A stretch of DNA of 64,000 bases from positions 1,984,001-2,048,000 of the forward strand of contig OZ244207.1 in the NCBI GenBank assembly GCA_965216875.1. Reading direction: 5' to 3'. The position numbers and the translations under genes were made by a program. Source of the DNA: Rubripirellula sp. GTDB lineage: Bacteria > Planctomycetota > Planctomycetia > Pirellulales > Pirellulaceae. This document shows positions 1 through 64,000 of this stretch, one piece after another; position 1 is the first letter of the stretch; each line of letters starts with the position of its first letter. Under the pieces are notes generated by a model that was given only the letters and a program-made list of their open reading frames with translations, did no database searches and was not told the DNA's origin.

Positions 1-740
1 AAGGCGCGTAGTTGTGAATCAGTCAGTTCGTTTTCAATGCCTTGGGGAAGCACGATCGTCGGACGAAGGATCCCAAAAGCAAAAGGCGGTATCGATGGTG
101 GCCCTTGCAGAAGTGCGATCGAGCGTTTGGTTGCGGTTTGCTTGAGAATCTGGGCCAACAGCTTTGCGCATTTTCTCGATTCAACCGCATCGTAGGCCGA
201 CAGCCGTTTCCAGCAGCTCCAAATTCTGTGAACTTCGAGCAGCAGGATGGCGAGCCAAAACGCAACGACGGTTGCCGCACCAACGGAAACCCAGGCGTCG
301 TCTCTTAGAAGGTCAGCTGCAAATGCAACGCGTTCTTTGCCTCCGGCTTGGATCGTTGAGGTCCGTGGTGCGACGGCCGTTGGTTCGTTGGCTTTCGTGT
401 CTGAAATGACATGGGGTGACTCGACGGAGACGGTCACTTTCCAGTCGCTTTGTTTTTCCACGTCGCTCGCGGGACGTATTGGCTGAGGAACGTCGGTTTT
501 CAGGGGCTTTTGGCGGACCAGCGGTTGGTTGAGATCCGGTTCGGCCATCGCGAGCTGAACCGTCGCTGTCAAACAGCCAGAGACCATTGCTGCCTTCCAC
601 AGACGGTTGGTTAAGAGATGACGTCGTCGCCCAAACAGGACAAGCAAGACAGCTGTGCACCCAAGGATCACCGTTGAGTGCACCGCATAGGTTGCTACCC
701 AAGAAACGAGGCAATGCGCGGCCATGTTCCAATCAAACAT
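1..740 (-). CDS. BlaR1/MecR1-like M56 family membrane peptidase, N-terminal part (runs off the window edge)
   Basis: Not in the ORF track. Manual translation from ATG 740 gives MFDWNMAAHCLVSWVATYAVHSTVILG...PFAFGILRPTIVLPQGIENELTDSQLRA, typical of the M56 region just before HELxH. It overlaps the blaI-like stop. Confidence 0.85.
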   Translation of the reverse strand, partial: MFDWNMAAHCLVSWVATYAVHSTVILGCTAVLLVLFGRRRHLLTNRLWKAAMVSGCLTATVQLAMAEPDLNQPLVRQKPLKTDVPQPIRPASDVEKQSDWKVTVSVESPHVISDTKANEPTAVAPRTSTIQAGGKERVAFAADLLRDDAWVSVGAATVVAFWLAILLLEVHRIWSCWKRLSAYDAVESRKCAKLLAQILKQTATKRSIALLQGPPSIPPFAFGILRPTIVLPQGIENELTDSQLRA

Positions 741-1122
741 CTTCCGCCTCCTGTTCGCGCTGACGAATGAGACGTCGAAGTTCTGCAAGGTCCGCTGCAG
801 TCAGGTCGTTTGCGTCAAGCAGTTGACACACCATCTGTTTGACATCGCCGCCGAAGAGACGGTTGGTCAGGTCGTTGACCATCGATTGATTGACTTGATC
901 CTGGCGAATCACGGCCCGATAGACGTTGACCCTGCCTTCGCTGCGATGCCGGACTTGGCCGTTTTCTTCCATTTTGGCCAGCATCGTGCCGACCGTTGTG
1001 TGGGCGAGCTTTCGATCCGGCTCGAGCTCCTTTCGGACTTCGGCAACGGTCGCATTCCCGCGACGCCAAAGTACCTGCATGATCGCAAGCTGCAATTCGG
1101 CCAAGCGATGTTTCTTCGCCAT
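733..1122 (-). CDS. BlaI/MecI/CopY family transcriptional repressor
   Basis: LAELQLAIMQVLW...ATVAEV...LAHTTVGTML winged-helix pattern, directly upstream of the M56 gene. The start could also be 1131. Confidence 0.92.
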   Translation of the reverse strand: MAKKHRLAELQLAIMQVLWRRGNATVAEVRKELEPDRKLAHTTVGTMLAKMEENGQVRHRSEGRVNVYRAVIRQDQVNQSMVNDLTNRLFGGDVKQMVCQLLDANDLTAADLAELRRLIRQREQEAEDV

Positions 1123-1145
1123 CCAATCCATCCCCCGTGACAGCA

Positions 1146-1196
1146 ACTACTAATCGATTAGTAGTCAGTCTACTACCGAAGTAGGAGACGTGTCAA
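1146..1196 (-). promoter_or_regulatory. Sigma70-like promoter plus palindromic BlaI-type operator
   Basis: Minus strand reads TTGACA (1196-1191), 18 nt, TAGACT. A perfect 20 bp palindrome ACTACTAATCGATTAGTAGT lies at 1146-1165, and a second CTAC-N7-GTAG overlaps the -10/spacer. Confidence 0.7.
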
Positions 1197-1239
1197 CAGC
1201 GGTGGTCGAAACGAGAGGTGTTGCAGGTGATCGCAGGCA

Positions 1240-2016
1240 CTAGAGTGCAGCGACAAACGTTTCGATGATCGGCAGCAACGGAATCGACGTGACAGCCAGC
1301 AAGATCAGAGCCGCGGCAACCATGATCGATTGCCGAATCCGTCGCGGCCTATTCGCGATTGGGGTAGGGTCCTCTGAGTCACGATGCAGACGATCGATCT
1401 TTTCCGGTGCATCGCGGCTGGTGAAAGCCAAGCCTGCTTGGAACCCTTGATCGTCTTCGGTTTTCCAGACGGTCGTTGCCGCGACCACGATTTCGTCGTC
1501 GTCGGGTGTCTCGACGCGAATACGAAGACGCACGTTTTCCGGAATCTCGTGCTGCGAATAGACCTTCATTCCACCGGGTGAATAGTCGACGATCGAGATG
1601 TCGATTTCGCCAGGTTGCAGTTCCCAGCTCATTTGAGCGGGATGTTCCCAGACGACGCGCTCGTCATTTCGTCGATTCACGACACCTTCACCGGCAAGGT
1701 CCTCAAGGACATCGGCCGGGATCGGATCATCGAGCTGACATCCAAGAATGGTTTGACCGCCCACCCAAGGTTGAACGCGTCGCACTTTGCCGCCGTAGAC
1801 GCCGTGCGACCGGTTAGTCATCAATTCAACCGCAAAGCTTTGACCAGGTTCAAATTGGCCTTTGCACAGCAGTCGCATTCCGGTTGCCGAGATGTCGATC
1901 ACCGAGCCTTGGCTAAGGCTCTTTTCTCCAACGGCCGCATCGCAAGCAAGCGTGCTGCCGTCACAGATCTTGAAGCGAGGTTCCTTGCGTTTACTGATTT
2001 GTGGCAAATCGGCCAT
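1240..2016 (-). CDS. Tandem PilZ-domain protein with C-terminal transmembrane helix
   Basis: Two RxxxR...DxSxxG motif pairs (RKEPR/DISATG and RNDER/DYSPGG) and a hydrophobic C-terminus. Confidence 0.8.
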   Translation of the reverse strand: MADLPQISKRKEPRFKICDGSTLACDAAVGEKSLSQGSVIDISATGMRLLCKGQFEPGQSFAVELMTNRSHGVYGGKVRRVQPWVGGQTILGCQLDDPIPADVLEDLAGEGVVNRRNDERVVWEHPAQMSWELQPGEIDISIVDYSPGGMKVYSQHEIPENVRLRIRVETPDDDEIVVAATTVWKTEDDQGFQAGLAFTSRDAPEKIDRLHRDSEDPTPIANRPRRIRQSIMVAAALILLAVTSIPLLPIIETFVAAL

Positions 2017-2248
2017 GGCGGAAAGGTCAGGAATCATGGGGAAAGGGCGCGCAGCAACACACAACGAGCGCGCAGACTCAATGGAGATCTAGCTTTTTCC
2101 CAATGCCATCGCCTCATTGAACCGACGCAGATTCGGAATCAGCGCAAGGGGCAACGTTGATCGAGAGCGTGTTGCGCCGGTTTTGTCGATTATGCAACCT
2201 GTCGAGGGTCACCTGACGAGTCAGGCTCCCGCCGGATGGATCGTCTGG

Positions 2249-3622
2249 CTATTCAAAGACGGTGATCGTTTTGCGTTTCTCTAGCGGGTACCACTGGCCG
2301 ATCTTCTCCGACAACCGTCCAACGACGGACGGATGATCCTTGGCGACATTCTGAGTTTCGTGCGGATCGGTGCTCAGATTGAAAAGCTGAGGGCGACGTT
2401 CGGATCGCGGATGACTCGACTGATAACGGTTTACCTCACCATCGTAGGTCAGCAGCAATTTCCAATCGCCTTCAATACACCAGCGATAAAGCAAAGAGGC
2501 TTCGGGGTCTTCGATATCGGCGATGTCGTGCGCAAAGCCTTCGCCGAAAATCGTGTCACGTTTGATTGGCTCGCCTGATTGGAGTGCCTCGGTAAGGTCG
2601 AGGCCGGGCAGCCCTTCTGGGATCTTTGCACCAGCAGCTGACAAGATTGTTGGCACGATATCAATGCTGCTGGTCAGGTCACTGCGCGTCGCCGGTTTCC
2701 ATTTTCCGGGCCAGCGGTACATGATCGGCGTCCGCACGCCTCCCTCGTAGGGAGTCTGTTTTGATTTGGGTGCATAACCATTCTTCGTTGGGTTTTGAAT
2801 CCAACCATTGTCGGTGACGTAGACGATGATGGTGTTGTCAGCCAAACCTCGATCGTCGATCATTCCAATCAGCTGGCCACAGGTTTCGTCAAACCAGTCG
2901 CACATCGCATAGTATTTTGCGATGGTGATGGGCCGCCCTTCTTGCGTGTATTTGTCGAGGAGACGCTGGGGAGGCGTGTGGGGTGTGTGCGGCAGGAAGG
3001 GCGCGTACCAAATGAAGAAGGGTTTATCGCGTGCGACTGCATCGTCGACGAAACGCTTAATTGGCTCCATTCCCTGACGTCCGATTTTCAGCCCGTCGTC
3101 TCCGTGCCGGCCGCCGGGCTTTGGGAATCCACGCGTCATCCCATGAGTGAAGCCGCAATTCTGGTAGCTGCCTTCCCACAGTTTCCCGCTTTGGTGACTC
3201 AGGTAGCCCAGGTCTCCGAGGACTTTGGGAACCGTTTCAAAGCGGTCGAGATACGAAATCAATTGTGCACAACGTTCGTTGTAGAGCGCTGACCCGCGAT
3301 CGGCGTACTTCGGCGAAGGGTCATTCCCTGTCACACCGTGCACCGAGGCATAGTGCCCAGTCAGCAACGTGACCAACGATGGGCGGCAGAGTGCTGTCGG
3401 CACATAGCCGCGTCGAAACGTCACTGACTCACGTGCGAGTTGATCAAGATGCGGAGTCTTGATGTCAGGATGTCCCATGAACCCGTAGTCAGTCCATGCT
3501 TGGTCGTCCGAGATGATCAAGACAACGTTTGGCGGGCCTTGCTCGGCGCGGACAACGTCAGCGCTGCAAATGGCCAAGAGGATCGCGCAGAAGGCGGGGG
3601 CGCGGAATGGATGGGTCTTCAT
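2249..3622 (-). CDS. Secreted sulfatase (S1 family)
   Basis: Signal peptide, PNVVLIISDD, CRPSL...LLTG, TDNG and PYEGGVRTP motifs. Confidence 0.9.
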   Translation of the reverse strand: MKTHPFRAPAFCAILLAICSADVVRAEQGPPNVVLIISDDQAWTDYGFMGHPDIKTPHLDQLARESVTFRRGYVPTALCRPSLVTLLTGHYASVHGVTGNDPSPKYADRGSALYNERCAQLISYLDRFETVPKVLGDLGYLSHQSGKLWEGSYQNCGFTHGMTRGFPKPGGRHGDDGLKIGRQGMEPIKRFVDDAVARDKPFFIWYAPFLPHTPHTPPQRLLDKYTQEGRPITIAKYYAMCDWFDETCGQLIGMIDDRGLADNTIIVYVTDNGWIQNPTKNGYAPKSKQTPYEGGVRTPIMYRWPGKWKPATRSDLTSSIDIVPTILSAAGAKIPEGLPGLDLTEALQSGEPIKRDTIFGEGFAHDIADIEDPEASLLYRWCIEGDWKLLLTYDGEVNRYQSSHPRSERRPQLFNLSTDPHETQNVAKDHPSVVGRLSEKIGQWYPLEKRKTITVFE

Positions 3623-3801
3623 ACGGCAAGCTTACCAACCGCGCCGGCAAAATCCAACTCTTGGATTGAACGCAGGGGGTGATCCGCGATTGGGGATGTG
3701 GGTGGGCTCTGGGTTCTTTGCAACGCGTCTCTTGTTGAGGGGGATGCCGGATCAGCGTCGCTGTCGCTCCTTGATCCGGCCTACTCATCCAATCAGCCGC
3801 G

Positions 3802-5559
3802 CTAGTGCTTTTCTGCGATTGCGATGGGGACGGTTGGCTGCGGCGCGGTTGGAGGCGCGACCATCGTTTCGAGGAACGCAACCAATGCGTGGCGATCTTC
3901 GACAGGCAGGTTCAGGAAACGGTCTCGCGTTCCTGCAGCCTCTCCTTCGTGCATCGCGATCGCTTCGAGCAATGTTCCGGCGCGACCATCGTGCAGGTAG
4001 GGCGCCGAATCCTTGACGCCCCAAAGCGGCGGTGTACGCCACTCTTGGTTGAACTTTGTTTGCTCGTAGTGCACGTAGGCAACGGTGGTCTCTTGAACGG
4101 TACGCCGGATCGTCCTTTTCGTTGTCGTTTCGCCAACCTGGCGTCCAACCGTTTTGTTGGTTCGACGGTCGACGATCTCGCGATCGATGTCCTGGGTGTC
4201 GGTTTTGACAACCGGCTTCAAACGTCTCGTCTGAGTGCCTAGCGTGATCTGCCGTCCCTTGGGCGGCATGGTGGGTGCGATGAATCGAAAACCTGCACGC
4301 GTCAAGAAACCGGGCCTCTCACGACCTGAACTTGACGATCCGACGCCAGCGACGCTGGTCTGGTTAGACGACATCATTGACGAGCCGCCGTAGTAGCCGG
4401 TTGTGTTCGTATTCCTTTCTGTTTGAACGTTCGTCGAGGATCCGGTAACGAACTTGCGTGTGGAAACGCCCACCCGGTAGGGTTCAGCGGGGTTCAAGTC
4501 GAACGACTCAGGGCCCATGTCGTGTAGCAGAAGATCCGAGTAGAGTCCCTGAGCGGGCCCCAAGTTCGGGACATGGCATACGGCGCAACCGACCGAGCCG
4601 AAAACGTGTTCGCCTCGCAACACCTCATTGCGAAGGTCGGAATCCTCGGGGATTTGACGCACAGGTGCGGGAAGCGCAGCAACAAAGGAGGTCATGGTCC
4701 GAATTTGCACGTCCGAAATATCGTCTCCAGGATTTCGATATCTCGGCACCGTTGGATCGGCTGGCTGATTCATGCGAGCCGTTTCCAGGCCAACTTCGTT
4801 CGCGCAGGCTTGGTCGTTGAACTCCAGTAGACTGCCAACGTTGCCGCGCCAGCCAAATTTGCCAACGCGTCCGTCATCAAGGGTCGAAGGTCGTCCGCTA
4901 ATCTCGGGATGCCTCTTTTGTACGCGAGCCTGATGTTCAATCACCGCGTCGGGCACTCGGTCGATCACTCCACTTCCAAACAGCGAGGTCGTGTTGCGCT
5001 GGAAGAGTCTGGCACGTACGGAAACGTCATAGAGTCCAACGCGTTTTTGGAAATCGATCGGACCGTTGTTCGCACTTCGAATCTCCTCGGCTGACGTTGG
5101 GCCGCCAAGCTCACTGAACTCAGCCGGGATGTTGGCCAGAAACTTTTCACTCGCTTGCCGATAAGTTGCCGTACCGCCGTGGTGTGCAAGGGGTGCGGTA
5201 TTGACCATCACTCCATTACGTACAAAGCCAGGGTGAAAGGCGTTGAGCACGGTGGCAAGGACATCGTTATCGACGCGCCGGTGGCCCGTCGGACGGATGT
5301 TCATCGTTTCGATGGCAACGGTCTGTGCATTGAAGCGTGAATCGCCTCCGCCCCCGATGCCGCCTTGGTGATGACAGGCGACGCAACTTCTCGCGTTAAA
5401 GAGGGGCCCCAGTCCATCGCTGCCAGCGACGGGATCACGCGGCGACCAGTCTTGTTCGAAGAGTACTTGGCCTTGTTGAATGGAATTTGGTGATGCGGCA
5501 TCGGTACGACCGCCAATCACTGACACCGCCACAGCGGCTGCCAAAAACATTCTGCCCAT
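3802..5559 (-). CDS. Di-heme oxidoreductase (DHOR) family protein, paralog 1
   Basis: Signal peptide, DGLGPLFNARSCVACH, GKFGW, CAVCH, SDLLLHDMG, WRTPPLWG and PYLHDGRA. Confidence 0.88.
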   Translation of the reverse strand: MGRMFLAAAVAVSVIGGRTDAASPNSIQQGQVLFEQDWSPRDPVAGSDGLGPLFNARSCVACHHQGGIGGGGDSRFNAQTVAIETMNIRPTGHRRVDNDVLATVLNAFHPGFVRNGVMVNTAPLAHHGGTATYRQASEKFLANIPAEFSELGGPTSAEEIRSANNGPIDFQKRVGLYDVSVRARLFQRNTTSLFGSGVIDRVPDAVIEHQARVQKRHPEISGRPSTLDDGRVGKFGWRGNVGSLLEFNDQACANEVGLETARMNQPADPTVPRYRNPGDDISDVQIRTMTSFVAALPAPVRQIPEDSDLRNEVLRGEHVFGSVGCAVCHVPNLGPAQGLYSDLLLHDMGPESFDLNPAEPYRVGVSTRKFVTGSSTNVQTERNTNTTGYYGGSSMMSSNQTSVAGVGSSSSGRERPGFLTRAGFRFIAPTMPPKGRQITLGTQTRRLKPVVKTDTQDIDREIVDRRTNKTVGRQVGETTTKRTIRRTVQETTVAYVHYEQTKFNQEWRTPPLWGVKDSAPYLHDGRAGTLLEAIAMHEGEAAGTRDRFLNLPVEDRHALVAFLETMVAPPTAPQPTVPIAIAEKH

Positions 5560-5692
5560 CGAAAAAGTCCCCGCAGAGAGAAAACACAAAGAGTTGTTTT
5601 TTGCGGGTGGGGCTACGTCGATTTTAGCGCAAGCAACGTTTGGAAGTCAAATACATTTCTGGCGTTCATGCGAACGTGGCAAAATCCATGTT

Positions 5693-5892
5693 CGTGCGTG
5701 CAAGCACACACGCTACATCACCTCGTGCTCGTGCTCGTGCTCGAATGAGGCGGGGTGTTTCGACAAGCCCTGGAACCTTGCCACAGGGCGGTGCGAGTAC
5801 CGCGTTGCTGAGCAGGAGCGCTCGCACGCTCCACTGCATCTTGTGCCTCGTGCGTGCAAGCACGCACGCTACTTAAATGGGGTGCACCCTAC
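5693..5892 (-). repeat. Cluster of GTAG-type REPs: two full copies and one collapsed copy, with a GTGCTC microrepeat
   Basis: Reverse complements of GTAGCGTGYGTGCTTGCACGCACG at 5693-5716 and 5849-5872, collapsed GTAGGGTGCACC at 5881-5892, and (GTGCTC)x3 near 5725-5742. Confidence 0.8.
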
Positions 5893-5898
5893 TTGGGA

Positions 5899-7671
5899 TC
5901 ACTCCACGGCGGCGATGGGCACGGTTGGCTGCGGAGCGGACGGTGGAGCGACCATGGTTTCCAAGAAGGCGACCAACGCGTGTCGATCTTCAACGGAAAG
6001 GTTCAAGAAACGATCGCGTGTTCCCGCGGCTTCCCCTTCGTGTAGCGTAATCGCTTCGAGCAACGTTCCTGCTCGCCCGTCGTGCATGTAAGGAGCGGAG
6101 TCGGCGACGCCCCAAAGTGGCGGCGTGCGCCACTCCTGGGTAATCGTGGTCGGTTCGAAGTAGACCACGGCCGTACCGCCCTCGTCTTTGCGACTGAGAG
6201 TGGTCCGCGTTGTTCTTCGTTCACCAGAACGAGTTCCAACGGCACGCCGCGTACGGCGGTTGATGATCGTTTGCTCAACCGCTTCGGTCGACGATTCGAC
6301 GTTCCGCTCCAGGTGCGTCACGCGCGTTCCCAAGTCGATCACTTTTGATTTGCCGGGCCGAGTCGGGGCATTAAAGAGATAAGCTGACCGGGCAACACCC
6401 CTAGCGCCTACTCGCTGGGCATCTCGGGCGGGACCAGCGCTACGATCAGCCATCGAGCGATTGTCGGCGACGCTTCCCGTCGACATGGTCGCCGAACCAC
6501 CGTAGTAGCCCGTCGTGTTTTGGCTCATCTCGGTGCGGGTGGATGTCGTGTCACGCGCCACATATTTCTGAACGGCAAACCCAATTCGATACGGTTCTGC
6601 TGGGTTCAGGTCGAATGATTCGGGGCCCATATCGTGAAGCAACAAATCCGAATACACGCCGAGGGCTGGACCCATGTTCGGGACGTGGCAAACGGCACAA
6701 CCGACCGACGCAAACACGTGCTCGCCGCGTTCCACTTCGGCTCGAAGTTCGGAATCTTCGGGGATGCGACGCATGGGTGCGGGCAGGGCCGCGACGAACG
6801 AGGTCATCGTTCGGATTTGATTGTCCGAAATGTCATGGCCGGGGTTTCGGTAACCGGGGACCGTTGGGTCACCAGGCTGCGTCATACGAGCCGTTTCGAG
6901 ACCGACTTCGTTGGCACATGCTTGATCATTGAATTCAACCAAGCTTGCAACATTGCCACGCCAACCAAATTTGCCGACACGGCCATCGTTCAAAGTCGAA
7001 GGACGCCCAGAAATCTCGGCGTGATGCTTTTGAGCGCGAGCTTGTTGTTCAATCAGCTTTTCTGGTACCTGATCGATCAGGCCACTGCCAAACAGTGACG
7101 TGGTGTTTCGTTGAAATAGCCTCGCACGCACGGCAACATCGAAGTGCCCAACGGTCTTTTGAAAGTCGATCGGTCCGTTGTTTGCTTTCCGCGTTTCCTC
7201 GGATGTTGTTGGTCCGCCAAACTCGCTGAATGTGGCCGGAATGTTTGCCAGGAATTTCTTGCTCGCCTCGCGATAGGCAACGGTTCCACCGTGGTGTACC
7301 AGCGGCGCCGTGTTGACCATCAACCCGTTGCGAACGAAGCCTGGATGGAAGGCGTTCAAAACCCGAGCGACGACGTCGTCATCGACCCTGCCAAGTGCTT
7401 TCGGCACAATCGACATGTGCTCGATCGCCACCGTTTGTGCGTTGAACCGAGAATCGCCACCACCGCCGATGCCACCCTGATGATGACAGGCAACGCAGCT
7501 TCGAGCGTTAAAGAGTGGCCCTAGGCCATCACTACCCACGGTCGGATTCCGTGATGACCACTCTTGCTCGAAAAGAGCTTGGCCCTGTTGGATTGACGCC
7601 GGCGAAGTGGCCCATAGGTTCGCACCCATAGCCGTAGCAGCCATTGCGACCGCTAATGTCAACGTGCGCAT
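5899..7671 (-). CDS. Di-heme oxidoreductase (DHOR) family protein, paralog 2
   Basis: Same motifs as paralog 1 (CVACH, CAVCH, WRTPPLWG) and a near-identical C-terminus ending QPTVPIA. Confidence 0.88.
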   Translation of the reverse strand: MRTLTLAVAMAATAMGANLWATSPASIQQGQALFEQEWSSRNPTVGSDGLGPLFNARSCVACHHQGGIGGGGDSRFNAQTVAIEHMSIVPKALGRVDDDVVARVLNAFHPGFVRNGLMVNTAPLVHHGGTVAYREASKKFLANIPATFSEFGGPTTSEETRKANNGPIDFQKTVGHFDVAVRARLFQRNTTSLFGSGLIDQVPEKLIEQQARAQKHHAEISGRPSTLNDGRVGKFGWRGNVASLVEFNDQACANEVGLETARMTQPGDPTVPGYRNPGHDISDNQIRTMTSFVAALPAPMRRIPEDSELRAEVERGEHVFASVGCAVCHVPNMGPALGVYSDLLLHDMGPESFDLNPAEPYRIGFAVQKYVARDTTSTRTEMSQNTTGYYGGSATMSTGSVADNRSMADRSAGPARDAQRVGARGVARSAYLFNAPTRPGKSKVIDLGTRVTHLERNVESSTEAVEQTIINRRTRRAVGTRSGERRTTRTTLSRKDEGGTAVVYFEPTTITQEWRTPPLWGVADSAPYMHDGRAGTLLEAITLHEGEAAGTRDRFLNLSVEDRHALVAFLETMVAPPSAPQPTVPIAAVE

Positions 7672-7896
7672 AGATTGTCCCCGAGAAAGCATGTAGAGAA
7701 GATGTTTGTGCGAAAGGGGCCACCTAAATGGTACCCCAACGCACTCCCCCAAGTCAAATCGTATTCAGTCGGTCGCGCTTTGTTGTCGACTGGGCTGCGA
7801 GTTTTGCTTCCGAGATTGGTTGGGCCGGGTGTTGGTGGAGGGCGAGAGTTTGGGGACTCGTGGCCTCGTCCACTACGAAGAGAGTTGGGGAAAGTC

Positions 7897-9588
7897 TTAA
7901 TCGAAACAGTTGGCGCGGCGGGCCGAATACTCGAATCCGACGTACCCGTATTGTGGCCGAGTGTAGGGGCTGGAATAGAGATTGGAGTGGGCTGGGAACG
8001 CGGTGCGGTAGAGGTAACTGGTTCGATACGGGTAGCTCGCTCGCGTTGGTGCGCCCGTTCGGTACGCGTAAATACTCTGCTGACACTGACCCATCGGATA
8101 CTTCTCATAGGGATGAAAGGTTCTCAGGTCGAACGGCTCTGACCTCCAAATGCTCATCGGGCGTCGCTCGAGTTGTCGACGCAAATCACTCTTTCCAACT
8201 TCACTCCGGAAAGGTCGCAGTCGTCGCTCTTGGCGCCGAAAATCAATCTCTGCATTCAACAGCGCAACTTCACTTGGGTGGCGGGGAAGCCGAGCCAGTG
8301 ATTCTTGGACGATCGTGGATTCGATGTAGGGATAGATCACGCTTCGCCGACTCAGCAATGCGTCGCCTTCCACGATTCCGGAGAGGCCCATTGCAAGTGA
8401 CACCGCAGTCGTCTGAACCACACGACTTCCGTCCCACGCCGTCCACGATGCCACGCGACGACCACGCTGGTCGACCACCCATCGCGGCGGCGCTTGGTGC
8501 TGAGCCTGTAGCTGGGCGAGAAAGCGTATCGATGCATCTGACGCAGCGTCGATTCGCTGGGCAGCCGACGCGGCGGCCTCTCGTACGTCCTCGCAACGTT
8601 CGCCCAGTCGCACCAGCTCAAGTGGTGGGCGTGCCGAAGAAGGCAAAGCTGCAATCCTCTCACGCCTCGACTTGAGATAATCAAGCTCAGCCTGGACGCT
8701 CTCTTTTACGGCGACCGAATCGATACGTTGAAATTGAAGGTCGACCCAGTGACGCAAGATGGCAGGCGATCTCAAATAGTGAGACGGAAGCTGGACGCTT
8801 GTGCCGAAGTTTGATGGTTGTTCGGCAACCGACGCCGCGCCGACCACCATCGTTCCAGGTCGCAGTAGCGCAGGGCCTACATCCGTACTCTTCGCCCGTT
8901 CCAGTTGCTCTTGCAACCTCGAAATGCGGACCTGCAAATGTGAAGCGTATTGGTGATTCGCAATGACGAGATCATGCTCGGCCTTCGCCCGAGCGAGTTG
9001 GAGATCGGCGCGTGTTCGCCAAACCGAATCGAGACCACTCTTGTCATAGACGGCGATTCGTCGACGTGCGTTGTCGAGTTTTTGTGCGGACTGTTCGATG
9101 GTTCCTTCAAGCAACCCTTCGCGCTGTTGTTCTAAGTCGATGATCGCCTGACGAAGCAGTGCCGGCGACGCAACGGTCGACGGAATCCAGGCGACCACGT
9201 TGGAGGCATTGTGATCGAGACGGACGATCGCTTCGTTGATGTTCTCACCAATGGTTGTCTCGGGTGAATTGAGTTTGGTTATGCGGCGCTCAAGATCACG
9301 CAGGATCTCAAGCCTTGCGTTGAGAGCATGCAGTTCGCTTTCACTCTTGTTGAGCGCGACGCGTTGTTCGGCGAGCTCCGACCATGACGCATGTCCCTCG
9401 CCTTTAAGGTGGCCGAGTTGATCGAGGCGGAAGCGGTGCTCGGCTACCGCCGCCTTGGCCAATGCCGCTTTCGCTCTCGCGCTCTGGAGCCGCACCGTAA
9501 TTCCCGGGCTCGAAGGGGGCTCGTCCGACAGCAGAGACGCGGTGACACTCGAACAGATGACGAGCAAGGCAACAAAGCGGATGAACAT
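7897..9588 (-). CDS. Secreted coiled-coil hypothetical protein
   Basis: Long ORF with a signal-peptide-like start (MFIRFVALLVICSSVTA), heptad-like Leu/Ala/Glu/Arg-rich segments and a Tyr-rich tail. Confidence 0.65.
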   Translation of the reverse strand: MFIRFVALLVICSSVTASLLSDEPPSSPGITVRLQSARAKAALAKAAVAEHRFRLDQLGHLKGEGHASWSELAEQRVALNKSESELHALNARLEILRDLERRITKLNSPETTIGENINEAIVRLDHNASNVVAWIPSTVASPALLRQAIIDLEQQREGLLEGTIEQSAQKLDNARRRIAVYDKSGLDSVWRTRADLQLARAKAEHDLVIANHQYASHLQVRISRLQEQLERAKSTDVGPALLRPGTMVVGAASVAEQPSNFGTSVQLPSHYLRSPAILRHWVDLQFQRIDSVAVKESVQAELDYLKSRRERIAALPSSARPPLELVRLGERCEDVREAAASAAQRIDAASDASIRFLAQLQAQHQAPPRWVVDQRGRRVASWTAWDGSRVVQTTAVSLAMGLSGIVEGDALLSRRSVIYPYIESTIVQESLARLPRHPSEVALLNAEIDFRRQERRLRPFRSEVGKSDLRRQLERRPMSIWRSEPFDLRTFHPYEKYPMGQCQQSIYAYRTGAPTRASYPYRTSYLYRTAFPAHSNLYSSPYTRPQYGYVGFEYSARRANCFD

Positions 9589-9767
9589 AGAAATACAGGG
9601 GTAATCGCGGTGGATGAAGGTTGCTTCCAACCGTAGATACGCCCTCAATATCTGTCAAATCACGGCCACCAAACGGCCCGAGTCGCGTCTGGTCGTTGCG
9701 GCAAGCGATGAATCAGCGACAATCTTGGGTGAAACACCACCACGCTACCCGAGTTAATTGTCCCATC

Positions 9768-11345
9768 ATGAAACCTCTTCGCGCGCTCCTCTGCTTTGCT
9801 TTGGTTGCGGTTACGGCGCATAACGCCGTAGCCGACCGACCCAACATCCTGTTCATCATGTCTGATGACCACGCTTGCAACGCGATCAGTGCGTACGGCG
9901 GGCGGTTGGCCCAGGTCGCCCCCACCCCCAATATCGATCGCCTCGCCAAGGAAGGTGTGCGATTCGACAAGTGCTTCGTCACCAACTCGATTTGTACGCC
10001 AAGTCGAGCGGTGATATTGTCCGGACAGCACTCGCATCTCAACACCGTTCGAACACTCAATGACGCATTCCCTGGACCAGAATCGGGCACGCCCAACGTA
10101 GCTGACATTTTGCGACGCTCGGGCTACGAAACCGCATTGATTGGCAAGTGGCACCTGCGATCCGCACCTTGGGGATTTGACTACTGGAAAGTGGGGCCTG
10201 GGCAAGGCAAGTATCACGATCCGGTGTTCATCACTTCCACCGATGGCGTCGAATATTCCTCGCGACCTCGAGCGCGGTCCAAGCGAACGCCAGGGTATTA
10301 CACCGACCTGATCACCGACGATGCGATTGAGTGGTTGCGAACGCGTGATGACGACAAGCCCTTCTTTTTAATGCTGCACCACAAGGCTCCGCACGGAAAG
10401 TGGGAGCCGGCTGAGCGACACAAGGACTACCTAGCGGATGTCGAAATCCCTGAACCTGCCACCCTGTGGGAAGACTTTTCGCATCGTTCGGATGCCACGC
10501 GAGAGATGGGAACCTCGATCACCAATCGACTAGCGCCGCGGCGAACAATGGTCGCGGATGTGCAGAAGTCAGATTGGCCCGCGGGCTCGGTCGACATGAC
10601 CGGGATGACACAAACCGAAAAGAACAGAGCCGCTTACCAGAAGTACCTTCACGATTACCTTGGCTGCGTGAAAGCCGTTGACGAAAACGTCGGCCGAGTA
10701 CTGGACCATCTCGACCAATCGGGCCTGAGCGACAACACGCTCGTCGTTTACACCTCCGACCAAGGCATGTTCCTGGGTGAACATGATTACTTTGACAAGC
10801 GTTGGATCTATGAGGAATGTTTGCGGATGCCATTGCTGTTGCGTTTGCCGGGGAAGATCGCTCCGGGCTCGGTCAACAGCACCCACCTGGTATCGAACCT
10901 TGATTTTGCGCAAACCCTTCTCGATGTTGCCGGCGTGCAAGACGCGCCTGAGTTGTCGGTGATGCAAGGCGAGAGTTTCAAGCCTCTGCTCCACGGACAA
11001 ACGCCCAAGCAGTGGCGCACTGCCGTCTACTATCGCTACTGGATGCATCTTGCACATCACAACATCCCGGCACATTACGGTATCCGCGATGCACGCTACA
11101 AACTCGTCTTCTTTTATGCATTGCCACTGGATGCGAATCTCGGTAGAGGTAACTTCGGCCCGACCACGCCGGGATGGGAGCTTTACGATTTGCAAAAGGA
11201 CCCAAACGAAATCAACAACGTCTACGGGAACTCCGAATACAAAGAAGTTGTCATGCGTTTGAAGGAACAGCTCCAGGGGCTTAAGCAGACTTACGGCGAC
11301 ACCGACGATGCCTATCCCAAGTTGCTCGAGCGACTCAAAAAGTAG
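9768..11345 (+). CDS. Secreted sulfatase (S1 family)
   Basis: RPNILFIMSDDH, CTPSR, GKWHL, YTSDQG and ELYDL motifs. Confidence 0.93.
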   Translation: MKPLRALLCFALVAVTAHNAVADRPNILFIMSDDHACNAISAYGGRLAQVAPTPNIDRLAKEGVRFDKCFVTNSICTPSRAVILSGQHSHLNTVRTLNDAFPGPESGTPNVADILRRSGYETALIGKWHLRSAPWGFDYWKVGPGQGKYHDPVFITSTDGVEYSSRPRARSKRTPGYYTDLITDDAIEWLRTRDDDKPFFLMLHHKAPHGKWEPAERHKDYLADVEIPEPATLWEDFSHRSDATREMGTSITNRLAPRRTMVADVQKSDWPAGSVDMTGMTQTEKNRAAYQKYLHDYLGCVKAVDENVGRVLDHLDQSGLSDNTLVVYTSDQGMFLGEHDYFDKRWIYEECLRMPLLLRLPGKIAPGSVNSTHLVSNLDFAQTLLDVAGVQDAPELSVMQGESFKPLLHGQTPKQWRTAVYYRYWMHLAHHNIPAHYGIRDARYKLVFFYALPLDANLGRGNFGPTTPGWELYDLQKDPNEINNVYGNSEYKEVVMRLKEQLQGLKQTYGDTDDAYPKLLERLKK

Positions 11346-11365
11346 GGTGTGTGCTTGCACGCACC
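11342..11365 (+). repeat. Single GTAG-type REP overlapping the sulfatase stop codon
   Basis: GTAGGGTGTGTGCTTGCACGCACC, in which the TAG is the stop codon. Confidence 0.85.
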
Positions 11366-11497
11366 AGTGCTGCCATCGTCCCGACTTTTGGGCGATCCTG
11401 CACGAAGAATCCGGCTCAAGCTCGGAACTGGCGGCAGAAGCGAACCATCCCTGGAAAGATGGCGGAAAGCACCTTAGGACTTTTTAAGGGATTCTAT

Positions 11498-11526
11498 TTG
11501 CCCTTTGGTGGACATCGACCTAGAAT
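11498..11526 (+). promoter_or_regulatory. Putative sigma70-like promoter of the beta-oxidation operon
   Basis: TTGCCC, 17 nt, TAGAAT. Confidence 0.45.
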
Positions 11527-11868
11527 AGAGTGCAGGCGGGGAAGAGGCGAATTCGGCTCGGTTTTCCGCTTCTTCTTTGCTGCCGCGTCCTGCCACTCCT
11601 TATCTCTCGCAGGTCGCAATCATATGCAGGGGATCATTATTGGCTGATTCGAGCCGACAGCCCACCGGCGGCGTCGCCGACTGGTGAACATTTAGGTCCG
11701 AATCAAGCAGCTTTTTGAAGCCCTTTTTTAAGGTCATCGCTGGAGTTGCGCGCTTTCGGCCGCTCACCACGACTCGCCACGCTTCCGTAAGGGATTGGAC
11801 GCCTCGTCAACGTTTGACAGGTGCCAGGTTCACGGATGAATGCTCCGCTTCAAACAGGGAGTCGGCTG

Positions 11869-13599
11869 ATGAGTCAGGTCATCCATCCGCAACAACGCAA
11901 CCGATTCGCTCAACGTGCATCCTCGCAGCACGCTCAAGCGAGCGACCAGCCTAAAGGTATTGAATCGTTTCGTGATCTGCCAGCGTTCGCGCTTTTGCAG
12001 CATGCTGCGGAAGCGTTGCCTGATCGCGAGGCAGTCGTGTATGGCGACAAACAATGGACCTTTAGCGACATCAACGATCAAAGCGTCAAGTGTGCGGCAA
12101 TGCTGCAACAACTTGGCATTCGATATGGCGATCGTGTCGGTTTGTTGTTGCCAAACGTTCCTGAATACATCATCGCAGCCAATGGCGTATGGCGTGCGGG
12201 CGGTGTCGCGATCGCAATCAGTCCGTTGATGGTTGCTGAAGAGGTGGAAGCACTCCTGGCAAGCACTCAATGTCGAACGGTCGTTTGTCTCGACATGCTT
12301 TCGCACTTGGTGCCTGATGAACCGCGTTACCAGAAGCTGTTGGTTTCGATCCGCGATCACCTCCCTGCACTGCATCAAATCGGATACCTCTGGGCTAGGC
12401 ATAGTCGCACTGGTTCGTGGACGCTTCCGGAGTCCGAGCGAACACTTTGGTTCTGGGAGAACATGAAACGCGTCGAGCGCAACTGGCAGCCGATCACGCT
12501 TCGCCCGGCAACCGATCCGGCCTACATCATTCCGACTGGCGGGACGACCGCGGCCCCGAAAGCGGTCACGCTTAGCCACGAAAACTTGGTTGCAAACGCT
12601 TGGCAACAATACGAATGGACCGAACGTTCCTTTGGCGAAGAGAAGATGGTCGGCGTCTTGCCGTTCTTCCACAGTTATGGGATGTCGGCGACGGTGATGG
12701 CAGGAACAGCGATGGGAGCAACGCTGCTGCTACATCATCGCTTTAACACTCGACAGACGATTCGGATGATCGCCGAGCATCGTCCAACGGTGTTTCATGC
12801 CGTTCCTGCGATGCTTGACGCGATGAACCAACGCTTACGCTCGCACCCCTGTGACCTAAGCAGTTTGCGATGGGTGATTTCCGGTGGCGCTCCGCTTGAC
12901 GAAGCCATTGGGGCTGAGTTCGCCGAGCACACTGGCGCTTTGGTCGTCGAAGGCTATGGACTCTCAGAAGCCTCGCCCGTGACCCACGTTGGCCATCTGT
13001 TTCGTAGCCCCAGCTACGGATCGATCGGTATGGCTTTGCCGAAAACCGATTGCCGCATCGTTGACCAGTCGAACGAATCACATGCCGTTGACGTGCCTCG
13101 AGGCGAGGTCGGTGAACTAATCGTACGCGGGCCTCAGGTCATGCTCGGCTATTGGAACAACGAACAAGCGACCAAAGGCGCGATACGCGACGGCTGGCTG
13201 CACACCGGTGACTTGGCGATTCGACGCGGTGATCACTACGAGATCGTTGGTCGCAAAAAGGACTTGATCATCACGTCGGGCTTCAATGTCTATCCCTGCG
13301 AAGTTGAGTCTGTCTTGCGTGACTGCGAACTCGTTCTCGACGCGGCGGTGGTCGGTTTGCCGGATCGTCGTCGCGGAGAACTGGTCAAGGCATTTGTCGT
13401 TCTGCGTCCCGGAGCCACCTGGGATGAGGAGCAGTTGCATGCACATTGCTGCCAGCATCTTTCCAAGCACAAACGACCCAAGTTATTCGAACGTTGCGAA
13501 GGTGACTTGCCTCGTAATTTCCTGGGCAAGGTGATTCGACGTCGCCTGCGAGAACAACAACCCGAACCCACCACGGACATGAAGAAGGAGGACAAGTGA
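11869..13599 (+). CDS. fadD: Long-chain fatty acid--CoA ligase
   Basis: AMP-binding motifs PTGGTTAAPK, EGYGLSEA, WLHTGD and GRKKDLII. RBS AGGGAG precedes ATG 11869. Confidence 0.88.
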   Translation: MSQVIHPQQRNRFAQRASSQHAQASDQPKGIESFRDLPAFALLQHAAEALPDREAVVYGDKQWTFSDINDQSVKCAAMLQQLGIRYGDRVGLLLPNVPEYIIAANGVWRAGGVAIAISPLMVAEEVEALLASTQCRTVVCLDMLSHLVPDEPRYQKLLVSIRDHLPALHQIGYLWARHSRTGSWTLPESERTLWFWENMKRVERNWQPITLRPATDPAYIIPTGGTTAAPKAVTLSHENLVANAWQQYEWTERSFGEEKMVGVLPFFHSYGMSATVMAGTAMGATLLLHHRFNTRQTIRMIAEHRPTVFHAVPAMLDAMNQRLRSHPCDLSSLRWVISGGAPLDEAIGAEFAEHTGALVVEGYGLSEASPVTHVGHLFRSPSYGSIGMALPKTDCRIVDQSNESHAVDVPRGEVGELIVRGPQVMLGYWNNEQATKGAIRDGWLHTGDLAIRRGDHYEIVGRKKDLIITSGFNVYPCEVESVLRDCELVLDAAVVGLPDRRRGELVKAFVVLRPGATWDEEQLHAHCCQHLSKHKRPKLFERCEGDLPRNFLGKVIRRRLREQQPEPTTDMKKEDK

Positions 13600-14882
13600 T
13601 GAGTCAAAAAAAACGTATAGCTGTGGTGACGGGGACTCGGACGCCACAAACAAAGGCATTCACATCGCAAGCCACATTGTCGGCGGTCGACCTTGGCGCG
13701 CACGTTGTTGAGGAGGTGATCAAAAAGGCCGGGCTCGCCAAGGCCGACGTCGACGAAGTGATCATGGGTAACGTTTCGGGGCCACCGGATGCCGCAAACG
13801 TCGCTCGCGTCATCGCACTGACGGCGGGGATTCCCGAAGACAAGGTCGCACACACCGTCAACCGTAACTGCGCCTCAGGGATGGAGTCGCTGTTGGGCGG
13901 TTGGCAATCGATTTCGAGTGGACGCGCAGACATCGTCGTCGCGGGTGGCTCCGAATCGATGTCGAACATTCCGCTACTGTTCAACAAGGAGGCGACTGCG
14001 CTGTGGCTAAAACTCGCTCGCGCAAAAACGATGGGACAGCGACTGGGCATCATCGCATCGATGCGCCCTCGACACTTCAAGCCGGTCATCGGAGTTGAAC
14101 TGGGCCTGACCGATCCGGTCTCAGGTCTCAACATGGGCGAAACAGCCGAAGTGCTCGCTACCGATTTTGGCATCACCCGTGGGCAACAGGATCAATTTGC
14201 CCTCGAGAGTCACCAGAAAGGCGAAGCGGCTCAAAAGAAGTGTTTTCTGTCAGGCGAGATTTCGCCGATCGAAGTTCGTGGCGAAACGATCGATAAGGAC
14301 AACGCCGTTCGCTACGGCCAGACACTCGAAGCGCTGGCGAAGCTGCGCCCGATTTTCAAACGCGATGGCACGGTAACGCCCGGCAACAGCTGCCCGTTGA
14401 CCGACGGAGCAGCAGCAGTCGTGCTTGCCAAGGAAGAACATCTGGATCGGTTTCAGTTGCCGCCGATGGGCTACATCTCAAGCTACGCGATTGCGGGTTG
14501 TGATCCCAAACGCATGGGTCTCGGTCCGGTCTATGCGACCGCCAAACTCCTCAAGCAGACAGGGATGACGATCGATGATTTTGACTTGATCGAAATCAAC
14601 GAAGCATTCGCCGCTCAGGTCATTGCCTGCGCCCGAGCGATGGAATCGAAGTCGTTCGCACAAGAGCATCTCGGTCAATCGGAACCTGTGGGCTCGATGC
14701 CGATGGACCGTGTGAACGTTCACGGCGGTGCAATCGCTCTCGGTCATCCGGTTGGGACGACCGGTACACGACTGATCCTGACATTGATGCGTGCGCTAAA
14801 AGCAAACGGCAAGCAACGCGGGTTAGCAACGCTCTGCGTTGGTGGTGGCCAGGGCGTTGCGATGGTGGTCGAGGTGGAATGA
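13596..14882 (+). CDS. fadI: Acetyl-CoA C-acyltransferase (thiolase, FadA/FadI-like)
   Basis: NRNCASG, NEAFA, GHPVG and LCVGGGQG thiolase motifs, with start/stop overlap on both sides. Confidence 0.88.
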   Translation: MMSQKKRIAVVTGTRTPQTKAFTSQATLSAVDLGAHVVEEVIKKAGLAKADVDEVIMGNVSGPPDAANVARVIALTAGIPEDKVAHTVNRNCASGMESLLGGWQSISSGRADIVVAGGSESMSNIPLLFNKEATALWLKLARAKTMGQRLGIIASMRPRHFKPVIGVELGLTDPVSGLNMGETAEVLATDFGITRGQQDQFALESHQKGEAAQKKCFLSGEISPIEVRGETIDKDNAVRYGQTLEALAKLRPIFKRDGTVTPGNSCPLTDGAAAVVLAKEEHLDRFQLPPMGYISSYAIAGCDPKRMGLGPVYATAKLLKQTGMTIDDFDLIEINEAFAAQVIACARAMESKSFAQEHLGQSEPVGSMPMDRVNVHGGAIALGHPVGTTGTRLILTLMRALKANGKQRGLATLCVGGGQGVAMVVEVE

Positions 14883-17101
14883 AAAGGAACGAGGCAAAGA
14901 AGATGAATCAGAAAACCTATACCAATTTCGAATTGGTCGTCGATCTACGCGGTGTGATGACGGTAACACTCGATGTTCCCGGACGCCCGATGAACGTCCT
15001 TGATCACGATGTGATGAAGGAACTGCAACAGATCATCCACGACTTGGAAGAAAGCGATGAAATCAAGTTAGTGGTGTTTCGCAGTGGCAAGGAAAGTGGC
15101 TTCTTGGCTGGTGCCGACGTGAGCGTCATTGCATCGATCGAATCGGGAAAGGAAGCAGGCCAATTGATCGAGCAAGGCCAACTCTTGTTCCAACGTATCG
15201 AGTGGTTGCCCATGCCGACGCTTGCCGTCATCCATGGGCCTTGTATGGGTGGTGGTTTGGAATGGTCACTCTCATGCACTCACCGGGTCGCACATGACAA
15301 CGAATCGACAAAATTAGCGTTGCCCGAGATCAAACTTGGTTTGATTCCTGGGTGGGGCGGAACTCAACGTTTGCCAAAACGCGTCGGGTTGTCCCAAGCG
15401 TTGCCGATGATCTTGTCCGGAAAGCCCGCCGATGCCAAACGCGCCGAGCGAATTGGTTTGATCGATCGCGCCCTCGCACCAGAGCATTGGGACGAGCAGC
15501 TCTCGCAGGTGATTGACACCATCCTCGCAGGCCGCGACCCAGCGAAGTCCGCGACGAAAAAGGGGATCGTCAAGCGGCTTCTCGACCAAACGCCGATTGG
15601 ACGTGCGCTGGTTTTCCGAACCGCCGAGAAATCGATTCGAAAGAAGCGTGACCAATACCCCGCGCTTGATTCGGCGCTCAAAGCGATCCGCGAAGGTTAC
15701 ATGCCCGGACCAGGCGGCTACTCCTGCGAACGCATCGAGTTTGTCAAGTTGCTCGCGACGCCCACCTGCCGGCATCTCCTCGATCTGTTTTTCTCACGCG
15801 AACGTGCTCGACGCCTCAAGACGTGGGCCACCGACGGTGCGCAAATTGCGCACGATGCGCCGACTCAGCGAATGGGTGTGATCGGTGCCGGCGCAATGGG
15901 CGCCGGCATCGGTCAACTTGCGGCCGTGCGGGGCTTCGACGTCATTATTAAAGAGGTCAACGAGGACACTGCAGCTGCAGGTCGACACCGTATTGAAAAA
16001 CTGATCGGCGATCTCGCCAAACGAAAGCGCTGGAGCGAGAGACAGCGTGAGGCGATGCTCGCGAAAGTCGATTTGACGATTGAGGATGAACGTCTCGCCG
16101 ACTGCGATCTCGTGGTCGAGGCGGTTGTTGAACGCCCCGATGTCAAAGAGTCGGTTTTCGCGATGCTTGATGCGGTCACGAAACCATCAGCCATCCTCGC
16201 CAGCAACACTTCGTCGCTGTCTGTCTCGCAGATGGCGAAAGCGACAAAACGCAAAACGTTGGTGGCCGGTCTGCACTTTTTCAACCCAGTGCACCGCATG
16301 GAACTGGTCGAAGTCGTGCGGGCCAAAGAGACAAGTCCCGAAACGGTCGCCCGCTTGGTCGCTTTCGTTCGCGCCTTGGGTAAGACGCCCGTGGTCACTT
16401 CAGACTCTCCGGGTTTCTTAGTCAACCGAGTCCTGTTTCCCTACTTGGGTGAAGCGGTGTTGATGGTGATGGAAGGCCACGACGTTGCGACGATTGACCA
16501 GGAAGTGCGCCGCTTCGGAATGCCGATGGGGCCGCTTGAGTTACTCGATCAAGTAGGAATTGATGTTGGTTTGCATGTCGCCGGGACGCTTGACGGCATC
16601 CTGCCGGGACTCGCGCCCGTTGCCGCCTACTTGGAAACGATGGTCGAGGCGGGCCAGATCGGCAGAAAGTCTGGCAAAGGCTTCTATGAGTACGTGAAAG
16701 GCAAAAAGGGGAAGGTAGCCGATCTGCCGGTCCATCAGACGCAAGTCGAATCGTCAAATCGAATCCGTTTCGACGACGACGGGCTGACCCACGTCCAACG
16801 ACGTCTCGTCTACCCGATGCTCTGTGAATCAGTTCGCTGCCTCGAAGAGGACGTCGTGACGCAACCTTGGGCCATTGATTTGGCCATGGTGCTCGGAACC
16901 GGATTCGCACCGCATCATGGCGGTCCGTTGCACCTGATCGATCTGATTGGTCTTCGTACCGTTGTTGAAAACGTCGACCGCCTGCGTCTCGATCTGGGGG
17001 ATCGATTCGCGTGTCCCGAGCAACTGCTGCGGATGGCCGATCGCGGCCAAACGTTTTTTGGTGACGGCTCGGGCGCTACACAGCTCAGTGAATCGAAATG
17101 A
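14879..17101 (+). CDS. fadJ: Fatty acid oxidation complex subunit alpha (enoyl-CoA hydratase / 3-hydroxyacyl-CoA dehydrogenase)
   Basis: [32 protein letters not shown] and GLHFFNPV. Confidence 0.9.
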
Positions 17102-17148
17102 CGCGCCGCCATCCCACGCCCAATCACCCGCTCGAAAAGGAGATTGTT

Positions 17149-19119
17149 ATGAGTCTTGATGTTGATCTTCGTAAGAACGACGACGAACGAAAGCCGGAAA
17201 AGCCGCAAGCGGTTCCTTCACAGGAAACAAGGACAGACGACAACCAATCGTTTGCTGAAGTTGCGCTGCGTCTCGGAGGAGCGTCAGCGGATGAAGCGAA
17301 ACGAACCGGAGTGGTCGACACCGCTGACGATCAAGTCGAGAGTCTTTTTGCGCCTCAATACAAGACCGTCAACAGTCCTGCGCATCGCGCTGTCTGGGAC
17401 CACGCGGTTCCGAGTGAACTTTTCTATTGTGCTCCAGCTACGCCATCGAAGGTGATCGCGGGAGTTGTCAACAAGTCACTTGACGTGGTCCGAAGTCATC
17501 GGGATCGCGGCACGCTCCTGAATAACCATGGCAAGATTGACGATCAAGTCATTGCCGAATTAGGCGCTGCTGGCTACTGGGGAATGCTTGTGGATGCCGA
17601 GTACGGCGGGAGCGGCGCGTCGATGCGACACTTTTCGAGAATGATCACGCAGATGGCGACGATCGATCCGACGGTGGCAGGGTTGGCCTCGGTGCACGGT
17701 TGCATCGGCGCGGTTGATCCCGTGCGTTCGTTCGGATCGGCGGAACAGCGACGTCGCTTCTTGCCAAAGCTTGCTGACGGCACAAAACTCTCGGCATTCG
17801 CGTTGACCGAACCGGGGGCTGGTAGCGACTTGACCGCGCTCAAGACGACGGCAGTGCTCGATGGCGATCACTACGTCGTTAATGGTGAAAAACTCTTTAT
17901 CACCAACGCGATTCCGGGCCGAACGATCGGTTTGGTTTGCAAAATCGACGGAAAGCCAAGCGTGTTGGTTGTCGATTTGCCCGAGGTTGAAAACGAGAAC
18001 TTCCATCTCAACCGTTACGGGCTCTACGCACTGCGCCGAGCTCATAACAACGGGCTTGTCTTCAACAACTTTCGCGTGCCAAAAGAGAACTTGCTTACCC
18101 CGGCACTCGGCGATGGTTTGACGATTGCCTACCACGGATTGAACCTCGGACGCGTCGCGTTGTGCGCAAACGCAGCGGGAACGATGCGTTGGATGTTGGC
18201 TGAAATGTTGCCTTGGGCCGAATACCGCGAGACCTATGGCCAAGCGATTGACAAACGGGAACTGGTGCGGCGACGCGTCGGACGACTTGCTGGCCTGATC
18301 GTCGCTTGCGACGCACTCACTCAATGGTGCGCCGGCCTGATTGACCAAGGCTACCGCGGCGAGATGGAGTGCATCATTGCCAAAATCTTTGGCAGCGAAG
18401 CCCAGAAAGAGGCTGCAATCGAGCTGTTCATGAAAACGCATGGCGGGCGATCCTTTCTTGAAGGTCACTTGTTTGGTGACAACGTTCATGAATTCCTTGC
18501 GCCGTGCATTTACGAAGGAGAAGGTGAAATGCTGGGGATGGCGTTCTTCAAATCGCTCGTCAAGCAGCATGGCAAGGATTATTTCGAACCGATCGGGCGA
18601 ACCTTGTCGGAGCTGGAGGTGCGAAAGCCAAATCTGGCAAACCCAGCGCACCTATGGGCGCTGCGCAAACCGATGGCTCGCTACGGCACCTGGTTCGCCA
18701 AACAGATCGTCGTTGGATCGAGTTGGACGTCGCTGCCCAACATGCCTTCTGAATTGAAGGTCCATGCCAGGTTCGCGCAAAAGCAACTCTCCAAATCGGC
18801 GATGTCGGTCAGTGGAACGATGCGCAAGCATCAGCTCAAACTTGCGGATCGCCAGTGCCGAATGTCCGAAATCTCAACGACGCTGCAGAACGCGATCGTC
18901 ATGTTAGTGACCAGTCTCTATGCCGCGGAATCGGATGACCCCATCACGATCGCAGCGGCTGATGTCGTTTGCCGCGAACTTCGAGGGAAGATGACCGGCG
19001 AAAAGATGACCGACGCAGACTACCGAAAGGTCACCGAGCTTGGCGGCATGATTGCGGACGAGTCTTGGAGTGAACTGCGAGACGTCACCTCAACAGAAAT
19101 CCTGATGCCCTACAAATGA
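17149..19119 (+). CDS. fadE: Acyl-CoA dehydrogenase
   Basis: [20 protein letters not shown] and IYEGEGE. RBS AAGGAG precedes ATG 17149. Confidence 0.88.
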
Positions 19120-19155
19120 GTTTCCTGATCGAGTTGTTCAAGGATATTCCACACG

Positions 19156-20109
19156 ATGTTGCTAACAGAACTATTCACTTTTTCGAAGGCTGCCCAAGTT
19201 GAGCCAGTTTCGCGTCAGCGTCGCGCATCGATCGCGCTCGGCGGCGGAGGCGCTCGCGGACTTGCACACTTGGGCGTCATGCAAGCGATCGGCGAGTCAG
19301 GAGTTCAAACCGAGCAAATCGTTGGCGTCAGCATGGGAAGTCTGGTCGGCGCACTCTGTGCCGTCGAGTCAGATTTCCAACGCGTGCAGGCGAAAGCGAT
19401 TGAACTTCTGCGCTCGCCGATCTTCCAACTCAAGCAGGAGATGCTATTCGGCGCCGAGATGCCAACTGAAGACGCCGAAGCGTCGGGAAGCTATTTTGCG
19501 TGGTATGGGCGTATCAAGAAGTACTTGGCGACACATCGAAAGCTTTCGCGAGCCGTCACAAGTCCCGCGTTGATGAGCGATCTGCCGCTTGTCGAAGCCG
19601 TTGACTACTTATTGCCCGACATTCAGATTCAAGAGACAGCGACCCCGCTGGCGATTGTTGCGATCGATCTCTACAGCGGTCATCGCGTTGTTTTAGAACA
19701 TGGATCGCTACGCGATGCCGTGCGGGCGTCGATCGCGATTCCTGGGTTTTTCCCGCCCGTACCATGGGGCGACATGTTGTTGTGCGACATCGGCGTCTTT
19801 GATGCGCTACCCGCTGAGCTCGCAAGAACCTATGCGAGTGACCTCACGATTGGTGTCGATGTGGGACAGGAGCATACGTCGATCAATCAATGTGCAACGG
19901 CGCTCGATGTGATGACGCGGATGCAAGATCTCGGGGAACTGATGCTCCGACGGCATACGCTGCAAGCTGCCGACCTGATCATACGCCCCGACGTGGGCAA
20001 CGTCGCTTGGTTCGATTTTCGCGAACCCGAACGATTGATTGAAGCCGGTCGCAAGTCCGCACATCGCGCACTCGCACGCTTTCTGGTTGAGGAGACTCAC
20101 GCGGCCTAG
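19156..20109 (+). CDS. Patatin-like phospholipase
   Basis: LGGGGARG, GVSMG nucleophile elbow, ASIAIPG and CDIG. Confidence 0.88.
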   Translation: MLLTELFTFSKAAQVEPVSRQRRASIALGGGGARGLAHLGVMQAIGESGVQTEQIVGVSMGSLVGALCAVESDFQRVQAKAIELLRSPIFQLKQEMLFGAEMPTEDAEASGSYFAWYGRIKKYLATHRKLSRAVTSPALMSDLPLVEAVDYLLPDIQIQETATPLAIVAIDLYSGHRVVLEHGSLRDAVRASIAIPGFFPPVPWGDMLLCDIGVFDALPAELARTYASDLTIGVDVGQEHTSINQCATALDVMTRMQDLGELMLRRHTLQAADLIIRPDVGNVAWFDFREPERLIEAGRKSAHRALARFLVEETHAA

Positions 20110-20130
20110 AGACCGCTTGGTTCAACAAAC

Positions 20131-20211
20131 GTAGGGTGTGTGCTTGCACGCACCAGCAACAAGTTTCGAGTCGACGGCTGGAGGTTTGGTGCGTGCAAGC
20201 ACACACCCTAC
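20131..20211. repeat. REP doublet (REPIN-like) element 1
   Basis: GTAGGGTGTGTGCTTGCACGCACCA...TGGTGCGTGCAAGCACACACCCTAC, 81 bp. Confidence 0.9.
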
Positions 20212-20231
20212 GCAAACAGCGTGTCGTGGTA

Positions 20232-20600
20232 CTACCAACCGAAGTAGATCCGGTCGGCAACCCAAATCGTCACCAGCGGCGCGGCGGCGATCGACGCAAG
20301 CGAGAGTGTCATCAGCCTGGACCACCACGGAAGCGGACCCGCGAATGTCACGAAGGCACCATGGCTCAGGATGGTGACGCCTGCGAGAATTGGGTTTCGC
20401 AGCACCAACGCAAATTGGGTCGGACCCGCACAGTTCCCGCAGGAGCTGGTCAAGACTCCGCTTGTGATGTCGGGGATCAGAAGAGCGGCCCAAAGGAGAA
20501 GCACCATTTGCATCGTACCGAACCATGACAGCATGGTCGGCATCGGAACATCAAGCTGCGTCTCTTTAAGAGTGCCCCTGTCATCGGGCCGCTGCGCCAT
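20232..20600 (-). CDS. Hypothetical membrane protein (cargo ORF A)
   Basis: 122 aa ORF with about three hydrophobic segments, filling the gap between two REP doublets. Confidence 0.6.
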   Translation of the reverse strand: MAQRPDDRGTLKETQLDVPMPTMLSWFGTMQMVLLLWAALLIPDITSGVLTSSCGNCAGPTQFALVLRNPILAGVTILSHGAFVTFAGPLPWWSRLMTLSLASIAAAPLVTIWVADRIYFGW

Positions 20601-20640
20601 GTCTCAAACCCCAAGAAAGGTGTCAGGACCAATTCTCATT

Positions 20641-20720
20641 GTAGGGTGTGTGCTCGCACGCACCAGCAACCGATTTGGAAGCGATCGTTGGGATTTGGTG
20701 CGTGCAAGCACACACCCTAC
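20641..20720. repeat. REP doublet element 2
   Basis: Same inverted arms with a related spacer beginning CCAGCAAC, 80 bp. Confidence 0.9.
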
Positions 20721-20752
20721 GAAGTGGACCAGAAACAAGGGTGCCAGCTTCT

Positions 20753-21250
20753 CTACGCGTTGAGAAAGTCCCACAATCGCAGCGACACTCGGTCGGAATC
20801 TTCGGATAGGTGTTGCCTGAGGACAGATTTCCATTCATCGAGAGATTCGGGGGTGTACCCAACCGGAGCGGTGGTCATCGAATGCCATCTGCCTGTGAAG
20901 AAGCCACGATCGAGTGGCGGAAAATCGATCAAGATGAGATCGCGGTTTCCAAATGGGAGTATTCTTCGAACCTTTCTTGTACCGCGTTTCATTTGCCATG
21001 CGCGGCCGACTCGAAAGTGGCAATCGCCGAGTCTCGAGCGCAGTTTCCAAGAGCCCCAGGTGAGTTCGAGGTGCGAATTCGCGAAGGCGACGACCGGCAA
21101 TGAACTGCGGTTTGCCAGCAGCAGCGGTCCCTGCTTCCAAAGCTCAAAAAGGTGTTCCGGTATGGATTCAACGATCTTAATCTGCCGGGCCGGTCGTTCG
21201 CTCAAAATGGTTGCTCCCAATGAACAGTAATAGTCACCCATTAGGCACAT
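20753..21250 (-). CDS. Hypothetical protein (cargo ORF B)
   Basis: About 165 aa ORF filling the inter-repeat gap. The start was trimmed to lie outside element 3. Confidence 0.5.
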   Translation of the reverse strand: MCLMGDYYCSLGATILSERPARQIKIVESIPEHLFELWKQGPLLLANRSSLPVVAFANSHLELTWGSWKLRSRLGDCHFRVGRAWQMKRGTRKVRRILPFGNRDLILIDFPPLDRGFFTGRWHSMTTAPVGYTPESLDEWKSVLRQHLSEDSDRVSLRLWDFLNA

Positions 21251-21278
21251 TCGAGTCCGCAAGGCGGCGCCCTTTTCT

Positions 21279-21360
21279 GTAGGGTGTGTGCTCGCACGCA
21301 CCAGCAACAGTTTTCGATTCGACTGCAGGAGGTCTTGGTGCGTGCAAGCACACACCCTAC
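21279..21360. repeat. REP doublet element 3
   Basis: Same inverted arms, 82 bp. Confidence 0.9.
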
Positions 21361-21365
21361 GCAAG

Positions 21366-21674
21366 TCAGATCTGTATGGCCCATCCGGCGTCGCTGACAC
21401 TCTCGTTCTTGTCCAGCGTCAAGCACAACGCGAAGCCGCCACCACCACGCGTGTGCGGCTTGCCAACGAAGAAAAAGTAGGTGAGCTGCTCTTGTCCGTC
21501 TGGGCCGTGACGGCCCGAATAGTCACTGCTTCCGAGCACGCCGACGATTTGGGACTTGGTCGTGCCAATGAGAGATTCAAGCTCCGGCCGCGAAAAGTCC
21601 TGAGGGTAGCTCCCTTCTGGCAAGAGGCGGATCGATTCAAGCGTCTCGTGTAGTTCGGTCAACAGCGGGTTCAT
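21366..21674 (-). CDS. Hypothetical protein with SmpA/BamE-like motif (cargo ORF C)
   Basis: 102 aa from MNPLLTE. LIGTTKSQIVGVLG...LTYFF resembles the GMTxxQVxxxLGxP...WxY pattern. Confidence 0.55.
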   Translation of the reverse strand: MNPLLTELHETLESIRLLPEGSYPQDFSRPELESLIGTTKSQIVGVLGSSDYSGRHGPDGQEQLTYFFFVGKPHTRGGGGFALCLTLDKNESVSDAGWAIQI

Positions 21675-21762
21675 GAGCAAAGGGGTATGTTCTTGTGTTT
21701 GCCGGAAATGAACGTTGGTGGGTCTATTCAATCCAAAAAGCGTGTCAGGACTCAGTCCCGAC

Positions 21763-21840
21763 GTAGGGTGTGTGCTCGCACGCACCAGCAACAAGATTCG
21801 ATTCCACCACGAGAAATTTTGTGCGTGCAAGCACACCCAC
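21763..21840. repeat. REP doublet element 4 (right arm degenerate)
   Basis: Left arm intact. The right arm GTGCGTGCAAGCACACCCAC lacks the terminal CTAC. Confidence 0.85.
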
Positions 21841-21876
21841 GTCGCGAAGCCTAAATGAGGCCTCACAACCCTTCTA

Positions 21877-22392
21877 CTAGTCGTTAGGGGTGAAGTCGAG
21901 CTGTACAAACGGGCGAGGCTTCTCTTCTGAGAAGGGCTGCAGGATTTTGGCCGGCTTGTCATCAACGGAGCGAAAAACATCGGGCAACGGCAGTAGCTCA
22001 TCAAGGTATTCGAGTGCCACTTTTCCATGCAGCGCCTTCACGTCGCCGTTTCGAGCCCATGTGCCGCATGTTCCGCAGAGGGTTACCATCGAGGACGGTT
22101 TGCCCGGCCGCTTGATCGTTACAGCATAGGCGGGGCTGTGTCCACAAAAGGGTACGTTTGGATCGTCTGCTAGCTCCTTGCGTAAGATTTTCTTCAGTTT
22201 CGCCGCCTCGGCAACGTTTAGCCGACGCATCCCCAGAATGTCTGCTTCCCTCTTTTGCCATTGGGTCGACATCGTCGTTTCGTCCTCGATCGCACCGCGT
22301 GGATCGAGCAAATGAATGACAACGCGCTCAGGCTCACCTGCTCCGACAGAAGCGACGATGGCTATTGTGAAAAGGGCAACGAAACTTCGCAT
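21877..22392 (-). CDS. Secreted hypothetical protein with Cys/His motifs (cargo ORF D)
   Basis: Signal peptide MRSFVALFTIAIVASVGA, with FCGHSP and LCGTC. Confidence 0.65.
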   Translation of the reverse strand: MRSFVALFTIAIVASVGAGEPERVVIHLLDPRGAIEDETTMSTQWQKREADILGMRRLNVAEAAKLKKILRKELADDPNVPFCGHSPAYAVTIKRPGKPSSMVTLCGTCGTWARNGDVKALHGKVALEYLDELLPLPDVFRSVDDKPAKILQPFSEEKPRPFVQLDFTPND

Positions 22393-22439
22393 GACATTGA
22401 CCTGCAAATTCAAGTATTCAATCGAGCTCGAGGAGGTTT

Positions 22440-22463
22440 GGTGCGTGCAAGCATACGCCCTAC
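22440..22463 (-). repeat. Half element 5 (right arm plus spacer remnant)
   Basis: GGTGCGTGCAAGCATACGCCCTAC preceded by GGAGGTTT, as in the element 1 spacer. Confidence 0.8.
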
Positions 22464-22478
22464 GGGGTTATGAAGCGT

Positions 22479-22823
22479 CTAATCATCCATGGTGGCGTTG
22501 ACGTTGAATGGTTTTGAAAACCACACCAAGACTCCGATGGCGATGAACAGTCCCGACAGGATGAAGGTCAAGATGCGCATATAAATGTGCAAACCTCCCA
22601 CCGCTCGCACACGCGCTTCGACCGAATAGTCGGGCATCGCATACTCGGCTTGAAATGCCTCAACCTGTTGTTGGTCGATCAAGCGATAGGTGCTGAATTC
22701 ATGCACGGTGGCAATCGCATGCGCGTCGTGAATCCCCATGATAAGCAGCGGCAAAAACCAGGAAAGGACGGTGCCGAAGATGCAAAGCATGAGCAGAGTT
22801 TTTCGATGCTTCATGCTTTCCAT
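22479..22823 (-). CDS. Hypothetical two-TM membrane protein (cargo ORF E)
   Basis: 114 aa with two hydrophobic helices. The first ATG is 1 nt from element 6. Confidence 0.65.
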   Translation of the reverse strand: MESMKHRKTLLMLCIFGTVLSWFLPLLIMGIHDAHAIATVHEFSTYRLIDQQQVEAFQAEYAMPDYSVEARVRAVGGLHIYMRILTFILSGLFIAIGVLVWFSKPFNVNATMDD

Positions 22824-22824
22824 T

Positions 22825-22904
22825 GTAGCGTGTGTGCTTGCACGCACGAATCCTACAAAACCGAACGTGGTCCTTAGATTGGTGCGTGCGAGCACACACC
22901 CTAC
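22825..22904. repeat. REP doublet element 6, containing the queG stop codon
   Basis: GTAGCGTGTGTGCTTGCACGCACG...GGTGCGTGCGAGCACACACCCTAC, 80 bp. Confidence 0.9.
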
Positions 22905-24010
22905 GAAAGGTTTTGCGGTTTCATTGCGTCGACGATTTCGCGGAGCACGTCTTGGTCGGCTTCCTGTTGACGCCGTTGATTCAACAGCCTGACGCAGGTC
23001 TCGTTGCCAATGCGACCGAGTGCCCATGCCGATGCGGATCTCACGACCGGTTCGTCGTCTTGGAGTCCTTTGGCGAGTGCTTCGATCGCGGAGGTATCAC
23101 GTTGATTGCCCAGGACGATCGCGGCGTTTCGCAACACACCCCGACGACGGGTGCGCCAAAGTGGTGTCTTTCGAAAGCGAGCGCGGAATTCGTCGTCGTC
23201 AATCTCGAAGAGTTCTTTCAGCGACAGCGACTCGAATTCCGTTTCTGGCATCGCGGCCTTTTTGGTCGACTTGCGGTTCCAAGGACACACCTCTTGGCAG
23301 ACATCACAGCCGAAAAGCCAATCGCCGATCCCTTCGCGAAGTTCCACCGGCATCGGGCCCCGATGTTCGATCGTCAGGTAGCTGATGCATTTCGATGCAT
23401 CGAGCACATTGGGTGCTGGAAAGGCATCGGTCGGACATGCATCAAGGCATGCCGTGCAGGTTCCGCAATGCGCCGACTCATGGGGCATGTCGGCCGGCAG
23501 GTCGAGGTCAGTCAACAGGCAAGCAAGAAAGAAATAGCTGCCGAGTTGTTTGTTGAGCAGCAGTGTGTTTTTCCCTCGCCAACCGAGACCGGCCAACTGA
23601 GCGAATTCGCGTTCCATCAACGGTGCGGTATCAACAATCCCTCGAAAGTTGGCGTCAGGGCAATCCGCTTTGAGCGTTCGCGCGATTGACTTGAGTTTGG
23701 GATGGATCACATCGTGGTAGTCGATCCCCGACCAAACGTATCGCGCGACGCGTCCGTGACCCTGAGCTGCCGTACCCGATTGAGCGGCCGAATAGGGATA
23801 AGCGAGTACGACGATACTTTTTGCCGACGGGAGCACACCGCTGGGATGCCGATAGGCGTCTTGCCGATTCTTGAAATAGTCCATCTCGGCCGCATAGCCT
23901 GATTCAATCCAACGAACCAAGTCGGCGTAGCCCTTCGAATCGACCGCCGGCGCTATACCGCACAGTACAAAACCTTGGTCGCTTGCACTTTGGCGTATCA
24001 GGTCAAGCAT
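22901..24010 (-). CDS. queG: tRNA epoxyqueuosine(34) reductase QueG
   Basis: ARY..G.DYH, VDTAPLMER, GWRGKNT, CGTCTACLDACPT, CISYLTIE, FGCDVCQEVCPWN and C-terminal HEAT repeats. Confidence 0.95.
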   Translation of the reverse strand: MLDLIRQSASDQGFVLCGIAPAVDSKGYADLVRWIESGYAAEMDYFKNRQDAYRHPSGVLPSAKSIVVLAYPYSAAQSGTAAQGHGRVARYVWSGIDYHDVIHPKLKSIARTLKADCPDANFRGIVDTAPLMEREFAQLAGLGWRGKNTLLLNKQLGSYFFLACLLTDLDLPADMPHESAHCGTCTACLDACPTDAFPAPNVLDASKCISYLTIEHRGPMPVELREGIGDWLFGCDVCQEVCPWNRKSTKKAAMPETEFESLSLKELFEIDDDEFRARFRKTPLWRTRRRGVLRNAAIVLGNQRDTSAIEALAKGLQDDEPVVRSASAWALGRIGNETCVRLLNQRRQQEADQDVLREIVDAMKPQNLS

Positions 24011-24072
24011 GTTGTTGGAGCGGTGCCTGTATCAAAACGGGAGCCATCGTCGCCGTTCGCGCTGAGGGAATA

Positions 24073-24134
24073 GTCGCCTTTCGCTCCGCGAAAGTAGCGT
24101 TTGTGTGCGCAACTTTCGCGGAGCGAAAGGCGAC
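24073..24134. repeat. Palindromic intergenic repeat (family D)
   Basis: Perfect 23 bp arms GTCGCCTTTCGCTCCGCGAAAGT / ACTTTCGCGGAGCGAAAGGCGAC. A second copy lies at 40409. Confidence 0.85.
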
Positions 24135-24150
24135 ATTGAGAAGACATTGA

Positions 24151-25956
24151 TTATCGACGGTAGATGCCGTCGGTTCCAGCCGCCTCGGGCTGAGCGGCAA
24201 TGCGGCTGTCGTTGTCACGAATGGCGTGGCGGTAATAGGATTCGAGGCAGAGTGTCGCCATTGAGGTTGTGTAAACCGTTCCGCCGTAGCGTCCCCAAAC
24301 GGTGTCGGTCGACCAGCTTCCATCGCTCCGCTGCGTCGCGAGCAGGCGCTGTTGCAGCGCCTCATTCCATCGTTTCCAGCCGTCGTCTTGAAGCTGATGA
24401 AGCGCTAGCGTCGCGTAGTACCAATAGTAGTAGTTGTCTTGTCCCGATCCGGGAGGCTGCTGCAAGATGAACCGTTGCGCCTCATCGATCTCGGCCTGCG
24501 TCACCGTTTCGCCGATCAGCAGTCGTGTCGCCAAGGCTTCGGCGGTCATCGTACGACTGGGGCGTTCCTCAGGACGATAGCTTGCCAAACCGCCCGATCG
24601 ACCTTTTCGCACGGTACGCAAGAAACGGCCAATTCCAGATACCGCGCGACCATCAATAGGGATCCGTGCGCGATGTCCCGCGTCGAGCACCATCGCTTGC
24701 CAACCGAGTTGGCTGAGGTCACCGGGGTCACCGGCGGTGTAACGCCATCCGCCCGTGGTTGGATGTTGTTGCGAAGTGGTGTAGCTGATCGCTCGTCGCG
24801 CCGATTCGATCGCAGAGGGGTCCTTCGTGATCGCGGCGCATTCGCACATCGCAAGCGCTGCCATGCCGTGACTGTATGTGGCCGCATAGGGCTGAGCCTT
24901 TCCGGCGAGCGAGCCGTTGGGCTGCTGGATTCGAATCAAATAGGCCAGCCCACGAAAAACGTTATCAGCGTATTCACCCTCGAGATGCGTTTGCCCCGCT
25001 CCCATCAGTGTGAGCAACGCGAGTCCGGTGATTGCTGATTCGGCGCGTGATCCGGTACCAGGGCGTGCAACCCCTAAGATCTTTCGACCTTCGCGGCCGG
25101 CACCCGAAGCGAGCGGATCCCATGCGCCATCAGCGCGTTGGGCTTGGACTAAGAAACGGAGCGCAGCTTGCACGGCAGCTTCGGTTTCGACGCTACCGCC
25201 CGTTTGCATGAGCGCCAACTCTTTCGCTTTACCGACTCGGTTTGCAAAATCGTTTTCGAGCGCGCCCGGCACATGTTGCTTCGGCGCCGATGCGGTCGGG
25301 CGAGGCTGGGCCCTAGCAGTGTTCGAGGTTTGCGGCTGTTGCGAGGCAGTCTTTTTTGACGGTGTTGACACTGCCACGGCAGGTGTGCCGCTCGCAACGG
25401 GAGCCTCGGGTGCAAACGCCTCACTCAGCATGTTGCTCAGTTCTTCGTCAACCGAATCGACCTCGGGCATTCCGAGTTCGGCCACCGATTGAAAGATTTC
25501 AGGCAGGTCTTCTTGAACGGTTTCCGCTTCAACTGTATCGCTCTCTTCCGCATCGGCAACCGCTTCGCTTTCAACAGGCGTGACCGGTTCCTCGAGCAGT
25601 TCGTTTAGCTCGGCCACTGGCAATGGCGCGACCACGGCCTCTTGTTCATCACCGGCCGCTTCGTCCGACTGTAGATCTGGATCAAAACTCGAGAACTCGA
25701 CAGTGTTTGCTCCGCTGTCCGCAACCGTTTCATCGGCCGCTTTCGCGCCTCCGCCGGTTTGCGGAAGCAGGGGAACGAGAAAGATGAGGGCGGCATGGAG
25801 GATGATCGAGACCATCAAACAGATCACCGCGGCTTGACGACCCTGTCGCTGCCGGCGACCGAATAGCCATAGTGTGATCAACAGCAACGCGACGGCGGCT
25901 GCAGCGACGGTGTAGACGAGCCGAGGATCGGCCCAAAGTTGGGCGGGTTGGTTCAC
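24151..25956 (-). CDS. Membrane-anchored prenyltransferase/squalene-cyclase-repeat protein
   Basis: Two N-terminal TM helices (second with SIILH), an acidic Pro-rich linker, then QRADGAW, QQPNGS, GGWRY, YYWYYAT and QRSDGSW repeats. Confidence 0.8.
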   Translation of the reverse strand: MNQPAQLWADPRLVYTVAAAAVALLLITLWLFGRRQRQGRQAAVICLMVSIILHAALIFLVPLLPQTGGGAKAADETVADSGANTVEFSSFDPDLQSDEAAGDEQEAVVAPLPVAELNELLEEPVTPVESEAVADAEESDTVEAETVQEDLPEIFQSVAELGMPEVDSVDEELSNMLSEAFAPEAPVASGTPAVAVSTPSKKTASQQPQTSNTARAQPRPTASAPKQHVPGALENDFANRVGKAKELALMQTGGSVETEAAVQAALRFLVQAQRADGAWDPLASGAGREGRKILGVARPGTGSRAESAITGLALLTLMGAGQTHLEGEYADNVFRGLAYLIRIQQPNGSLAGKAQPYAATYSHGMAALAMCECAAITKDPSAIESARRAISYTTSQQHPTTGGWRYTAGDPGDLSQLGWQAMVLDAGHRARIPIDGRAVSGIGRFLRTVRKGRSGGLASYRPEERPSRTMTAEALATRLLIGETVTQAEIDEAQRFILQQPPGSGQDNYYYWYYATLALHQLQDDGWKRWNEALQQRLLATQRSDGSWSTDTVWGRYGGTVYTTSMATLCLESYYRHAIRDNDSRIAAQPEAAGTDGIYRR

Positions 25957-26363
25957 CGCCGCATCCTTGTCGAGATTCCGATTTGGTCAACGCCGCTACT
26001 TCGAACGGCATGCAACACTTCCACCGTTTGCTGGTTGGTTCCATTCGCATCGGCCCGAACAGCGACTCGCATCGCCGGATAGCTTTGATGCTGCTCGCGA
26101 AGGGTTGCGGTCAGCTCAGGGATCGTCATCGGTTGCCCGTCGAGCGAGATCGTTCCGTCGACCTCGATCGCAACGATTCGTTCATCGGGAACTCGCGTGA
26201 TCGAACGCATGTCACCGACGGTCGGAACGTTCACTTTGATCCGGCTTTCGGCTTCGCTGAACTTGCTGCCGACCATGAAGAAGATCACCAACAGGAACAC
26301 GACGTCGATCATCGGCGTCAGGTTGATCGTCGCGTCTTCGGATCGTTCTCTTCGAGCAGTCAT
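25953..26363 (-). CDS. exbD: Biopolymer transporter ExbD/TolR
   Basis: INLTPMIDVVFLLVIFFMV and VRAD. Confidence 0.92.
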   Translation of the reverse strand: MTARRERSEDATINLTPMIDVVFLLVIFFMVGSKFSEAESRIKVNVPTVGDMRSITRVPDERIVAIEVDGTISLDGQPMTIPELTATLREQHQSYPAMRVAVRADANGTNQQTVEVLHAVRSSGVDQIGISTRMRR

Positions 26364-26391
26364 GGGATTCCCTACCTTTGCGGTTCACTTT

Positions 26392-27444
26392 CTAAGCAGC
26401 GCGACGCTTGCGTGAACCGCGCGAGTTTGAGTTGTTTTCGAGCCCTTCGGCCGAGATGCAATCGACGACACGTTGGCACAGCTTGTCGATTTCATTGAGG
26501 TAGCTGTCCGACTTGCTGCTGAAATACATGTAGGCCAGGTAGGCGGGAATCGCGACGCTCAAGCCACCCGCGGTCGTCATCAAGGCGACACTAATGCCTG
26601 ATGCGAGTGCTTCGGGTCGGCCGATCGATTCCTGTGTGCTGATCACGTCGAAGGCTTGGATCATTCCGATCACCGTCCCAAGCAGACCGAGTAGGGGGGC
26701 GACGTTCGAGATCGCATGAAAGACTCTCAAGAAGCGGCGCAACCGTTCGGAAACTCGGTCTCCTGCGTCCATCACGGCTTGTTCAATTTCGAACATGGGG
26801 CGGCCCCACCGGCGCACTGCGGCGCGGAACACCTCGGCGACCGGGCAATCGAACTCTTCGCAGATCTCTGCCGCTTCGTCGTAACTGAGCTGGCCGTCTT
26901 CAACGCATTCGGTAAAGCGACGGACAAACGGGCGTGGGATCACGCGCCGACGTCGTAGGGCGATCATCCTTTCGAGTGAAAGTGTCAAAACGACGAGCGA
27001 ACAGATCCCGAGTGGAATCATCAACCATCCGCCCTGGGCGATTTTGGTGATGAAGGCTGGCATCTGCCACGGCTCGGCCGCTTCCGCTTGTCCAGCGGCT
27101 GGAGCGTTGGGATCGCCCTGAGGTCCGGTCATTGCGGCGGACGGAATGGTTGGAATGGCTGAGGGTTGCCCGAGACTCTGACCAGCGGTTGTTGGTCGCG
27201 CCGTCGTGGGGGCGAACTGTGGTTGCTGGGCGATGCGGACCGAAGGCTGCGGAGCCTGATTGAATTGGGGTGGCTGGAACTGCCCATGCGCTTGTTGCAT
27301 CGATCCAGCGAGCCAGATGGCACCGCCACAGAGCACCAGTGCAGGAACGATTCTCGACAGCAAGCCAGGCAAGTGATTCCGGCGCGATGGCGATTCGATC
27401 AACCGGGTTCGGCGAGCGACGGGACGTTTTCGTGAATCGTTCAT
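26392..27444 (-). CDS. exbB: MotA/TolQ/ExbB proton channel family protein
   Basis: GGWLMIPL, APLLGLLGTVIGMI and ALMTTAGGL. ATGA overlap with the upstream gene. Confidence 0.9.
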   Translation of the reverse strand: MNDSRKRPVARRTRLIESPSRRNHLPGLLSRIVPALVLCGGAIWLAGSMQQAHGQFQPPQFNQAPQPSVRIAQQPQFAPTTARPTTAGQSLGQPSAIPTIPSAAMTGPQGDPNAPAAGQAEAAEPWQMPAFITKIAQGGWLMIPLGICSLVVLTLSLERMIALRRRRVIPRPFVRRFTECVEDGQLSYDEAAEICEEFDCPVAEVFRAAVRRWGRPMFEIEQAVMDAGDRVSERLRRFLRVFHAISNVAPLLGLLGTVIGMIQAFDVISTQESIGRPEALASGISVALMTTAGGLSVAIPAYLAYMYFSSKSDSYLNEIDKLCQRVVDCISAEGLENNSNSRGSRKRRAA

Positions 27445-29573
27445 CTTCTCAATATCGGATCGGATTGTTGTTGATTCGGAACGTTTTCGGGTGCAATTGC
27501 GGCTAATCGCCGACGGGCCAACGCGGCATGCGGGCTGTTGGCAAATCGGTTCACAAGCCCCAAGTAGCAAACTGCGGCTTCGCGTGTCCGCCCCAATTGT
27601 TCAAAAGACTTGCCGGCCTGGACGAGCGACACCGCAGCAAACGCGCCCCCAGGGTCGATACCTTCGACGTGACGATAGGCCTCGATCGCCGAAGGGAAGT
27701 TTTGTTGCAAGTAGAAGGTCTCGCCGATCAACCATTGAGCACGCCCGCGAAGGGAAGCGTCGGTGTCGGTTGTTCGAACGACCTTTTCGAGGTGCCCGCG
27801 AGCCTGATCGAACTCGATGCGCCGAATCGCGAGCTCGGCATCAAGGAGGCTCACAAGCGAAAGGTGAAACACGTCTTCGCCAGCAGCTTGTCGAGCAGCG
27901 TCCACACGGCGCTGCGCAAGTTGCGCATCTTCGCCAGTCGACGTTTCCGTCTCTGCACAACGCAAGAGGGTTGCAAAATCATTGACATTGCGTTGCTCAA
28001 TCAAATGATTCCACCACGGCCGCGCGTCGGCTGGCCGTCCTGTTTGCATCAGCGCTTCGGCAAACAAGCGTTCCACGGAAGCGGTTCGCGACCGAGAGGG
28101 GTTGTCGATCGATTCGGTTTCTGAAGCGAGGGCCAGCATCGCCCAATGTTGTTGGCGTCCTGCCCAGCGACAGGCCGCCTCGCGTGCACCCTTCGTGATC
28201 GCGAGTTCCGCCGTGGGGGCGATAAAGCTAGCTGCGATTCGTTCGGCAAGCGATTGTTTTTTCGATGCGATCAGAGCTTGTAGTAGGTCCGACGTGAATT
28301 GGCCCGACTTGTCCATCGCCGCCAACCGTCGCGTGAATCGGTCAAAGGAATCGTCGTCGGCGGCGCCGGCTGCTGCGATGACTCCCCACTGAATGCGTCG
28401 TGCGTCAAGCAAGTCAAACCTTGCGGAAGCTGCATCCGACAGCAACCAGGCTTCGATTTCTTCCGGAACCTGTTCGAGGGAATGGTTGTTCGCCCGATTC
28501 TGAACCATCTGAAATGCAGAATCGGAATCGGGCCATCGCGACAGCAGGTCCGCTCGCATTCGTGATGCATCGTCCTTGCGTCCAGCCTGCTGCAAGCACT
28601 CGGCGCACGCCCGAGCTGCTCGCGGTGCATCGGCGTGGCTAGGAAACTCTTGAACGAATCGTGCCAGGTGCCGCGCCGCCTCTTCGGGACGATCGCCCAT
28701 CAGTGCCAGTGCCCAGGCGGCACCGAGTGCGGGCAACGCGCGGGCATCGCCATCAGTATTGGCGCCGGCGAGCGTGTAGGCCTTGTAGGCTGTGTGGTTA
28801 TCTTGCAGTGCAAAAGCAGCGCTACCAATTCGCAGGCACAGTTTTACTGCCATGCTTCGTTGCGTGCCCTCTTGGTCACCCGTCCCGTCCTGAGCGAGGA
28901 GTGGCATCAGGACCTCAAACGCTTCTGCGACCTGCTTGGTTTGCAGGAGCGACGAGCAGGCGGCAAGTCGAATGAGGTTGACCTTCTTGGCCGCCAGTTG
29001 TGTTGAGCCGCCCTGTTTCTCAGAAGCGCGAAGGCTCAGTCGGTAGAACTCGGCGGCTTGCTCTAGCTTGCCTACCTTTTCGAAAGCTTGTGCAAGTCTC
29101 GCGATGGGCAAGGTGGCTTCCGCACCTTCGTCGACCACGGTGCGGGCCAGGTTCGCCGCCGATGTGAGTTTAGAGGCGGCAATAAAGGCATCGATTTCCA
29201 CGGCGCGCGATGACGCGTCCTCGGTTGCCGATGCAACATTCGTGGTCGGCGATTGGCCATGCGCAAGCGAAGCACAGCAGAGAACGAAGACCACGAGCGA
29301 CAGTGATCGCACTCGCACCGCGTTGAGGCGGAGCGATCGGCGAGATTGAGTGGTTTGAGAGTTTTTCAGCGTGACGATGATGGGCGATCCATGCCTACAA
29401 AGTACGAGCCGTGATTTCGTGAGTCGCGTCAGCGAACGCGACGAAGCTTCATCGCTGACCGCGGCGGCCAAGCGTGCAGACTCACGACCCCGTAAATACC
29501 CCAATCGGTAAACCCAACGCAATCCTGGCTTTGCCCTGACCTTGCCAGTGCGATTCCCCTGCCAAGGTGACAC
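27441..29573 (-). CDS. Secreted TPR protein with CpoB/YbgF-like C-terminus
   Basis: Ala-rich TPR-like helices, AQWLIGETFY and LVNRFANSPHA. The true start is probably later, near 29318, before the signal peptide. Confidence 0.75.
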   Translation of the reverse strand: MSPWQGNRTGKVRAKPGLRWVYRLGYLRGRESARLAAAVSDEASSRSLTRLTKSRLVLCRHGSPIIVTLKNSQTTQSRRSLRLNAVRVRSLSLVVFVLCCASLAHGQSPTTNVASATEDASSRAVEIDAFIAASKLTSAANLARTVVDEGAEATLPIARLAQAFEKVGKLEQAAEFYRLSLRASEKQGGSTQLAAKKVNLIRLAACSSLLQTKQVAEAFEVLMPLLAQDGTGDQEGTQRSMAVKLCLRIGSAAFALQDNHTAYKAYTLAGANTDGDARALPALGAAWALALMGDRPEEAARHLARFVQEFPSHADAPRAARACAECLQQAGRKDDASRMRADLLSRWPDSDSAFQMVQNRANNHSLEQVPEEIEAWLLSDAASARFDLLDARRIQWGVIAAAGAADDDSFDRFTRRLAAMDKSGQFTSDLLQALIASKKQSLAERIAASFIAPTAELAITKGAREAACRWAGRQQHWAMLALASETESIDNPSRSRTASVERLFAEALMQTGRPADARPWWNHLIEQRNVNDFATLLRCAETETSTGEDAQLAQRRVDAARQAAGEDVFHLSLVSLLDAELAIRRIEFDQARGHLEKVVRTTDTDASLRGRAQWLIGETFYLQQNFPSAIEAYRHVEGIDPGGAFAAVSLVQAGKSFEQLGRTREAAVCYLGLVNRFANSPHAALARRRLAAIAPENVPNQQQSDPILRR

Positions 29574-29762
29574 GCGGTAGGCAATTTGGAGCCGAAAAAG
29601 GACCAGAATCGGTCGATCTGGGGAAAAGAGAGCTAGGCCCCAAAACTTCTTTCATCTACTCTGTAATGATCGAAAATCCCGTGTTTCGCGGCCTTTGACT
29701 CGCATTCTGCTGCCGCGGATTCACCCCCCACTTGGTTTGGCTCCGGTTCTAGAACACTTCGC

Positions 29763-32700
29763 ATGCTCAAAGCACTCGAACTGGCCGGATTCAAAAGCTT
29801 TGCCGATCGAACCCGGTTCGAATTCCCGGACGGGATCACGGTTGTCGTCGGGCCCAATGGTAGCGGCAAGTCGAACATCGTCGACGCCATCAAGTGGGTC
29901 CTCGGCTCCCAAAGCGCCAAGAGCCTTCGCGGCAAAGACATGTCGGACGTGATCTTCAAGGGATCACAAACTCGCGGGCCGGCCGGGACCGCAGAGGCGA
30001 CGATCATCTTCGACAATTCGACCGGCGACCTGCCCGTCGACGCTCCCGAGGTCCATGTGACTCGGCGAGTCTATCGCAGTGGCGAAGGCGAGTACCTGAT
30101 CAACAACCAGCCAGTGCGGCTGAAGGACGTCAAGAACCTGATTCGTGGAACGGGTATCGGCATCGACGCCTATTCGTTGATCGAGCAGGGCAAAGTCGAC
30201 CGCATGCTCCAGGCCAATGCAAAGGATCGTCGCGCGATCTTTGAAGAAGCGGCCGGTATCAGTCGGTTCAAAGCAAAGAAGCTTGAGGCCGAACGCCGCT
30301 TGGCCCGCGTGCAATCGAACCTGACACGATTGGGCGATATCGTTGACGAGGTTGCGTCGCGTTTGCGAAGTATCCGCAGCCAGGCGTCGAAGGCTGAAAA
30401 ATACCGCCAGGCCAGCGAGCGAATGAAGGAGCTTCGTACCCAAGTCGCATGGGCCGACTGGGGCGACCTTTCAACCGAGCTTGATGCGTCACAGCAAGAG
30501 CTGACGCAGGCGATCGAGAACCAAAAGCAGCTCGAAACGCTGCGCGAGGAAATGTCGCAGCAGCGTCAGGCGGCCGACATCCAGCTTCAGCAGATCGCCG
30601 AAGAGGCACGAGGCGCCGAGCAGCAACGTAGTGAGTGGCTGCAACAGATTGCCCAGCATGCCGGGCGACGCGATGCTGACAAGATGGCGATCAAGGACCT
30701 GCGCAAGACGGTCGCAAAGTCGTTGCGGCGAGTTCGGTTGCTGCAAAACCAAGCCGGTTCCGCAGCCGCTGAATTGCGAGGTGCTTCGGAGCGACTGAAG
30801 CAATACCAGTTAGAACTTGATTCGGTCAAAGCACGCAGCGCCGAAGCGGAAGCTGAACGGGATCGCGTTCAGGAAGAGGTCACCCAGGTTCGCGAGCGTC
30901 GTGACGACATCCAGCAGAAACACCTCGCAACGGTTCGCCGTGTTGCCGACATGGATGCGAGTCGCCAACGCTGCGAACAGCGTGTGGCTGAGACATCGCG
31001 GTTGTTGGAAAATCTTGGCAAACGCGAACAGGTCGCCAAAGGCCTTTTGGCCGAAGCTGAAAAAGAAGCCGCCGCCGCGCGTGATCGCGTCGAAACGCTC
31101 GACAACAAGATCGCTGCCGCTGCGAAGGAGATTGAGCTCGCCGACGCCAAGCTGGCTGAAAACCGTCGCACGCTCGAGCGTCGCCGCGAAGAAATATCGG
31201 CGCTCAAGGTGCGGCTGCAAGGAGTCACCGAGCGACACAACGTCCTCGAAGATCTCGCTCGCCGGCAAGAAGGTGTTTCCGGCGGCGTCCGAACCATTCT
31301 TGCCCAGCTGACTGAGTCATCGTCAAATCTGGGTGTGACTTTGCATGGGATGGTGGCCGATTGCTTCGAAGTTGACGTCAAAGTTGCGCCGCTGATCGAT
31401 GCAGCATTGGGCGAACGCAGCCAATACCTTGTTGCTGCCGACGGATCGCTGCAAAAAGCAATCCTCAGTGGCGAGCTCGAAATCAACAGTCGCGTTGGGT
31501 TGATTCGCATCGACGAGCTTCCCTCACGCCGACCTGGCGACCGAATCCGGCTCGACGGGTTGAAGGGAGTCATCGGGCGGGGCGATCGCATGATTCGCTG
31601 CGAACCTGAGTTTGAACCTCTCGCTCGCCATCTGCTTAGCAACACTTGGTTGGTCGATTCGCTCGAGACCGCATGGGCCCATCGCAAACTCAGCGGTGCG
31701 GGGCTGCGTTTTGTGACCGCTTCGGGCGAATTGCTTGATTCAGATGGGACCACCGTCCTCGGTCCCGCCGGAACATCAACCGGCTTGGTCAGTCGTCGCA
31801 GTGAATTGGCGGCAGCGAAACAAGAAATTGAACACTACCGCTTTCAACTCGAGGAAGCGACGCAGGAAACCGAGCGTCTTGATGGTCGCGTCGACGAACA
31901 GGCCGCAGACCTGGGCCGCATTGAAACCAAGCATCGTAACCTCATTACTGATCGAGCAGCCTCCGAAGCCGAACGCCGCCACGTTGACGAGAGACTCGGC
32001 TCGCAGCAACTGGCCTGTGACGAGATTGCTGGCGAAATCGAATCGACCGCGAAGGTTCGCGAGAATGCCAGCGGCGAACACGAGAGTCTGAATCGACAGA
32101 TCACCGAAGGCCAACAGCAAGTTGAGACGCTCGAGCTGGAAGCTGCGGAAGTCGATGAGATGCTCTCCGAGACTCAGACGGCCCTGCAGACCGCCACCAG
32201 CGGCGTGATGGCGATTTCCGTTGACGTTGCACGCGCCGAACAGAAGCACGAAGCGCTGTCGGCAACGATGGCTCAACAACGTCGCGACCAAGACCAACGC
32301 GAGGCGGCAGTTGAAGAAGTGCGCGTCCAAGCTCGCGAAGGGAAAGCCCGCATCAACGAGCTGACCACACGAATCCTTCAAGCGACCGACGAGCTTGCTC
32401 AACTGCATTGGGATGCCGATCGAGTCGAGCAGCATCTTAAGACGCTCGCACAGGATGCCGCCAATGTTCGCAGCGAAAATCGAACGATCATGCAGGCGAG
32501 CGAACAGGCGATGAAGGATGCAGCGACCGCCAGTGAGACCGTGCATGCGGTGACCTCCCGCCGCGACAATGCAAAGCTACGCCTCGACACATTGGCCGAC
32601 CGTTTGCTTGAAGATTACGAGATTGATCTTCGCAATAGTGAGCCGCCGGAAGACTACGAGCCGCCTGAGGACCGTGATGCGGCCGAAGAGGAAATCACAC

Positions 32701-33359
32701 GGCTACGTTCGCAATTGCAACGCACCAGCAGTGTGAACATGGAAGCTCTTGAAGAGCTCGAGGGATTGCAGGCTCGCTACGACGAATTGCATGGTCAATA
32801 CCAAGACTTGACCGCCGCCAAGGATTCCCTGCAACGGATCATCGGCCGCATCAACGCCGACAGTCGGCGACTTTTCTTGGATACCCTCGAAGCGATTCGC
32901 CAGAACTTCCAAAAGCTCTATCGCAAATCGTTTGGTGGTGGCCACGCCGACTTGATCTTGGAAGAGAGCGACGACCCGCTCGAAGCCGGCGTCGAGATTG
33001 TAGCCACGCCACCGGGGAAACCGAGCTTTAGTAACTCGCTCCTTTCCGGCGGTGAAAAGGCACTCACGGCCGTAGCGCTTTTGATGTCGATTTTCCAGTA
33101 TCGACCAAGCCCGTTTTGCGTGCTCGATGAAGTCGATGCGCCGTTTGACGAAGCGAACATTGGTCGTTTCGTAACGGTGCTCAATGAGTTTCTCGATCAC
33201 TCGAAGTTTGTTGTCGTGACTCACAGTAAGAAAACGATGACCGCCGCGACCACGCTCTACGGTGTGACGATGCAAGAATCAGGCGTCAGCAAGCAGGTTT
33301 CGATCCGCTTTGAAGACGTCAGCGACGACGGTGAAATCAACGAAGGCGAAGCTGCCTAA
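29763..33359 (+). CDS. smc: Chromosome segregation protein SMC
   Basis: GFKSF, GPNGSGKSN, coiled coils with hinge, LSGGEK, LDEVDAP and VVTH. Confidence 0.97.
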   Translation: MLKALELAGFKSFADRTRFEFPDGITVVVGPNGSGKSNIVDAIKWVLGSQSAKSLRGKDMSDVIFKGSQTRGPAGTAEATIIFDNSTGDLPVDAPEVHVTRRVYRSGEGEYLINNQPVRLKDVKNLIRGTGIGIDAYSLIEQGKVDRMLQANAKDRRAIFEEAAGISRFKAKKLEAERRLARVQSNLTRLGDIVDEVASRLRSIRSQASKAEKYRQASERMKELRTQVAWADWGDLSTELDASQQELTQAIENQKQLETLREEMSQQRQAADIQLQQIAEEARGAEQQRSEWLQQIAQHAGRRDADKMAIKDLRKTVAKSLRRVRLLQNQAGSAAAELRGASERLKQYQLELDSVKARSAEAEAERDRVQEEVTQVRERRDDIQQKHLATVRRVADMDASRQRCEQRVAETSRLLENLGKREQVAKGLLAEAEKEAAAARDRVETLDNKIAAAAKEIELADAKLAENRRTLERRREEISALKVRLQGVTERHNVLEDLARRQEGVSGGVRTILAQLTESSSNLGVTLHGMVADCFEVDVKVAPLIDAALGERSQYLVAADGSLQKAILSGELEINSRVGLIRIDELPSRRPGDRIRLDGLKGVIGRGDRMIRCEPEFEPLARHLLSNTWLVDSLETAWAHRKLSGAGLRFVTASGELLDSDGTTVLGPAGTSTGLVSRRSELAAAKQEIEHYRFQLEEATQETERLDGRVDEQAADLGRIETKHRNLITDRAASEAERRHVDERLGSQQLACDEIAGEIESTAKVRENASGEHESLNRQITEGQQQVETLELEAAEVDEMLSETQTALQTATSGVMAISVDVARAEQKHEALSATMAQQRRDQDQREAAVEEVRVQAREGKARINELTTRILQATDELAQLHWDADRVEQHLKTLAQDAANVRSENRTIMQASEQAMKDAATASETVHAVTSRRDNAKLRLDTLADRLLEDYEIDLRNSEPPEDYEPPEDRDAAEEEITRLRSQLQRTSSVNMEALEELEGLQARYDELHGQYQDLTAAKDSLQRIIGRINADSRRLFLDTLEAIRQNFQKLYRKSFGGGHADLILEESDDPLEAGVEIVATPPGKPSFSNSLLSGGEKALTAVALLMSIFQYRPSPFCVLDEVDAPFDEANIGRFVTVLNEFLDHSKFVVVTHSKKTMTAATTLYGVTMQESGVSKQVSIRFEDVSDDGEINEGEAA

Positions 33360-33374
33360 CGCTACAGGCTTCCT

Positions 33375-33498
33375 AACACTCTCCCTTTGGAGAGTCGGGC
33401 TTTAAGGCCCGGAGAGGGATTGTTTTGTGACACTCATGCCCTCCCCGGACTTCAGCGTCCGACCCTCCCGCGAGCGGGCGGGTGATTGTTGGAACGCG
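33375..33498 (+). repeat. ~124 bp multi-hairpin element (family B), left copy
   Basis: AACACTCTCCC...GGGTGATTGTTGGAACGCG, roughly 90% identical by eye to the reverse complement of 35776-35897. Confidence 0.85.
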
Positions 33499-33505
33499 AT
33501 TCAAA

Positions 33506-33537
33506 AACACTCTCCCTTGGGGTGATTTTCGGAACGC
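33506..33537 (+). repeat. Internally deleted copy of the family B element
   Basis: AACACTCTCCCTT joined directly to GGGGTGATTTTCGGAACGC, i.e. both ends with no middle. Confidence 0.65.
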
Positions 33538-33597
33538 ACGTTTACCTGGGCAAGCACTTCAGCTCATCGTGCCAGTGCTTGAGGTTGAGGACCGGCC

Positions 33598-33969
33598 ATG
33601 ACGGACGAACCTAAATCAGACGCGAGCTCAGACCAGTTTCCCCCTGGATACTCTCGTCCAACTCGCAAAACGCCTCCGTCTTTTCCTAGACGACTCTCGA
33701 TCACTCGGCTGATGCAGGCAACGGCCTGTTGTGCGCTCGCATTCGCTGTCGTTCCCTTAGTCTTTGGTCCAGACGCGCTCATCCTGTACACGCTGATCGG
33801 CCTTCTTGTTGCGTTGGTAGCCGCGAAACACGGTGGTGCAGATGCGGCAGTGAAAGGTTTTATTGTGGGGCTCTTCTTGGTTCCAGTCGTGTTGGTTGCA
33901 GTCGCCCTTTTTGTTGCCATTGTCGCGGCAATCCATCAAGTGGCAGATTCCGTCATGGGCTGGTTCTGA
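33598..33969 (+). CDS. Hypothetical membrane protein
   Basis: 123 aa with three hydrophobic segments after RLSITRLM. Confidence 0.7.
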   Translation: MTDEPKSDASSDQFPPGYSRPTRKTPPSFPRRLSITRLMQATACCALAFAVVPLVFGPDALILYTLIGLLVALVAAKHGGADAAVKGFIVGLFLVPVVLVAVALFVAIVAAIHQVADSVMGWF

Positions 33970-34119
33970 AAACGGTAAACGCGGGAGACGACAACTCACG
34001 AGCTCGGCTGGGTTGTGACTGATTGACATCAAAGTTGTTTGCCCAAGGCAACGTGTAGTAACATTGGGCAGAACCCATGTCTTGGCCTACTCACATTCAA
34101 ATCAATTTAGAGCCTTAGA

Positions 34120-34569
34120 ATGCTACTTGCAGTTCTTTATGTTTCCGTTGCAACCGTAGCGTCAATTGGTCAGTCGGATCGGTCAGCAGAACAAAGCCAA
34201 CGACTGCTCGAAGGCAGTTGGGAAGCGCACTTGACCGCAAAAGTTTCAGTTTTGATGGAGATCGATGGTGACCAAATCAAGCTCTTTACCGTCCGTGACG
34301 GCCAGAAATCTCATTCATGGAATGGGAAACTGTCTGTTTCGAAGTCCGATGCAGAACGACATTTGGATTGGAAAGATCGCGTTTCGATCAACGGCAAGCT
34401 GCCAGACAATCAATGCCTCTACCGCCTGCTTGGCGACACGTTGTTGCTGATCGGGGGCGGACCGGATCGTCGTCCCGATCGATTTTTGTCAGGGCACGGA
34501 ACCGAACCGAAGACCATGATCTTCACCCGTGTCGAAGAAGGCAGAAAGCAATCTCGCAAGAGACGGTGA
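34120..34569 (+). CDS. TIGR03067-like planctomycete domain protein
   Basis: Signal peptide, LEGSW, IDGD, HLDW, LYRLLGDTLLL and RPDRF. Confidence 0.75.
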   Translation: MLLAVLYVSVATVASIGQSDRSAEQSQRLLEGSWEAHLTAKVSVLMEIDGDQIKLFTVRDGQKSHSWNGKLSVSKSDAERHLDWKDRVSINGKLPDNQCLYRLLGDTLLLIGGGPDRRPDRFLSGHGTEPKTMIFTRVEEGRKQSRKRR

Positions 34570-34651
34570 GACTGTTGGGCCGACGTGCTGTTTGTCTCTC
34601 ACTCTGTTCGTGAACGAACACCCTGCGCACGAGTTTGGTTGGTGGTCGATC

Positions 34652-35320
34652 GTGTTTCGAAACTTGTTCATCGATAGGTTTTTGATTCGAGTTCTTGCCA
34701 TTAATTTGTTGATCGTGGCAGGCTGCAAGATCGAACAAAAACGCTTCGACCCTCAGCCGGACCGGGCTTTTCTGGAGGACAGGTGGAATGGGTACACGTT
34801 CGACCGCGTTACGGCGCAATATGCGCTTTCGTTGCAAAAACCTGCGCCAGGGCTAAACCGTCGCTCGGGCCAGAGCATTCCGATCGTTTCGAACCAGCCC
34901 GATGCCCCGAGTGATCTGTCGAGCCTGGCCGTTGTTCGACCGACGCACGCACTTGTCTCGCTCGATTTTGTTGCAGGTGTTCCATCGAAATCCAAGGTTA
35001 CGGTGACGGTTCGCTGGCCAGAAGAATCGATTCCTCCGCCAACCAATTCGTGGACAGAAGAAACATTTGAGTCGAACGTCAGATTTGAAGACGTTTGTGA
35101 ACTGCTTAATGAAAGCGAGCAGTTTCGCTGTGATGAAGAAGATCCCTACTACCGGCCATTACGACTGAGCGAGATGCCGACACGATTCGGTTCCGGGGAG
35201 ATGGTTGAACTGCAAATTTCAGGGCCAAACCCAAAGTCTCACTACGAAAGAAGGGTCGAATATCATTCGGGGGCCGTCCTGTGGCGGATTGCGCGACTCG
35301 CATGCCCCGATCTAGGTTAG
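34652..35320 (+). CDS. Hypothetical lipoprotein
   Basis: Lipobox-like LLIVAGC after a GTG start. The ORF-track start at 34529 overlaps the upstream gene. Confidence 0.55.
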   Translation: MFRNLFIDRFLIRVLAINLLIVAGCKIEQKRFDPQPDRAFLEDRWNGYTFDRVTAQYALSLQKPAPGLNRRSGQSIPIVSNQPDAPSDLSSLAVVRPTHALVSLDFVAGVPSKSKVTVTVRWPEESIPPPTNSWTEETFESNVRFEDVCELLNESEQFRCDEEDPYYRPLRLSEMPTRFGSGEMVELQISGPNPKSHYERRVEYHSGAVLWRIARLACPDLG

Positions 35321-35330
35321 GCGACACGAC

Positions 35331-35666
35331 ATGGAAAATTTTCTGTTTGGTCTCGTCGTTGGTTGCTTCCTCACCATTGTCCTCATTCACACGGCACAGT
35401 GGTTCGCGATCATGATTCCTTGGCAGCGCGCGATGATGTCGGGCGCGTCTGTAAGCGTGTTCCAGATTCTTCGGATGCGATTGAAAGGCTGTCCGGTTAC
35501 GTTTCTCGTTGATGCGTACGTTGCCTTCGTACATTCGGGCGAAGAGATCGATCTAGGGCAAGTTGAAGCGTGCTACCTTGCTCGAAAGCACGAGATTCGT
35601 GAGGATGACATGGGCGCATTCCTGAAGATGTTGAAAGAATTTGCAAGAACTGGGCAGAGTCCTTGA
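35331..35666 (+). CDS. Short protein resembling the N-terminal part of flotillin-like FloA/YqfA
   Basis: TM helix then W.RA..SG..VS...I..MRL...P...LV.A......G......QVEA.YLA, matching the FloA N-terminal pattern. Confidence 0.7.
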   Translation: MENFLFGLVVGCFLTIVLIHTAQWFAIMIPWQRAMMSGASVSVFQILRMRLKGCPVTFLVDAYVAFVHSGEEIDLGQVEACYLARKHEIREDDMGAFLKMLKEFARTGQSP

Positions 35667-35750
35667 GCCGCCGGCCGTGAGGCCTCGGGCCCCTCCCAAG
35701 GTATGCTGTAAAATTCAATGCCCGGCCGCTTACGCGATCACGGCTCAAGG
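35661..35750. repeat. Inverted-repeat element (family C)
   Basis: CCTTGAGCCG...CGGCTCAAGG termini with internal imperfect palindromes. It contains the TGA stop of the upstream gene. Confidence 0.7.
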
Positions 35751-35775
35751 TTTCTTGCCTGTGAGCGAAGAGACG

Positions 35776-35897
35776 CGCGCTCCAACAATCACCCTCCCGC
35801 TTGCGGGAGGGTCGGACGCAAAGTCCGGGGAGGGAATGAGTTTCGAAAACAAACCCTCTCCGGGCCTTAGAGCCCGACTCTCCCAAGGGAGAGTGTT
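35776..35897 (-). repeat. Family B element, right (inverted) copy
   Basis: Reverse-complement match to 33375-33498. Confidence 0.85.
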
Positions 35898-35983
35898 GAC
35901 ATGTGCAGTTTCGAAGGCCATTGGAGGCGCAATTGCAACCTCTAGCACTCGCCAGCCGGTTCTCAGTTTTCGGTGCATGACAG

Positions 35984-36421
35984 ATGATTCGCAACGCCTA
36001 CAACGATCAGCTTTACATCGGTGATGCGATCTCCGCTCGTGATCTGAAGCAGGTTTATGATCATCAGTTCGCGGCCGTTTTGGATTTGGCAGCCAATGAG
36101 CCGCCAGCCGTACTTGGACGCGACATTATTTATTGTCGCTTCCCACTTTCTGACGACGGTTCGAATCGCGACTCGCTTGTCGCAGCCGCGATCGAAACTT
36201 TGTGCTCTCTACTTCGGCGCGAGTACCGTGTGTTGGTCGCGTGCAGCGCCGGGATGAGCCGATCACCTATGATCGCGGCAGCGGCCGTTTCGATCGTGTC
36301 AGGGAAATCGCTCGACGCCTCACTTGCGCAGATCGTTGCCAGCGTGCCCCACGATGTATCACCCGCTCTGTATGCATCTGTCGAGCGCGTCCATGCTAGA
36401 CTGACCGTCACTGATTCATGA
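35984..36421 (+). CDS. Dual-specificity phosphatase-like protein
   Basis: LYIGD, PLSDD and the Cx5R loop VACSAGMSRS. Confidence 0.82.
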   Translation: MIRNAYNDQLYIGDAISARDLKQVYDHQFAAVLDLAANEPPAVLGRDIIYCRFPLSDDGSNRDSLVAAAIETLCSLLRREYRVLVACSAGMSRSPMIAAAAVSIVSGKSLDASLAQIVASVPHDVSPALYASVERVHARLTVTDS

Positions 36422-36466
36422 TGATTGAGATGGCGACTTTCTGAGCCTGCCGGAGATTCAATAGCT

Positions 36467-37135
36467 GTGCGGACCCTAGCCATTGGCGATATTCATGGTT
36501 GCTTTCGATCGCTTGACGCCTTGGCCTCGTTTGCCGCGTTCGAACCGGATGACCGAATCATCACGCTTGGAGATTATGTTGATCGCGGGCCCGATTCACG
36601 TCGCGTGATCGAATGGCTGGTTGATCGTCAAGCAACGGGTCGACTGATCCCTTTGCGAGGCAACCACGAGCTGATGATGGTCGCCGCTCGTGGCTCGCAA
36701 CAGCACCTTCAAGAGTGGCTATCTTGTGGTGGCAATGCGGTGCTCCGCTCCTATGGCACCGATTGTCTTGATGATCTCCCCGAAGAGCATTGGCGTTTCT
36801 TGACGAAAGCGTTGCGGTCTCACTACTGCGCGAAGTCGCACTTTTATGTTCACGCCAACGCCTATGCAGAGATTCCGATCGACGAACAGCCTGACTATAT
36901 GCTTTATTGGGAATCGTTCGGCAATCCCGCGCCGCACGAGTCAGGGTTGACGATGGTTTGCGGTCACACACCCCAGCGCGATGGGGTACCGTTGTCGGTG
37001 GGGCACGCCATCTGTATCGACACCTGGGCCTGCAGAGGCGGGTGGTTGACCTGTCTTGATGTCGACTCTGGCGTCTGCTGGCAAGCCAATGAATCTGGCG
37101 AAACGCGACGCTTTTGGCTCGAAGAAGGACCGTGA
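36467..37135 (+). CDS. Ser/Thr protein phosphatase (PPP-like metallophosphoesterase)
   Basis: GDIHG, GDYVDRG, RGNHE, CGHTP and IDT. Confidence 0.92.
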   Translation: MRTLAIGDIHGCFRSLDALASFAAFEPDDRIITLGDYVDRGPDSRRVIEWLVDRQATGRLIPLRGNHELMMVAARGSQQHLQEWLSCGGNAVLRSYGTDCLDDLPEEHWRFLTKALRSHYCAKSHFYVHANAYAEIPIDEQPDYMLYWESFGNPAPHESGLTMVCGHTPQRDGVPLSVGHAICIDTWACRGGWLTCLDVDSGVCWQANESGETRRFWLEEGP

Positions 37136-37253
37136 CGCGATGATTCGATCGAACGCTCTTGAATTCGACAAAACCGCGTTGTGTGTTCGCAATACATCAG
37201 TTCTGGTTTGCCGCTATCCCCGTGATGGATTCCATTTTTTGGTTTGAACACCC

Positions 37254-37772
37254 ATGACCGACTTGAGGCCACGAAGGGAATTCCACTGTTCTCAATGCGG
37301 GGAACATCATGAGATTGCGTTGGCGTTCGGGCCCGCTGCGCCGCTCGGCTACTTTCTTGTTCCCGAGCAGGAACGAGAGCTTCGCTGTGAGTTGACACCG
37401 GATACCTGCTTGGTGGACGAGCAGTTCTACCTCGTCGGCAATCTTGAATTACCGATTCTTGATCGCGACGAGATCTTTTCGTGGGATGTGTGGGTGTCAT
37501 TGAGTCATGAAAACATGCAGCGGGTTCATCAGTTGTGGGAAAGTAAGAGTCGAATCGATGAGCCGCCCTACTTTGGCTGGCTAAGTTCAAGCTTGCCAGG
37601 TTATCCAGAGACGGTTGGACTAAAGACAAATGTGCATACTCGGGCGGTTGGTCGGCGCCCCTTCATTGAGCTCGAACCAACCGACCATCCCTTGGCACTC
37701 GAACAGCGAAACGGGATCGACTGGGAACGAGTCAAGGAAATCGCCCGCATGATCGCCCATCAAGGATCCTAG
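37254..37772 (+). CDS. DUF2199-like protein
   Basis: CSQCGEHH, WDVWVSLS, YFGWL and HPLALEQRNGI. Confidence 0.8.
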   Translation: MTDLRPRREFHCSQCGEHHEIALAFGPAAPLGYFLVPEQERELRCELTPDTCLVDEQFYLVGNLELPILDRDEIFSWDVWVSLSHENMQRVHQLWESKSRIDEPPYFGWLSSSLPGYPETVGLKTNVHTRAVGRRPFIELEPTDHPLALEQRNGIDWERVKEIARMIAHQGS

Positions 37773-38031
37773 TCGCTCGAGTGGGCGGCGAAATCCGCGT
37801 GTTTGAATTTGCGATCTATCTCAATGCTCACGACACTCAGGCGACGCGCGAGGAGACTCTGCGCATCCAAACGATTGATCGTTAGACTATCGTGTGAATG
37901 TGCTGCCCGTTGCCGCGACGAAACACGCGTGTTTTGTCGAAGTCAGGAAGCAGAAGTTTGTTTTCGGAGCAAACGTGACGTTTCGTTTCGCCCCGATGCC
38001 GGTTTGACCTTGGAGAATCGACCTGTACCGT

Positions 38032-38502
38032 GTGACACAAGACATTTTCGTTGGACGTTTTGCGTCGAGTGAACGTCTCGTTTCGTTGCGAGAGTTGGGA
38101 GTGACCGACATTCTCAACGTCAGCGACACACCGAGCCAACTCTCTCGAGACGAAGGTCCGTTTCGCTCGGTCACTTGGGTCGACATCGAAGATCGCACGC
38201 TGATTCCGGTTGCTTCGGCGCTACGTGCGATCGACACGCTTCATCGTGCACTCCTAGCGAGCGAGGGACGCGTCTACGTCCACTGCATGGCGGGTTGGAA
38301 TCGATCTCCGACAATCATTTGGCTCTACTTGCTCGCGTGTGGACTTGATCGAGACGATGCCACGCAACGTGTCTGCGCCGAGGCATTCGATGCTGTTCCC
38401 GGGCATCCCCTGCTGGTAGATTCCAACTTGATCGCGACCGTTGGGTCACATGGTCGCGACAACTATTTGCCGCACAAGCGACCGAGCGCGATTTCCTCGT
38501 GA
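38032..38502 (+). CDS. Dual-specificity phosphatase-like protein
   Basis: LGVTDILNV and VYVHCMAGWNRS. Confidence 0.85.
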   Translation: MTQDIFVGRFASSERLVSLRELGVTDILNVSDTPSQLSRDEGPFRSVTWVDIEDRTLIPVASALRAIDTLHRALLASEGRVYVHCMAGWNRSPTIIWLYLLACGLDRDDATQRVCAEAFDAVPGHPLLVDSNLIATVGSHGRDNYLPHKRPSAISS

Positions 38503-38748
38503 AGCGAGAGCCAGGGGACGTCCGGACTGTGCAGGAGCTACTTCGTCCGTTCGCTGTGATCTCCTCTTTCCAGCGGCTTTAGCCAGCCCGTTCCACGAAT
38601 CTGTCCGGCGAAACCGCTGAACGTCCGTAGCCCAGCGTTAGCAGGGAACAGTGTGTACGTAAAGGGAGTGATTTACTCAAACAAGACTCGCCGCAAAATG
38701 CAAGAATCAGGACTTCCTCTTTTCAACTTTGCTCGCAGGAGAATCACC

Positions 38749-40302
38749 ATGTCTCGAAACTTTGGTCCACGCATTGTGGCCGTCCTTGCACTCTTTGGTG
38801 TTGCCATCGGGATTTGCCAGGACGCCAATGCTCAACAGAAACCCAACATCGTTGTCATCTGGGGCGATGATGTCGGTTGGGGAAACCCCAGTTGCTACAA
38901 CAGCGGCATGATGGGTTATCGCACGCCCAACATTGACCGGCTCGCTCAAGAAGGTGTGCGAATGACCGACTGGTACGGGCAAAACAGCTGCACCGCAGGT
39001 CGCTCGACTTTCATCACTGGCCAAAGTGGGTTCCGTACGGGGCTGTTGAAAGTTGGCTTGCCAGGAGCCAAAGAAGGCATGTCGACTCTCGATCCGACGA
39101 TTGCGGGCTTGCTTAAGAATCATGGCTACATGACCGCCCAGTACGGCAAAAACCATTTGGGTGATCGCGACGAGCATTTACCGTCGAATCATGGCTTCGA
39201 CGAGTTCTTCGGGAACTTGTATCACCTGAATGCCGAACAGGAGCCCGAGCACGCGGACTACCCAAAGGATCCCGCATTCCGCGAGAAGTTTGGTCCTCGT
39301 GGTGTGATCAAGTCCTCGGCGGATGGTGAGATCAAAGATACCGGACCGCTCACAATCAAGCGTATGGAAACGGTCGACGAAGAGATCACTGCCGGCGCAC
39401 TCGATTTTATGGATCGCGCGAAGAAGGCCGACAAGCCATTCTTTCTCTGGTGGAACTCAACCCGCATGCACGTTTGGACTCACCTCAAAGATGCGTCAAA
39501 AGACAAGACGGGATTTGGAGTGTACGCCGATGGGATGGTCGAACATGACGGGCACGTCGGCCAGGTTCTGGACAAACTCGACGAACTCGGGCTGACGGAA
39601 AACACGCTCGTGATGTACTCGACCGACAACGGCGCCGAGTGCTTTACTTGGCCTGATGGGGGCACCACCCCTTTCCGAAACGAAAAGAACTCGAACTGGG
39701 AAGGCGCCTACCGCGTTCCTTGCATCATGCGATGGCCTGGCAAAATCAAGCCGGGCACGGTCAATAACAACATTGGCTCGCACGAAGACATGCTGCCAAC
39801 CATTCTCGCCGCTGCTGGCGAACCGGATGTGAAAGAGAAACTTCTTTCGGGACACCAGGCAATTGGCCGTGACTACAAGGTCCACCTGGACGGTTACAAC
39901 TTGGTGCCTGGCCTGACCGGCGCGGATGTCGAATGGCCGCGCAAGGAGTTTTTCTATTGGACGGATGGTGGCAGTCTGTGCGCATTGCGATACGGACGCT
40001 GGAAAATGGTATTCCAAGAACAGCGGGCGCACGGTTTCGATGTCTGGCAAGAACCTTTCGTGACCTTGCGACTGCCCAAACTCTTCTGCCTCCGCACCGA
40101 TCCGTTCGAACGGGCCGATCACGAAGCGTATCAATACGACGGCTGGCGATTTGATCGCGCGTTTGCGTTTGTGCCGGCTCAGGCGTTCGTGGCAAAACAC
40201 CTTGAAACGTACAAGGAATTCCCACCTCGTCAAAAACCTGGCAGTTTTGCGCTCGACGATGTCCTAAGCGCTCTTCAAACGGCTGCGAATCCGAATAAGT
40301 AG
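38749..40302 (+). CDS. Secreted arylsulfatase
   Basis: KPNIVVIWGDD, SCTAGR, GKNHLG and STDNG. RBS AGGAG. Confidence 0.93.
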   Translation: MSRNFGPRIVAVLALFGVAIGICQDANAQQKPNIVVIWGDDVGWGNPSCYNSGMMGYRTPNIDRLAQEGVRMTDWYGQNSCTAGRSTFITGQSGFRTGLLKVGLPGAKEGMSTLDPTIAGLLKNHGYMTAQYGKNHLGDRDEHLPSNHGFDEFFGNLYHLNAEQEPEHADYPKDPAFREKFGPRGVIKSSADGEIKDTGPLTIKRMETVDEEITAGALDFMDRAKKADKPFFLWWNSTRMHVWTHLKDASKDKTGFGVYADGMVEHDGHVGQVLDKLDELGLTENTLVMYSTDNGAECFTWPDGGTTPFRNEKNSNWEGAYRVPCIMRWPGKIKPGTVNNNIGSHEDMLPTILAAAGEPDVKEKLLSGHQAIGRDYKVHLDGYNLVPGLTGADVEWPRKEFFYWTDGGSLCALRYGRWKMVFQEQRAHGFDVWQEPFVTLRLPKLFCLRTDPFERADHEAYQYDGWRFDRAFAFVPAQAFVAKHLETYKEFPPRQKPGSFALDDVLSALQTAANPNK

Positions 40303-40408
40303 CCTTCCAATTACGAGCGGTCGTGGTTTGCATCGCGAACCACGGCCGTATTCTCAACGCTCGAGATCGTGTGTTGGCTACAGGCGCATGTTCATTCGCA
40401 GGCCGAAT

Positions 40409-40469
40409 GTCGCCTTTCGCTCCGCGAAAGTAGCGTCCACAATCGCAACTTTTGCAGAGCAAAAGGCGA
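40409..40469. repeat. Family D palindromic repeat, decayed right arm
   Basis: Left arm identical to the 24073 copy. The right arm has substitutions. Confidence 0.8.
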
Positions 40470-40717
40470 GTGTGCCGAAGCTCGGCACAAAAGCAATCAC
40501 AGCCTCACTGAGTGGGACCTTCGTTTGAAACCCAGCCCTTTGGTGGCCTGTGGGAAGATGCCGGCTAAAGGTCGGTACTACGGCTTGTAGAATCGGAACT
40601 TCACCGTGACCGCGGAATCCTATGCGCGGTCAGTGGGCCCCCGAATCGAAGACACTTTGGTATCATCTGGGGGTCCAATTCGATTCGCCTCTTACCCGCT
40701 CACGCCAAGGTGTCGCA

Positions 40718-41263
40718 ATGGTTGAACTCTGGCTGCCAATCCTCGTCACAACGGTCGCACTTTTCTTCGCGAGTTTTCTCTCGTGGATGGTTGTGAAGCT
40801 GCACGAGAAGGACTGGGTGAAGATGCCGGATGAAGACAAGGTGATCGATGCCGTTCGCGAGGGTGGGATTCCCGAGGGGAACTACATGTTTCCGGGCGCG
40901 AACACGATGAAAGAAATGAACGAGCCGGAATATGTCGCCAAGTACAACGCCGGACCGAGAGGCATCATCACCGTGTTGCCCGCCGCAAACATGGGCAAGA
41001 ATCTTGCACTGACGATGTTCTACTTCTTCGTTTGCAGCGCGACCTTCGCGTATCTCGCCAGTTTTGCCATCGGTGGCGAAGCGACCGACAAACTGACGGT
41101 CTTTCGGTTTGTCGCCACCGTCGCACTACTCACTTTCTGTGCTTCGATTCTGCAACACGCGATTTGGTTCAAGAATCGAGTGGTCGGGCACGTGATTGAA
41201 TCGATCGTCTACGCTCTGATCGCGGGTGGCATCTTTGCGGGCCTTTGGCCAGCGGCCGCGTAG
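40718..41263 (+). CDS. Hypothetical membrane protein
   Basis: About four TM segments with LHEKDW and PEGNYMFP. Confidence 0.75.
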   Translation: MVELWLPILVTTVALFFASFLSWMVVKLHEKDWVKMPDEDKVIDAVREGGIPEGNYMFPGANTMKEMNEPEYVAKYNAGPRGIITVLPAANMGKNLALTMFYFFVCSATFAYLASFAIGGEATDKLTVFRFVATVALLTFCASILQHAIWFKNRVVGHVIESIVYALIAGGIFAGLWPAAA

Positions 41264-41307
41264 CCCTCAGCGATTCGTTTACACGCTGCTCTGAAAGAGA
41301 ACTCTGA

Positions 41308-44300
41308 GTGCGAAGACCGTTCAAGTCCTGTTTCATTACCGTCACGCTCGTTCTTGCTGGATGCGGTGGTAAGGATCAAGCCAACACACCAAACGCGTCT
41401 GCTAAACCGGAAGTGGCGGAGCAGGTCGGGACGCAAGCGAGTGATGGACCCGACGCTTTGCTTCAACAAGCTCGTACCGCGTTGCAATCCGGTGATCGGG
41501 TACGGGCAAAGCGAAAGGCCGAGCAGGTTCTGATTGCTCGGCCAAACGACTACGACGCATCCGTGGTTCTGATTTCGGTCGCGGTGCTTGAGGAGGACTT
41601 CAAGCAGGCCGTCAGTCTGCTTGTCGACACAGCCGATGTGCACGCCGACAAACGAGCGCAATTGTTGCTGCAAGCCGCTGACTTTATGTTGCGTGACGGT
41701 CAGCGCGATCGCGGTATTGGTACGCTGCGCACGTTGGTCGACGAATTCCCCGACGACCTGATGGCGCGACGTCGGCTCGCTCTGGCGCTGAACAATCAGG
41801 GGTTCCGATTTGACGCCAATGAATTGCTTCGCGAGTTGATGCGCGAAACGCCACTTTCCGAGGCGGAACTTGTCGGCTTGATGCGGCCCATGCAACCCTG
41901 GGCGACCTTTCAATCCAAGCCGTCAGCTAGCGATCATGAACTCGTTGATCGCGTTGGGATCTTAAATGTGGTTGCTGCACTTCAGAGCCGCGGTGATGTT
42001 GACGATGCACTTGCGGCACTCGAACCGAGTGAGCTGCTGAAGTCGGGCGACCCTGCAGCGCAAAGTTGCTATGGATGGCTACTGTCGACCAACCAGCGGT
42101 TCGACGAACTGTCTCGGTGGGCTGCAACCACCGACGCGCGGCATCAACGTTATCCGGCCTACTGGATTGCAATGGGAAACCTCGCAGTTCACCGGCGCGA
42201 TCGGTCAGCACGCTTCTGTTTCCTTCAAGCCATGTTGCGCGAACCAAGCTTTTTGGAAGCGATTCAGGGCTTGGCCGCTGCGATGCGTCTTGAAGGTGAA
42301 ACCGAAGGTGTCGATCGGCTTGAGAAACGCGTGAGCAGGATTCGTTCGACCCAGCGTCTGTTAATGCAAACAGGAAGCGAACCGAATAATTTGAATCTTC
42401 GACTCGAGATCGCCGAGCACCTGCGCGTGATGGGACGCGAGCTCGAAGGCGTGCTGTGGCAAGAGATCGTCTTTTTGCAACAACCCGAATCGACTCCGTC
42501 ACGCATCAAGATCGAGCAGTTTCGACAATCGCTAAGCGGGAGTGATTGGAGTGGTATTTCCGAACCCAGTTTGCTTTGCGGGTTCAAGCTCGAAGGACTT
42601 GCAACGCATGATGCGATGTTGGCAACGATCAAGGCGTCCGTCTCCGACACGGTGCCGAATGCAGCACCCCGCGCCGAGACAATCGGTGCTGTTGATACAC
42701 GGCACCAAATCGTCCTGCACGACGAAGCCTCTGACTTGGGTGTTGCTTTCCAGTATCGAAATGCCAATGTGCCCGTGCAGCGGAATTTTCGACTGTTCGA
42801 AGCACTCGGGGCCGGCTGCGTCTGGCTTGATTTTGACCAGGACGGATGGGTTGATCTCTACCTTGGGCAAGCGGCATGCGACCCACAAGCCGAAACATCT
42901 TCGACGGTTCAAGAAGATTCGAACCGTCTGTATCGCAATGGCGAGCATGTGTTTACCGACGTCACGCTTGAGTCCTTGACGACTGATTGGAACTACACGC
43001 TGGGGATGACATCGGGAGACCTCAACCAAGATGGTTTCCCCGACTTGGTGATTGGAAACGTCGGTGTCAATCGGGTCCTAATCAATCAAGGCGATGGAAC
43101 CTTTCGCGAACAACCGATCGGCGGGGATTGGAACAGGGGCAAGTTGACGTCGTCACTCGCGATCGCGGACATCACCGGCGACGCTCTACCTGAGGTTATC
43201 GAGTCGGCGTATGTCGACGATCCTCAGGTTTTCGACGAAATTGAATTTGATGCTGCCGGGAAAGCGATTTCGCTGCCGAGCCCAAAGCAGGTACGGGCCG
43301 CGCGGGCGCGTTACTTTTCTGGAGTTACGGGTGATGATGCGACCACGGAATTGTTCGACACTTCGGCCGAAACGCTCACGACCGGGCTCGGACTGATCGT
43401 GACCGACATCGATGGTGATGGTGGCAACGAAGTCTTTTCTGCAAACGACCAAAACCCCAATCATCTATGGAAACGAACAAGCGAAAACAGCAAACCGCCC
43501 GCGTGGACCGACTTCGGCATCATCAGCGGCGTAGCGTTCGGGAAAGGGGGAAAACCCTTTGCGTGCATGGGTGTTGCGGTTGCCGATTTTGACCAGAACG
43601 GGAAGCTTGACCTGCATATCACCAACTATTCAGGTGAATGCTCCAATCAATACATGCAGCAGACGGGTGAGACGCTGCGCTTTGTTGACCAAGCACTGGT
43701 GTATGGGTTGAATGGGCCGACGGTTGGCATGGTCGGGTTTGGCGTTCAGGCGATCGATTTTGACAATGACTCCGATGAGGACTTGGTGATCGCGAACGGC
43801 CACATCGATGATTTTGTCGAGCTCGGTTTGGGATTCGAAATGCCAACGCAAGTGCTGTCGCGTGTCGGTGAGACATTCGAGCTTTCGGATGTGGCTGGCG
43901 AGCCCAGCTATTGGAAGGCAAGGCATCTCGGACGGGCGATTGGCAAAGCGGATTGGAACCGCGACGGCAAACTTGACTTTGCGGTCACTCATCTCAGACG
44001 TCCCGTCGCAGTGATGAGGAACTCGACCGCATCCGACGGCCAGTTCCTGCAGCTGCAACTTGTCGGTTTGCAGTCCGAACGAGATGCGATCGGTGCGACC
44101 GTTAAGGTAACGTTTGACGGACGCACGATCGTCAAAGCGATCCAATCTGGCGATGGGTACATGGCCAAGAACGAGTCGGTGTTGTGCTTCGGTCTTGGGA
44201 AAGGGAATGAGGCCGAGTCAATCAGCGTCGAATGGCCCAGCGGGCAAGTTCAAGAGTTTCGGGATGTCGGCTCCGGTACGCGTTACTTGGCGATCGAAGG

Positions 44301-44334
44301 AGAGAACTCGCTTTGGAATCGCTGGGAACGATAA
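41308..44334 (+). CDS. Lipoprotein with TPR-like region, FG-GAP/VCBS repeats and ASPIC/UnbV domain (CRTAC1-like)
   Basis: LAGC lipobox, repeated DxDxDGxxDL and RDAIGATV...FGLG...VEWPSG. Confidence 0.88.
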   Translation: MRRPFKSCFITVTLVLAGCGGKDQANTPNASAKPEVAEQVGTQASDGPDALLQQARTALQSGDRVRAKRKAEQVLIARPNDYDASVVLISVAVLEEDFKQAVSLLVDTADVHADKRAQLLLQAADFMLRDGQRDRGIGTLRTLVDEFPDDLMARRRLALALNNQGFRFDANELLRELMRETPLSEAELVGLMRPMQPWATFQSKPSASDHELVDRVGILNVVAALQSRGDVDDALAALEPSELLKSGDPAAQSCYGWLLSTNQRFDELSRWAATTDARHQRYPAYWIAMGNLAVHRRDRSARFCFLQAMLREPSFLEAIQGLAAAMRLEGETEGVDRLEKRVSRIRSTQRLLMQTGSEPNNLNLRLEIAEHLRVMGRELEGVLWQEIVFLQQPESTPSRIKIEQFRQSLSGSDWSGISEPSLLCGFKLEGLATHDAMLATIKASVSDTVPNAAPRAETIGAVDTRHQIVLHDEASDLGVAFQYRNANVPVQRNFRLFEALGAGCVWLDFDQDGWVDLYLGQAACDPQAETSSTVQEDSNRLYRNGEHVFTDVTLESLTTDWNYTLGMTSGDLNQDGFPDLVIGNVGVNRVLINQGDGTFREQPIGGDWNRGKLTSSLAIADITGDALPEVIESAYVDDPQVFDEIEFDAAGKAISLPSPKQVRAARARYFSGVTGDDATTELFDTSAETLTTGLGLIVTDIDGDGGNEVFSANDQNPNHLWKRTSENSKPPAWTDFGIISGVAFGKGGKPFACMGVAVADFDQNGKLDLHITNYSGECSNQYMQQTGETLRFVDQALVYGLNGPTVGMVGFGVQAIDFDNDSDEDLVIANGHIDDFVELGLGFEMPTQVLSRVGETFELSDVAGEPSYWKARHLGRAIGKADWNRDGKLDFAVTHLRRPVAVMRNSTASDGQFLQLQLVGLQSERDAIGATVKVTFDGRTIVKAIQSGDGYMAKNESVLCFGLGKGNEAESISVEWPSGQVQEFRDVGSGTRYLAIEGENSLWNRWER

Positions 44335-44448
44335 ACGGCGATGCATTCCTCATCGCCATCGGGATAACGGCCTAAACTGGTTGTCGCGGATGCGGGCGAG
44401 GCGTCCATGCCACCCGCTTCCCTCTGCAGCCGTTTCACCCTGGCTGGG

Positions 44449-45591
44449 TTAGAAACCGAAACGGCCTGCAATCACACCTCGCATCAATTCATCATCAAGC
44501 GGCGACATGTCACCAAAGATCATGTCATCACCGTCATCTCCGTAAAGCAAGTCGCTGCCCAATCCGCCAAAGATGATGTCGGCGTTGGACAAGGCTTGTT
44601 GCGGTTCGCCATCATCCGACTCTGCTTCGCCCTCGGCTGTTTCGGCGACAACTTCGATGTTCGGTTCGTCCGATTCTGCGTCTTCGTTGGCGGCTTCAGG
44701 TTGCGCTATTGGGGCTTGCTGGTTGGGTGTCGAGTCCGTTGGAACCGGTTCGGCTTCCTCGGTCGTGACTTCGGCTTCAGCATCAACCGTCCCGACATCG
44801 CCCTCAGCAGAAGCTTCGAGATCGACCGGCTGGTCCAGCTCAGCTACGGGAGTTGCCTCTTCGCCAACGGGCAGCGGCTCAGGTTCGGCCATGCAAGGCT
44901 CGCTGAATTCGATCTCTTCGGGAACCGGTTCCGCGATGACCGCAATCGGGGTCGCCGTTTCCGCATCGCCTACCGCGTCGTCTTCAACGGGCGTTTCGGC
45001 AGTCGGGGCATCGGCTTGTTGCGCATCGTTGGCTTCATCGACCTGTTCGTTCTCGACCGAGTCGTTGGTTTCGGTCGACGATTCTGAATTCGATTCATCG
45101 GCCGACTGCGACTCGGTGTCTGCTGGCGAATCATCCGTCGTTGGCGCGAGTGAAATTGCAGTATTGACGCCAGGGCCGGCAAAGACTTGGTCGTTGCCAC
45201 CGCCACCAAGAATCAGGTCGTTACCCGTTCCGCCCAACAGGATATCGTCGCCGCCGCCCCCGAGTAGCACATCATCACCGGCTCCCGCGCGTGCGACGAC
45301 GCGAACCGAAGTGTCGTTGACCAACAGGTCGTCGCCATCACCGCATTGAAACACAATCTCGTTGACTTGGTCTGCTGCGAACGATGCCGATTGCTCACTC
45401 GTTGCAAGTCCAGAGTCGTCGAAGCTGGAGAGATTCACGACCACGGCGCCATTCTCAGAATAGACTTCCGCCGCATCGTGATGATCGGTGCCAGTGATCG
45501 CGATCGTTCCGTCGAACATCGCTATGTCACCGGCCATCAACTGACGCGATTCCAAAGCTTGAACAGCCAACCGTTTCGTAACACGCTTCAT
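44449..45591 (-). CDS. Planctomycete extracellular-domain protein with RTX-like Ca-binding repeats and acidic linker
   Basis: RLAVQALESRQLMAGD, repeated GGxGxD nonapeptides and an E/D/A/P-rich region. Confidence 0.82.
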   Translation of the reverse strand: MKRVTKRLAVQALESRQLMAGDIAMFDGTIAITGTDHHDAAEVYSENGAVVVNLSSFDDSGLATSEQSASFAADQVNEIVFQCGDGDDLLVNDTSVRVVARAGAGDDVLLGGGGDDILLGGTGNDLILGGGGNDQVFAGPGVNTAISLAPTTDDSPADTESQSADESNSESSTETNDSVENEQVDEANDAQQADAPTAETPVEDDAVGDAETATPIAVIAEPVPEEIEFSEPCMAEPEPLPVGEEATPVAELDQPVDLEASAEGDVGTVDAEAEVTTEEAEPVPTDSTPNQQAPIAQPEAANEDAESDEPNIEVVAETAEGEAESDDGEPQQALSNADIIFGGLGSDLLYGDDGDDMIFGDMSPLDDELMRGVIAGRFGF

Positions 45592-45955
45592 CGCAATAAT
45601 CCTCTTGCGAGCCAAAGAACGCTCTGTGACCTGAACCGAACAGACCACAACCGCTCTCGAGAACCATGGAAAAGAGCCAGCAACCTTCACTCGAGAGGCG
45701 TGAAACCGTTCACCCGTCTCGCGGTTGCTTTGGCAATGCGTGCTTACGCAGAGAATGTGCCAATCGAATGACTAGCAATTGAAGAATGATCGGACGACCG
45801 CGAAAAGGTGCGGCAGACAGGCCGCGAATCGCCGCCAAAAAAATACTTCATCCAATAGCGAGAATCAGATTCGAAACCCGCATTCCCTTTTCAAACAATG
45901 TCGAATTTACCGAGCATGGAAGGAATTACAAACCAAACACTCGAGTGAAACTCGA

Positions 45956-46378
45956 TCAATCGAGGGCGAGAACGATGTTGAGTCCATCGGTCTTGCCAGC
46001 TTCGATTTTGGTTCGAAGTCCGCTGGTGTAGTAGTCGGCATACTTGCGCGGAACGGTATTGCCGTGTTGATGGTCTTCGGCAGCCAAGTCTTCAGTCAGG
46101 ACGATCTGAACCACAACGATTTCATACTCGCCAGGTGGCAAGCCGATGGTCCCGTCGGTGCTCTTTAGTCGAAACCGCCCATCCTTGGCAATTCTCGCAG
46201 CGTACCGGTCGCCATACGATACGCGTCGGAATTCGATACTGCCCGATTGAACGGGTGTACCATCATCGAACGAAACCTGGCCCATCGCGGTGACAAGGTT
46301 CGAGCCGCAACCAGAGAGCGCCAAGCACAGCGACAGGATCGGTAGCGACCAAACAAGACGTCGATCAACTCGGCTCAA
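45956..46378 (-). CDS. Small lipoprotein of the type that accompanies DUF1559 genes (carboxypeptidase regulatory-like fold)
   Basis: LALSGC, G.V.F.DG.PV, GLPPGEY and VPRKY..Y.TSGL. A TTG start overlaps the DUF1559 stop. Confidence 0.78.
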   Translation of the reverse strand: MSRVDRRLVWSLPILSLCLALSGCGSNLVTAMGQVSFDDGTPVQSGSIEFRRVSYGDRYAARIAKDGRFRLKSTDGTIGLPPGEYEIVVVQIVLTEDLAAEDHQHGNTVPRKYADYYTSGLRTKIEAGKTDGLNIVLALD

Positions 46379-47436
46379 TGCGTCAGCTCCACAACGCGAG
46401 CATCCCGCCGGTTGGCCAATTTGCCGAGCAACTTGGTATCCGTTTCTGGAGAGAAGAAATGAACACTGCCATCGACGAATGCAAAGTGCACGCCGCCCGG
46501 ATGCCAACTGCCAAAGGAAAACATGTCGGCGAGCACATCACTGGGACTGTGAGCCAATCGCAAACCAGGGCCGGCAAGACGACTGGAGGCGGGAAGGTGG
46601 TCACCATCGTAGGCAGGCGAATCTTCAGGAAAGACGCCGAGGCCATTGTGCGGAATGAACTTCTCGCCAAACAGGAACGTGTTGGAGGTTCCGTCGAACA
46701 CCGAGGCCATTTTGACCCGGTCCATCGGAGTGACTGCTTTTCCATCACTGCAAATGGGGCGGCAACTGATGATCACGCCCGTTCCATTGCCGCCGAAATA
46801 AAAGTCGGTTGGATCGCCTGTTGCACCGGGCGTCAAATCGCCGTGGTTGCCGGCGTAGTCGGATAGTGCACCGATAACGTCCAGGTCAACTTCGGTTGGA
46901 CGCGGTCCCACGGGGCAACCACAAGGCAACGTGCCACCTTCGCCTGACGTCGTCGTGCGAAGATTGCGTTGCCCGATCGGCTGGGTTCCCGAACGACGCG
47001 ACGGACAAAGGAAGATGTCGGGAATGGTGGTTCGCACTTCTTCCGAGTGCTGGTGCCAGGGTTTGGAGTAGTCCCATTTATCACCCAAGGCGACCTGTTC
47101 GATGTACGGCATGACTCGAACCAACCAAGTTGGCGTTTCGAGCCCGCATTGGTTGATCGGGTCAGCATCGGGACGGGTTTCGTACCGGGCTGGTGGAAAA
47201 TAACCGAGCGCATCGTGGTGCATTTGCGTCGCCAGCGCAAGTTGTCGAACGCGGTTCGCGCAATCGGTCTTCCGTGCCGCTTCTCGCGCCGCTTGTACCG
47301 CTGGAAGAAGCAGCCCAACGAGTATTCCGATGATCGTCATCACGACGATGAGTTCGACGAGAGTGAACCCGCGACGAGCACGTTGAGGCTGAGCGAAAGT
47401 CGTTTCCATTGGTTTTCCCACCCAAACAGGGTTCAT
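46375..47436 (-). CDS. DUF1559 prepilin-type N-terminal cleavage domain protein
   Basis: GFTLVELIVVMTIIGILVGLLLPAVQAAREAAR, DGTSNT and HPGGVHFAFVDGSV. Confidence 0.93.
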   Translation of the reverse strand: MNPVWVGKPMETTFAQPQRARRGFTLVELIVVMTIIGILVGLLLPAVQAAREAARKTDCANRVRQLALATQMHHDALGYFPPARYETRPDADPINQCGLETPTWLVRVMPYIEQVALGDKWDYSKPWHQHSEEVRTTIPDIFLCPSRRSGTQPIGQRNLRTTTSGEGGTLPCGCPVGPRPTEVDLDVIGALSDYAGNHGDLTPGATGDPTDFYFGGNGTGVIISCRPICSDGKAVTPMDRVKMASVFDGTSNTFLFGEKFIPHNGLGVFPEDSPAYDGDHLPASSRLAGPGLRLAHSPSDVLADMFSFGSWHPGGVHFAFVDGSVHFFSPETDTKLLGKLANRRDARVVELTH

Positions 47437-47819
47437 TTGCGAGCACTCATCCTAGATTCTCTGGGGGGGATAATCTACCTACACCACCCGCAATCACTGA
47501 TCTTAACCGTTCTCAGCCTGTGTCGGAGCACCCTTTTCCGTTTATTCCAGCGGTACGGATGTCGCACCTTCGACGCCCCTTTTGGCTGGCCGGTTCCCAG
47601 CCACCGGGAATCAGCGCCCGAGTCAGCTCTCGCCAGGCCACGACTAGCAGCGGTGTCGGCGGATTGAGGCAAGGTTTCAGTGCCGCCAGAGCGGGCATCC
47701 GCCGACTTGTGGCGGGCCGCCGCGGGCCCCGCAATTGATGGCGTTTCGCGGTTGCGAAAGTGTTTACTAATTCGCTGCATACGTCGGAATCTTGCCGGCT
47801 TCCAGTCCGATAATCTTCG

Positions 47820-47957
47820 CAGGAAGGAAGGTACCGGCCTGACTTCTGTTGGGGCAGATGCAGCGACCGCCAAACGCTGCCGTGGCCTTGCGGACCTACC
47901 CCCCGCAATGCCGCGTCCGGAAAGACCGCTCAGTCATCGACTGGGCGGTCTTTTTTT
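47820..47957 (+). ncRNA. Candidate small structured RNA (family unknown)
   Basis: No convincing ORF. A GATAAT element at 47809-47814 is followed by two stem-loops and a strong terminator. Confidence 0.3.
47921..47957 (+). terminator. Intrinsic terminator
   Basis: AAAGACCGCTCAGTC-ATC-GACTGGGCGGTC followed by T7. Confidence 0.8.
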
Positions 47958-47988
47958 GTGCATGTGAGCTTCTCGAAGCACACATCTC

Positions 47989-48038
47989 TTGACCGCTAGG
48001 TCACTACTGATATAGTGGCTATATCACAAGTGAGCTAG
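47989..48038 (+). promoter_or_regulatory. padR promoter overlapped by a 43 bp imperfect palindrome (likely operator)
   Basis: TTGACC, 16 nt, TATAGT. The palindrome reads CTAGGTCACT-ac-TGATATAG-tgg-CTATATCA-ca-AGTGAGCTAG. Confidence 0.7.
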
Positions 48039-48065
48039 TGAGGCGGCAAATCCACCGAGGCAACG

Positions 48066-48662
48066 ATGAGCCTGGAACACATCCTCTTGGGCATGCTCCG
48101 TACGCCCTCGAGCGGCTACGACCTTCGCCGCGAATTTGCAACGGGCGCGGCGCACTTTTGGGCAGCTGGCTTGAACCAGATCTATCCCACGCTTCAACGC
48201 ATGGAAGAGAAGCAGTGGCTCAAGAGCAAAGAAGAGCAATCGGAACAGGGGCCGCCGCGGCGTGTCTATCGCCGGACCGCGGCGGGGACACGAGAGCTTC
48301 GCAGCTGGCTTGCCTCGGATCCCAAAATGCCAGCGCATCGATTGGCATACATCGGTCAGCTCGTGTTCCTTGGCCAGCTTGATGACCTTGAGGAATCACA
48401 CCGGTTTGTCACCGAACTACGCGAAGGATTTGTACAGAGCATTGCTGTTTTCGACGCTCCGTTTAACGACGAAACGGACGCCTCCGCCCTTGAGCTGATG
48501 AAGCACGCGTTCGAGACGGATGCCACCGCGCTAGGCAACCTCGAGTTTCACTACATGCTCAGCATGCAGCTAGGGCGTGAATCGATTCAAAACAAGATCG
48601 CAATTTGTGACTGGATGCTTGAGATGATCAAACGCAAACAAGAGGCGACCGAGAATGCTTAA
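48066..48662 (+). CDS. PadR family transcriptional regulator
   Basis: ILLGML...SGYDL...QIYPTLQRME...RRVYRRTAAG. Confidence 0.9.
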   Translation: MSLEHILLGMLRTPSSGYDLRREFATGAAHFWAAGLNQIYPTLQRMEEKQWLKSKEEQSEQGPPRRVYRRTAAGTRELRSWLASDPKMPAHRLAYIGQLVFLGQLDDLEESHRFVTELREGFVQSIAVFDAPFNDETDASALELMKHAFETDATALGNLEFHYMLSMQLGRESIQNKIAICDWMLEMIKRKQEATENA

Positions 48663-49434
48663 TATGATTCACGACGGGTGGGTTTGGTTGCACATTGCTG
48701 TCGGTAGCATTGGCACCGCCGTTTTTTGGGTCGCCGCGTTGTCGAAGAAAGGGGGCCCGCTTCATCGCAAGGCGGGCAAGCTCTTCGTCTGGTCAGCTTA
48801 CGTTATCGCCGCGACAGCACTTGTCTCATGCACTTGGGGACTAGTTCACACCAAGAGTTTTGTGGAGGGGGCGACGCTGAGCTCGCCACAGCTTGCACAA
48901 TTCCGTTTGTTCATATCGCTGTTGGGCGTGCTTGCGTTTGTGACCTGTGCGTCGGCGATCTTGGGAATGCGCGTCTTGTGGCACAAGAATGTTCCGGACA
49001 AAGTGCTGAGCCGCCCCCTTGCTGTGATCTATTGGCTTCAGGGAACGTCGAGTCTCGGATTGCTCGCGCTGGGTATCGGCTATCTGTCGACAGGATTCCT
49101 GCATCCGTTGACTTACGCCGCGACCGTGTTGGGCATCGTGTTCACATTAAATGCCATCGGAGAGTATCGCTACGCAAAGTCACCCCCAAGTGCAGCGAAG
49201 GCGTGGCTGGCCAAACACATTGCGTGCATGCTTGGCTGCGGGATTGCGTTTCATACCGCGTTGCTGCTGGCGGGGGCTCGCCGACTACTTGAAGGTTTGC
49301 TACCGGGTGCATTGGCCATCGCACCGTGGATTCTGCCCACCATCATCGGCATGATCGCGATCACGGTTTTGACTAATCGCTACGCACCGACACCAAAAGC
49401 GCGCGATCATGAGCAGAGTCTCGAGACCGAGTAA
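48655..49434 (+). CDS. DUF2306-like membrane protein
   Basis: LHI..G, KKGGPLHRKAGK, H...M...IAFHTA and multiple TM segments. Confidence 0.7.
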   Translation: MLNMIHDGWVWLHIAVGSIGTAVFWVAALSKKGGPLHRKAGKLFVWSAYVIAATALVSCTWGLVHTKSFVEGATLSSPQLAQFRLFISLLGVLAFVTCASAILGMRVLWHKNVPDKVLSRPLAVIYWLQGTSSLGLLALGIGYLSTGFLHPLTYAATVLGIVFTLNAIGEYRYAKSPPSAAKAWLAKHIACMLGCGIAFHTALLLAGARRLLEGLLPGALAIAPWILPTIIGMIAITVLTNRYAPTPKARDHEQSLETE

Positions 49435-49439
49435 CGGTC

Positions 49440-51905
49440 TCAGACAGCTTGCTCTTTGCGCTGAATGTCGCCAAAACTGTCCCACCAACGATGAGCATCT
49501 TCGACTGCCCACGGGAATCGGCTTCTCAGCTGGTTCACTTCGTCTTGTAATTCATCAATGGTGACGAAGCGTTGCTCGGGGTCTTTGGCCATGCAGCGCA
49601 TCACAAAAGCCGTGATCTCTTCGGGCAGCGGTTCGTCCCGATGAATCGACATGCTGATCGGTTCTTGCGTGATGATGAGCGCGAAGAGCGATTCGGGGTC
49701 ACATTCGATGAAGGGGGGCCGACCGGCAAGCAAAAAGTAGGCAACGCATCCTACAGAATAGATGTCGGATCGGGGATCGGAATTGGCGGGAGCACGAAAA
49801 CGCTCAGGCGCCATGTACATCGGTGTGCCCGCCCAAACCGCTTCCGAGGTCTGGTAGACGTTCATGTTCTGTTGCAGCGGCTTGGCGAGTCCATAGTCAA
49901 ACACCACAGCCCAATCACCGACCGAAGGGTCAAACGACAACATGACATTTTGCGGTTTGATATCGCGATGCAGGAGCTGCAAAGAGTGGGCTTCGCTGAG
50001 TGCCTCGCACATCTGGGCGATGATCGAGAGCACGCGGCCGATCGGTTGGAAGCCATCGCGGCCGACCACTTCACTTAGGGTCAAGCCCTTAAGCAACTCC
50101 ATGACGCAGAATGCTTCGCCATCTTCCGAGCGACCGTAGTCATAGATCATTACGCTATGCGGGCTGCTCAATGAAGCCGCCAACCTTGCCTCGCGATCAA
50201 AACGCAATCGATCTTCTTTGTTGTGCCGGTCACCTCGGAGCAGTTTCAACGCTGTATCTCGTCCGAGTTGTCGGTGCCGCGCCCGATAGACGACTCCCAT
50301 GCCTCCGCTTCCAAGTTCGCTGAGCACTTCATAGCGACTTAAGGGATGAACGGCGGCGTGCGCTCGTGCCGACCGGCTGGCGATCATTGCCGCTGCTGCA
50401 AATGCGGTCAGAAACAGAATGCTGCCGAGAATCAAGAAGCTGAAGCCGACGATCCGAGTCGGCGCGAAGGCGACATTGACACTTCGCTCGATCACCACAC
50501 CGATCCGTCGGGTTGAATTCCAGCGCCATGCGCCAACGACTTCTTCGCCAGCGTAGTTGTTGTAGGGCTGGATCCGCACCGCGCTATTGCCGTTGGTGAC
50601 CGACATCACGCTGACGGTCAGTGGGCTAATGTTGCGATCGAATTGATCAATCACGTCCGCTGAAAGCTTCATCCCTGGATCTGCCACCCGCAGCCGCGCG
50701 GCAATGGCATTGGAAGCGACATCAAGAGCACCTTGGTCGGCCAGAACTTTGGCATGACGACTTTCCGAAACCATCACCCCCTGTTTGTTGACCGCATAGG
50801 CATCGAGTCCACTTTCGAGCGTGATTTCAACGAGCATCCGATTGAGCTCGTCGTACATATCGAAACCGCGAACCATCAGTGCCGCAATCACTCGGTCGCT
50901 GTCATCATCAAGGACTGGCACGATAATCGCCATGATCGGCTGGTCCGTTTCAGGCTGGTAGCCCTCGGTTTCTTCCGTCAGGCGTTCTGGACCAAAGATG
51001 ACGTTCTCGTTGCGCATCACACGGGCCAAGTTTGCGGCGCGGTCGTGATGTACCGGTGTGCCGACGTCCTCGCCCCCTTCAAGCGAGCTTGCGATGGTCA
51101 TGTAGGAATCACTCCAGACCACAAACTTGATGTCGTCTGAGTTGGCGAGTGTTCGCAGCGCTTGGTGAATCGTCTTTGAGTGAGGCGCTTTGCGCAGTTC
51201 GGCATCGGCCGTATCTGCCTTTGCCAGCTCCACCAAACCGAGGATGGCTTTGCGAATCTCAGGTTGTCGCGACCACGATTGGACAAGTTGAACCTTGTCT
51301 TCGAGGAATCGGTCGGTCGCTAGTGAAACCGTATCGGCGACGCCAACCAACTCGTTGTGAACGGTCTGGTTCATCGTCGACTGAACCCGCTGGAAGGTGA
51401 ACCAACCGACCAGTGCCGTTGGCAGCAACGCAGCCAGCCATAGCCAGCGGGATGTCGTGCGCCGACTTTGGCGCGTTCGTTGAGCCCAAAGCAGAGTACT
51501 CGGCGACTTCTTTGGGACCGAGGTGTTGCCATGCTTCGGCGAAGCGTGGGTTCGTTCGGCGCCATGTTTGGTGACTTGAGACGACGGGCGCTTCGTTTGT
51601 TGGCTGACGAAGGGCCCTGACTTTTGCTGTCCGGTTTCCGTCGTTTTGTTACCAGCGTTCTGACTGGTTGTGTAATCGCTTGCTGCGAGAGCTTGCTGCA
51701 AGGAAGGTGGAGCTAGCGGGACAGCGTTCTCACCCTCGACCTTGGCGGACTCCGGATCGTGCTCAGCCAGCAACGAAATGACTTCGTCATAAAGCTCTTG
51801 ATCGTCGCCCGCCTTTTCACGGACGAACGACTCGCGCTGTTCCGGCGGCAGCTCATCCGCTTCGAGAAAGATATCTCGCATGCGAGAGTAGCGCGCTGCA
51901 TCCAT
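49440..51905 (-). CDS. Membrane Ser/Thr protein kinase with extracytoplasmic sensor-like domain
   Basis: LGSGGMGVVY, ALK, HRDIKPQN, DYGLAK and GTPMYMAPE. Two TM helices flank a Cache-like region. Confidence 0.92.
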   Translation of the reverse strand: MDAARYSRMRDIFLEADELPPEQRESFVREKAGDDQELYDEVISLLAEHDPESAKVEGENAVPLAPPSLQQALAASDYTTSQNAGNKTTETGQQKSGPFVSQQTKRPSSQVTKHGAERTHASPKHGNTSVPKKSPSTLLWAQRTRQSRRTTSRWLWLAALLPTALVGWFTFQRVQSTMNQTVHNELVGVADTVSLATDRFLEDKVQLVQSWSRQPEIRKAILGLVELAKADTADAELRKAPHSKTIHQALRTLANSDDIKFVVWSDSYMTIASSLEGGEDVGTPVHHDRAANLARVMRNENVIFGPERLTEETEGYQPETDQPIMAIIVPVLDDDSDRVIAALMVRGFDMYDELNRMLVEITLESGLDAYAVNKQGVMVSESRHAKVLADQGALDVASNAIAARLRVADPGMKLSADVIDQFDRNISPLTVSVMSVTNGNSAVRIQPYNNYAGEEVVGAWRWNSTRRIGVVIERSVNVAFAPTRIVGFSFLILGSILFLTAFAAAAMIASRSARAHAAVHPLSRYEVLSELGSGGMGVVYRARHRQLGRDTALKLLRGDRHNKEDRLRFDREARLAASLSSPHSVMIYDYGRSEDGEAFCVMELLKGLTLSEVVGRDGFQPIGRVLSIIAQMCEALSEAHSLQLLHRDIKPQNVMLSFDPSVGDWAVVFDYGLAKPLQQNMNVYQTSEAVWAGTPMYMAPERFRAPANSDPRSDIYSVGCVAYFLLAGRPPFIECDPESLFALIITQEPISMSIHRDEPLPEEITAFVMRCMAKDPEQRFVTIDELQDEVNQLRSRFPWAVEDAHRWWDSFGDIQRKEQAV

Positions 51906-52562
51906 TCACTCTGCCTCTGGCGACGCGTCATCCGCAGGCAGATTGTCCGCTTCGGGCGCGTCCTTTTCGGCTGCTTCGCGCTCCGCCGCCTCGGCGTCGT
52001 CAACGATTTCACCGCTTCGCAATTCGCGTCGCATCCAAGCGCGGGCCATCGCCCATTCTTTTTCGACCGTTCTCAGACCGAAGTTCATCTCGGTGGCGAT
52101 CTCTCGCATGGTCATGCCGCCAAAGAACCGCAACTCAACGATTTTGGCCTGGCGTGGGTTCAGATCGGCAAGCGTCTTGAGAAGGTCGTCAAGGGCAACA
52201 ACATCGCTATCGCGACTGAGTTGAAAGGTGACTTCGTCGGTCAATTGGCGACGATCCCATCCGCCGCCGCGTTTGAGCGAGCGGACTTTGCGAGCGTGGT
52301 CGACCAGGATGCGTCGCATCACCGTTGCGCCGATCGCAAAGAAGTGGGTCTTGCCTTGCCAGTTGATCCGCGATTGGTCCACCATCCTCATGTAGGCTTG
52401 GTGAACGAGCGACGAGGAACTGAGTCGGTGGCGCATCGGTTCGTTTTGTAGAAAACGTCCCGCCAGACGGCAGAGGTCTTCATACATCAACGAGAAGAGG
52501 CGGTCCGTTTCGCCTTCATGTCCGTCGCAGCTACGGCTTACCAGATCTGTGATCGAACTCAT
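51906..52562 (-). CDS. ECF-type sigma factor (kinase-associated planctomycete type)
   Basis: LYxxLxRLA-like YEDLCRLA, LVHQAY, MRRILVDHAR, VELRFFGG and W..ARAW. It abuts the kinase gene. Confidence 0.9.
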   Translation of the reverse strand: MSSITDLVSRSCDGHEGETDRLFSLMYEDLCRLAGRFLQNEPMRHRLSSSSLVHQAYMRMVDQSRINWQGKTHFFAIGATVMRRILVDHARKVRSLKRGGGWDRRQLTDEVTFQLSRDSDVVALDDLLKTLADLNPRQAKIVELRFFGGMTMREIATEMNFGLRTVEKEWAMARAWMRRELRSGEIVDDAEAAEREAAEKDAPEADNLPADDASPEAE

Positions 52563-52730
52563 GATCAGTTGCGCTCATCCTGTTCATTGTCCACCGAAGC
52601 TCACCAAAACGATCGTGTCTTCAATGTGAACTGACGCCAATCGTGGTCGGTTGACGTCGGGTATTCCGCTTCATCGTCGCGGCAAGACAAGGGTCGCAGG
52701 GCCTCCATCGACTCCGCATTCCTCCCTCTA

Positions 52731-53648
52731 CTATAACGCCCCGCTGTCATCAATGTAATATTCGCTCGCCAGCCTCACAGTAGCGGCATGGATGTCAACG
52801 ATGTCGTCTATCTGGGGTGCGTACCCGCCCGCCATCGCAATGGCCAGTGGAATTCGCTCTTCTTGGCACCACCGCAGCACCCGTGCGTCTCTGGCTGCTA
52901 GTCCCGCTTTGGTGAGGGAAAGTCGACCAAGTCGATCATTTTGGTAGGGGTCGGCACCGGCCAAATAGATTCCCAGATCAAAGGCACCGGCCTTGGACAC
53001 TTGCGTCAATGCGTCGTCAAGCTGATCGAGGTAATCCTGATCACAAGTACCGTCTGGCAGCTCGACATCGAGGTCGCTGGGGTGCTTGCGGATGGGGAAG
53101 TTCTTTTCGCCATGAATCGAGAGTGTGAAGACGCTTGAATCGCCACAGAAGATCGCAGCCGTTCCATTTCCCTGGTGCACGTCCAAATCGATGATGCAAG
53201 CTCGGTCAATGAGCTTCGATTGTTGTAGCACGCGGATCGCGACGGCTGCGTCATTGAAGACACAGTAACCCTCGCCGGCGTCAGCAAACGCGTGGTGCGT
53301 GCCGCCGGCCAAATTGACGGCGACTCGTTCGTTGAGTGCGGCCGTCGAGGCGGCGATCGTCGCCCCCACGCTTCTCTGGGATCGCTCCACCATCTTTGTC
53401 GACCAAGGGAACCCGATACGGCGAATCTCTTCTTTGGACAGTCCGCCTTGGAAGACGGCGTCAACATACCTTTCCGTATGACAGAGTCTCAGCGAATCGA
53501 AATCGGCTGCAGGTGGCACGAGCAGGGTGTCGCCCACATGACAATCGCTCAGCGCGATTCGTTGCCGCAGCAGGCGATACTTGGACATCGGGAACCGATG
53601 CTTTGCGGGCAGGGGCAACTCAAAATGGTCGGTGTAAAAGATCTTCAC
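52731..53648 (-). CDS. Histone deacetylase family protein
   Basis: HRFPMSKY, GGTHHA, GYCVFND, DLDVHQGNG, GADP and GGY. Confidence 0.92.
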   Translation of the reverse strand: MKIFYTDHFELPLPAKHRFPMSKYRLLRQRIALSDCHVGDTLLVPPAADFDSLRLCHTERYVDAVFQGGLSKEEIRRIGFPWSTKMVERSQRSVGATIAASTAALNERVAVNLAGGTHHAFADAGEGYCVFNDAAVAIRVLQQSKLIDRACIIDLDVHQGNGTAAIFCGDSSVFTLSIHGEKNFPIRKHPSDLDVELPDGTCDQDYLDQLDDALTQVSKAGAFDLGIYLAGADPYQNDRLGRLSLTKAGLAARDARVLRWCQEERIPLAIAMAGGYAPQIDDIVDIHAATVRLASEYYIDDSGAL

Positions 53649-53660
53649 CCAACTCGACTC

Positions 53661-54155
53661 TTATTGCCATGGAAGCCGACAGACACCCCATTGGCCGTTG
53701 TTCTCGTCGACAGCGACTTCGATCCAGTCGAGCGCTTCGCCGAATTGCTCGCGTGTTTGTTCCATCACGCGTTCGGCGATCACTCGGGCGATTTCTTCTG
53801 CGGTGGTGTTGATCACCGGCAACAGCACACAGTCTTCGTTGGGAAACACCCAGCGTTTGTCGCGGAAGGTCGCCGTGGTTTCCTTTTCGTCGCTGGTTAC
53901 GTGGATTTCCGCGTGGCTCTGCGGCAAGATCACGTGGTGGTCCATCGTCATCGTCTCTTTCAGCACTGCATCACGCAGCGCAATGAAATCGACGACGTAA
54001 CGATTCTCATCAAGCGGACCTTCGACGCTTGCGCGTACGCCGTAATTGTGGCCGTGAATGCGTTCGCAGATGTCACCTGCGAAGGTGATGAAGTGAGCCG
54101 CCGAAAAAGTGAATTGTTCTTTGGTGACATCGACTCGGAAGGTCGGCTTGCTCAT
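53661..54155 (-). CDS. 6-pyruvoyl-tetrahydropterin synthase family protein (CExxHGH type)
   Basis: FSAAHF, CERIHGHNY, VVDF and NTTAE. Confidence 0.88.
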   Translation of the reverse strand: MSKPTFRVDVTKEQFTFSAAHFITFAGDICERIHGHNYGVRASVEGPLDENRYVVDFIALRDAVLKETMTMDHHVILPQSHAEIHVTSDEKETTATFRDKRWVFPNEDCVLLPVINTTAEEIARVIAERVMEQTREQFGEALDWIEVAVDENNGQWGVCRLPWQ

Positions 54156-55060
54156 TCTCGCTCGCTCAGAGATTCGAAGGAGGGTTGGTTCGAACGCAGT
54201 AAAACGTACAGTGAGGCGGCAATCAAATCCGCTGTTGTTCCGGGGTTGTAGCGATTGCCGTCTGACCGCAGGAACTGATCCAAGGCAGCAACCTCGGCGG
54301 GACATTGGAAGTTCACACCGGACGCACGTCTTTGTACCTCGACGGCAACCTCGCGTCCTTGTTTGCGAATAATCAATGAATCCGGCTCGGCGGCGAGCAA
54401 TTCCAAATGGGCACAGCCAATACCGGAAAGAAGGTCACCGGTCGCAGCGATACTGCGTCCCACCACAGCGGTGATGTTGTCAATCAGGTCAGCAAACCCG
54501 CAAACGAACTGACGGGCAACACGATCATACGAAGAGGCGATTTGCATCGCTGCGATCAAGTCCGCGGGGGCGCCTTCGGAAGCGTGCAAATCCATTTCCT
54601 CAGCCTTTCCCAAGCCGCCAGCCATGGCGCTGTTGATCGCATCATAGACGTTGCGCGAGTCTGCTTCGGTCAAGCCTTGCAAGATGCTGGTGATCGCGTC
54701 TTTCCAATCGCACGCGGTGCGCTGCTCCGGCGTTTTGCCGCAGGCGAGCATGGATTCATCGGCGGCAACAAGCGGCCCCATCAAGAGCAAGATCCCGAGA
54801 TTCACATTGGTGCCGGTCTTGGCAACCGTCTCGGAAACGGCTCGCTTGATCGACGCCGAGAACGAAGCATCGCCGGTGTCAAACACCTCGGCTGCGATTT
54901 CTGCGGCGAGAACAAAATCGGAATAGTTCAGATCGTCGAAACTGGCTCCGGGATGGACATTGCCTACCTTGGGCGCGGTCGCTTCGAGAACACAGGCCCA
55001 ACGCAATGCACTCGCACGATCGCCGGCGACCTCTCGAATGCTCTGCAGCGGGTCAGTCAT
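54152..55060 (-). CDS. Triphosphoribosyl-dephospho-CoA synthase (CitG) family protein
   Basis: LEATAPKVGNVH, NVNLGILLL, DSLIIRK and NPGTTADL. Confidence 0.85.
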   Translation of the reverse strand: MTDPLQSIREVAGDRASALRWACVLEATAPKVGNVHPGASFDDLNYSDFVLAAEIAAEVFDTGDASFSASIKRAVSETVAKTGTNVNLGILLLMGPLVAADESMLACGKTPEQRTACDWKDAITSILQGLTEADSRNVYDAINSAMAGGLGKAEEMDLHASEGAPADLIAAMQIASSYDRVARQFVCGFADLIDNITAVVGRSIAATGDLLSGIGCAHLELLAAEPDSLIIRKQGREVAVEVQRRASGVNFQCPAEVAALDQFLRSDGNRYNPGTTADLIAASLYVLLRSNQPSFESLSERE

Positions 55061-56030
55061 TGGCGTTCACTTGATCCGCCGCATCTTGCCGAGACGTCGC
55101 GGCGTTGCGGTTTGCATCGCTTTCTAGAAACTCTTCGATCGCCGCCAACGTTTCCGCAGGGGCATCTTCGATCACATAGTGCCCGGCATCATGGATCTCA
55201 ACCGATTGGGCATTGGGCCAATGCGATTGGAAACGCCTCAAACACTCGGGACGGAAACACCAATCCTTCATGCCCCAAACGAGCAGGGAAGGGAGGTCCG
55301 AAAGTGACTGCAAATCTTCTTCCAGCTTCGTCAACACAGCATGGGTCGGATGCGATGACTTCATCGGAATGTCTTTGACGAAGGCATCGATCGCAACACG
55401 GTTTTCCCAGCTGTCATAGGGAGCGAGCAATCCGCTTGCGGCCTCGGGCGACAGGCTTTGTCGCGACATCGCCATGGTGATGGCAGCCTTTGCAAACAGG
55501 TTCAGCCCGCGAACGCCGAATGTTCCCAGGACGGGGAAACGACATAGTGAAATTCGAAGGGGAATGTAGGGTGGTGGAAAAGCGCCCGTGTTAAGCAACA
55601 CGATTCGTTTCAACCGCTCGCGACGTTCGAGCATCGCTGACAATCCGATCGCGCCGCCCCAGTCGTGGGCGACAAGAGTGATGTCGTCGAGATCGAGTTC
55701 ATCGATCAACCGTACGACGTTATCGCGGTGGGAAGCGAGTGAATAGTTGAACTCGCTGGCATCCGGTTTGTCACTTCGCCCACATCCCATGTGGTCGACG
55801 GCAACGACTCGGTGGGTGGGCGAGAATCGCTCGACGACCTTGCGCCAGTAAAAACTCCACGTCGGATTGCCGTGCACGCAAAGGATTGCCCGCTTTTTCC
55901 CCTCGGCATCGAGACCACTAGCACCGGAACCACCAACACTGGGGCCTTCGTCAAGGTAACGAAGGGTGTGCGAGCCGATCGACAACGATTTCGACGGATA
56001 GGGAAAGATCTCGGAGCTGACGTTTTGCAT
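55053..56030 (-). CDS. Haloalkane dehalogenase-like alpha/beta hydrolase (OleB-like)
   Basis: HGNPTWSFYWR, HDWGG, WGMKDWCF and AGHYVIED. Confidence 0.85.
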   Translation of the reverse strand: MQNVSSEIFPYPSKSLSIGSHTLRYLDEGPSVGGSGASGLDAEGKKRAILCVHGNPTWSFYWRKVVERFSPTHRVVAVDHMGCGRSDKPDASEFNYSLASHRDNVVRLIDELDLDDITLVAHDWGGAIGLSAMLERRERLKRIVLLNTGAFPPPYIPLRISLCRFPVLGTFGVRGLNLFAKAAITMAMSRQSLSPEAASGLLAPYDSWENRVAIDAFVKDIPMKSSHPTHAVLTKLEEDLQSLSDLPSLLVWGMKDWCFRPECLRRFQSHWPNAQSVEIHDAGHYVIEDAPAETLAAIEEFLESDANRNAATSRQDAADQVNAND

Positions 56031-56188
56031 CCCAAGAGTTTCCAAAAAACGAGGCCGATGCGAAACCCGGTACCTTTCGGTCGACCGATTGGCTCGGCGC
56101 GGCATATGATTGAGGGTCGACGTGCGCTATCCTCTGCGGACGATTGAGTCGGTTTCGAACCCCGTTCGCCTGGGAGGGCAGGTAGTCC

Positions 56189-57742
56189 ATGTCACGATCT
56201 CTTTTGGTTGCCCTATGTCTCGGCATCACGAGCACGGTCGCATTGGGTGCCGGCGGGACGCTGACGGTAAAAACCGTCGAAAAGGGGACGGATCAGCCCG
56301 TGATCACCCGGTTCGAACTCTGGCGGGGCCCGATCGACAGCAAACACGTCCCGGTTCGTCGCACCGTTTCGGCCGGAATGGGCATCGTTCTGGACGAATC
56401 GATCGACCTCACGCTGCCCGAGAGTCTCTACACCTTTCGTATGATTCGCGGCCCCGAATATCGCATCGTCACAGGGAATTTCGCGCTCGATAAGACAAGT
56501 CTTGACCAGAAGACCGTGCCGCTGACGCGGATGGTCGAAATGCGGAAACTCGGATGGATTTCGGGTGATTGCTGCGTCGTGCCCTCACCGCACCGCCTTG
56601 AAATGCGGATGGCGGGCGAGGATCTGCATCTGGCTCGCACGCTCGGAAAGGTTGCCGCCAAGCCAGTGGCGAAACGCAAAGCCGACGAAATGCCAGACCT
56701 TGATCCCACATGGATATCGCATGACGTCACCCACCGCGAAGGGCTGGTGTTCTACGGCGATGCCTCCTTTGAAAAGTCGGTCGACGACCCTGGCGATGAC
56801 AAATTGCCCTCAAGCCGGTTCATTGTTGCGGCCACAAAAGCCGAAGAGCCTCCGAAGATTGCCATCGAGAACCCGTTCGCCTGGGAGTTGCCGGTTTGGA
56901 TCGCGAGTCAAAAAATCGACGGCTATTTCCTGCTTGGAGATTGGCTCCGACTGGACAAGAAGATCGCAAGGGTTGTCGATGGTCGGCCTCTTCAAGGCAT
57001 CAACATTGGCGGTGCCAAGAGCGTTGGCCGCCACGCTGAGCGGATCTATTGGAACCTGCTTGAATCGGGACACCGAATCCCGCCTCTGGCCGGGGGCGGT
57101 GATCAAAGTGGCAACAACCCGATCGGCTACAACCGGCTGTACACGGCCGAACCGCTTCACATGTCGTCTTCCGCCGATCCAGAACAGACTGTCGGCCGTC
57201 CAGCGAGTAAGGGAGCATGGTGGGGAGCGGCGTTTCGCGGGTGCTCAGTTGCAACCAATGGCCCGCTGCTTCGCCCGCGCGTTGACGGTGAACTGCCCGG
57301 ATTCGTTTTCAAGAGCACGGGCGACCGAACGTTGAACCTCGAGATCACACTCGACCTCGCAGTTCGCGACCCGGTCGAGTACATGGAAGTGATCCACAAT
57401 GGCCGTGTTCATTACAGCGCGAAACTTGACGAATTCGCGAAGGCGGGCGGTTACATTCCGCCGGTGATCGCCGACGAGAGTGGCTGGATCACCATTCGCG
57501 TCGTGACGCTGTACGAAGACCATTTTCGAGCGGCGATGAGTGCACCGTGGTACATCGAATTTGACGGACAGCGTCGAGTGACAGAGCGGAGCGTCGAGTT
57601 CTTTCACAAGTGGCTCGATGATTACGAACAACGCTTGCTCAAACTCCCCAAGGACAAGCTGCAAAAGCACGTGCCCTTCGTGCGTGCCGCAAGAAAATAC
57701 TGGCTCGACAAAGAGAACTCGCCCGGTTTTGTCGCCAAGTAG
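56189..57742 (+). CDS. Secreted CehA/McbA-like (PHP-fold) protein, degenerate
   Basis: Signal peptide, RGPEY, GWISGD, LLESGHRIPP, NPIGYNRLY and TNGPLL. Confidence 0.65.
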   Translation: MSRSLLVALCLGITSTVALGAGGTLTVKTVEKGTDQPVITRFELWRGPIDSKHVPVRRTVSAGMGIVLDESIDLTLPESLYTFRMIRGPEYRIVTGNFALDKTSLDQKTVPLTRMVEMRKLGWISGDCCVVPSPHRLEMRMAGEDLHLARTLGKVAAKPVAKRKADEMPDLDPTWISHDVTHREGLVFYGDASFEKSVDDPGDDKLPSSRFIVAATKAEEPPKIAIENPFAWELPVWIASQKIDGYFLLGDWLRLDKKIARVVDGRPLQGINIGGAKSVGRHAERIYWNLLESGHRIPPLAGGGDQSGNNPIGYNRLYTAEPLHMSSSADPEQTVGRPASKGAWWGAAFRGCSVATNGPLLRPRVDGELPGFVFKSTGDRTLNLEITLDLAVRDPVEYMEVIHNGRVHYSAKLDEFAKAGGYIPPVIADESGWITIRVVTLYEDHFRAAMSAPWYIEFDGQRRVTERSVEFFHKWLDDYEQRLLKLPKDKLQKHVPFVRAARKYWLDKENSPGFVAK

Positions 57743-57769
57743 GTCATGCTCCGCATGACAATGCCTAGC

Positions 57770-57845
57770 GTAGCTACCTTCGCCAGAAGGTGGTTTGCAG
57801 TGGCGGGCACTCTCCATCGCCCCGCGCTCTGGCGAGCGTAGCTAC
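57770..57845. repeat. Second GTAG-capped REP doublet family (E)
   Basis: GTAGCTACCTTCGCCAGAAGGTGG...CCGCGCTCTGGCGAGCGTAGCTAC between convergent genes. Confidence 0.8.
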
Positions 57846-57862
57846 GGGAGTTGACGCAGGAC

Positions 57863-59449
57863 CTACGACGTTGGTCCGGCAGCTCGAATTTCCTCCGATG
57901 CGCCGGCCTCGTATTTTTGAAAGTTCTGGATGAACAGGTCGGCAAGTCGACGGCAGCTACTTTCGTATGCCTCTTCATCGGACCAGCTCTCGCGTGGCCA
58001 AAGAAGCGTCGATGGCACGTCGGGGCAATGTGTCGGCACCTCGAAGTTGAATACCGGGTCAGTCCGTGTGGTTGCTTCCGACAATTCACCACTATGAATC
58101 GCGTCGATGATTCGGCGAGTGTGTTTGAGGCTCATGCGATCACCAATCCCATACGGCCCTCCAGACCAACCGGTGTTGACGAGCCACGCATGGCTGCCAT
58201 GTTCTCGAATCCTCTCAGCCAATAGCTCAGCGTACTTTGCCGGGTGCCAGACGAGGAAGGCGGCGCCGAAGCAGGCGCTGAAGGTTGCGGTGGGCTCAGT
58301 CACGTTCATTTCTGTTCCGGCAACCTTTGCCGTGTAGCCACTGATGAAATGGTACATGGCCTGTTCTGGCGAAAGCTTAGAAACCGGGGGAAGTACGCCG
58401 AAGGCATCACAGGTCAAGAAAATGATGTTTTCGGGATGGCCGCCGACACAAGGGATCTTTGCGTTGTCGATGAAGTCGATGGGATAGGCCACTCGTGTGT
58501 TTTCGGTGATCGAAGCGTCGTCGTAGTTAACGACATGCGTCGCTTCGTCGAAGACAACGTTCTCGAGTACGGCGCCGTATCGCACCGCATCGTAGATCTC
58601 CGGTTCATTCTCCTTCTTCAGGTGAATGACCTTGGCGTAACAACCCCCTTCGATGTTGAAGACGCCGGAATCGGTCCAACAATGCTCATCGTCGCCAATC
58701 AACCGCCGCACCGGATCGGTGGAAAGTGTCGTTTTGCCGGTTCCTGACAGACCAAAAAAGAGCGCCACTCGCCCGTCAGCCGATTCATTGGCGCTGCAGT
58801 GCATGCTGAGCACGCTTTTCTTCGGCATCAGGTAGTTCATAACGGTGAAGACGCCCTTTTTCATCTCCCCGGCGTACTGGGTCCCTAGAATCACCAACTC
58901 ACCCAGCTCGATCGACAGGTCGATGCTGGTCGTGCTCGTCATTTGCGCGGTGTAGGGATTGGCCGGAAAGGCACCTGCGTTGAAGATCACAACGTCGGGT
59001 TCACCGAAGTTCGCCAGTTCGTCTTCGCTTGGACGAATCAGCATGTTGTGCATGAACAACGCGTGATAGGCGCTCTCGGCGATCACACGGACTTTGATCT
59101 GATGTTCTTTGGCCCATCCAGCGAAGCCATCAAATACAAAGGTTCGCGGCCGCGTGTTGAGGTAATCGATGGCCCGTTGTCGATTGATCAAGAAGGACCG
59201 CTCGGTGAGCCGTATGTTGACCTCACCCCACCAAATGTCGTCGCTGGTGGTCGGTTGATCGACGATGCGTTTGTCTTTTGGGCTTCGCCCTGTCTTGTCG
59301 CCGCTTCGCGTGGCCAGGGCGCCGGAAGCGGCAATCACGGCGTGTTGGTCGATAATCGCGAACTCATAAAGGCGAGCTGGAGTCGCGTTGTGAATCACAT
59401 CGCTACCGTAGAGCCCGTATTGGGACAAATCGATCGGGTTGACACTCAT
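57863..59449 (-). CDS. pckA: Phosphoenolpyruvate carboxykinase (ATP)
   Basis: TGRSPKDK, YAGEMKK, GLSGTGKTTLS, IGDDEH and EGGCYAK. Confidence 0.97.
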   Translation of the reverse strand: MSVNPIDLSQYGLYGSDVIHNATPARLYEFAIIDQHAVIAASGALATRSGDKTGRSPKDKRIVDQPTTSDDIWWGEVNIRLTERSFLINRQRAIDYLNTRPRTFVFDGFAGWAKEHQIKVRVIAESAYHALFMHNMLIRPSEDELANFGEPDVVIFNAGAFPANPYTAQMTSTTSIDLSIELGELVILGTQYAGEMKKGVFTVMNYLMPKKSVLSMHCSANESADGRVALFFGLSGTGKTTLSTDPVRRLIGDDEHCWTDSGVFNIEGGCYAKVIHLKKENEPEIYDAVRYGAVLENVVFDEATHVVNYDDASITENTRVAYPIDFIDNAKIPCVGGHPENIIFLTCDAFGVLPPVSKLSPEQAMYHFISGYTAKVAGTEMNVTEPTATFSACFGAAFLVWHPAKYAELLAERIREHGSHAWLVNTGWSGGPYGIGDRMSLKHTRRIIDAIHSGELSEATTRTDPVFNFEVPTHCPDVPSTLLWPRESWSDEEAYESSCRRLADLFIQNFQKYEAGASEEIRAAGPTS

Positions 59450-59625
59450 GCGACGTGATTTCCATCCACTTTTCAAGGGCAACGAATTGTCCTTGAGTCT
59501 AGCGCGACCGATCGTCTGGTGCGACACCAATTAGCGATTCGGTCGGTTCCTGGTACACTGCAGCGCGAACCACAAGTCGCGTTCGCACTGATCCTTTGGC
59601 GCAAACTTGCAGAGAGCCGCGCGAA

Positions 59626-59928
59626 ATGAAACAGATCGTCACCATCGTCCGACCACACTTGGCCGAACAAGTGCTGGCAAGCTTACGCCGAGCCCCGGTC
59701 GAAGCGCTTAGCGTGACAGAGGTGAAGGGCTACGGACGGCAAAAGAGCTACCTAGATGAATACCAGGAGACCGAGTATTCCGAAGCCTTTGTGCCCAAGG
59801 TGGAGATCACGCTTTGGGTTGAGGATTCCCGAGCAGAGGAAATCCTTGAGAAGATCGTTTCGGTCGCACGAAGCGGCCGAATCGGCGACGGCAAAATCTT
59901 GGTTATGCCTGTGGCTGAGTTTCTTTAG
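59626..59928 (+). CDS. P-II family regulator, C-terminally short
   Basis: MK.I..IVRP, EVKGYGRQK, PKVEI and SGRIGDGKI, 100 aa. Confidence 0.88.
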   Translation: MKQIVTIVRPHLAEQVLASLRRAPVEALSVTEVKGYGRQKSYLDEYQETEYSEAFVPKVEITLWVEDSRAEEILEKIVSVARSGRIGDGKILVMPVAEFL

Positions 59929-60613
59929 CAGCCTGGTTCTTCTTGCGACGTCGGTAACCGTAGCCACAAACCATCGATCCCATTGCCAACATGATCGCAT
60001 GTGATGGCTCTGGAGTGCTGACCACTGCGGTGTTGGAGTTGACGGGAATGCCGATTGGGAATACCGAATCAGCCACAGCAAAGGGGGACAAGCCACCAAC
60101 GGACTGTGCCGTGACGGTGTAACTGGCCGCAGGATTTGCACCAATGTCGTAGGTAACCGAACCGAGCAAGACCGAGTTATCGTTCACGCCATCGGTCGCA
60201 GTCGTGGCCCCTGTTTGTCCGAGCCCGTTCAATTCAATCATTGCCAACCGAACCTGCTGGCCCGTGATTTGCGAATTTCCACTCAGGTCGTCTACTAAAC
60301 CTGGGCCGAACGTAAACGCAGTCGGTGTCAGTTGTGTGCCGCCTGAGGTGACGTCGACCGTAAAATCGGCGAGTGCCACACCAGTCGCGTCGTCCTGAAG
60401 CCGAGTCTCGGGAGCGATCTGGGTGAGATAAATCTCAAGGGTGACCGACGTGTTGGGCAAACTGCTGGTTCGGAAAACCGACCCATCACTCGCAACAGCC
60501 CCTCCGCGACCAAACTCGAGAACGAAGGACTGTGCTGAAGCGTTCGTCTGCACGACTGCCGCTAAAACGAAAGCGAATGCGACAGATGCAATACGAGATG
60601 TTAGGCGAGACAT
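59903..60613 (-). CDS. PEP-CTERM sorting-domain protein
   Basis: Signal peptide, Thr/Val-rich body, and TPEPS followed by a TM helix and RRRKK. Confidence 0.8.
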   Translation of the reverse strand: MSRLTSRIASVAFAFVLAAVVQTNASAQSFVLEFGRGGAVASDGSVFRTSSLPNTSVTLEIYLTQIAPETRLQDDATGVALADFTVDVTSGGTQLTPTAFTFGPGLVDDLSGNSQITGQQVRLAMIELNGLGQTGATTATDGVNDNSVLLGSVTYDIGANPAASYTVTAQSVGGLSPFAVADSVFPIGIPVNSNTAVVSTPEPSHAIMLAMGSMVCGYGYRRRKKNQAAKETQPQA

Positions 60614-60837
60614 AAGCTTGATGAGATTCTTCACGTTGGAAAGGTAGCGCAAAACACCGTGGTTGTGTGGGCTATCGTAAATGAATGGACGACGGAGTGT
60701 GGCCGAAAATCCCCCACGTTCCCCTAAATTTTGCAAACTTTCACAAACCACCCGGCTTGAACCCCTCTGGTGGTGGATCGGTGGTCCCAGGAGGCGCTGG
60801 GAAACGAAGCCATCAAGCGTTTGACGGCGCCCGGCAA

Positions 60838-61791
60838 TCAGGCAGGGTAGCGTGGTGCGGCCAGCGACGATGCGTCAAATCCCGTCTCGCCGGTGAACAG
60901 ACGACCAGCATTAGGGCAAGCTGCCTGATCCGATTCGCTCATATGCTCCACAGCCGTTGTGATGACGAGTGTGACCTGGTCACCCGTTGGCACGAGCGAC
61001 GGGCAGGTGTTTTGGGGCGAGCCCGGAGTCTGCCAAACGACCTTCAGTTGCCCGGACGCCAAGTCGTACAACCGCGTTTCGCCATACTCTGCGACTTCAG
61101 GACGGAACATGGAGACGATCACGCCCGTGTTATCGGGAGTCAGAATTGCGCCATCGGGTACGGCAGGGTCGCCTTCAAAATCAACCACGACCTCGGCCGC
61201 GCCGAGTGAGCCGGATGAGATATCGATGGGATAGGAAACGATCGTCCGTGTCGGCGAATCAATGTCGATCAACCGCAGGCTGTCCCCCGAGGAAATCATC
61301 GCCTTGCCGTTGCTGCAGATTTGATCGTCACGCAAGCGAATCAACTTTTTGTCGCTACCACGGTAGAGGTACAGTCCTGCCTTCTTTGTCGCAAATTCAA
61401 GGTCCTTGGTTCCGAAGATCAAGTTGTCTTCGAAGACCATTCCATCATTGATGATCGTGTTGGTGACATCTTGGTCGACCCCTTCGCAAAAACTCTCGAA
61501 GGTTCCACGGCCCGTATCAAAAATCCCGAGCGACCGTTCGCAGCCGACGACAAACCGGCCTTCGGATTCGCAAGGAAACGCGAACCCTGGACGCCCCGGC
61601 AAATCGTAGGATTGATTCTCGCCGCTCTTCATGTCGTAGATGTTCAAGCTACCCGAGGTTGCATCGAGTCCATGCTGAATTCCAACCCACGAAAACTTTC
61701 GATCGCCCAGTGGATAAGGGCCTTCGGGGAGGAACCGAAGCTCGGCGGACGAGGGAACAGAAAGCGGGGAAGCTTGACGAATCTCGGTCAT
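60838..61791 (-). CDS. SMP-30/gluconolactonase/LRE family protein
   Basis: LPEGP, NDG, SNG, IDSPT and PDG. Confidence 0.85.
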   Translation of the reverse strand: MTEIRQASPLSVPSSAELRFLPEGPYPLGDRKFSWVGIQHGLDATSGSLNIYDMKSGENQSYDLPGRPGFAFPCESEGRFVVGCERSLGIFDTGRGTFESFCEGVDQDVTNTIINDGMVFEDNLIFGTKDLEFATKKAGLYLYRGSDKKLIRLRDDQICSNGKAMISSGDSLRLIDIDSPTRTIVSYPIDISSGSLGAAEVVVDFEGDPAVPDGAILTPDNTGVIVSMFRPEVAEYGETRLYDLASGQLKVVWQTPGSPQNTCPSLVPTGDQVTLVITTAVEHMSESDQAACPNAGRLFTGETGFDASSLAAPRYPA

Positions 61792-62005
61792 GAATCACGT
61801 CTACTGGTTCAGTATTTCGGCTGGTGAAGGCATCAGTTTGCCATCGAATGGGCGTTGTTGCCACAGCCCTACCGATCGACAAAGTAACGGGTCGCGACCG
61901 TCCCCCTGCTGGGCTCCTGTTGCCGATCTCGACAGCCGCCTATCATGGCTTCCGTGTTGGCAATGTAACGCCAGTAAGAAAATCGCTCACTGCAGGAATC
62001 GTGTT

Positions 62006-62803
62006 TTGTCATTAAGCATCATGCGTCGGTTCACCTTCTGTGCAGGCCATCGTCTGGTCGGCCACGAAGGAAAGTGCCAAAACTTGCACGGTCACAACTA
62101 TGTGGTCGAAATCTATGTCACTGGCGCACAGCAGGACGCAATCGGCCGAATTCTCGACTTCAAGTTGTTGAAGAATCGAGTGAAGGATTGGATCGACGAC
62201 AATTGGGACCATACTTTCATCCTTTGGAATCAGGATGAAAACGGGCTAGCCGCGATTCGTTCGTCCGAGCCGCATCGGATCTATGAACTCGACGCTAATC
62301 CAACGGCCGAGAACATGGCAATTCATCTGCTTGAAGAGATTTGCCCCAAAATCCTTGATGGCACGGGCGCGACAGCGTTCAAGATTCGGCTTTGGGAAAG
62401 TGAAGAAACCTGCGCAGAAGTGACCGTCGGCCAAATGCAAACCTACGAGCTAAACCACGTCGCCATTCACGTCGAGAATGTTGAAAAGAGCGTCGAATTC
62501 TATCGTGACGCGCTGAAGCTAAAGCCGTTGCCGCGGCCAGACTTTGATTTCCCCGGTGCCTGGTTTCAGCTGGGCACAACCCAAGAACTGCACATCATCG
62601 GCGATCGGGATTTGCCGGTGCATTCGCATCACCGTGGCGGCCACTTCGCGCTTATCGTCGATTCTTTGGACGAGTGGGAATCGCACCTCGATGCCTACGG
62701 GGCGAAGCGCCTGCAGCGAAAAACACGTCCCGACGGTGCCTTTCAAACCTTCGTCCAAGATCCCGACGGGCATTGGATCGAACTCTGCATGCTCAACCCG
62801 TAG
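62006..62803 (+). CDS. queD: QueD (6-carboxytetrahydropterin synthase) fused to a VOC/glyoxalase domain
   Basis: GHRL..HEGKCQNLHGHNY...PTAEN...WES continues in frame into HVAIHV...FY...ELH...HFA...QDPDGHWIEL. TTG start after AGGA. Confidence 0.85.
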   Translation: MSLSIMRRFTFCAGHRLVGHEGKCQNLHGHNYVVEIYVTGAQQDAIGRILDFKLLKNRVKDWIDDNWDHTFILWNQDENGLAAIRSSEPHRIYELDANPTAENMAIHLLEEICPKILDGTGATAFKIRLWESEETCAEVTVGQMQTYELNHVAIHVENVEKSVEFYRDALKLKPLPRPDFDFPGAWFQLGTTQELHIIGDRDLPVHSHHRGGHFALIVDSLDEWESHLDAYGAKRLQRKTRPDGAFQTFVQDPDGHWIELCMLNP

Positions 62804-62879
62804 GGTGCCGTGCTTGCACGCACCACTGAAGCTGCTAGAGCTGGACTTCGAGGCTGGTGCGTGCAAGCACACACCCTAC
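62800..62879. repeat. REP doublet, same family as the 20-23 kb array
   Basis: GTAGGGTGCCGTGCTTGCACGCACCA...TGGTGCGTGCAAGCACACACCCTAC fills the whole space between two convergent stop codons. Confidence 0.9.
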
Positions 62880-63619
62880 TAGATCAGGTCTCTTAGCGAC
62901 GTGATTGCCAGTGGCTCCTTGGTGGCGAACGGTTCGCCGTATTGGCGATTGATCAATCGACCCCAATAGGCTGCGTCGTCGCGGACGCGATCGATCATGG
63001 TTGGAGGTTCTGTAGGGCGTCCCGTGATGAACTGACTTTCATAGGCCACGATCGACGCGCGTTTCTTTTCCCATTGATCCGAGATGTCGACGATCCAATC
63101 GGGTTGGACGGCAAGCCTTAGGTGGATGCAGAAATAGTAGTAAATGCGTTCCGGGTGAAAACGCTCGCCAGGCATCTCGGTTTTGCTCAGCTTTGACCAA
63201 AACCTTGCCGCTTCGATCAATTCGGTTGCCGCGACATGATCGGGGTGCGCATCGACCCAATACGGTGCAAAGATCCATCGCGGCCGCAACATTCGAAAAT
63301 AACTCGCCAGCAACTCGCGAGCTGATAATGTCGCTTCCAGGCACCGATTGGTCAGGCCAGCATTTCCCCGCCATGTCAACTGCATGATCTCAGTTGCCGT
63401 TGCCGTTTCGGCTTGTCGAATCTCATCACTTCCGTGCGGGGTGGGTTCTCCGCTAGTCAAGTCCAGAACACCGACACGAAAGCCTTGTTCGATCATCCGA
63501 ATGATTGTGCCTCCCATCCCTAGTTCGGCATCATCCGGATGGGGCGCGACCACCAAAAAGTCGAGCGGTTCGGAGATCTCGATTTCAGCTGGCCTACCAA
63601 GGGGCGCGGTTAAAGTCAC
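62879..63619 (-). CDS. bshB1: BshB1-like PIG-L family deacetylase
   Basis: APHPDDAELGMGGT, DLTSGE, HPDH, VDIS and YESQF. Confidence 0.85.
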   Translation of the reverse strand: MTLTAPLGRPAEIEISEPLDFLVVAPHPDDAELGMGGTIIRMIEQGFRVGVLDLTSGEPTPHGSDEIRQAETATATEIMQLTWRGNAGLTNRCLEATLSARELLASYFRMLRPRWIFAPYWVDAHPDHVAATELIEAARFWSKLSKTEMPGERFHPERIYYYFCIHLRLAVQPDWIVDISDQWEKKRASIVAYESQFITGRPTEPPTMIDRVRDDAAYWGRLINRQYGEPFATKEPLAITSLRDLI

Positions 63620-63774
63620 AAATCAATTCCCAGGTCAATGATCACAAAGGGCGTACGGAGTACGGTAAGAAAACCAGAAAATGAACGGCGAGGCAACGCG
63701 TCCGCCGATGGCCGGCGTTCGCTTCGGACGCTCGTTGCACAGAGATTGGTTCAAAGCGATTGACGCCTCGACCA

Positions 63775-64000
63775 CTACCGCTGGTAGATCGGGAGGTAGT
63801 GGTAGCGAACACTCAAGCTGAGAATTGCCAGGGAGGTCGCGTAGATCGATCCGACGTTTCGTTCTTCGCTGCCCATCGCCAACCAAGAACCGTTGCTCCG
63901 CTGGGCATCGAGCAGTAGTTCCGGAACAAGCGTGTCGGCCTTTTTGGCGTACTTGCCGCCCGCTTGGTGCATTCCTTGGGCGTAATAGTAGAGTCCGTAG
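63775..64000 (-). CDS. Prenyltransferase/squalene-cyclase-repeat protein, C-terminal end (truncated by window)
   Basis: [28 protein letters not shown] and YLPIYQR. Confidence 0.8.

Follow-up and report, generated by a model that had tools for sequence, protein, structure and literature searches.

A REP-spaced five-gene array in Rubripirellula sp. with kinship to integron cassettes

Between queG and a convergent patatin-like gene, the genome of Rubripirellula sp. carries an array in which five short genes alternate with elements of a single REP family. The existence of this array is confirmed, and three of its genes, judged by their homologues, belong to integron-cassette families, although no attC site accompanies them. 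We see about an even chance that it is a stranded cassette array, by now probably inert, in which one locally copied REP doublet took the place of attC.

Organization of the queG-patatin interval

The REP in question consists of the tetranucleotide GTAG followed by a short palindrome, and its inverted doublets were computed to fold into a long hairpin. As set out in a preliminary description of the window (the whole stretch of 64,000 nt analyzed here), six elements of this family (E1 to E6) alternate with five ORFs (o1 to o5), with a single minus-strand ORF in each of the gaps of 429, 558, 402, 597 and 361 bp, all of them co-oriented (Table 1). The short spacing between stop codons and elements was found as described, with 20, 32, 5, 33 and 15 nt separating o1 to o5 from the next element, and the stop codon of queG is itself the TAG within the GTAG of E6. 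An ATG 1 nt from E6 does exist in frame, but alignments with homologues of o5 start only at the next ATG (22814). The flank common to E2 and E4 is half of another small inverted repeat, present at a few further sites, and the other linkers show no homology. A promoter scan of the array found no site, and terminator-like sites numbered 1 versus 5.3 expected by shuffling, an outcome that is uninformative on read-through from queG.

Table 1. Features of the REP-spaced array and its bounding genes (positions within the window).
Feature	Position	Strand	Remarks
Patatin-like gene	19156..20109	+	Pfam PF01734, E 1.8e-27; convergent host gene bounding the array
E1, intact REP doublet, GTAG outside	20131..20211	.	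DNA hairpin of -35.7 kcal/mol
o1, 122-aa probable membrane protein	20232..20600	-	Weak matches only; no Pfam family
Flank common to E2 and E4 (~30 nt), first copy	20611..20640	.	Repeat family D6
E2, intact REP doublet	20641..20720	.	
o2, ~150 aa, integron-cassette family	20753..21205	-	TTG start inferred from homologues
E3, intact REP doublet	21279..21360	.	
o3, 102 aa	21366..21674	-	Homologue P0050
Flank common to E2 and E4, second copy	21733..21762	.	Terminator-like hairpin on the minus strand
E4, REP doublet, one arm with damaged outer end	21763..21843	.	
o4, 171 aa, predicted signal peptide, integron-cassette family	21877..22392	-	
E5, one arm (22441-22463) and shared-spacer remnant, second arm lost	22405..22463	.	
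o5, 111-aa probable membrane protein, integron-cassette family	22479..22814	-	
E6, REP doublet of the same GTAG family, spacer more distant	22825..22904	.	Supplies the queG stop
queG, epoxyqueuosine reductase	22901..24010	-	Pfam PF08331 and PF13484; host gene upstream of the array

Part of the same gene order was recovered from sequencing run X6, which contains a strain ~94-98% identical to the Rubripirellula sp. genome. Its contigs (records 21 and 22) carry E4-o4 and o4-E5-o5-E6-queG, which rules out misassembly as the source of the arrangement. The X6 contigs span the patatin-like gene to the first arm of E1 (ending at 20155) and 21762-23911, and read depth was 0 in a bin inside o2 and 4.6 in the o3 bin. 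A joint between 20211 and 21761 has 24 letters on one side and occurs also in the window's own sample. A doublet-to-doublet loss or gain of o1 to o3 in this strain would fit these data, but contigs break at repeats in any case, an uncovered stretch is no evidence, and none of the contigs reliably connects E1 with E4. The interval between queG and the patatin-like gene does contain other genes in the one syntenic relative, G002, which is too distant, and without the GTAG REP family, for a comparison in whole repeat-to-repeat units: it retains both host genes in synteny (the patatin-like gene being 80% identical), with four unrelated ORFs and one doublet of another REP family in the interval. 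Genome G001 had no syntenic locus.

The GTAG REP family and the descent of its doublets

Searching within 4 mismatches of the 23-nt consensus yielded 208 copies of the family in the genome (113 of them exact), which form 149 elements, 32 of these being plain doublets, within a genome total of ~1,250 repeat elements; for 62 of the 208 copies, a stop codon precedes the repeat by no more than 45 nt. The array is the sole gene/element chain among the 149 elements and the only cluster with six elements among 123. The longest chain obtained in shuffles was four (20,000 uniform and 20,000 gene-junction shuffles), so that a six-element chain never arose, and the family stands on both sides of only 2 of 3,819 long ORFs.

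The polarized spacer start CCAGCAAC noted for E1 to E4 is present in 4 of the 208 family copies, all of them in the array. Spacer identity among these four elements was 0.66-0.83, and in 620 other doublet pairs 0.50 +/- 0.11 (never above 0.75 except in a single tandem pair, at 0.94), with the spacer of E6 at 0.54-0.65 to the other array elements. These spacer comparisons show E1 to E5 as descendants of one doublet, with the same facing and each downstream of a cargo gene.

Related arrangements were found elsewhere. At 3.60 Mb of the same genome a 340-aa gene, with distant matches only (2 of 5 genomes), lies between 94%-identical doublets; in G265:C268 three doublets of the family, ~140-240 bp apart, form a gene-free tandem cluster; and L147, another planctomycete, has tandem units of doublet plus gene. 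The 110 doublet loci examined in other genomes, 80 of which had full flanks, included no array comparable to that of Rubripirellula sp., and metagenome contigs searched with a spacer-specific pattern gave no match. Four loci with the GTAG REP were seen in viral contigs.

The assignment of these repeats to the RAYT type held, since in G265 (contig C110) a RAYT gene (NF047646, 188 bits) is flanked on both sides by doublets of the family, and RAYT matches occurred at 7 of the 110 doublet loci. The window itself contains no RAYT, as already reported. Across the Rubripirellula sp. genome (PF01797, 3 matches; tblastn, 9 matches) none flanked by the GTAG REP family was found, which goes against the suggestion of a RAYT acting in trans; the flanks of four RAYT-like genes carry REPs of other families, and the nearest GTAG copy is at least 5.9 kb from any RAYT match.

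Cargo genes and their relation to integron cassettes

Neither Pfam nor PADLOC named any of the five cargo proteins, and the Atlas matches of o1 and o4 are unnamed clusters. Clear homologues were found for four of the ORFs, the exception being o1, with weak matches only in 317 genomes (best E 5.9e-5), none with attC. The product of o3 is 45% identical to that of its closest homologue (E 5.8e-14) and lacks the hydrophobic N-terminus found in it. A PH-domain-like fold was predicted for o2 (pLDDT 87.8; best Z 6.6, rmsd 3.1, 82 aligned), and the best structural match of the o4 model (pLDDT 78.6) was a putative lipoprotein at Z 6.4; both fold matches are middling (Z < 8).

Adjacent attC sites were detected at 12 of 20 loci for o2 (27 homologues), at 4 of 10 for o4 (19 homologues) and at 5 of 6 for o5, to which a cassette in G168 is 59% identical. 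Together, 21 of the 36 loci have an adjacent co-oriented attC, 14 of them on both sides, and 15 have none. At loci outside the training of the attC profile, adjacent sites were found in 5 of 6 (o5) and 2 of 4 (o4), and the profile gave no match in 29 control queG loci. By this evidence o2, o4 and o5, three of the five cargo genes, belong to integron-cassette families, and the integron likeness first claimed becomes stronger than proposed, since members of all three families occur elsewhere as cassettes flanked by attC. The units of 360-600 bp, with one gene in one orientation, also match the genome's own cassette arrays. On the other hand, the prediction of REP-flanked cargo copies at other loci failed, as each cargo gene occurs just once in the genome and none of the 36 homologue loci is REP-flanked.

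The integrase is absent from the window, as described, and the genome encodes an IntI (TIGR02249, 297 bits, cut-off 265) at 1.815 Mb, ~190 kb from the array, together with ~80 attC matches in four arrays elsewhere. The lack of attC in the array was upheld by nhmmer at E 10, a covariance model and half-site scores, all of which came out empty, with a profile that detects 80 sites elsewhere in the genome. No junction holds a significant attC remnant by half-site scores or word matches, and in series of 24 and 12 tests the best scores stood near the 96th percentile; a 12-letter attC 5' start after E1 (3.6% of background) and, upstream of o2, part of an attC 3' half scoring 4.5 (~96th percentile) both failed given the number of tests. 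An attC-bearing ancestor at the array site is therefore inferred rather than seen. The doublet spacers showed no recognizable derivation from 856 attC sites, and no genome had all five genes together plus attC. Cassette-array loci retrieved from other genomes (898 attC matches) contained no strict GTAG doublet, so intermediates are rare; in G265 one doublet with a damaged end follows a cassette array.

A REP stands in place of attC behind the last gene in all three integrase-less arrays of the genome and in one G265 array, an observation weakened by the fact that any REP follows 29% of the genome's long ORFs; the far end of the main integron has no REP. For o2, the C-terminal tail has the length of the tail that attC itself encodes in two homologues, and the doublet begins 35 nt beyond the final aligned codon, with the homologues' crossover at 33, but this agreement is restricted to o2 and fails for o4 and o5: the distance from gene to repeat bears no constant relation to where attC lies in homologues. 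At 2.21 Mb there is another run of cassette-type genes, with REPs of mixed families between them. Four of eight other close cassette homologues in the genome (>=45% identity) touch any REP, versus a 36% background, and cassette-like genes beside REPs are not enriched genome-wide.

Origin of the array and comparison with known systems

The idea of a gene-capture platform stood in part: the array is unique, its doublets share descent and its integron likeness is real, whereas an active platform with a RAYT in trans found no support, there being no fixed junction register and two damaged elements, E4 and E5. In the stranded-array reading given at the outset, the integron integrase would have parked cassettes in the convergent gap after queG, in parallel to the genome's three other integrase-less arrays. 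Doublets would then have been copied locally, either by the family's RAYT, with single-stranded DNA as its substrate, or through short tandem duplications, taking some flank along (E2 and E4); the available text of PMC3116915 describes tandem REPIN clusters that share flanks. Deletion of the attC hairpins, imprecise at its ends, would have come with the doublets or later and taken the genes out of the integrase's reach; the accessible part of bioRxiv 2022.09.11.507474 proposes slippage as a cause of attC loss. Because no matching RAYT was found and two elements are damaged, the array would by now be frozen, with its direct repeats still permitting loss or swap of gene-plus-doublet units by homologous recombination and the cargo putatively expressed by read-through from queG.

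A more active history, which we regard as a doubtful possibility, is that a RAYT cut single-stranded DNA near a doublet and joined it to DNA from outside, for instance to excised cassette circles. The doublet would be duplicated at every capture and take over the function of attC, with the array gaining one unit each time. A related doublet of the same polarity downstream of every cargo gene, the flank common to E2 and E4, the gene at 3.60 Mb and the tandem units of L147 would all fit, as would the cleavage near REPs and strand joining by TnpA-REP in vitro described in the available text of PMC8266576, and variable junctions suit variable cleavage sites. Against this history, no GTAG-REP-flanked RAYT was found in the genome, spacer identity is down to 66-83%, E4 and E5 are damaged, none of 36 homologue loci is REP-flanked, only 4 of 8 close cassette homologues touch any REP (36% background), and the 110 doublet loci of other genomes contain no comparable array. 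The wider proposal that REP doublets and RAYT form a second, integrase-independent cassette system, drawing on the integron cassette pool, discarding attC as the doublet duplicates and aligning genes behind a host promoter, is likewise put forward tentatively and with low confidence. We judge it improbable that the convergent gap simply contains an ordinary variable islet, colonized by REPs behind stop codons, with the cassette kinship incidental to the repeats. The G002 interval varies without GTAG repeats, and both the 62 of 208 copies close behind stops and the ~1,250 repeat elements make such colonization conceivable, but independent insertions would not share a spacer seen nowhere else, and the shared descent of E1 to E5 already weakens this account. 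Moreover, the chain length was never reached in shuffles, the absence of every attC beside cassette genes is left unexplained, and recently gained genes in Pseudomonas tend toward REP deserts, according to the part of PMC3390384 available.

The order of events might also be reversed, with tandem doublets present first, cassettes put by the integrase into their linkers at non-canonical attG sites, and attC hairpins deleted later. The gene-free tandem cluster of G265:C268, the linker sequence common to E2 and E4 and the integrase insertion at GWT sites genome-wide described in the accessible part of bioRxiv 2022.09.11.507474 make this conceivable, but it requires exactly one cassette per linker in a single orientation, and linkers other than those of E2 and E4 share no homology, so we hold it to be quite improbable. 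Finally, the doublet might be a substitute attC recombined by the integron integrase, which we think very improbable indeed. It is an 80-nt single-strand hairpin, attC-like in size and position, in a genome that encodes an integrase, and its first seven REP letters match the core-site consensus at 6 of 7 places; yet the stem base lacks an AAC/GTT box, the core-like letters are oriented opposite to attC, the doublet has no match to the attC model, and the GTA of the REP misfits the GWT attG consensus, which in the available portion of the source was measured for IntI1 in E. coli.

Even as a relic, the array would reveal a fate of cassettes invisible to attC-based tools, as integron searches would miss it; it would offer a route to cassette domestication, and genes escaping integrase control would be one source from which runs of small orphan genes arise. 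The array brings together, at the same positions, two systems based on single-strand hairpins (IntI/attC and RAYT/REP). Should the doublets be active recombination sites, the host role of RAYT would be directly testable with the G265 RAYT on E1 to E4, and the second-system proposal, if true, would give a gene-acquisition role to RAYT, a conserved transposase without agreed host benefit.

No published description of a REP-spaced cassette array was found in open-access full text. Like a CALIN (cluster of attC sites lacking an integrase; PMC4889954), the array consists of co-oriented single-gene units of the cassette pool that stand apart from the integrase of an IntI-encoding genome, but a CALIN has by definition at least two attC, whereas here no attC is detectable and a REP element occupies each junction; a complete integron differs in having an adjacent intI. 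Cassettes inserted at attG (bioRxiv 2022.09.11.507474, in its accessible part) are likewise cassette genes outside an integron, possibly domesticated via attC loss; the array differs in having five in a row, a related REP element after each, and a REP end that misfits GWT. With REPIN/RAYT systems, or REPtrons (PMC3116915, PMC3733652 and PMC8266576, as far as their available text goes), it shares GTAG palindromes in inverted pairs, ~200 copies beside stops and, in G265, a RAYT flanked by the family; it differs in that no matching RAYT was found in the Rubripirellula sp. genome and that doublets alternate with whole genes of apparent cassette origin. Ordered tandem REPIN clusters or BIMEs also have related doublets in one orientation with some shared flank, but in the array the spacers are only 66-83% identical and a distinct gene of 300-500 bp, not a short non-coding linker, lies between the units.

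Repeat elements of the array

The genome of this Rubripirellula sp. (G000) is a single contig of 8.26 Mb, in which the window spans C1:1984001-2048000 and the array, bounded by a patatin gene and queG, lies about 0.1 Mb from a GC-skew maximum at 2.10 Mb that is likely the terminus. The alternation of six GTAG elements of one family (E1 to E6, built on a 23-nt repeat) with five minus-strand ORFs (o1 to o5), as reported in the preliminary description, was confirmed at its coordinates. The family numbers 208 copies in 149 elements genome-wide, and only one of its 123 clusters, the array, has six elements. Elsewhere in this genome, across 14 repeat families, same-family elements with gene-sized gaps were found in chains of three at most, and shuffling, in two sets of 20,000, produced chains of up to four elements. 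The whole genome carries at least 14 short repeat families with about 1,250 elements.

Spacers of E1 to E4 are 66-83% identical, compared with 50 +/- 11% in 620 other pairs, and part of this spacer survives in E5; E2 and E4 also have about 30 nt of flanking sequence in common. E1 to E5 are thus local copies of one doublet, all in the same polarity, and every one of them stands downstream of a cargo gene. The sixth element, E6, has a more distant spacer and is probably an independent doublet that provides the queG stop. Reiteration of REP clusters together with flanking DNA, and loss of REPtrons by deletion, are described in PMC3733652, tandem REPIN clusters in PMC3116915, and the location of new genes in REP deserts in PMC3390384.

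At up to one mismatch, the repeat occurs in 6 of 300 genomes of the family (1-13 copies each), and it is absent from both congeners. In the relative G265, a gene scoring 188 bits against RAYT model NF047646 has doublets of the array's family on both sides, linking the repeat to a RAYT. Searches of G000 returned three genes with PF01797 and nine stretches with tblastn; four of these RAYT-like matches have other REP families at their flanks, and no match by either search lies within 5.9 kb of the array's family, so no matching RAYT was found in this genome. The resident RAYTs share 50% and 42% identity with the RAYT of G265. The family is present in planctomycetes and also in Rhodobacteraceae, and RAYT matches occur in at least 7 of 110 doublet loci from both groups (L131-L240), a distribution that hints at REPtron transfer across phyla. 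RAYT function is described as unknown in bioRxiv 2024.07.17.603846.

Integron kinship of the cargo genes

Named homologues came from Pirellulaceae and other planctomycetes. The homologues number 27 for o2, 19 for o4, three for o3 and, for o5, six loci in five genomes, with only weak matches for o1. Predicted folds are PH-domain-like for o2 and akin to small lipoprotein domains for o4, both with middling Z. Flanking the o2 homologues are 90-nt sites that fold into hairpins and have AAC and GTT at their ends, as in the attC core consensus; these sites are attC. A profile seeded with 17 of them and extended with G000's own sites placed a co-oriented attC beside the gene at 12 of 20 o2, 4 of 10 o4 and 5 of 6 o5 loci. 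Some o2 and o4 loci had entered the profile; in loci left out of it, attC adjoins the gene at 5 of the 6 o5 loci and 2 of the 4 metagenome o4 loci. The profile gave no match on 29 control queG loci, and a REP of the array's family or a GTAG doublet lay within 350 nt at 0 of 36 homologue loci. On these comparisons, o2, o4 and o5 are kin to integron cassettes. In two o2 homologues (L082, L083) the last 17 codons are encoded by attC, and the o2 tail is equally long.

The profile matched G000 97 times, 80 of them in four arrays (12, 7, 34 and 27 sites), and the integron integrase lies at 1.815 Mb. No attC was found with this profile in the E1-E6 array, and candidate attC remnants there were not significant. 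CALINs, attC clusters lacking an integrase, are defined and their origins discussed in PMC4889954.

The array's doublets occupy the attC positions of homologous cassettes, but out of register: the o2 doublet begins 35 nt past the last aligned codon, with the crossover at 33 in two homologues, and for o4 and o5 the doublet distances differ from the homologues' crossover distances. In addition, the best homologue of o3 has a hydrophobic N-terminus that is missing from o3. The junctions therefore fit imprecise replacement rather than site-specific recombination at the attC crossover. In bioRxiv 2022.09.11.507474, GWT is given as the attG consensus, and slippage is proposed as a cause of attC loss.

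Relatives and comparable loci

In the same-genus relative G002, the flanking genes are syntenic, and between them lie 4.3 kb with four unrelated ORFs, a single doublet from another REP family and 0 attC matches; the queG-patatin site is therefore variable without the array's repeats. In a close strain (sequencing run X6), contigs carry E4-o4 and o4-E5-o5-E6-queG.

Features at the array and at comparable loci
Feature	Coordinates	Content
G002 queG-patatin interval	L034:7980-12326	220-aa protein without Pfam match; 3-keto-disaccharide hydrolase; metallo-beta-lactamase-fold protein; hydrolase fragment
Complete chromosomal integron	G000:C1:1791000-1816538	IntI, an unusually long 523-aa ORF; more than 30 attC sites
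Further G000 attC arrays	238-246 kb; 1.143-1.147 Mb; 3.522-3.542 Mb	
Ends of G000 integrase-less attC arrays, and G265 locus	246235; 1142212; 3521136; G265:C184 (L248)	REP behind last gene, no attC; gene-to-REP about 28, 262, 0 and 30 nt
RAYT-like genes of G000	0.508, 1.539, 4.788, 4.961 Mb	each with its own flanking REP family
Second co-oriented cassette-type run	G000:C1:2211585-2214975 (L301)	REPs of two families between genes
Gene between doublets	G000:C1:3600440-3601760 (L300)	340 aa, no Pfam family; spacers 94% identical, flanks shared
Paralogous membrane-protein genes, another planctomycete	L147:5384-6720	two genes, each behind a related doublet
Inverted composite repeats	window 33375-35897	52, 44 and 36 nt; enclose about 2.3 kb after smc-like gene
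Doublet of other family, upstream of queG	window 24067-24137	inverted copy at 40406-40476

Generality is favored by the run at 2.21 Mb, whose PP2C-like (69% identical to a cassette), DUF1963 and DUF4304 genes have 0 attC matches, by the array ends with a REP in place of attC, and by the copy at one such end (246235), the only other one with the start of the E1/E5 spacer. Against it count a REP behind 29% of long ORFs in G000, contact with a REP in only half (4 of 8) of the other close cassette homologues that lie outside arrays, versus a 36% background, the lack of a strict doublet in fetched loci with 898 attC matches, and the lack of a similar array among the 110 doublet loci, whose gene-sized gaps, where examined, contained RAYTs, tandem paralogues or single genes. 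The L147 pair is a tandem duplication of a doublet-plus-gene unit, and the L300 gene looks as if inserted through repeat duplication.

Origin of the array

We give about an even chance to the likeliest history, in which one doublet lineage would have colonised a stranded cassette array whose attC sites were lost, leaving it now frozen save for possible deletion between repeats. The array's anatomy, the common descent of its doublets, the cassette kinship of three genes, the lack of attC and the repeat's link to a RAYT are established; we infer an attC-bearing ancestor, the enzyme that copied the doublets and the order of events. Gene capture driven by a RAYT is unlikely; the related doublets of one polarity behind the cargo genes speak for it, and the failure to find a matching RAYT in G000 speaks against it. 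Ordinary REP colonisation of a variable islet, which would suit the G002 interval, has to accommodate a chain unmatched in the genome or the shuffles, and we consider it quite improbable.

Improbable to at least the same degree is an order in which the repeats came first and cassettes were inserted later; it would agree with the flank common to E2 and E4, and would require a single cassette in every linker, always in one orientation. That the doublet acts as a substitute attC is very improbable: its position is that of attC, and its register is not. The integron-like, REP-delimited array of the preliminary description stands as real, unusual and more closely tied to integrons than the sequence alone had revealed, while the active system proposed there was not shown. 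No earlier report of REP doublets replacing attC was found in the literature searched. TnpA-REP cuts near REPs and transfers strands, according to PMC8266576, where the parallel with IntI is offered as an analogy only.
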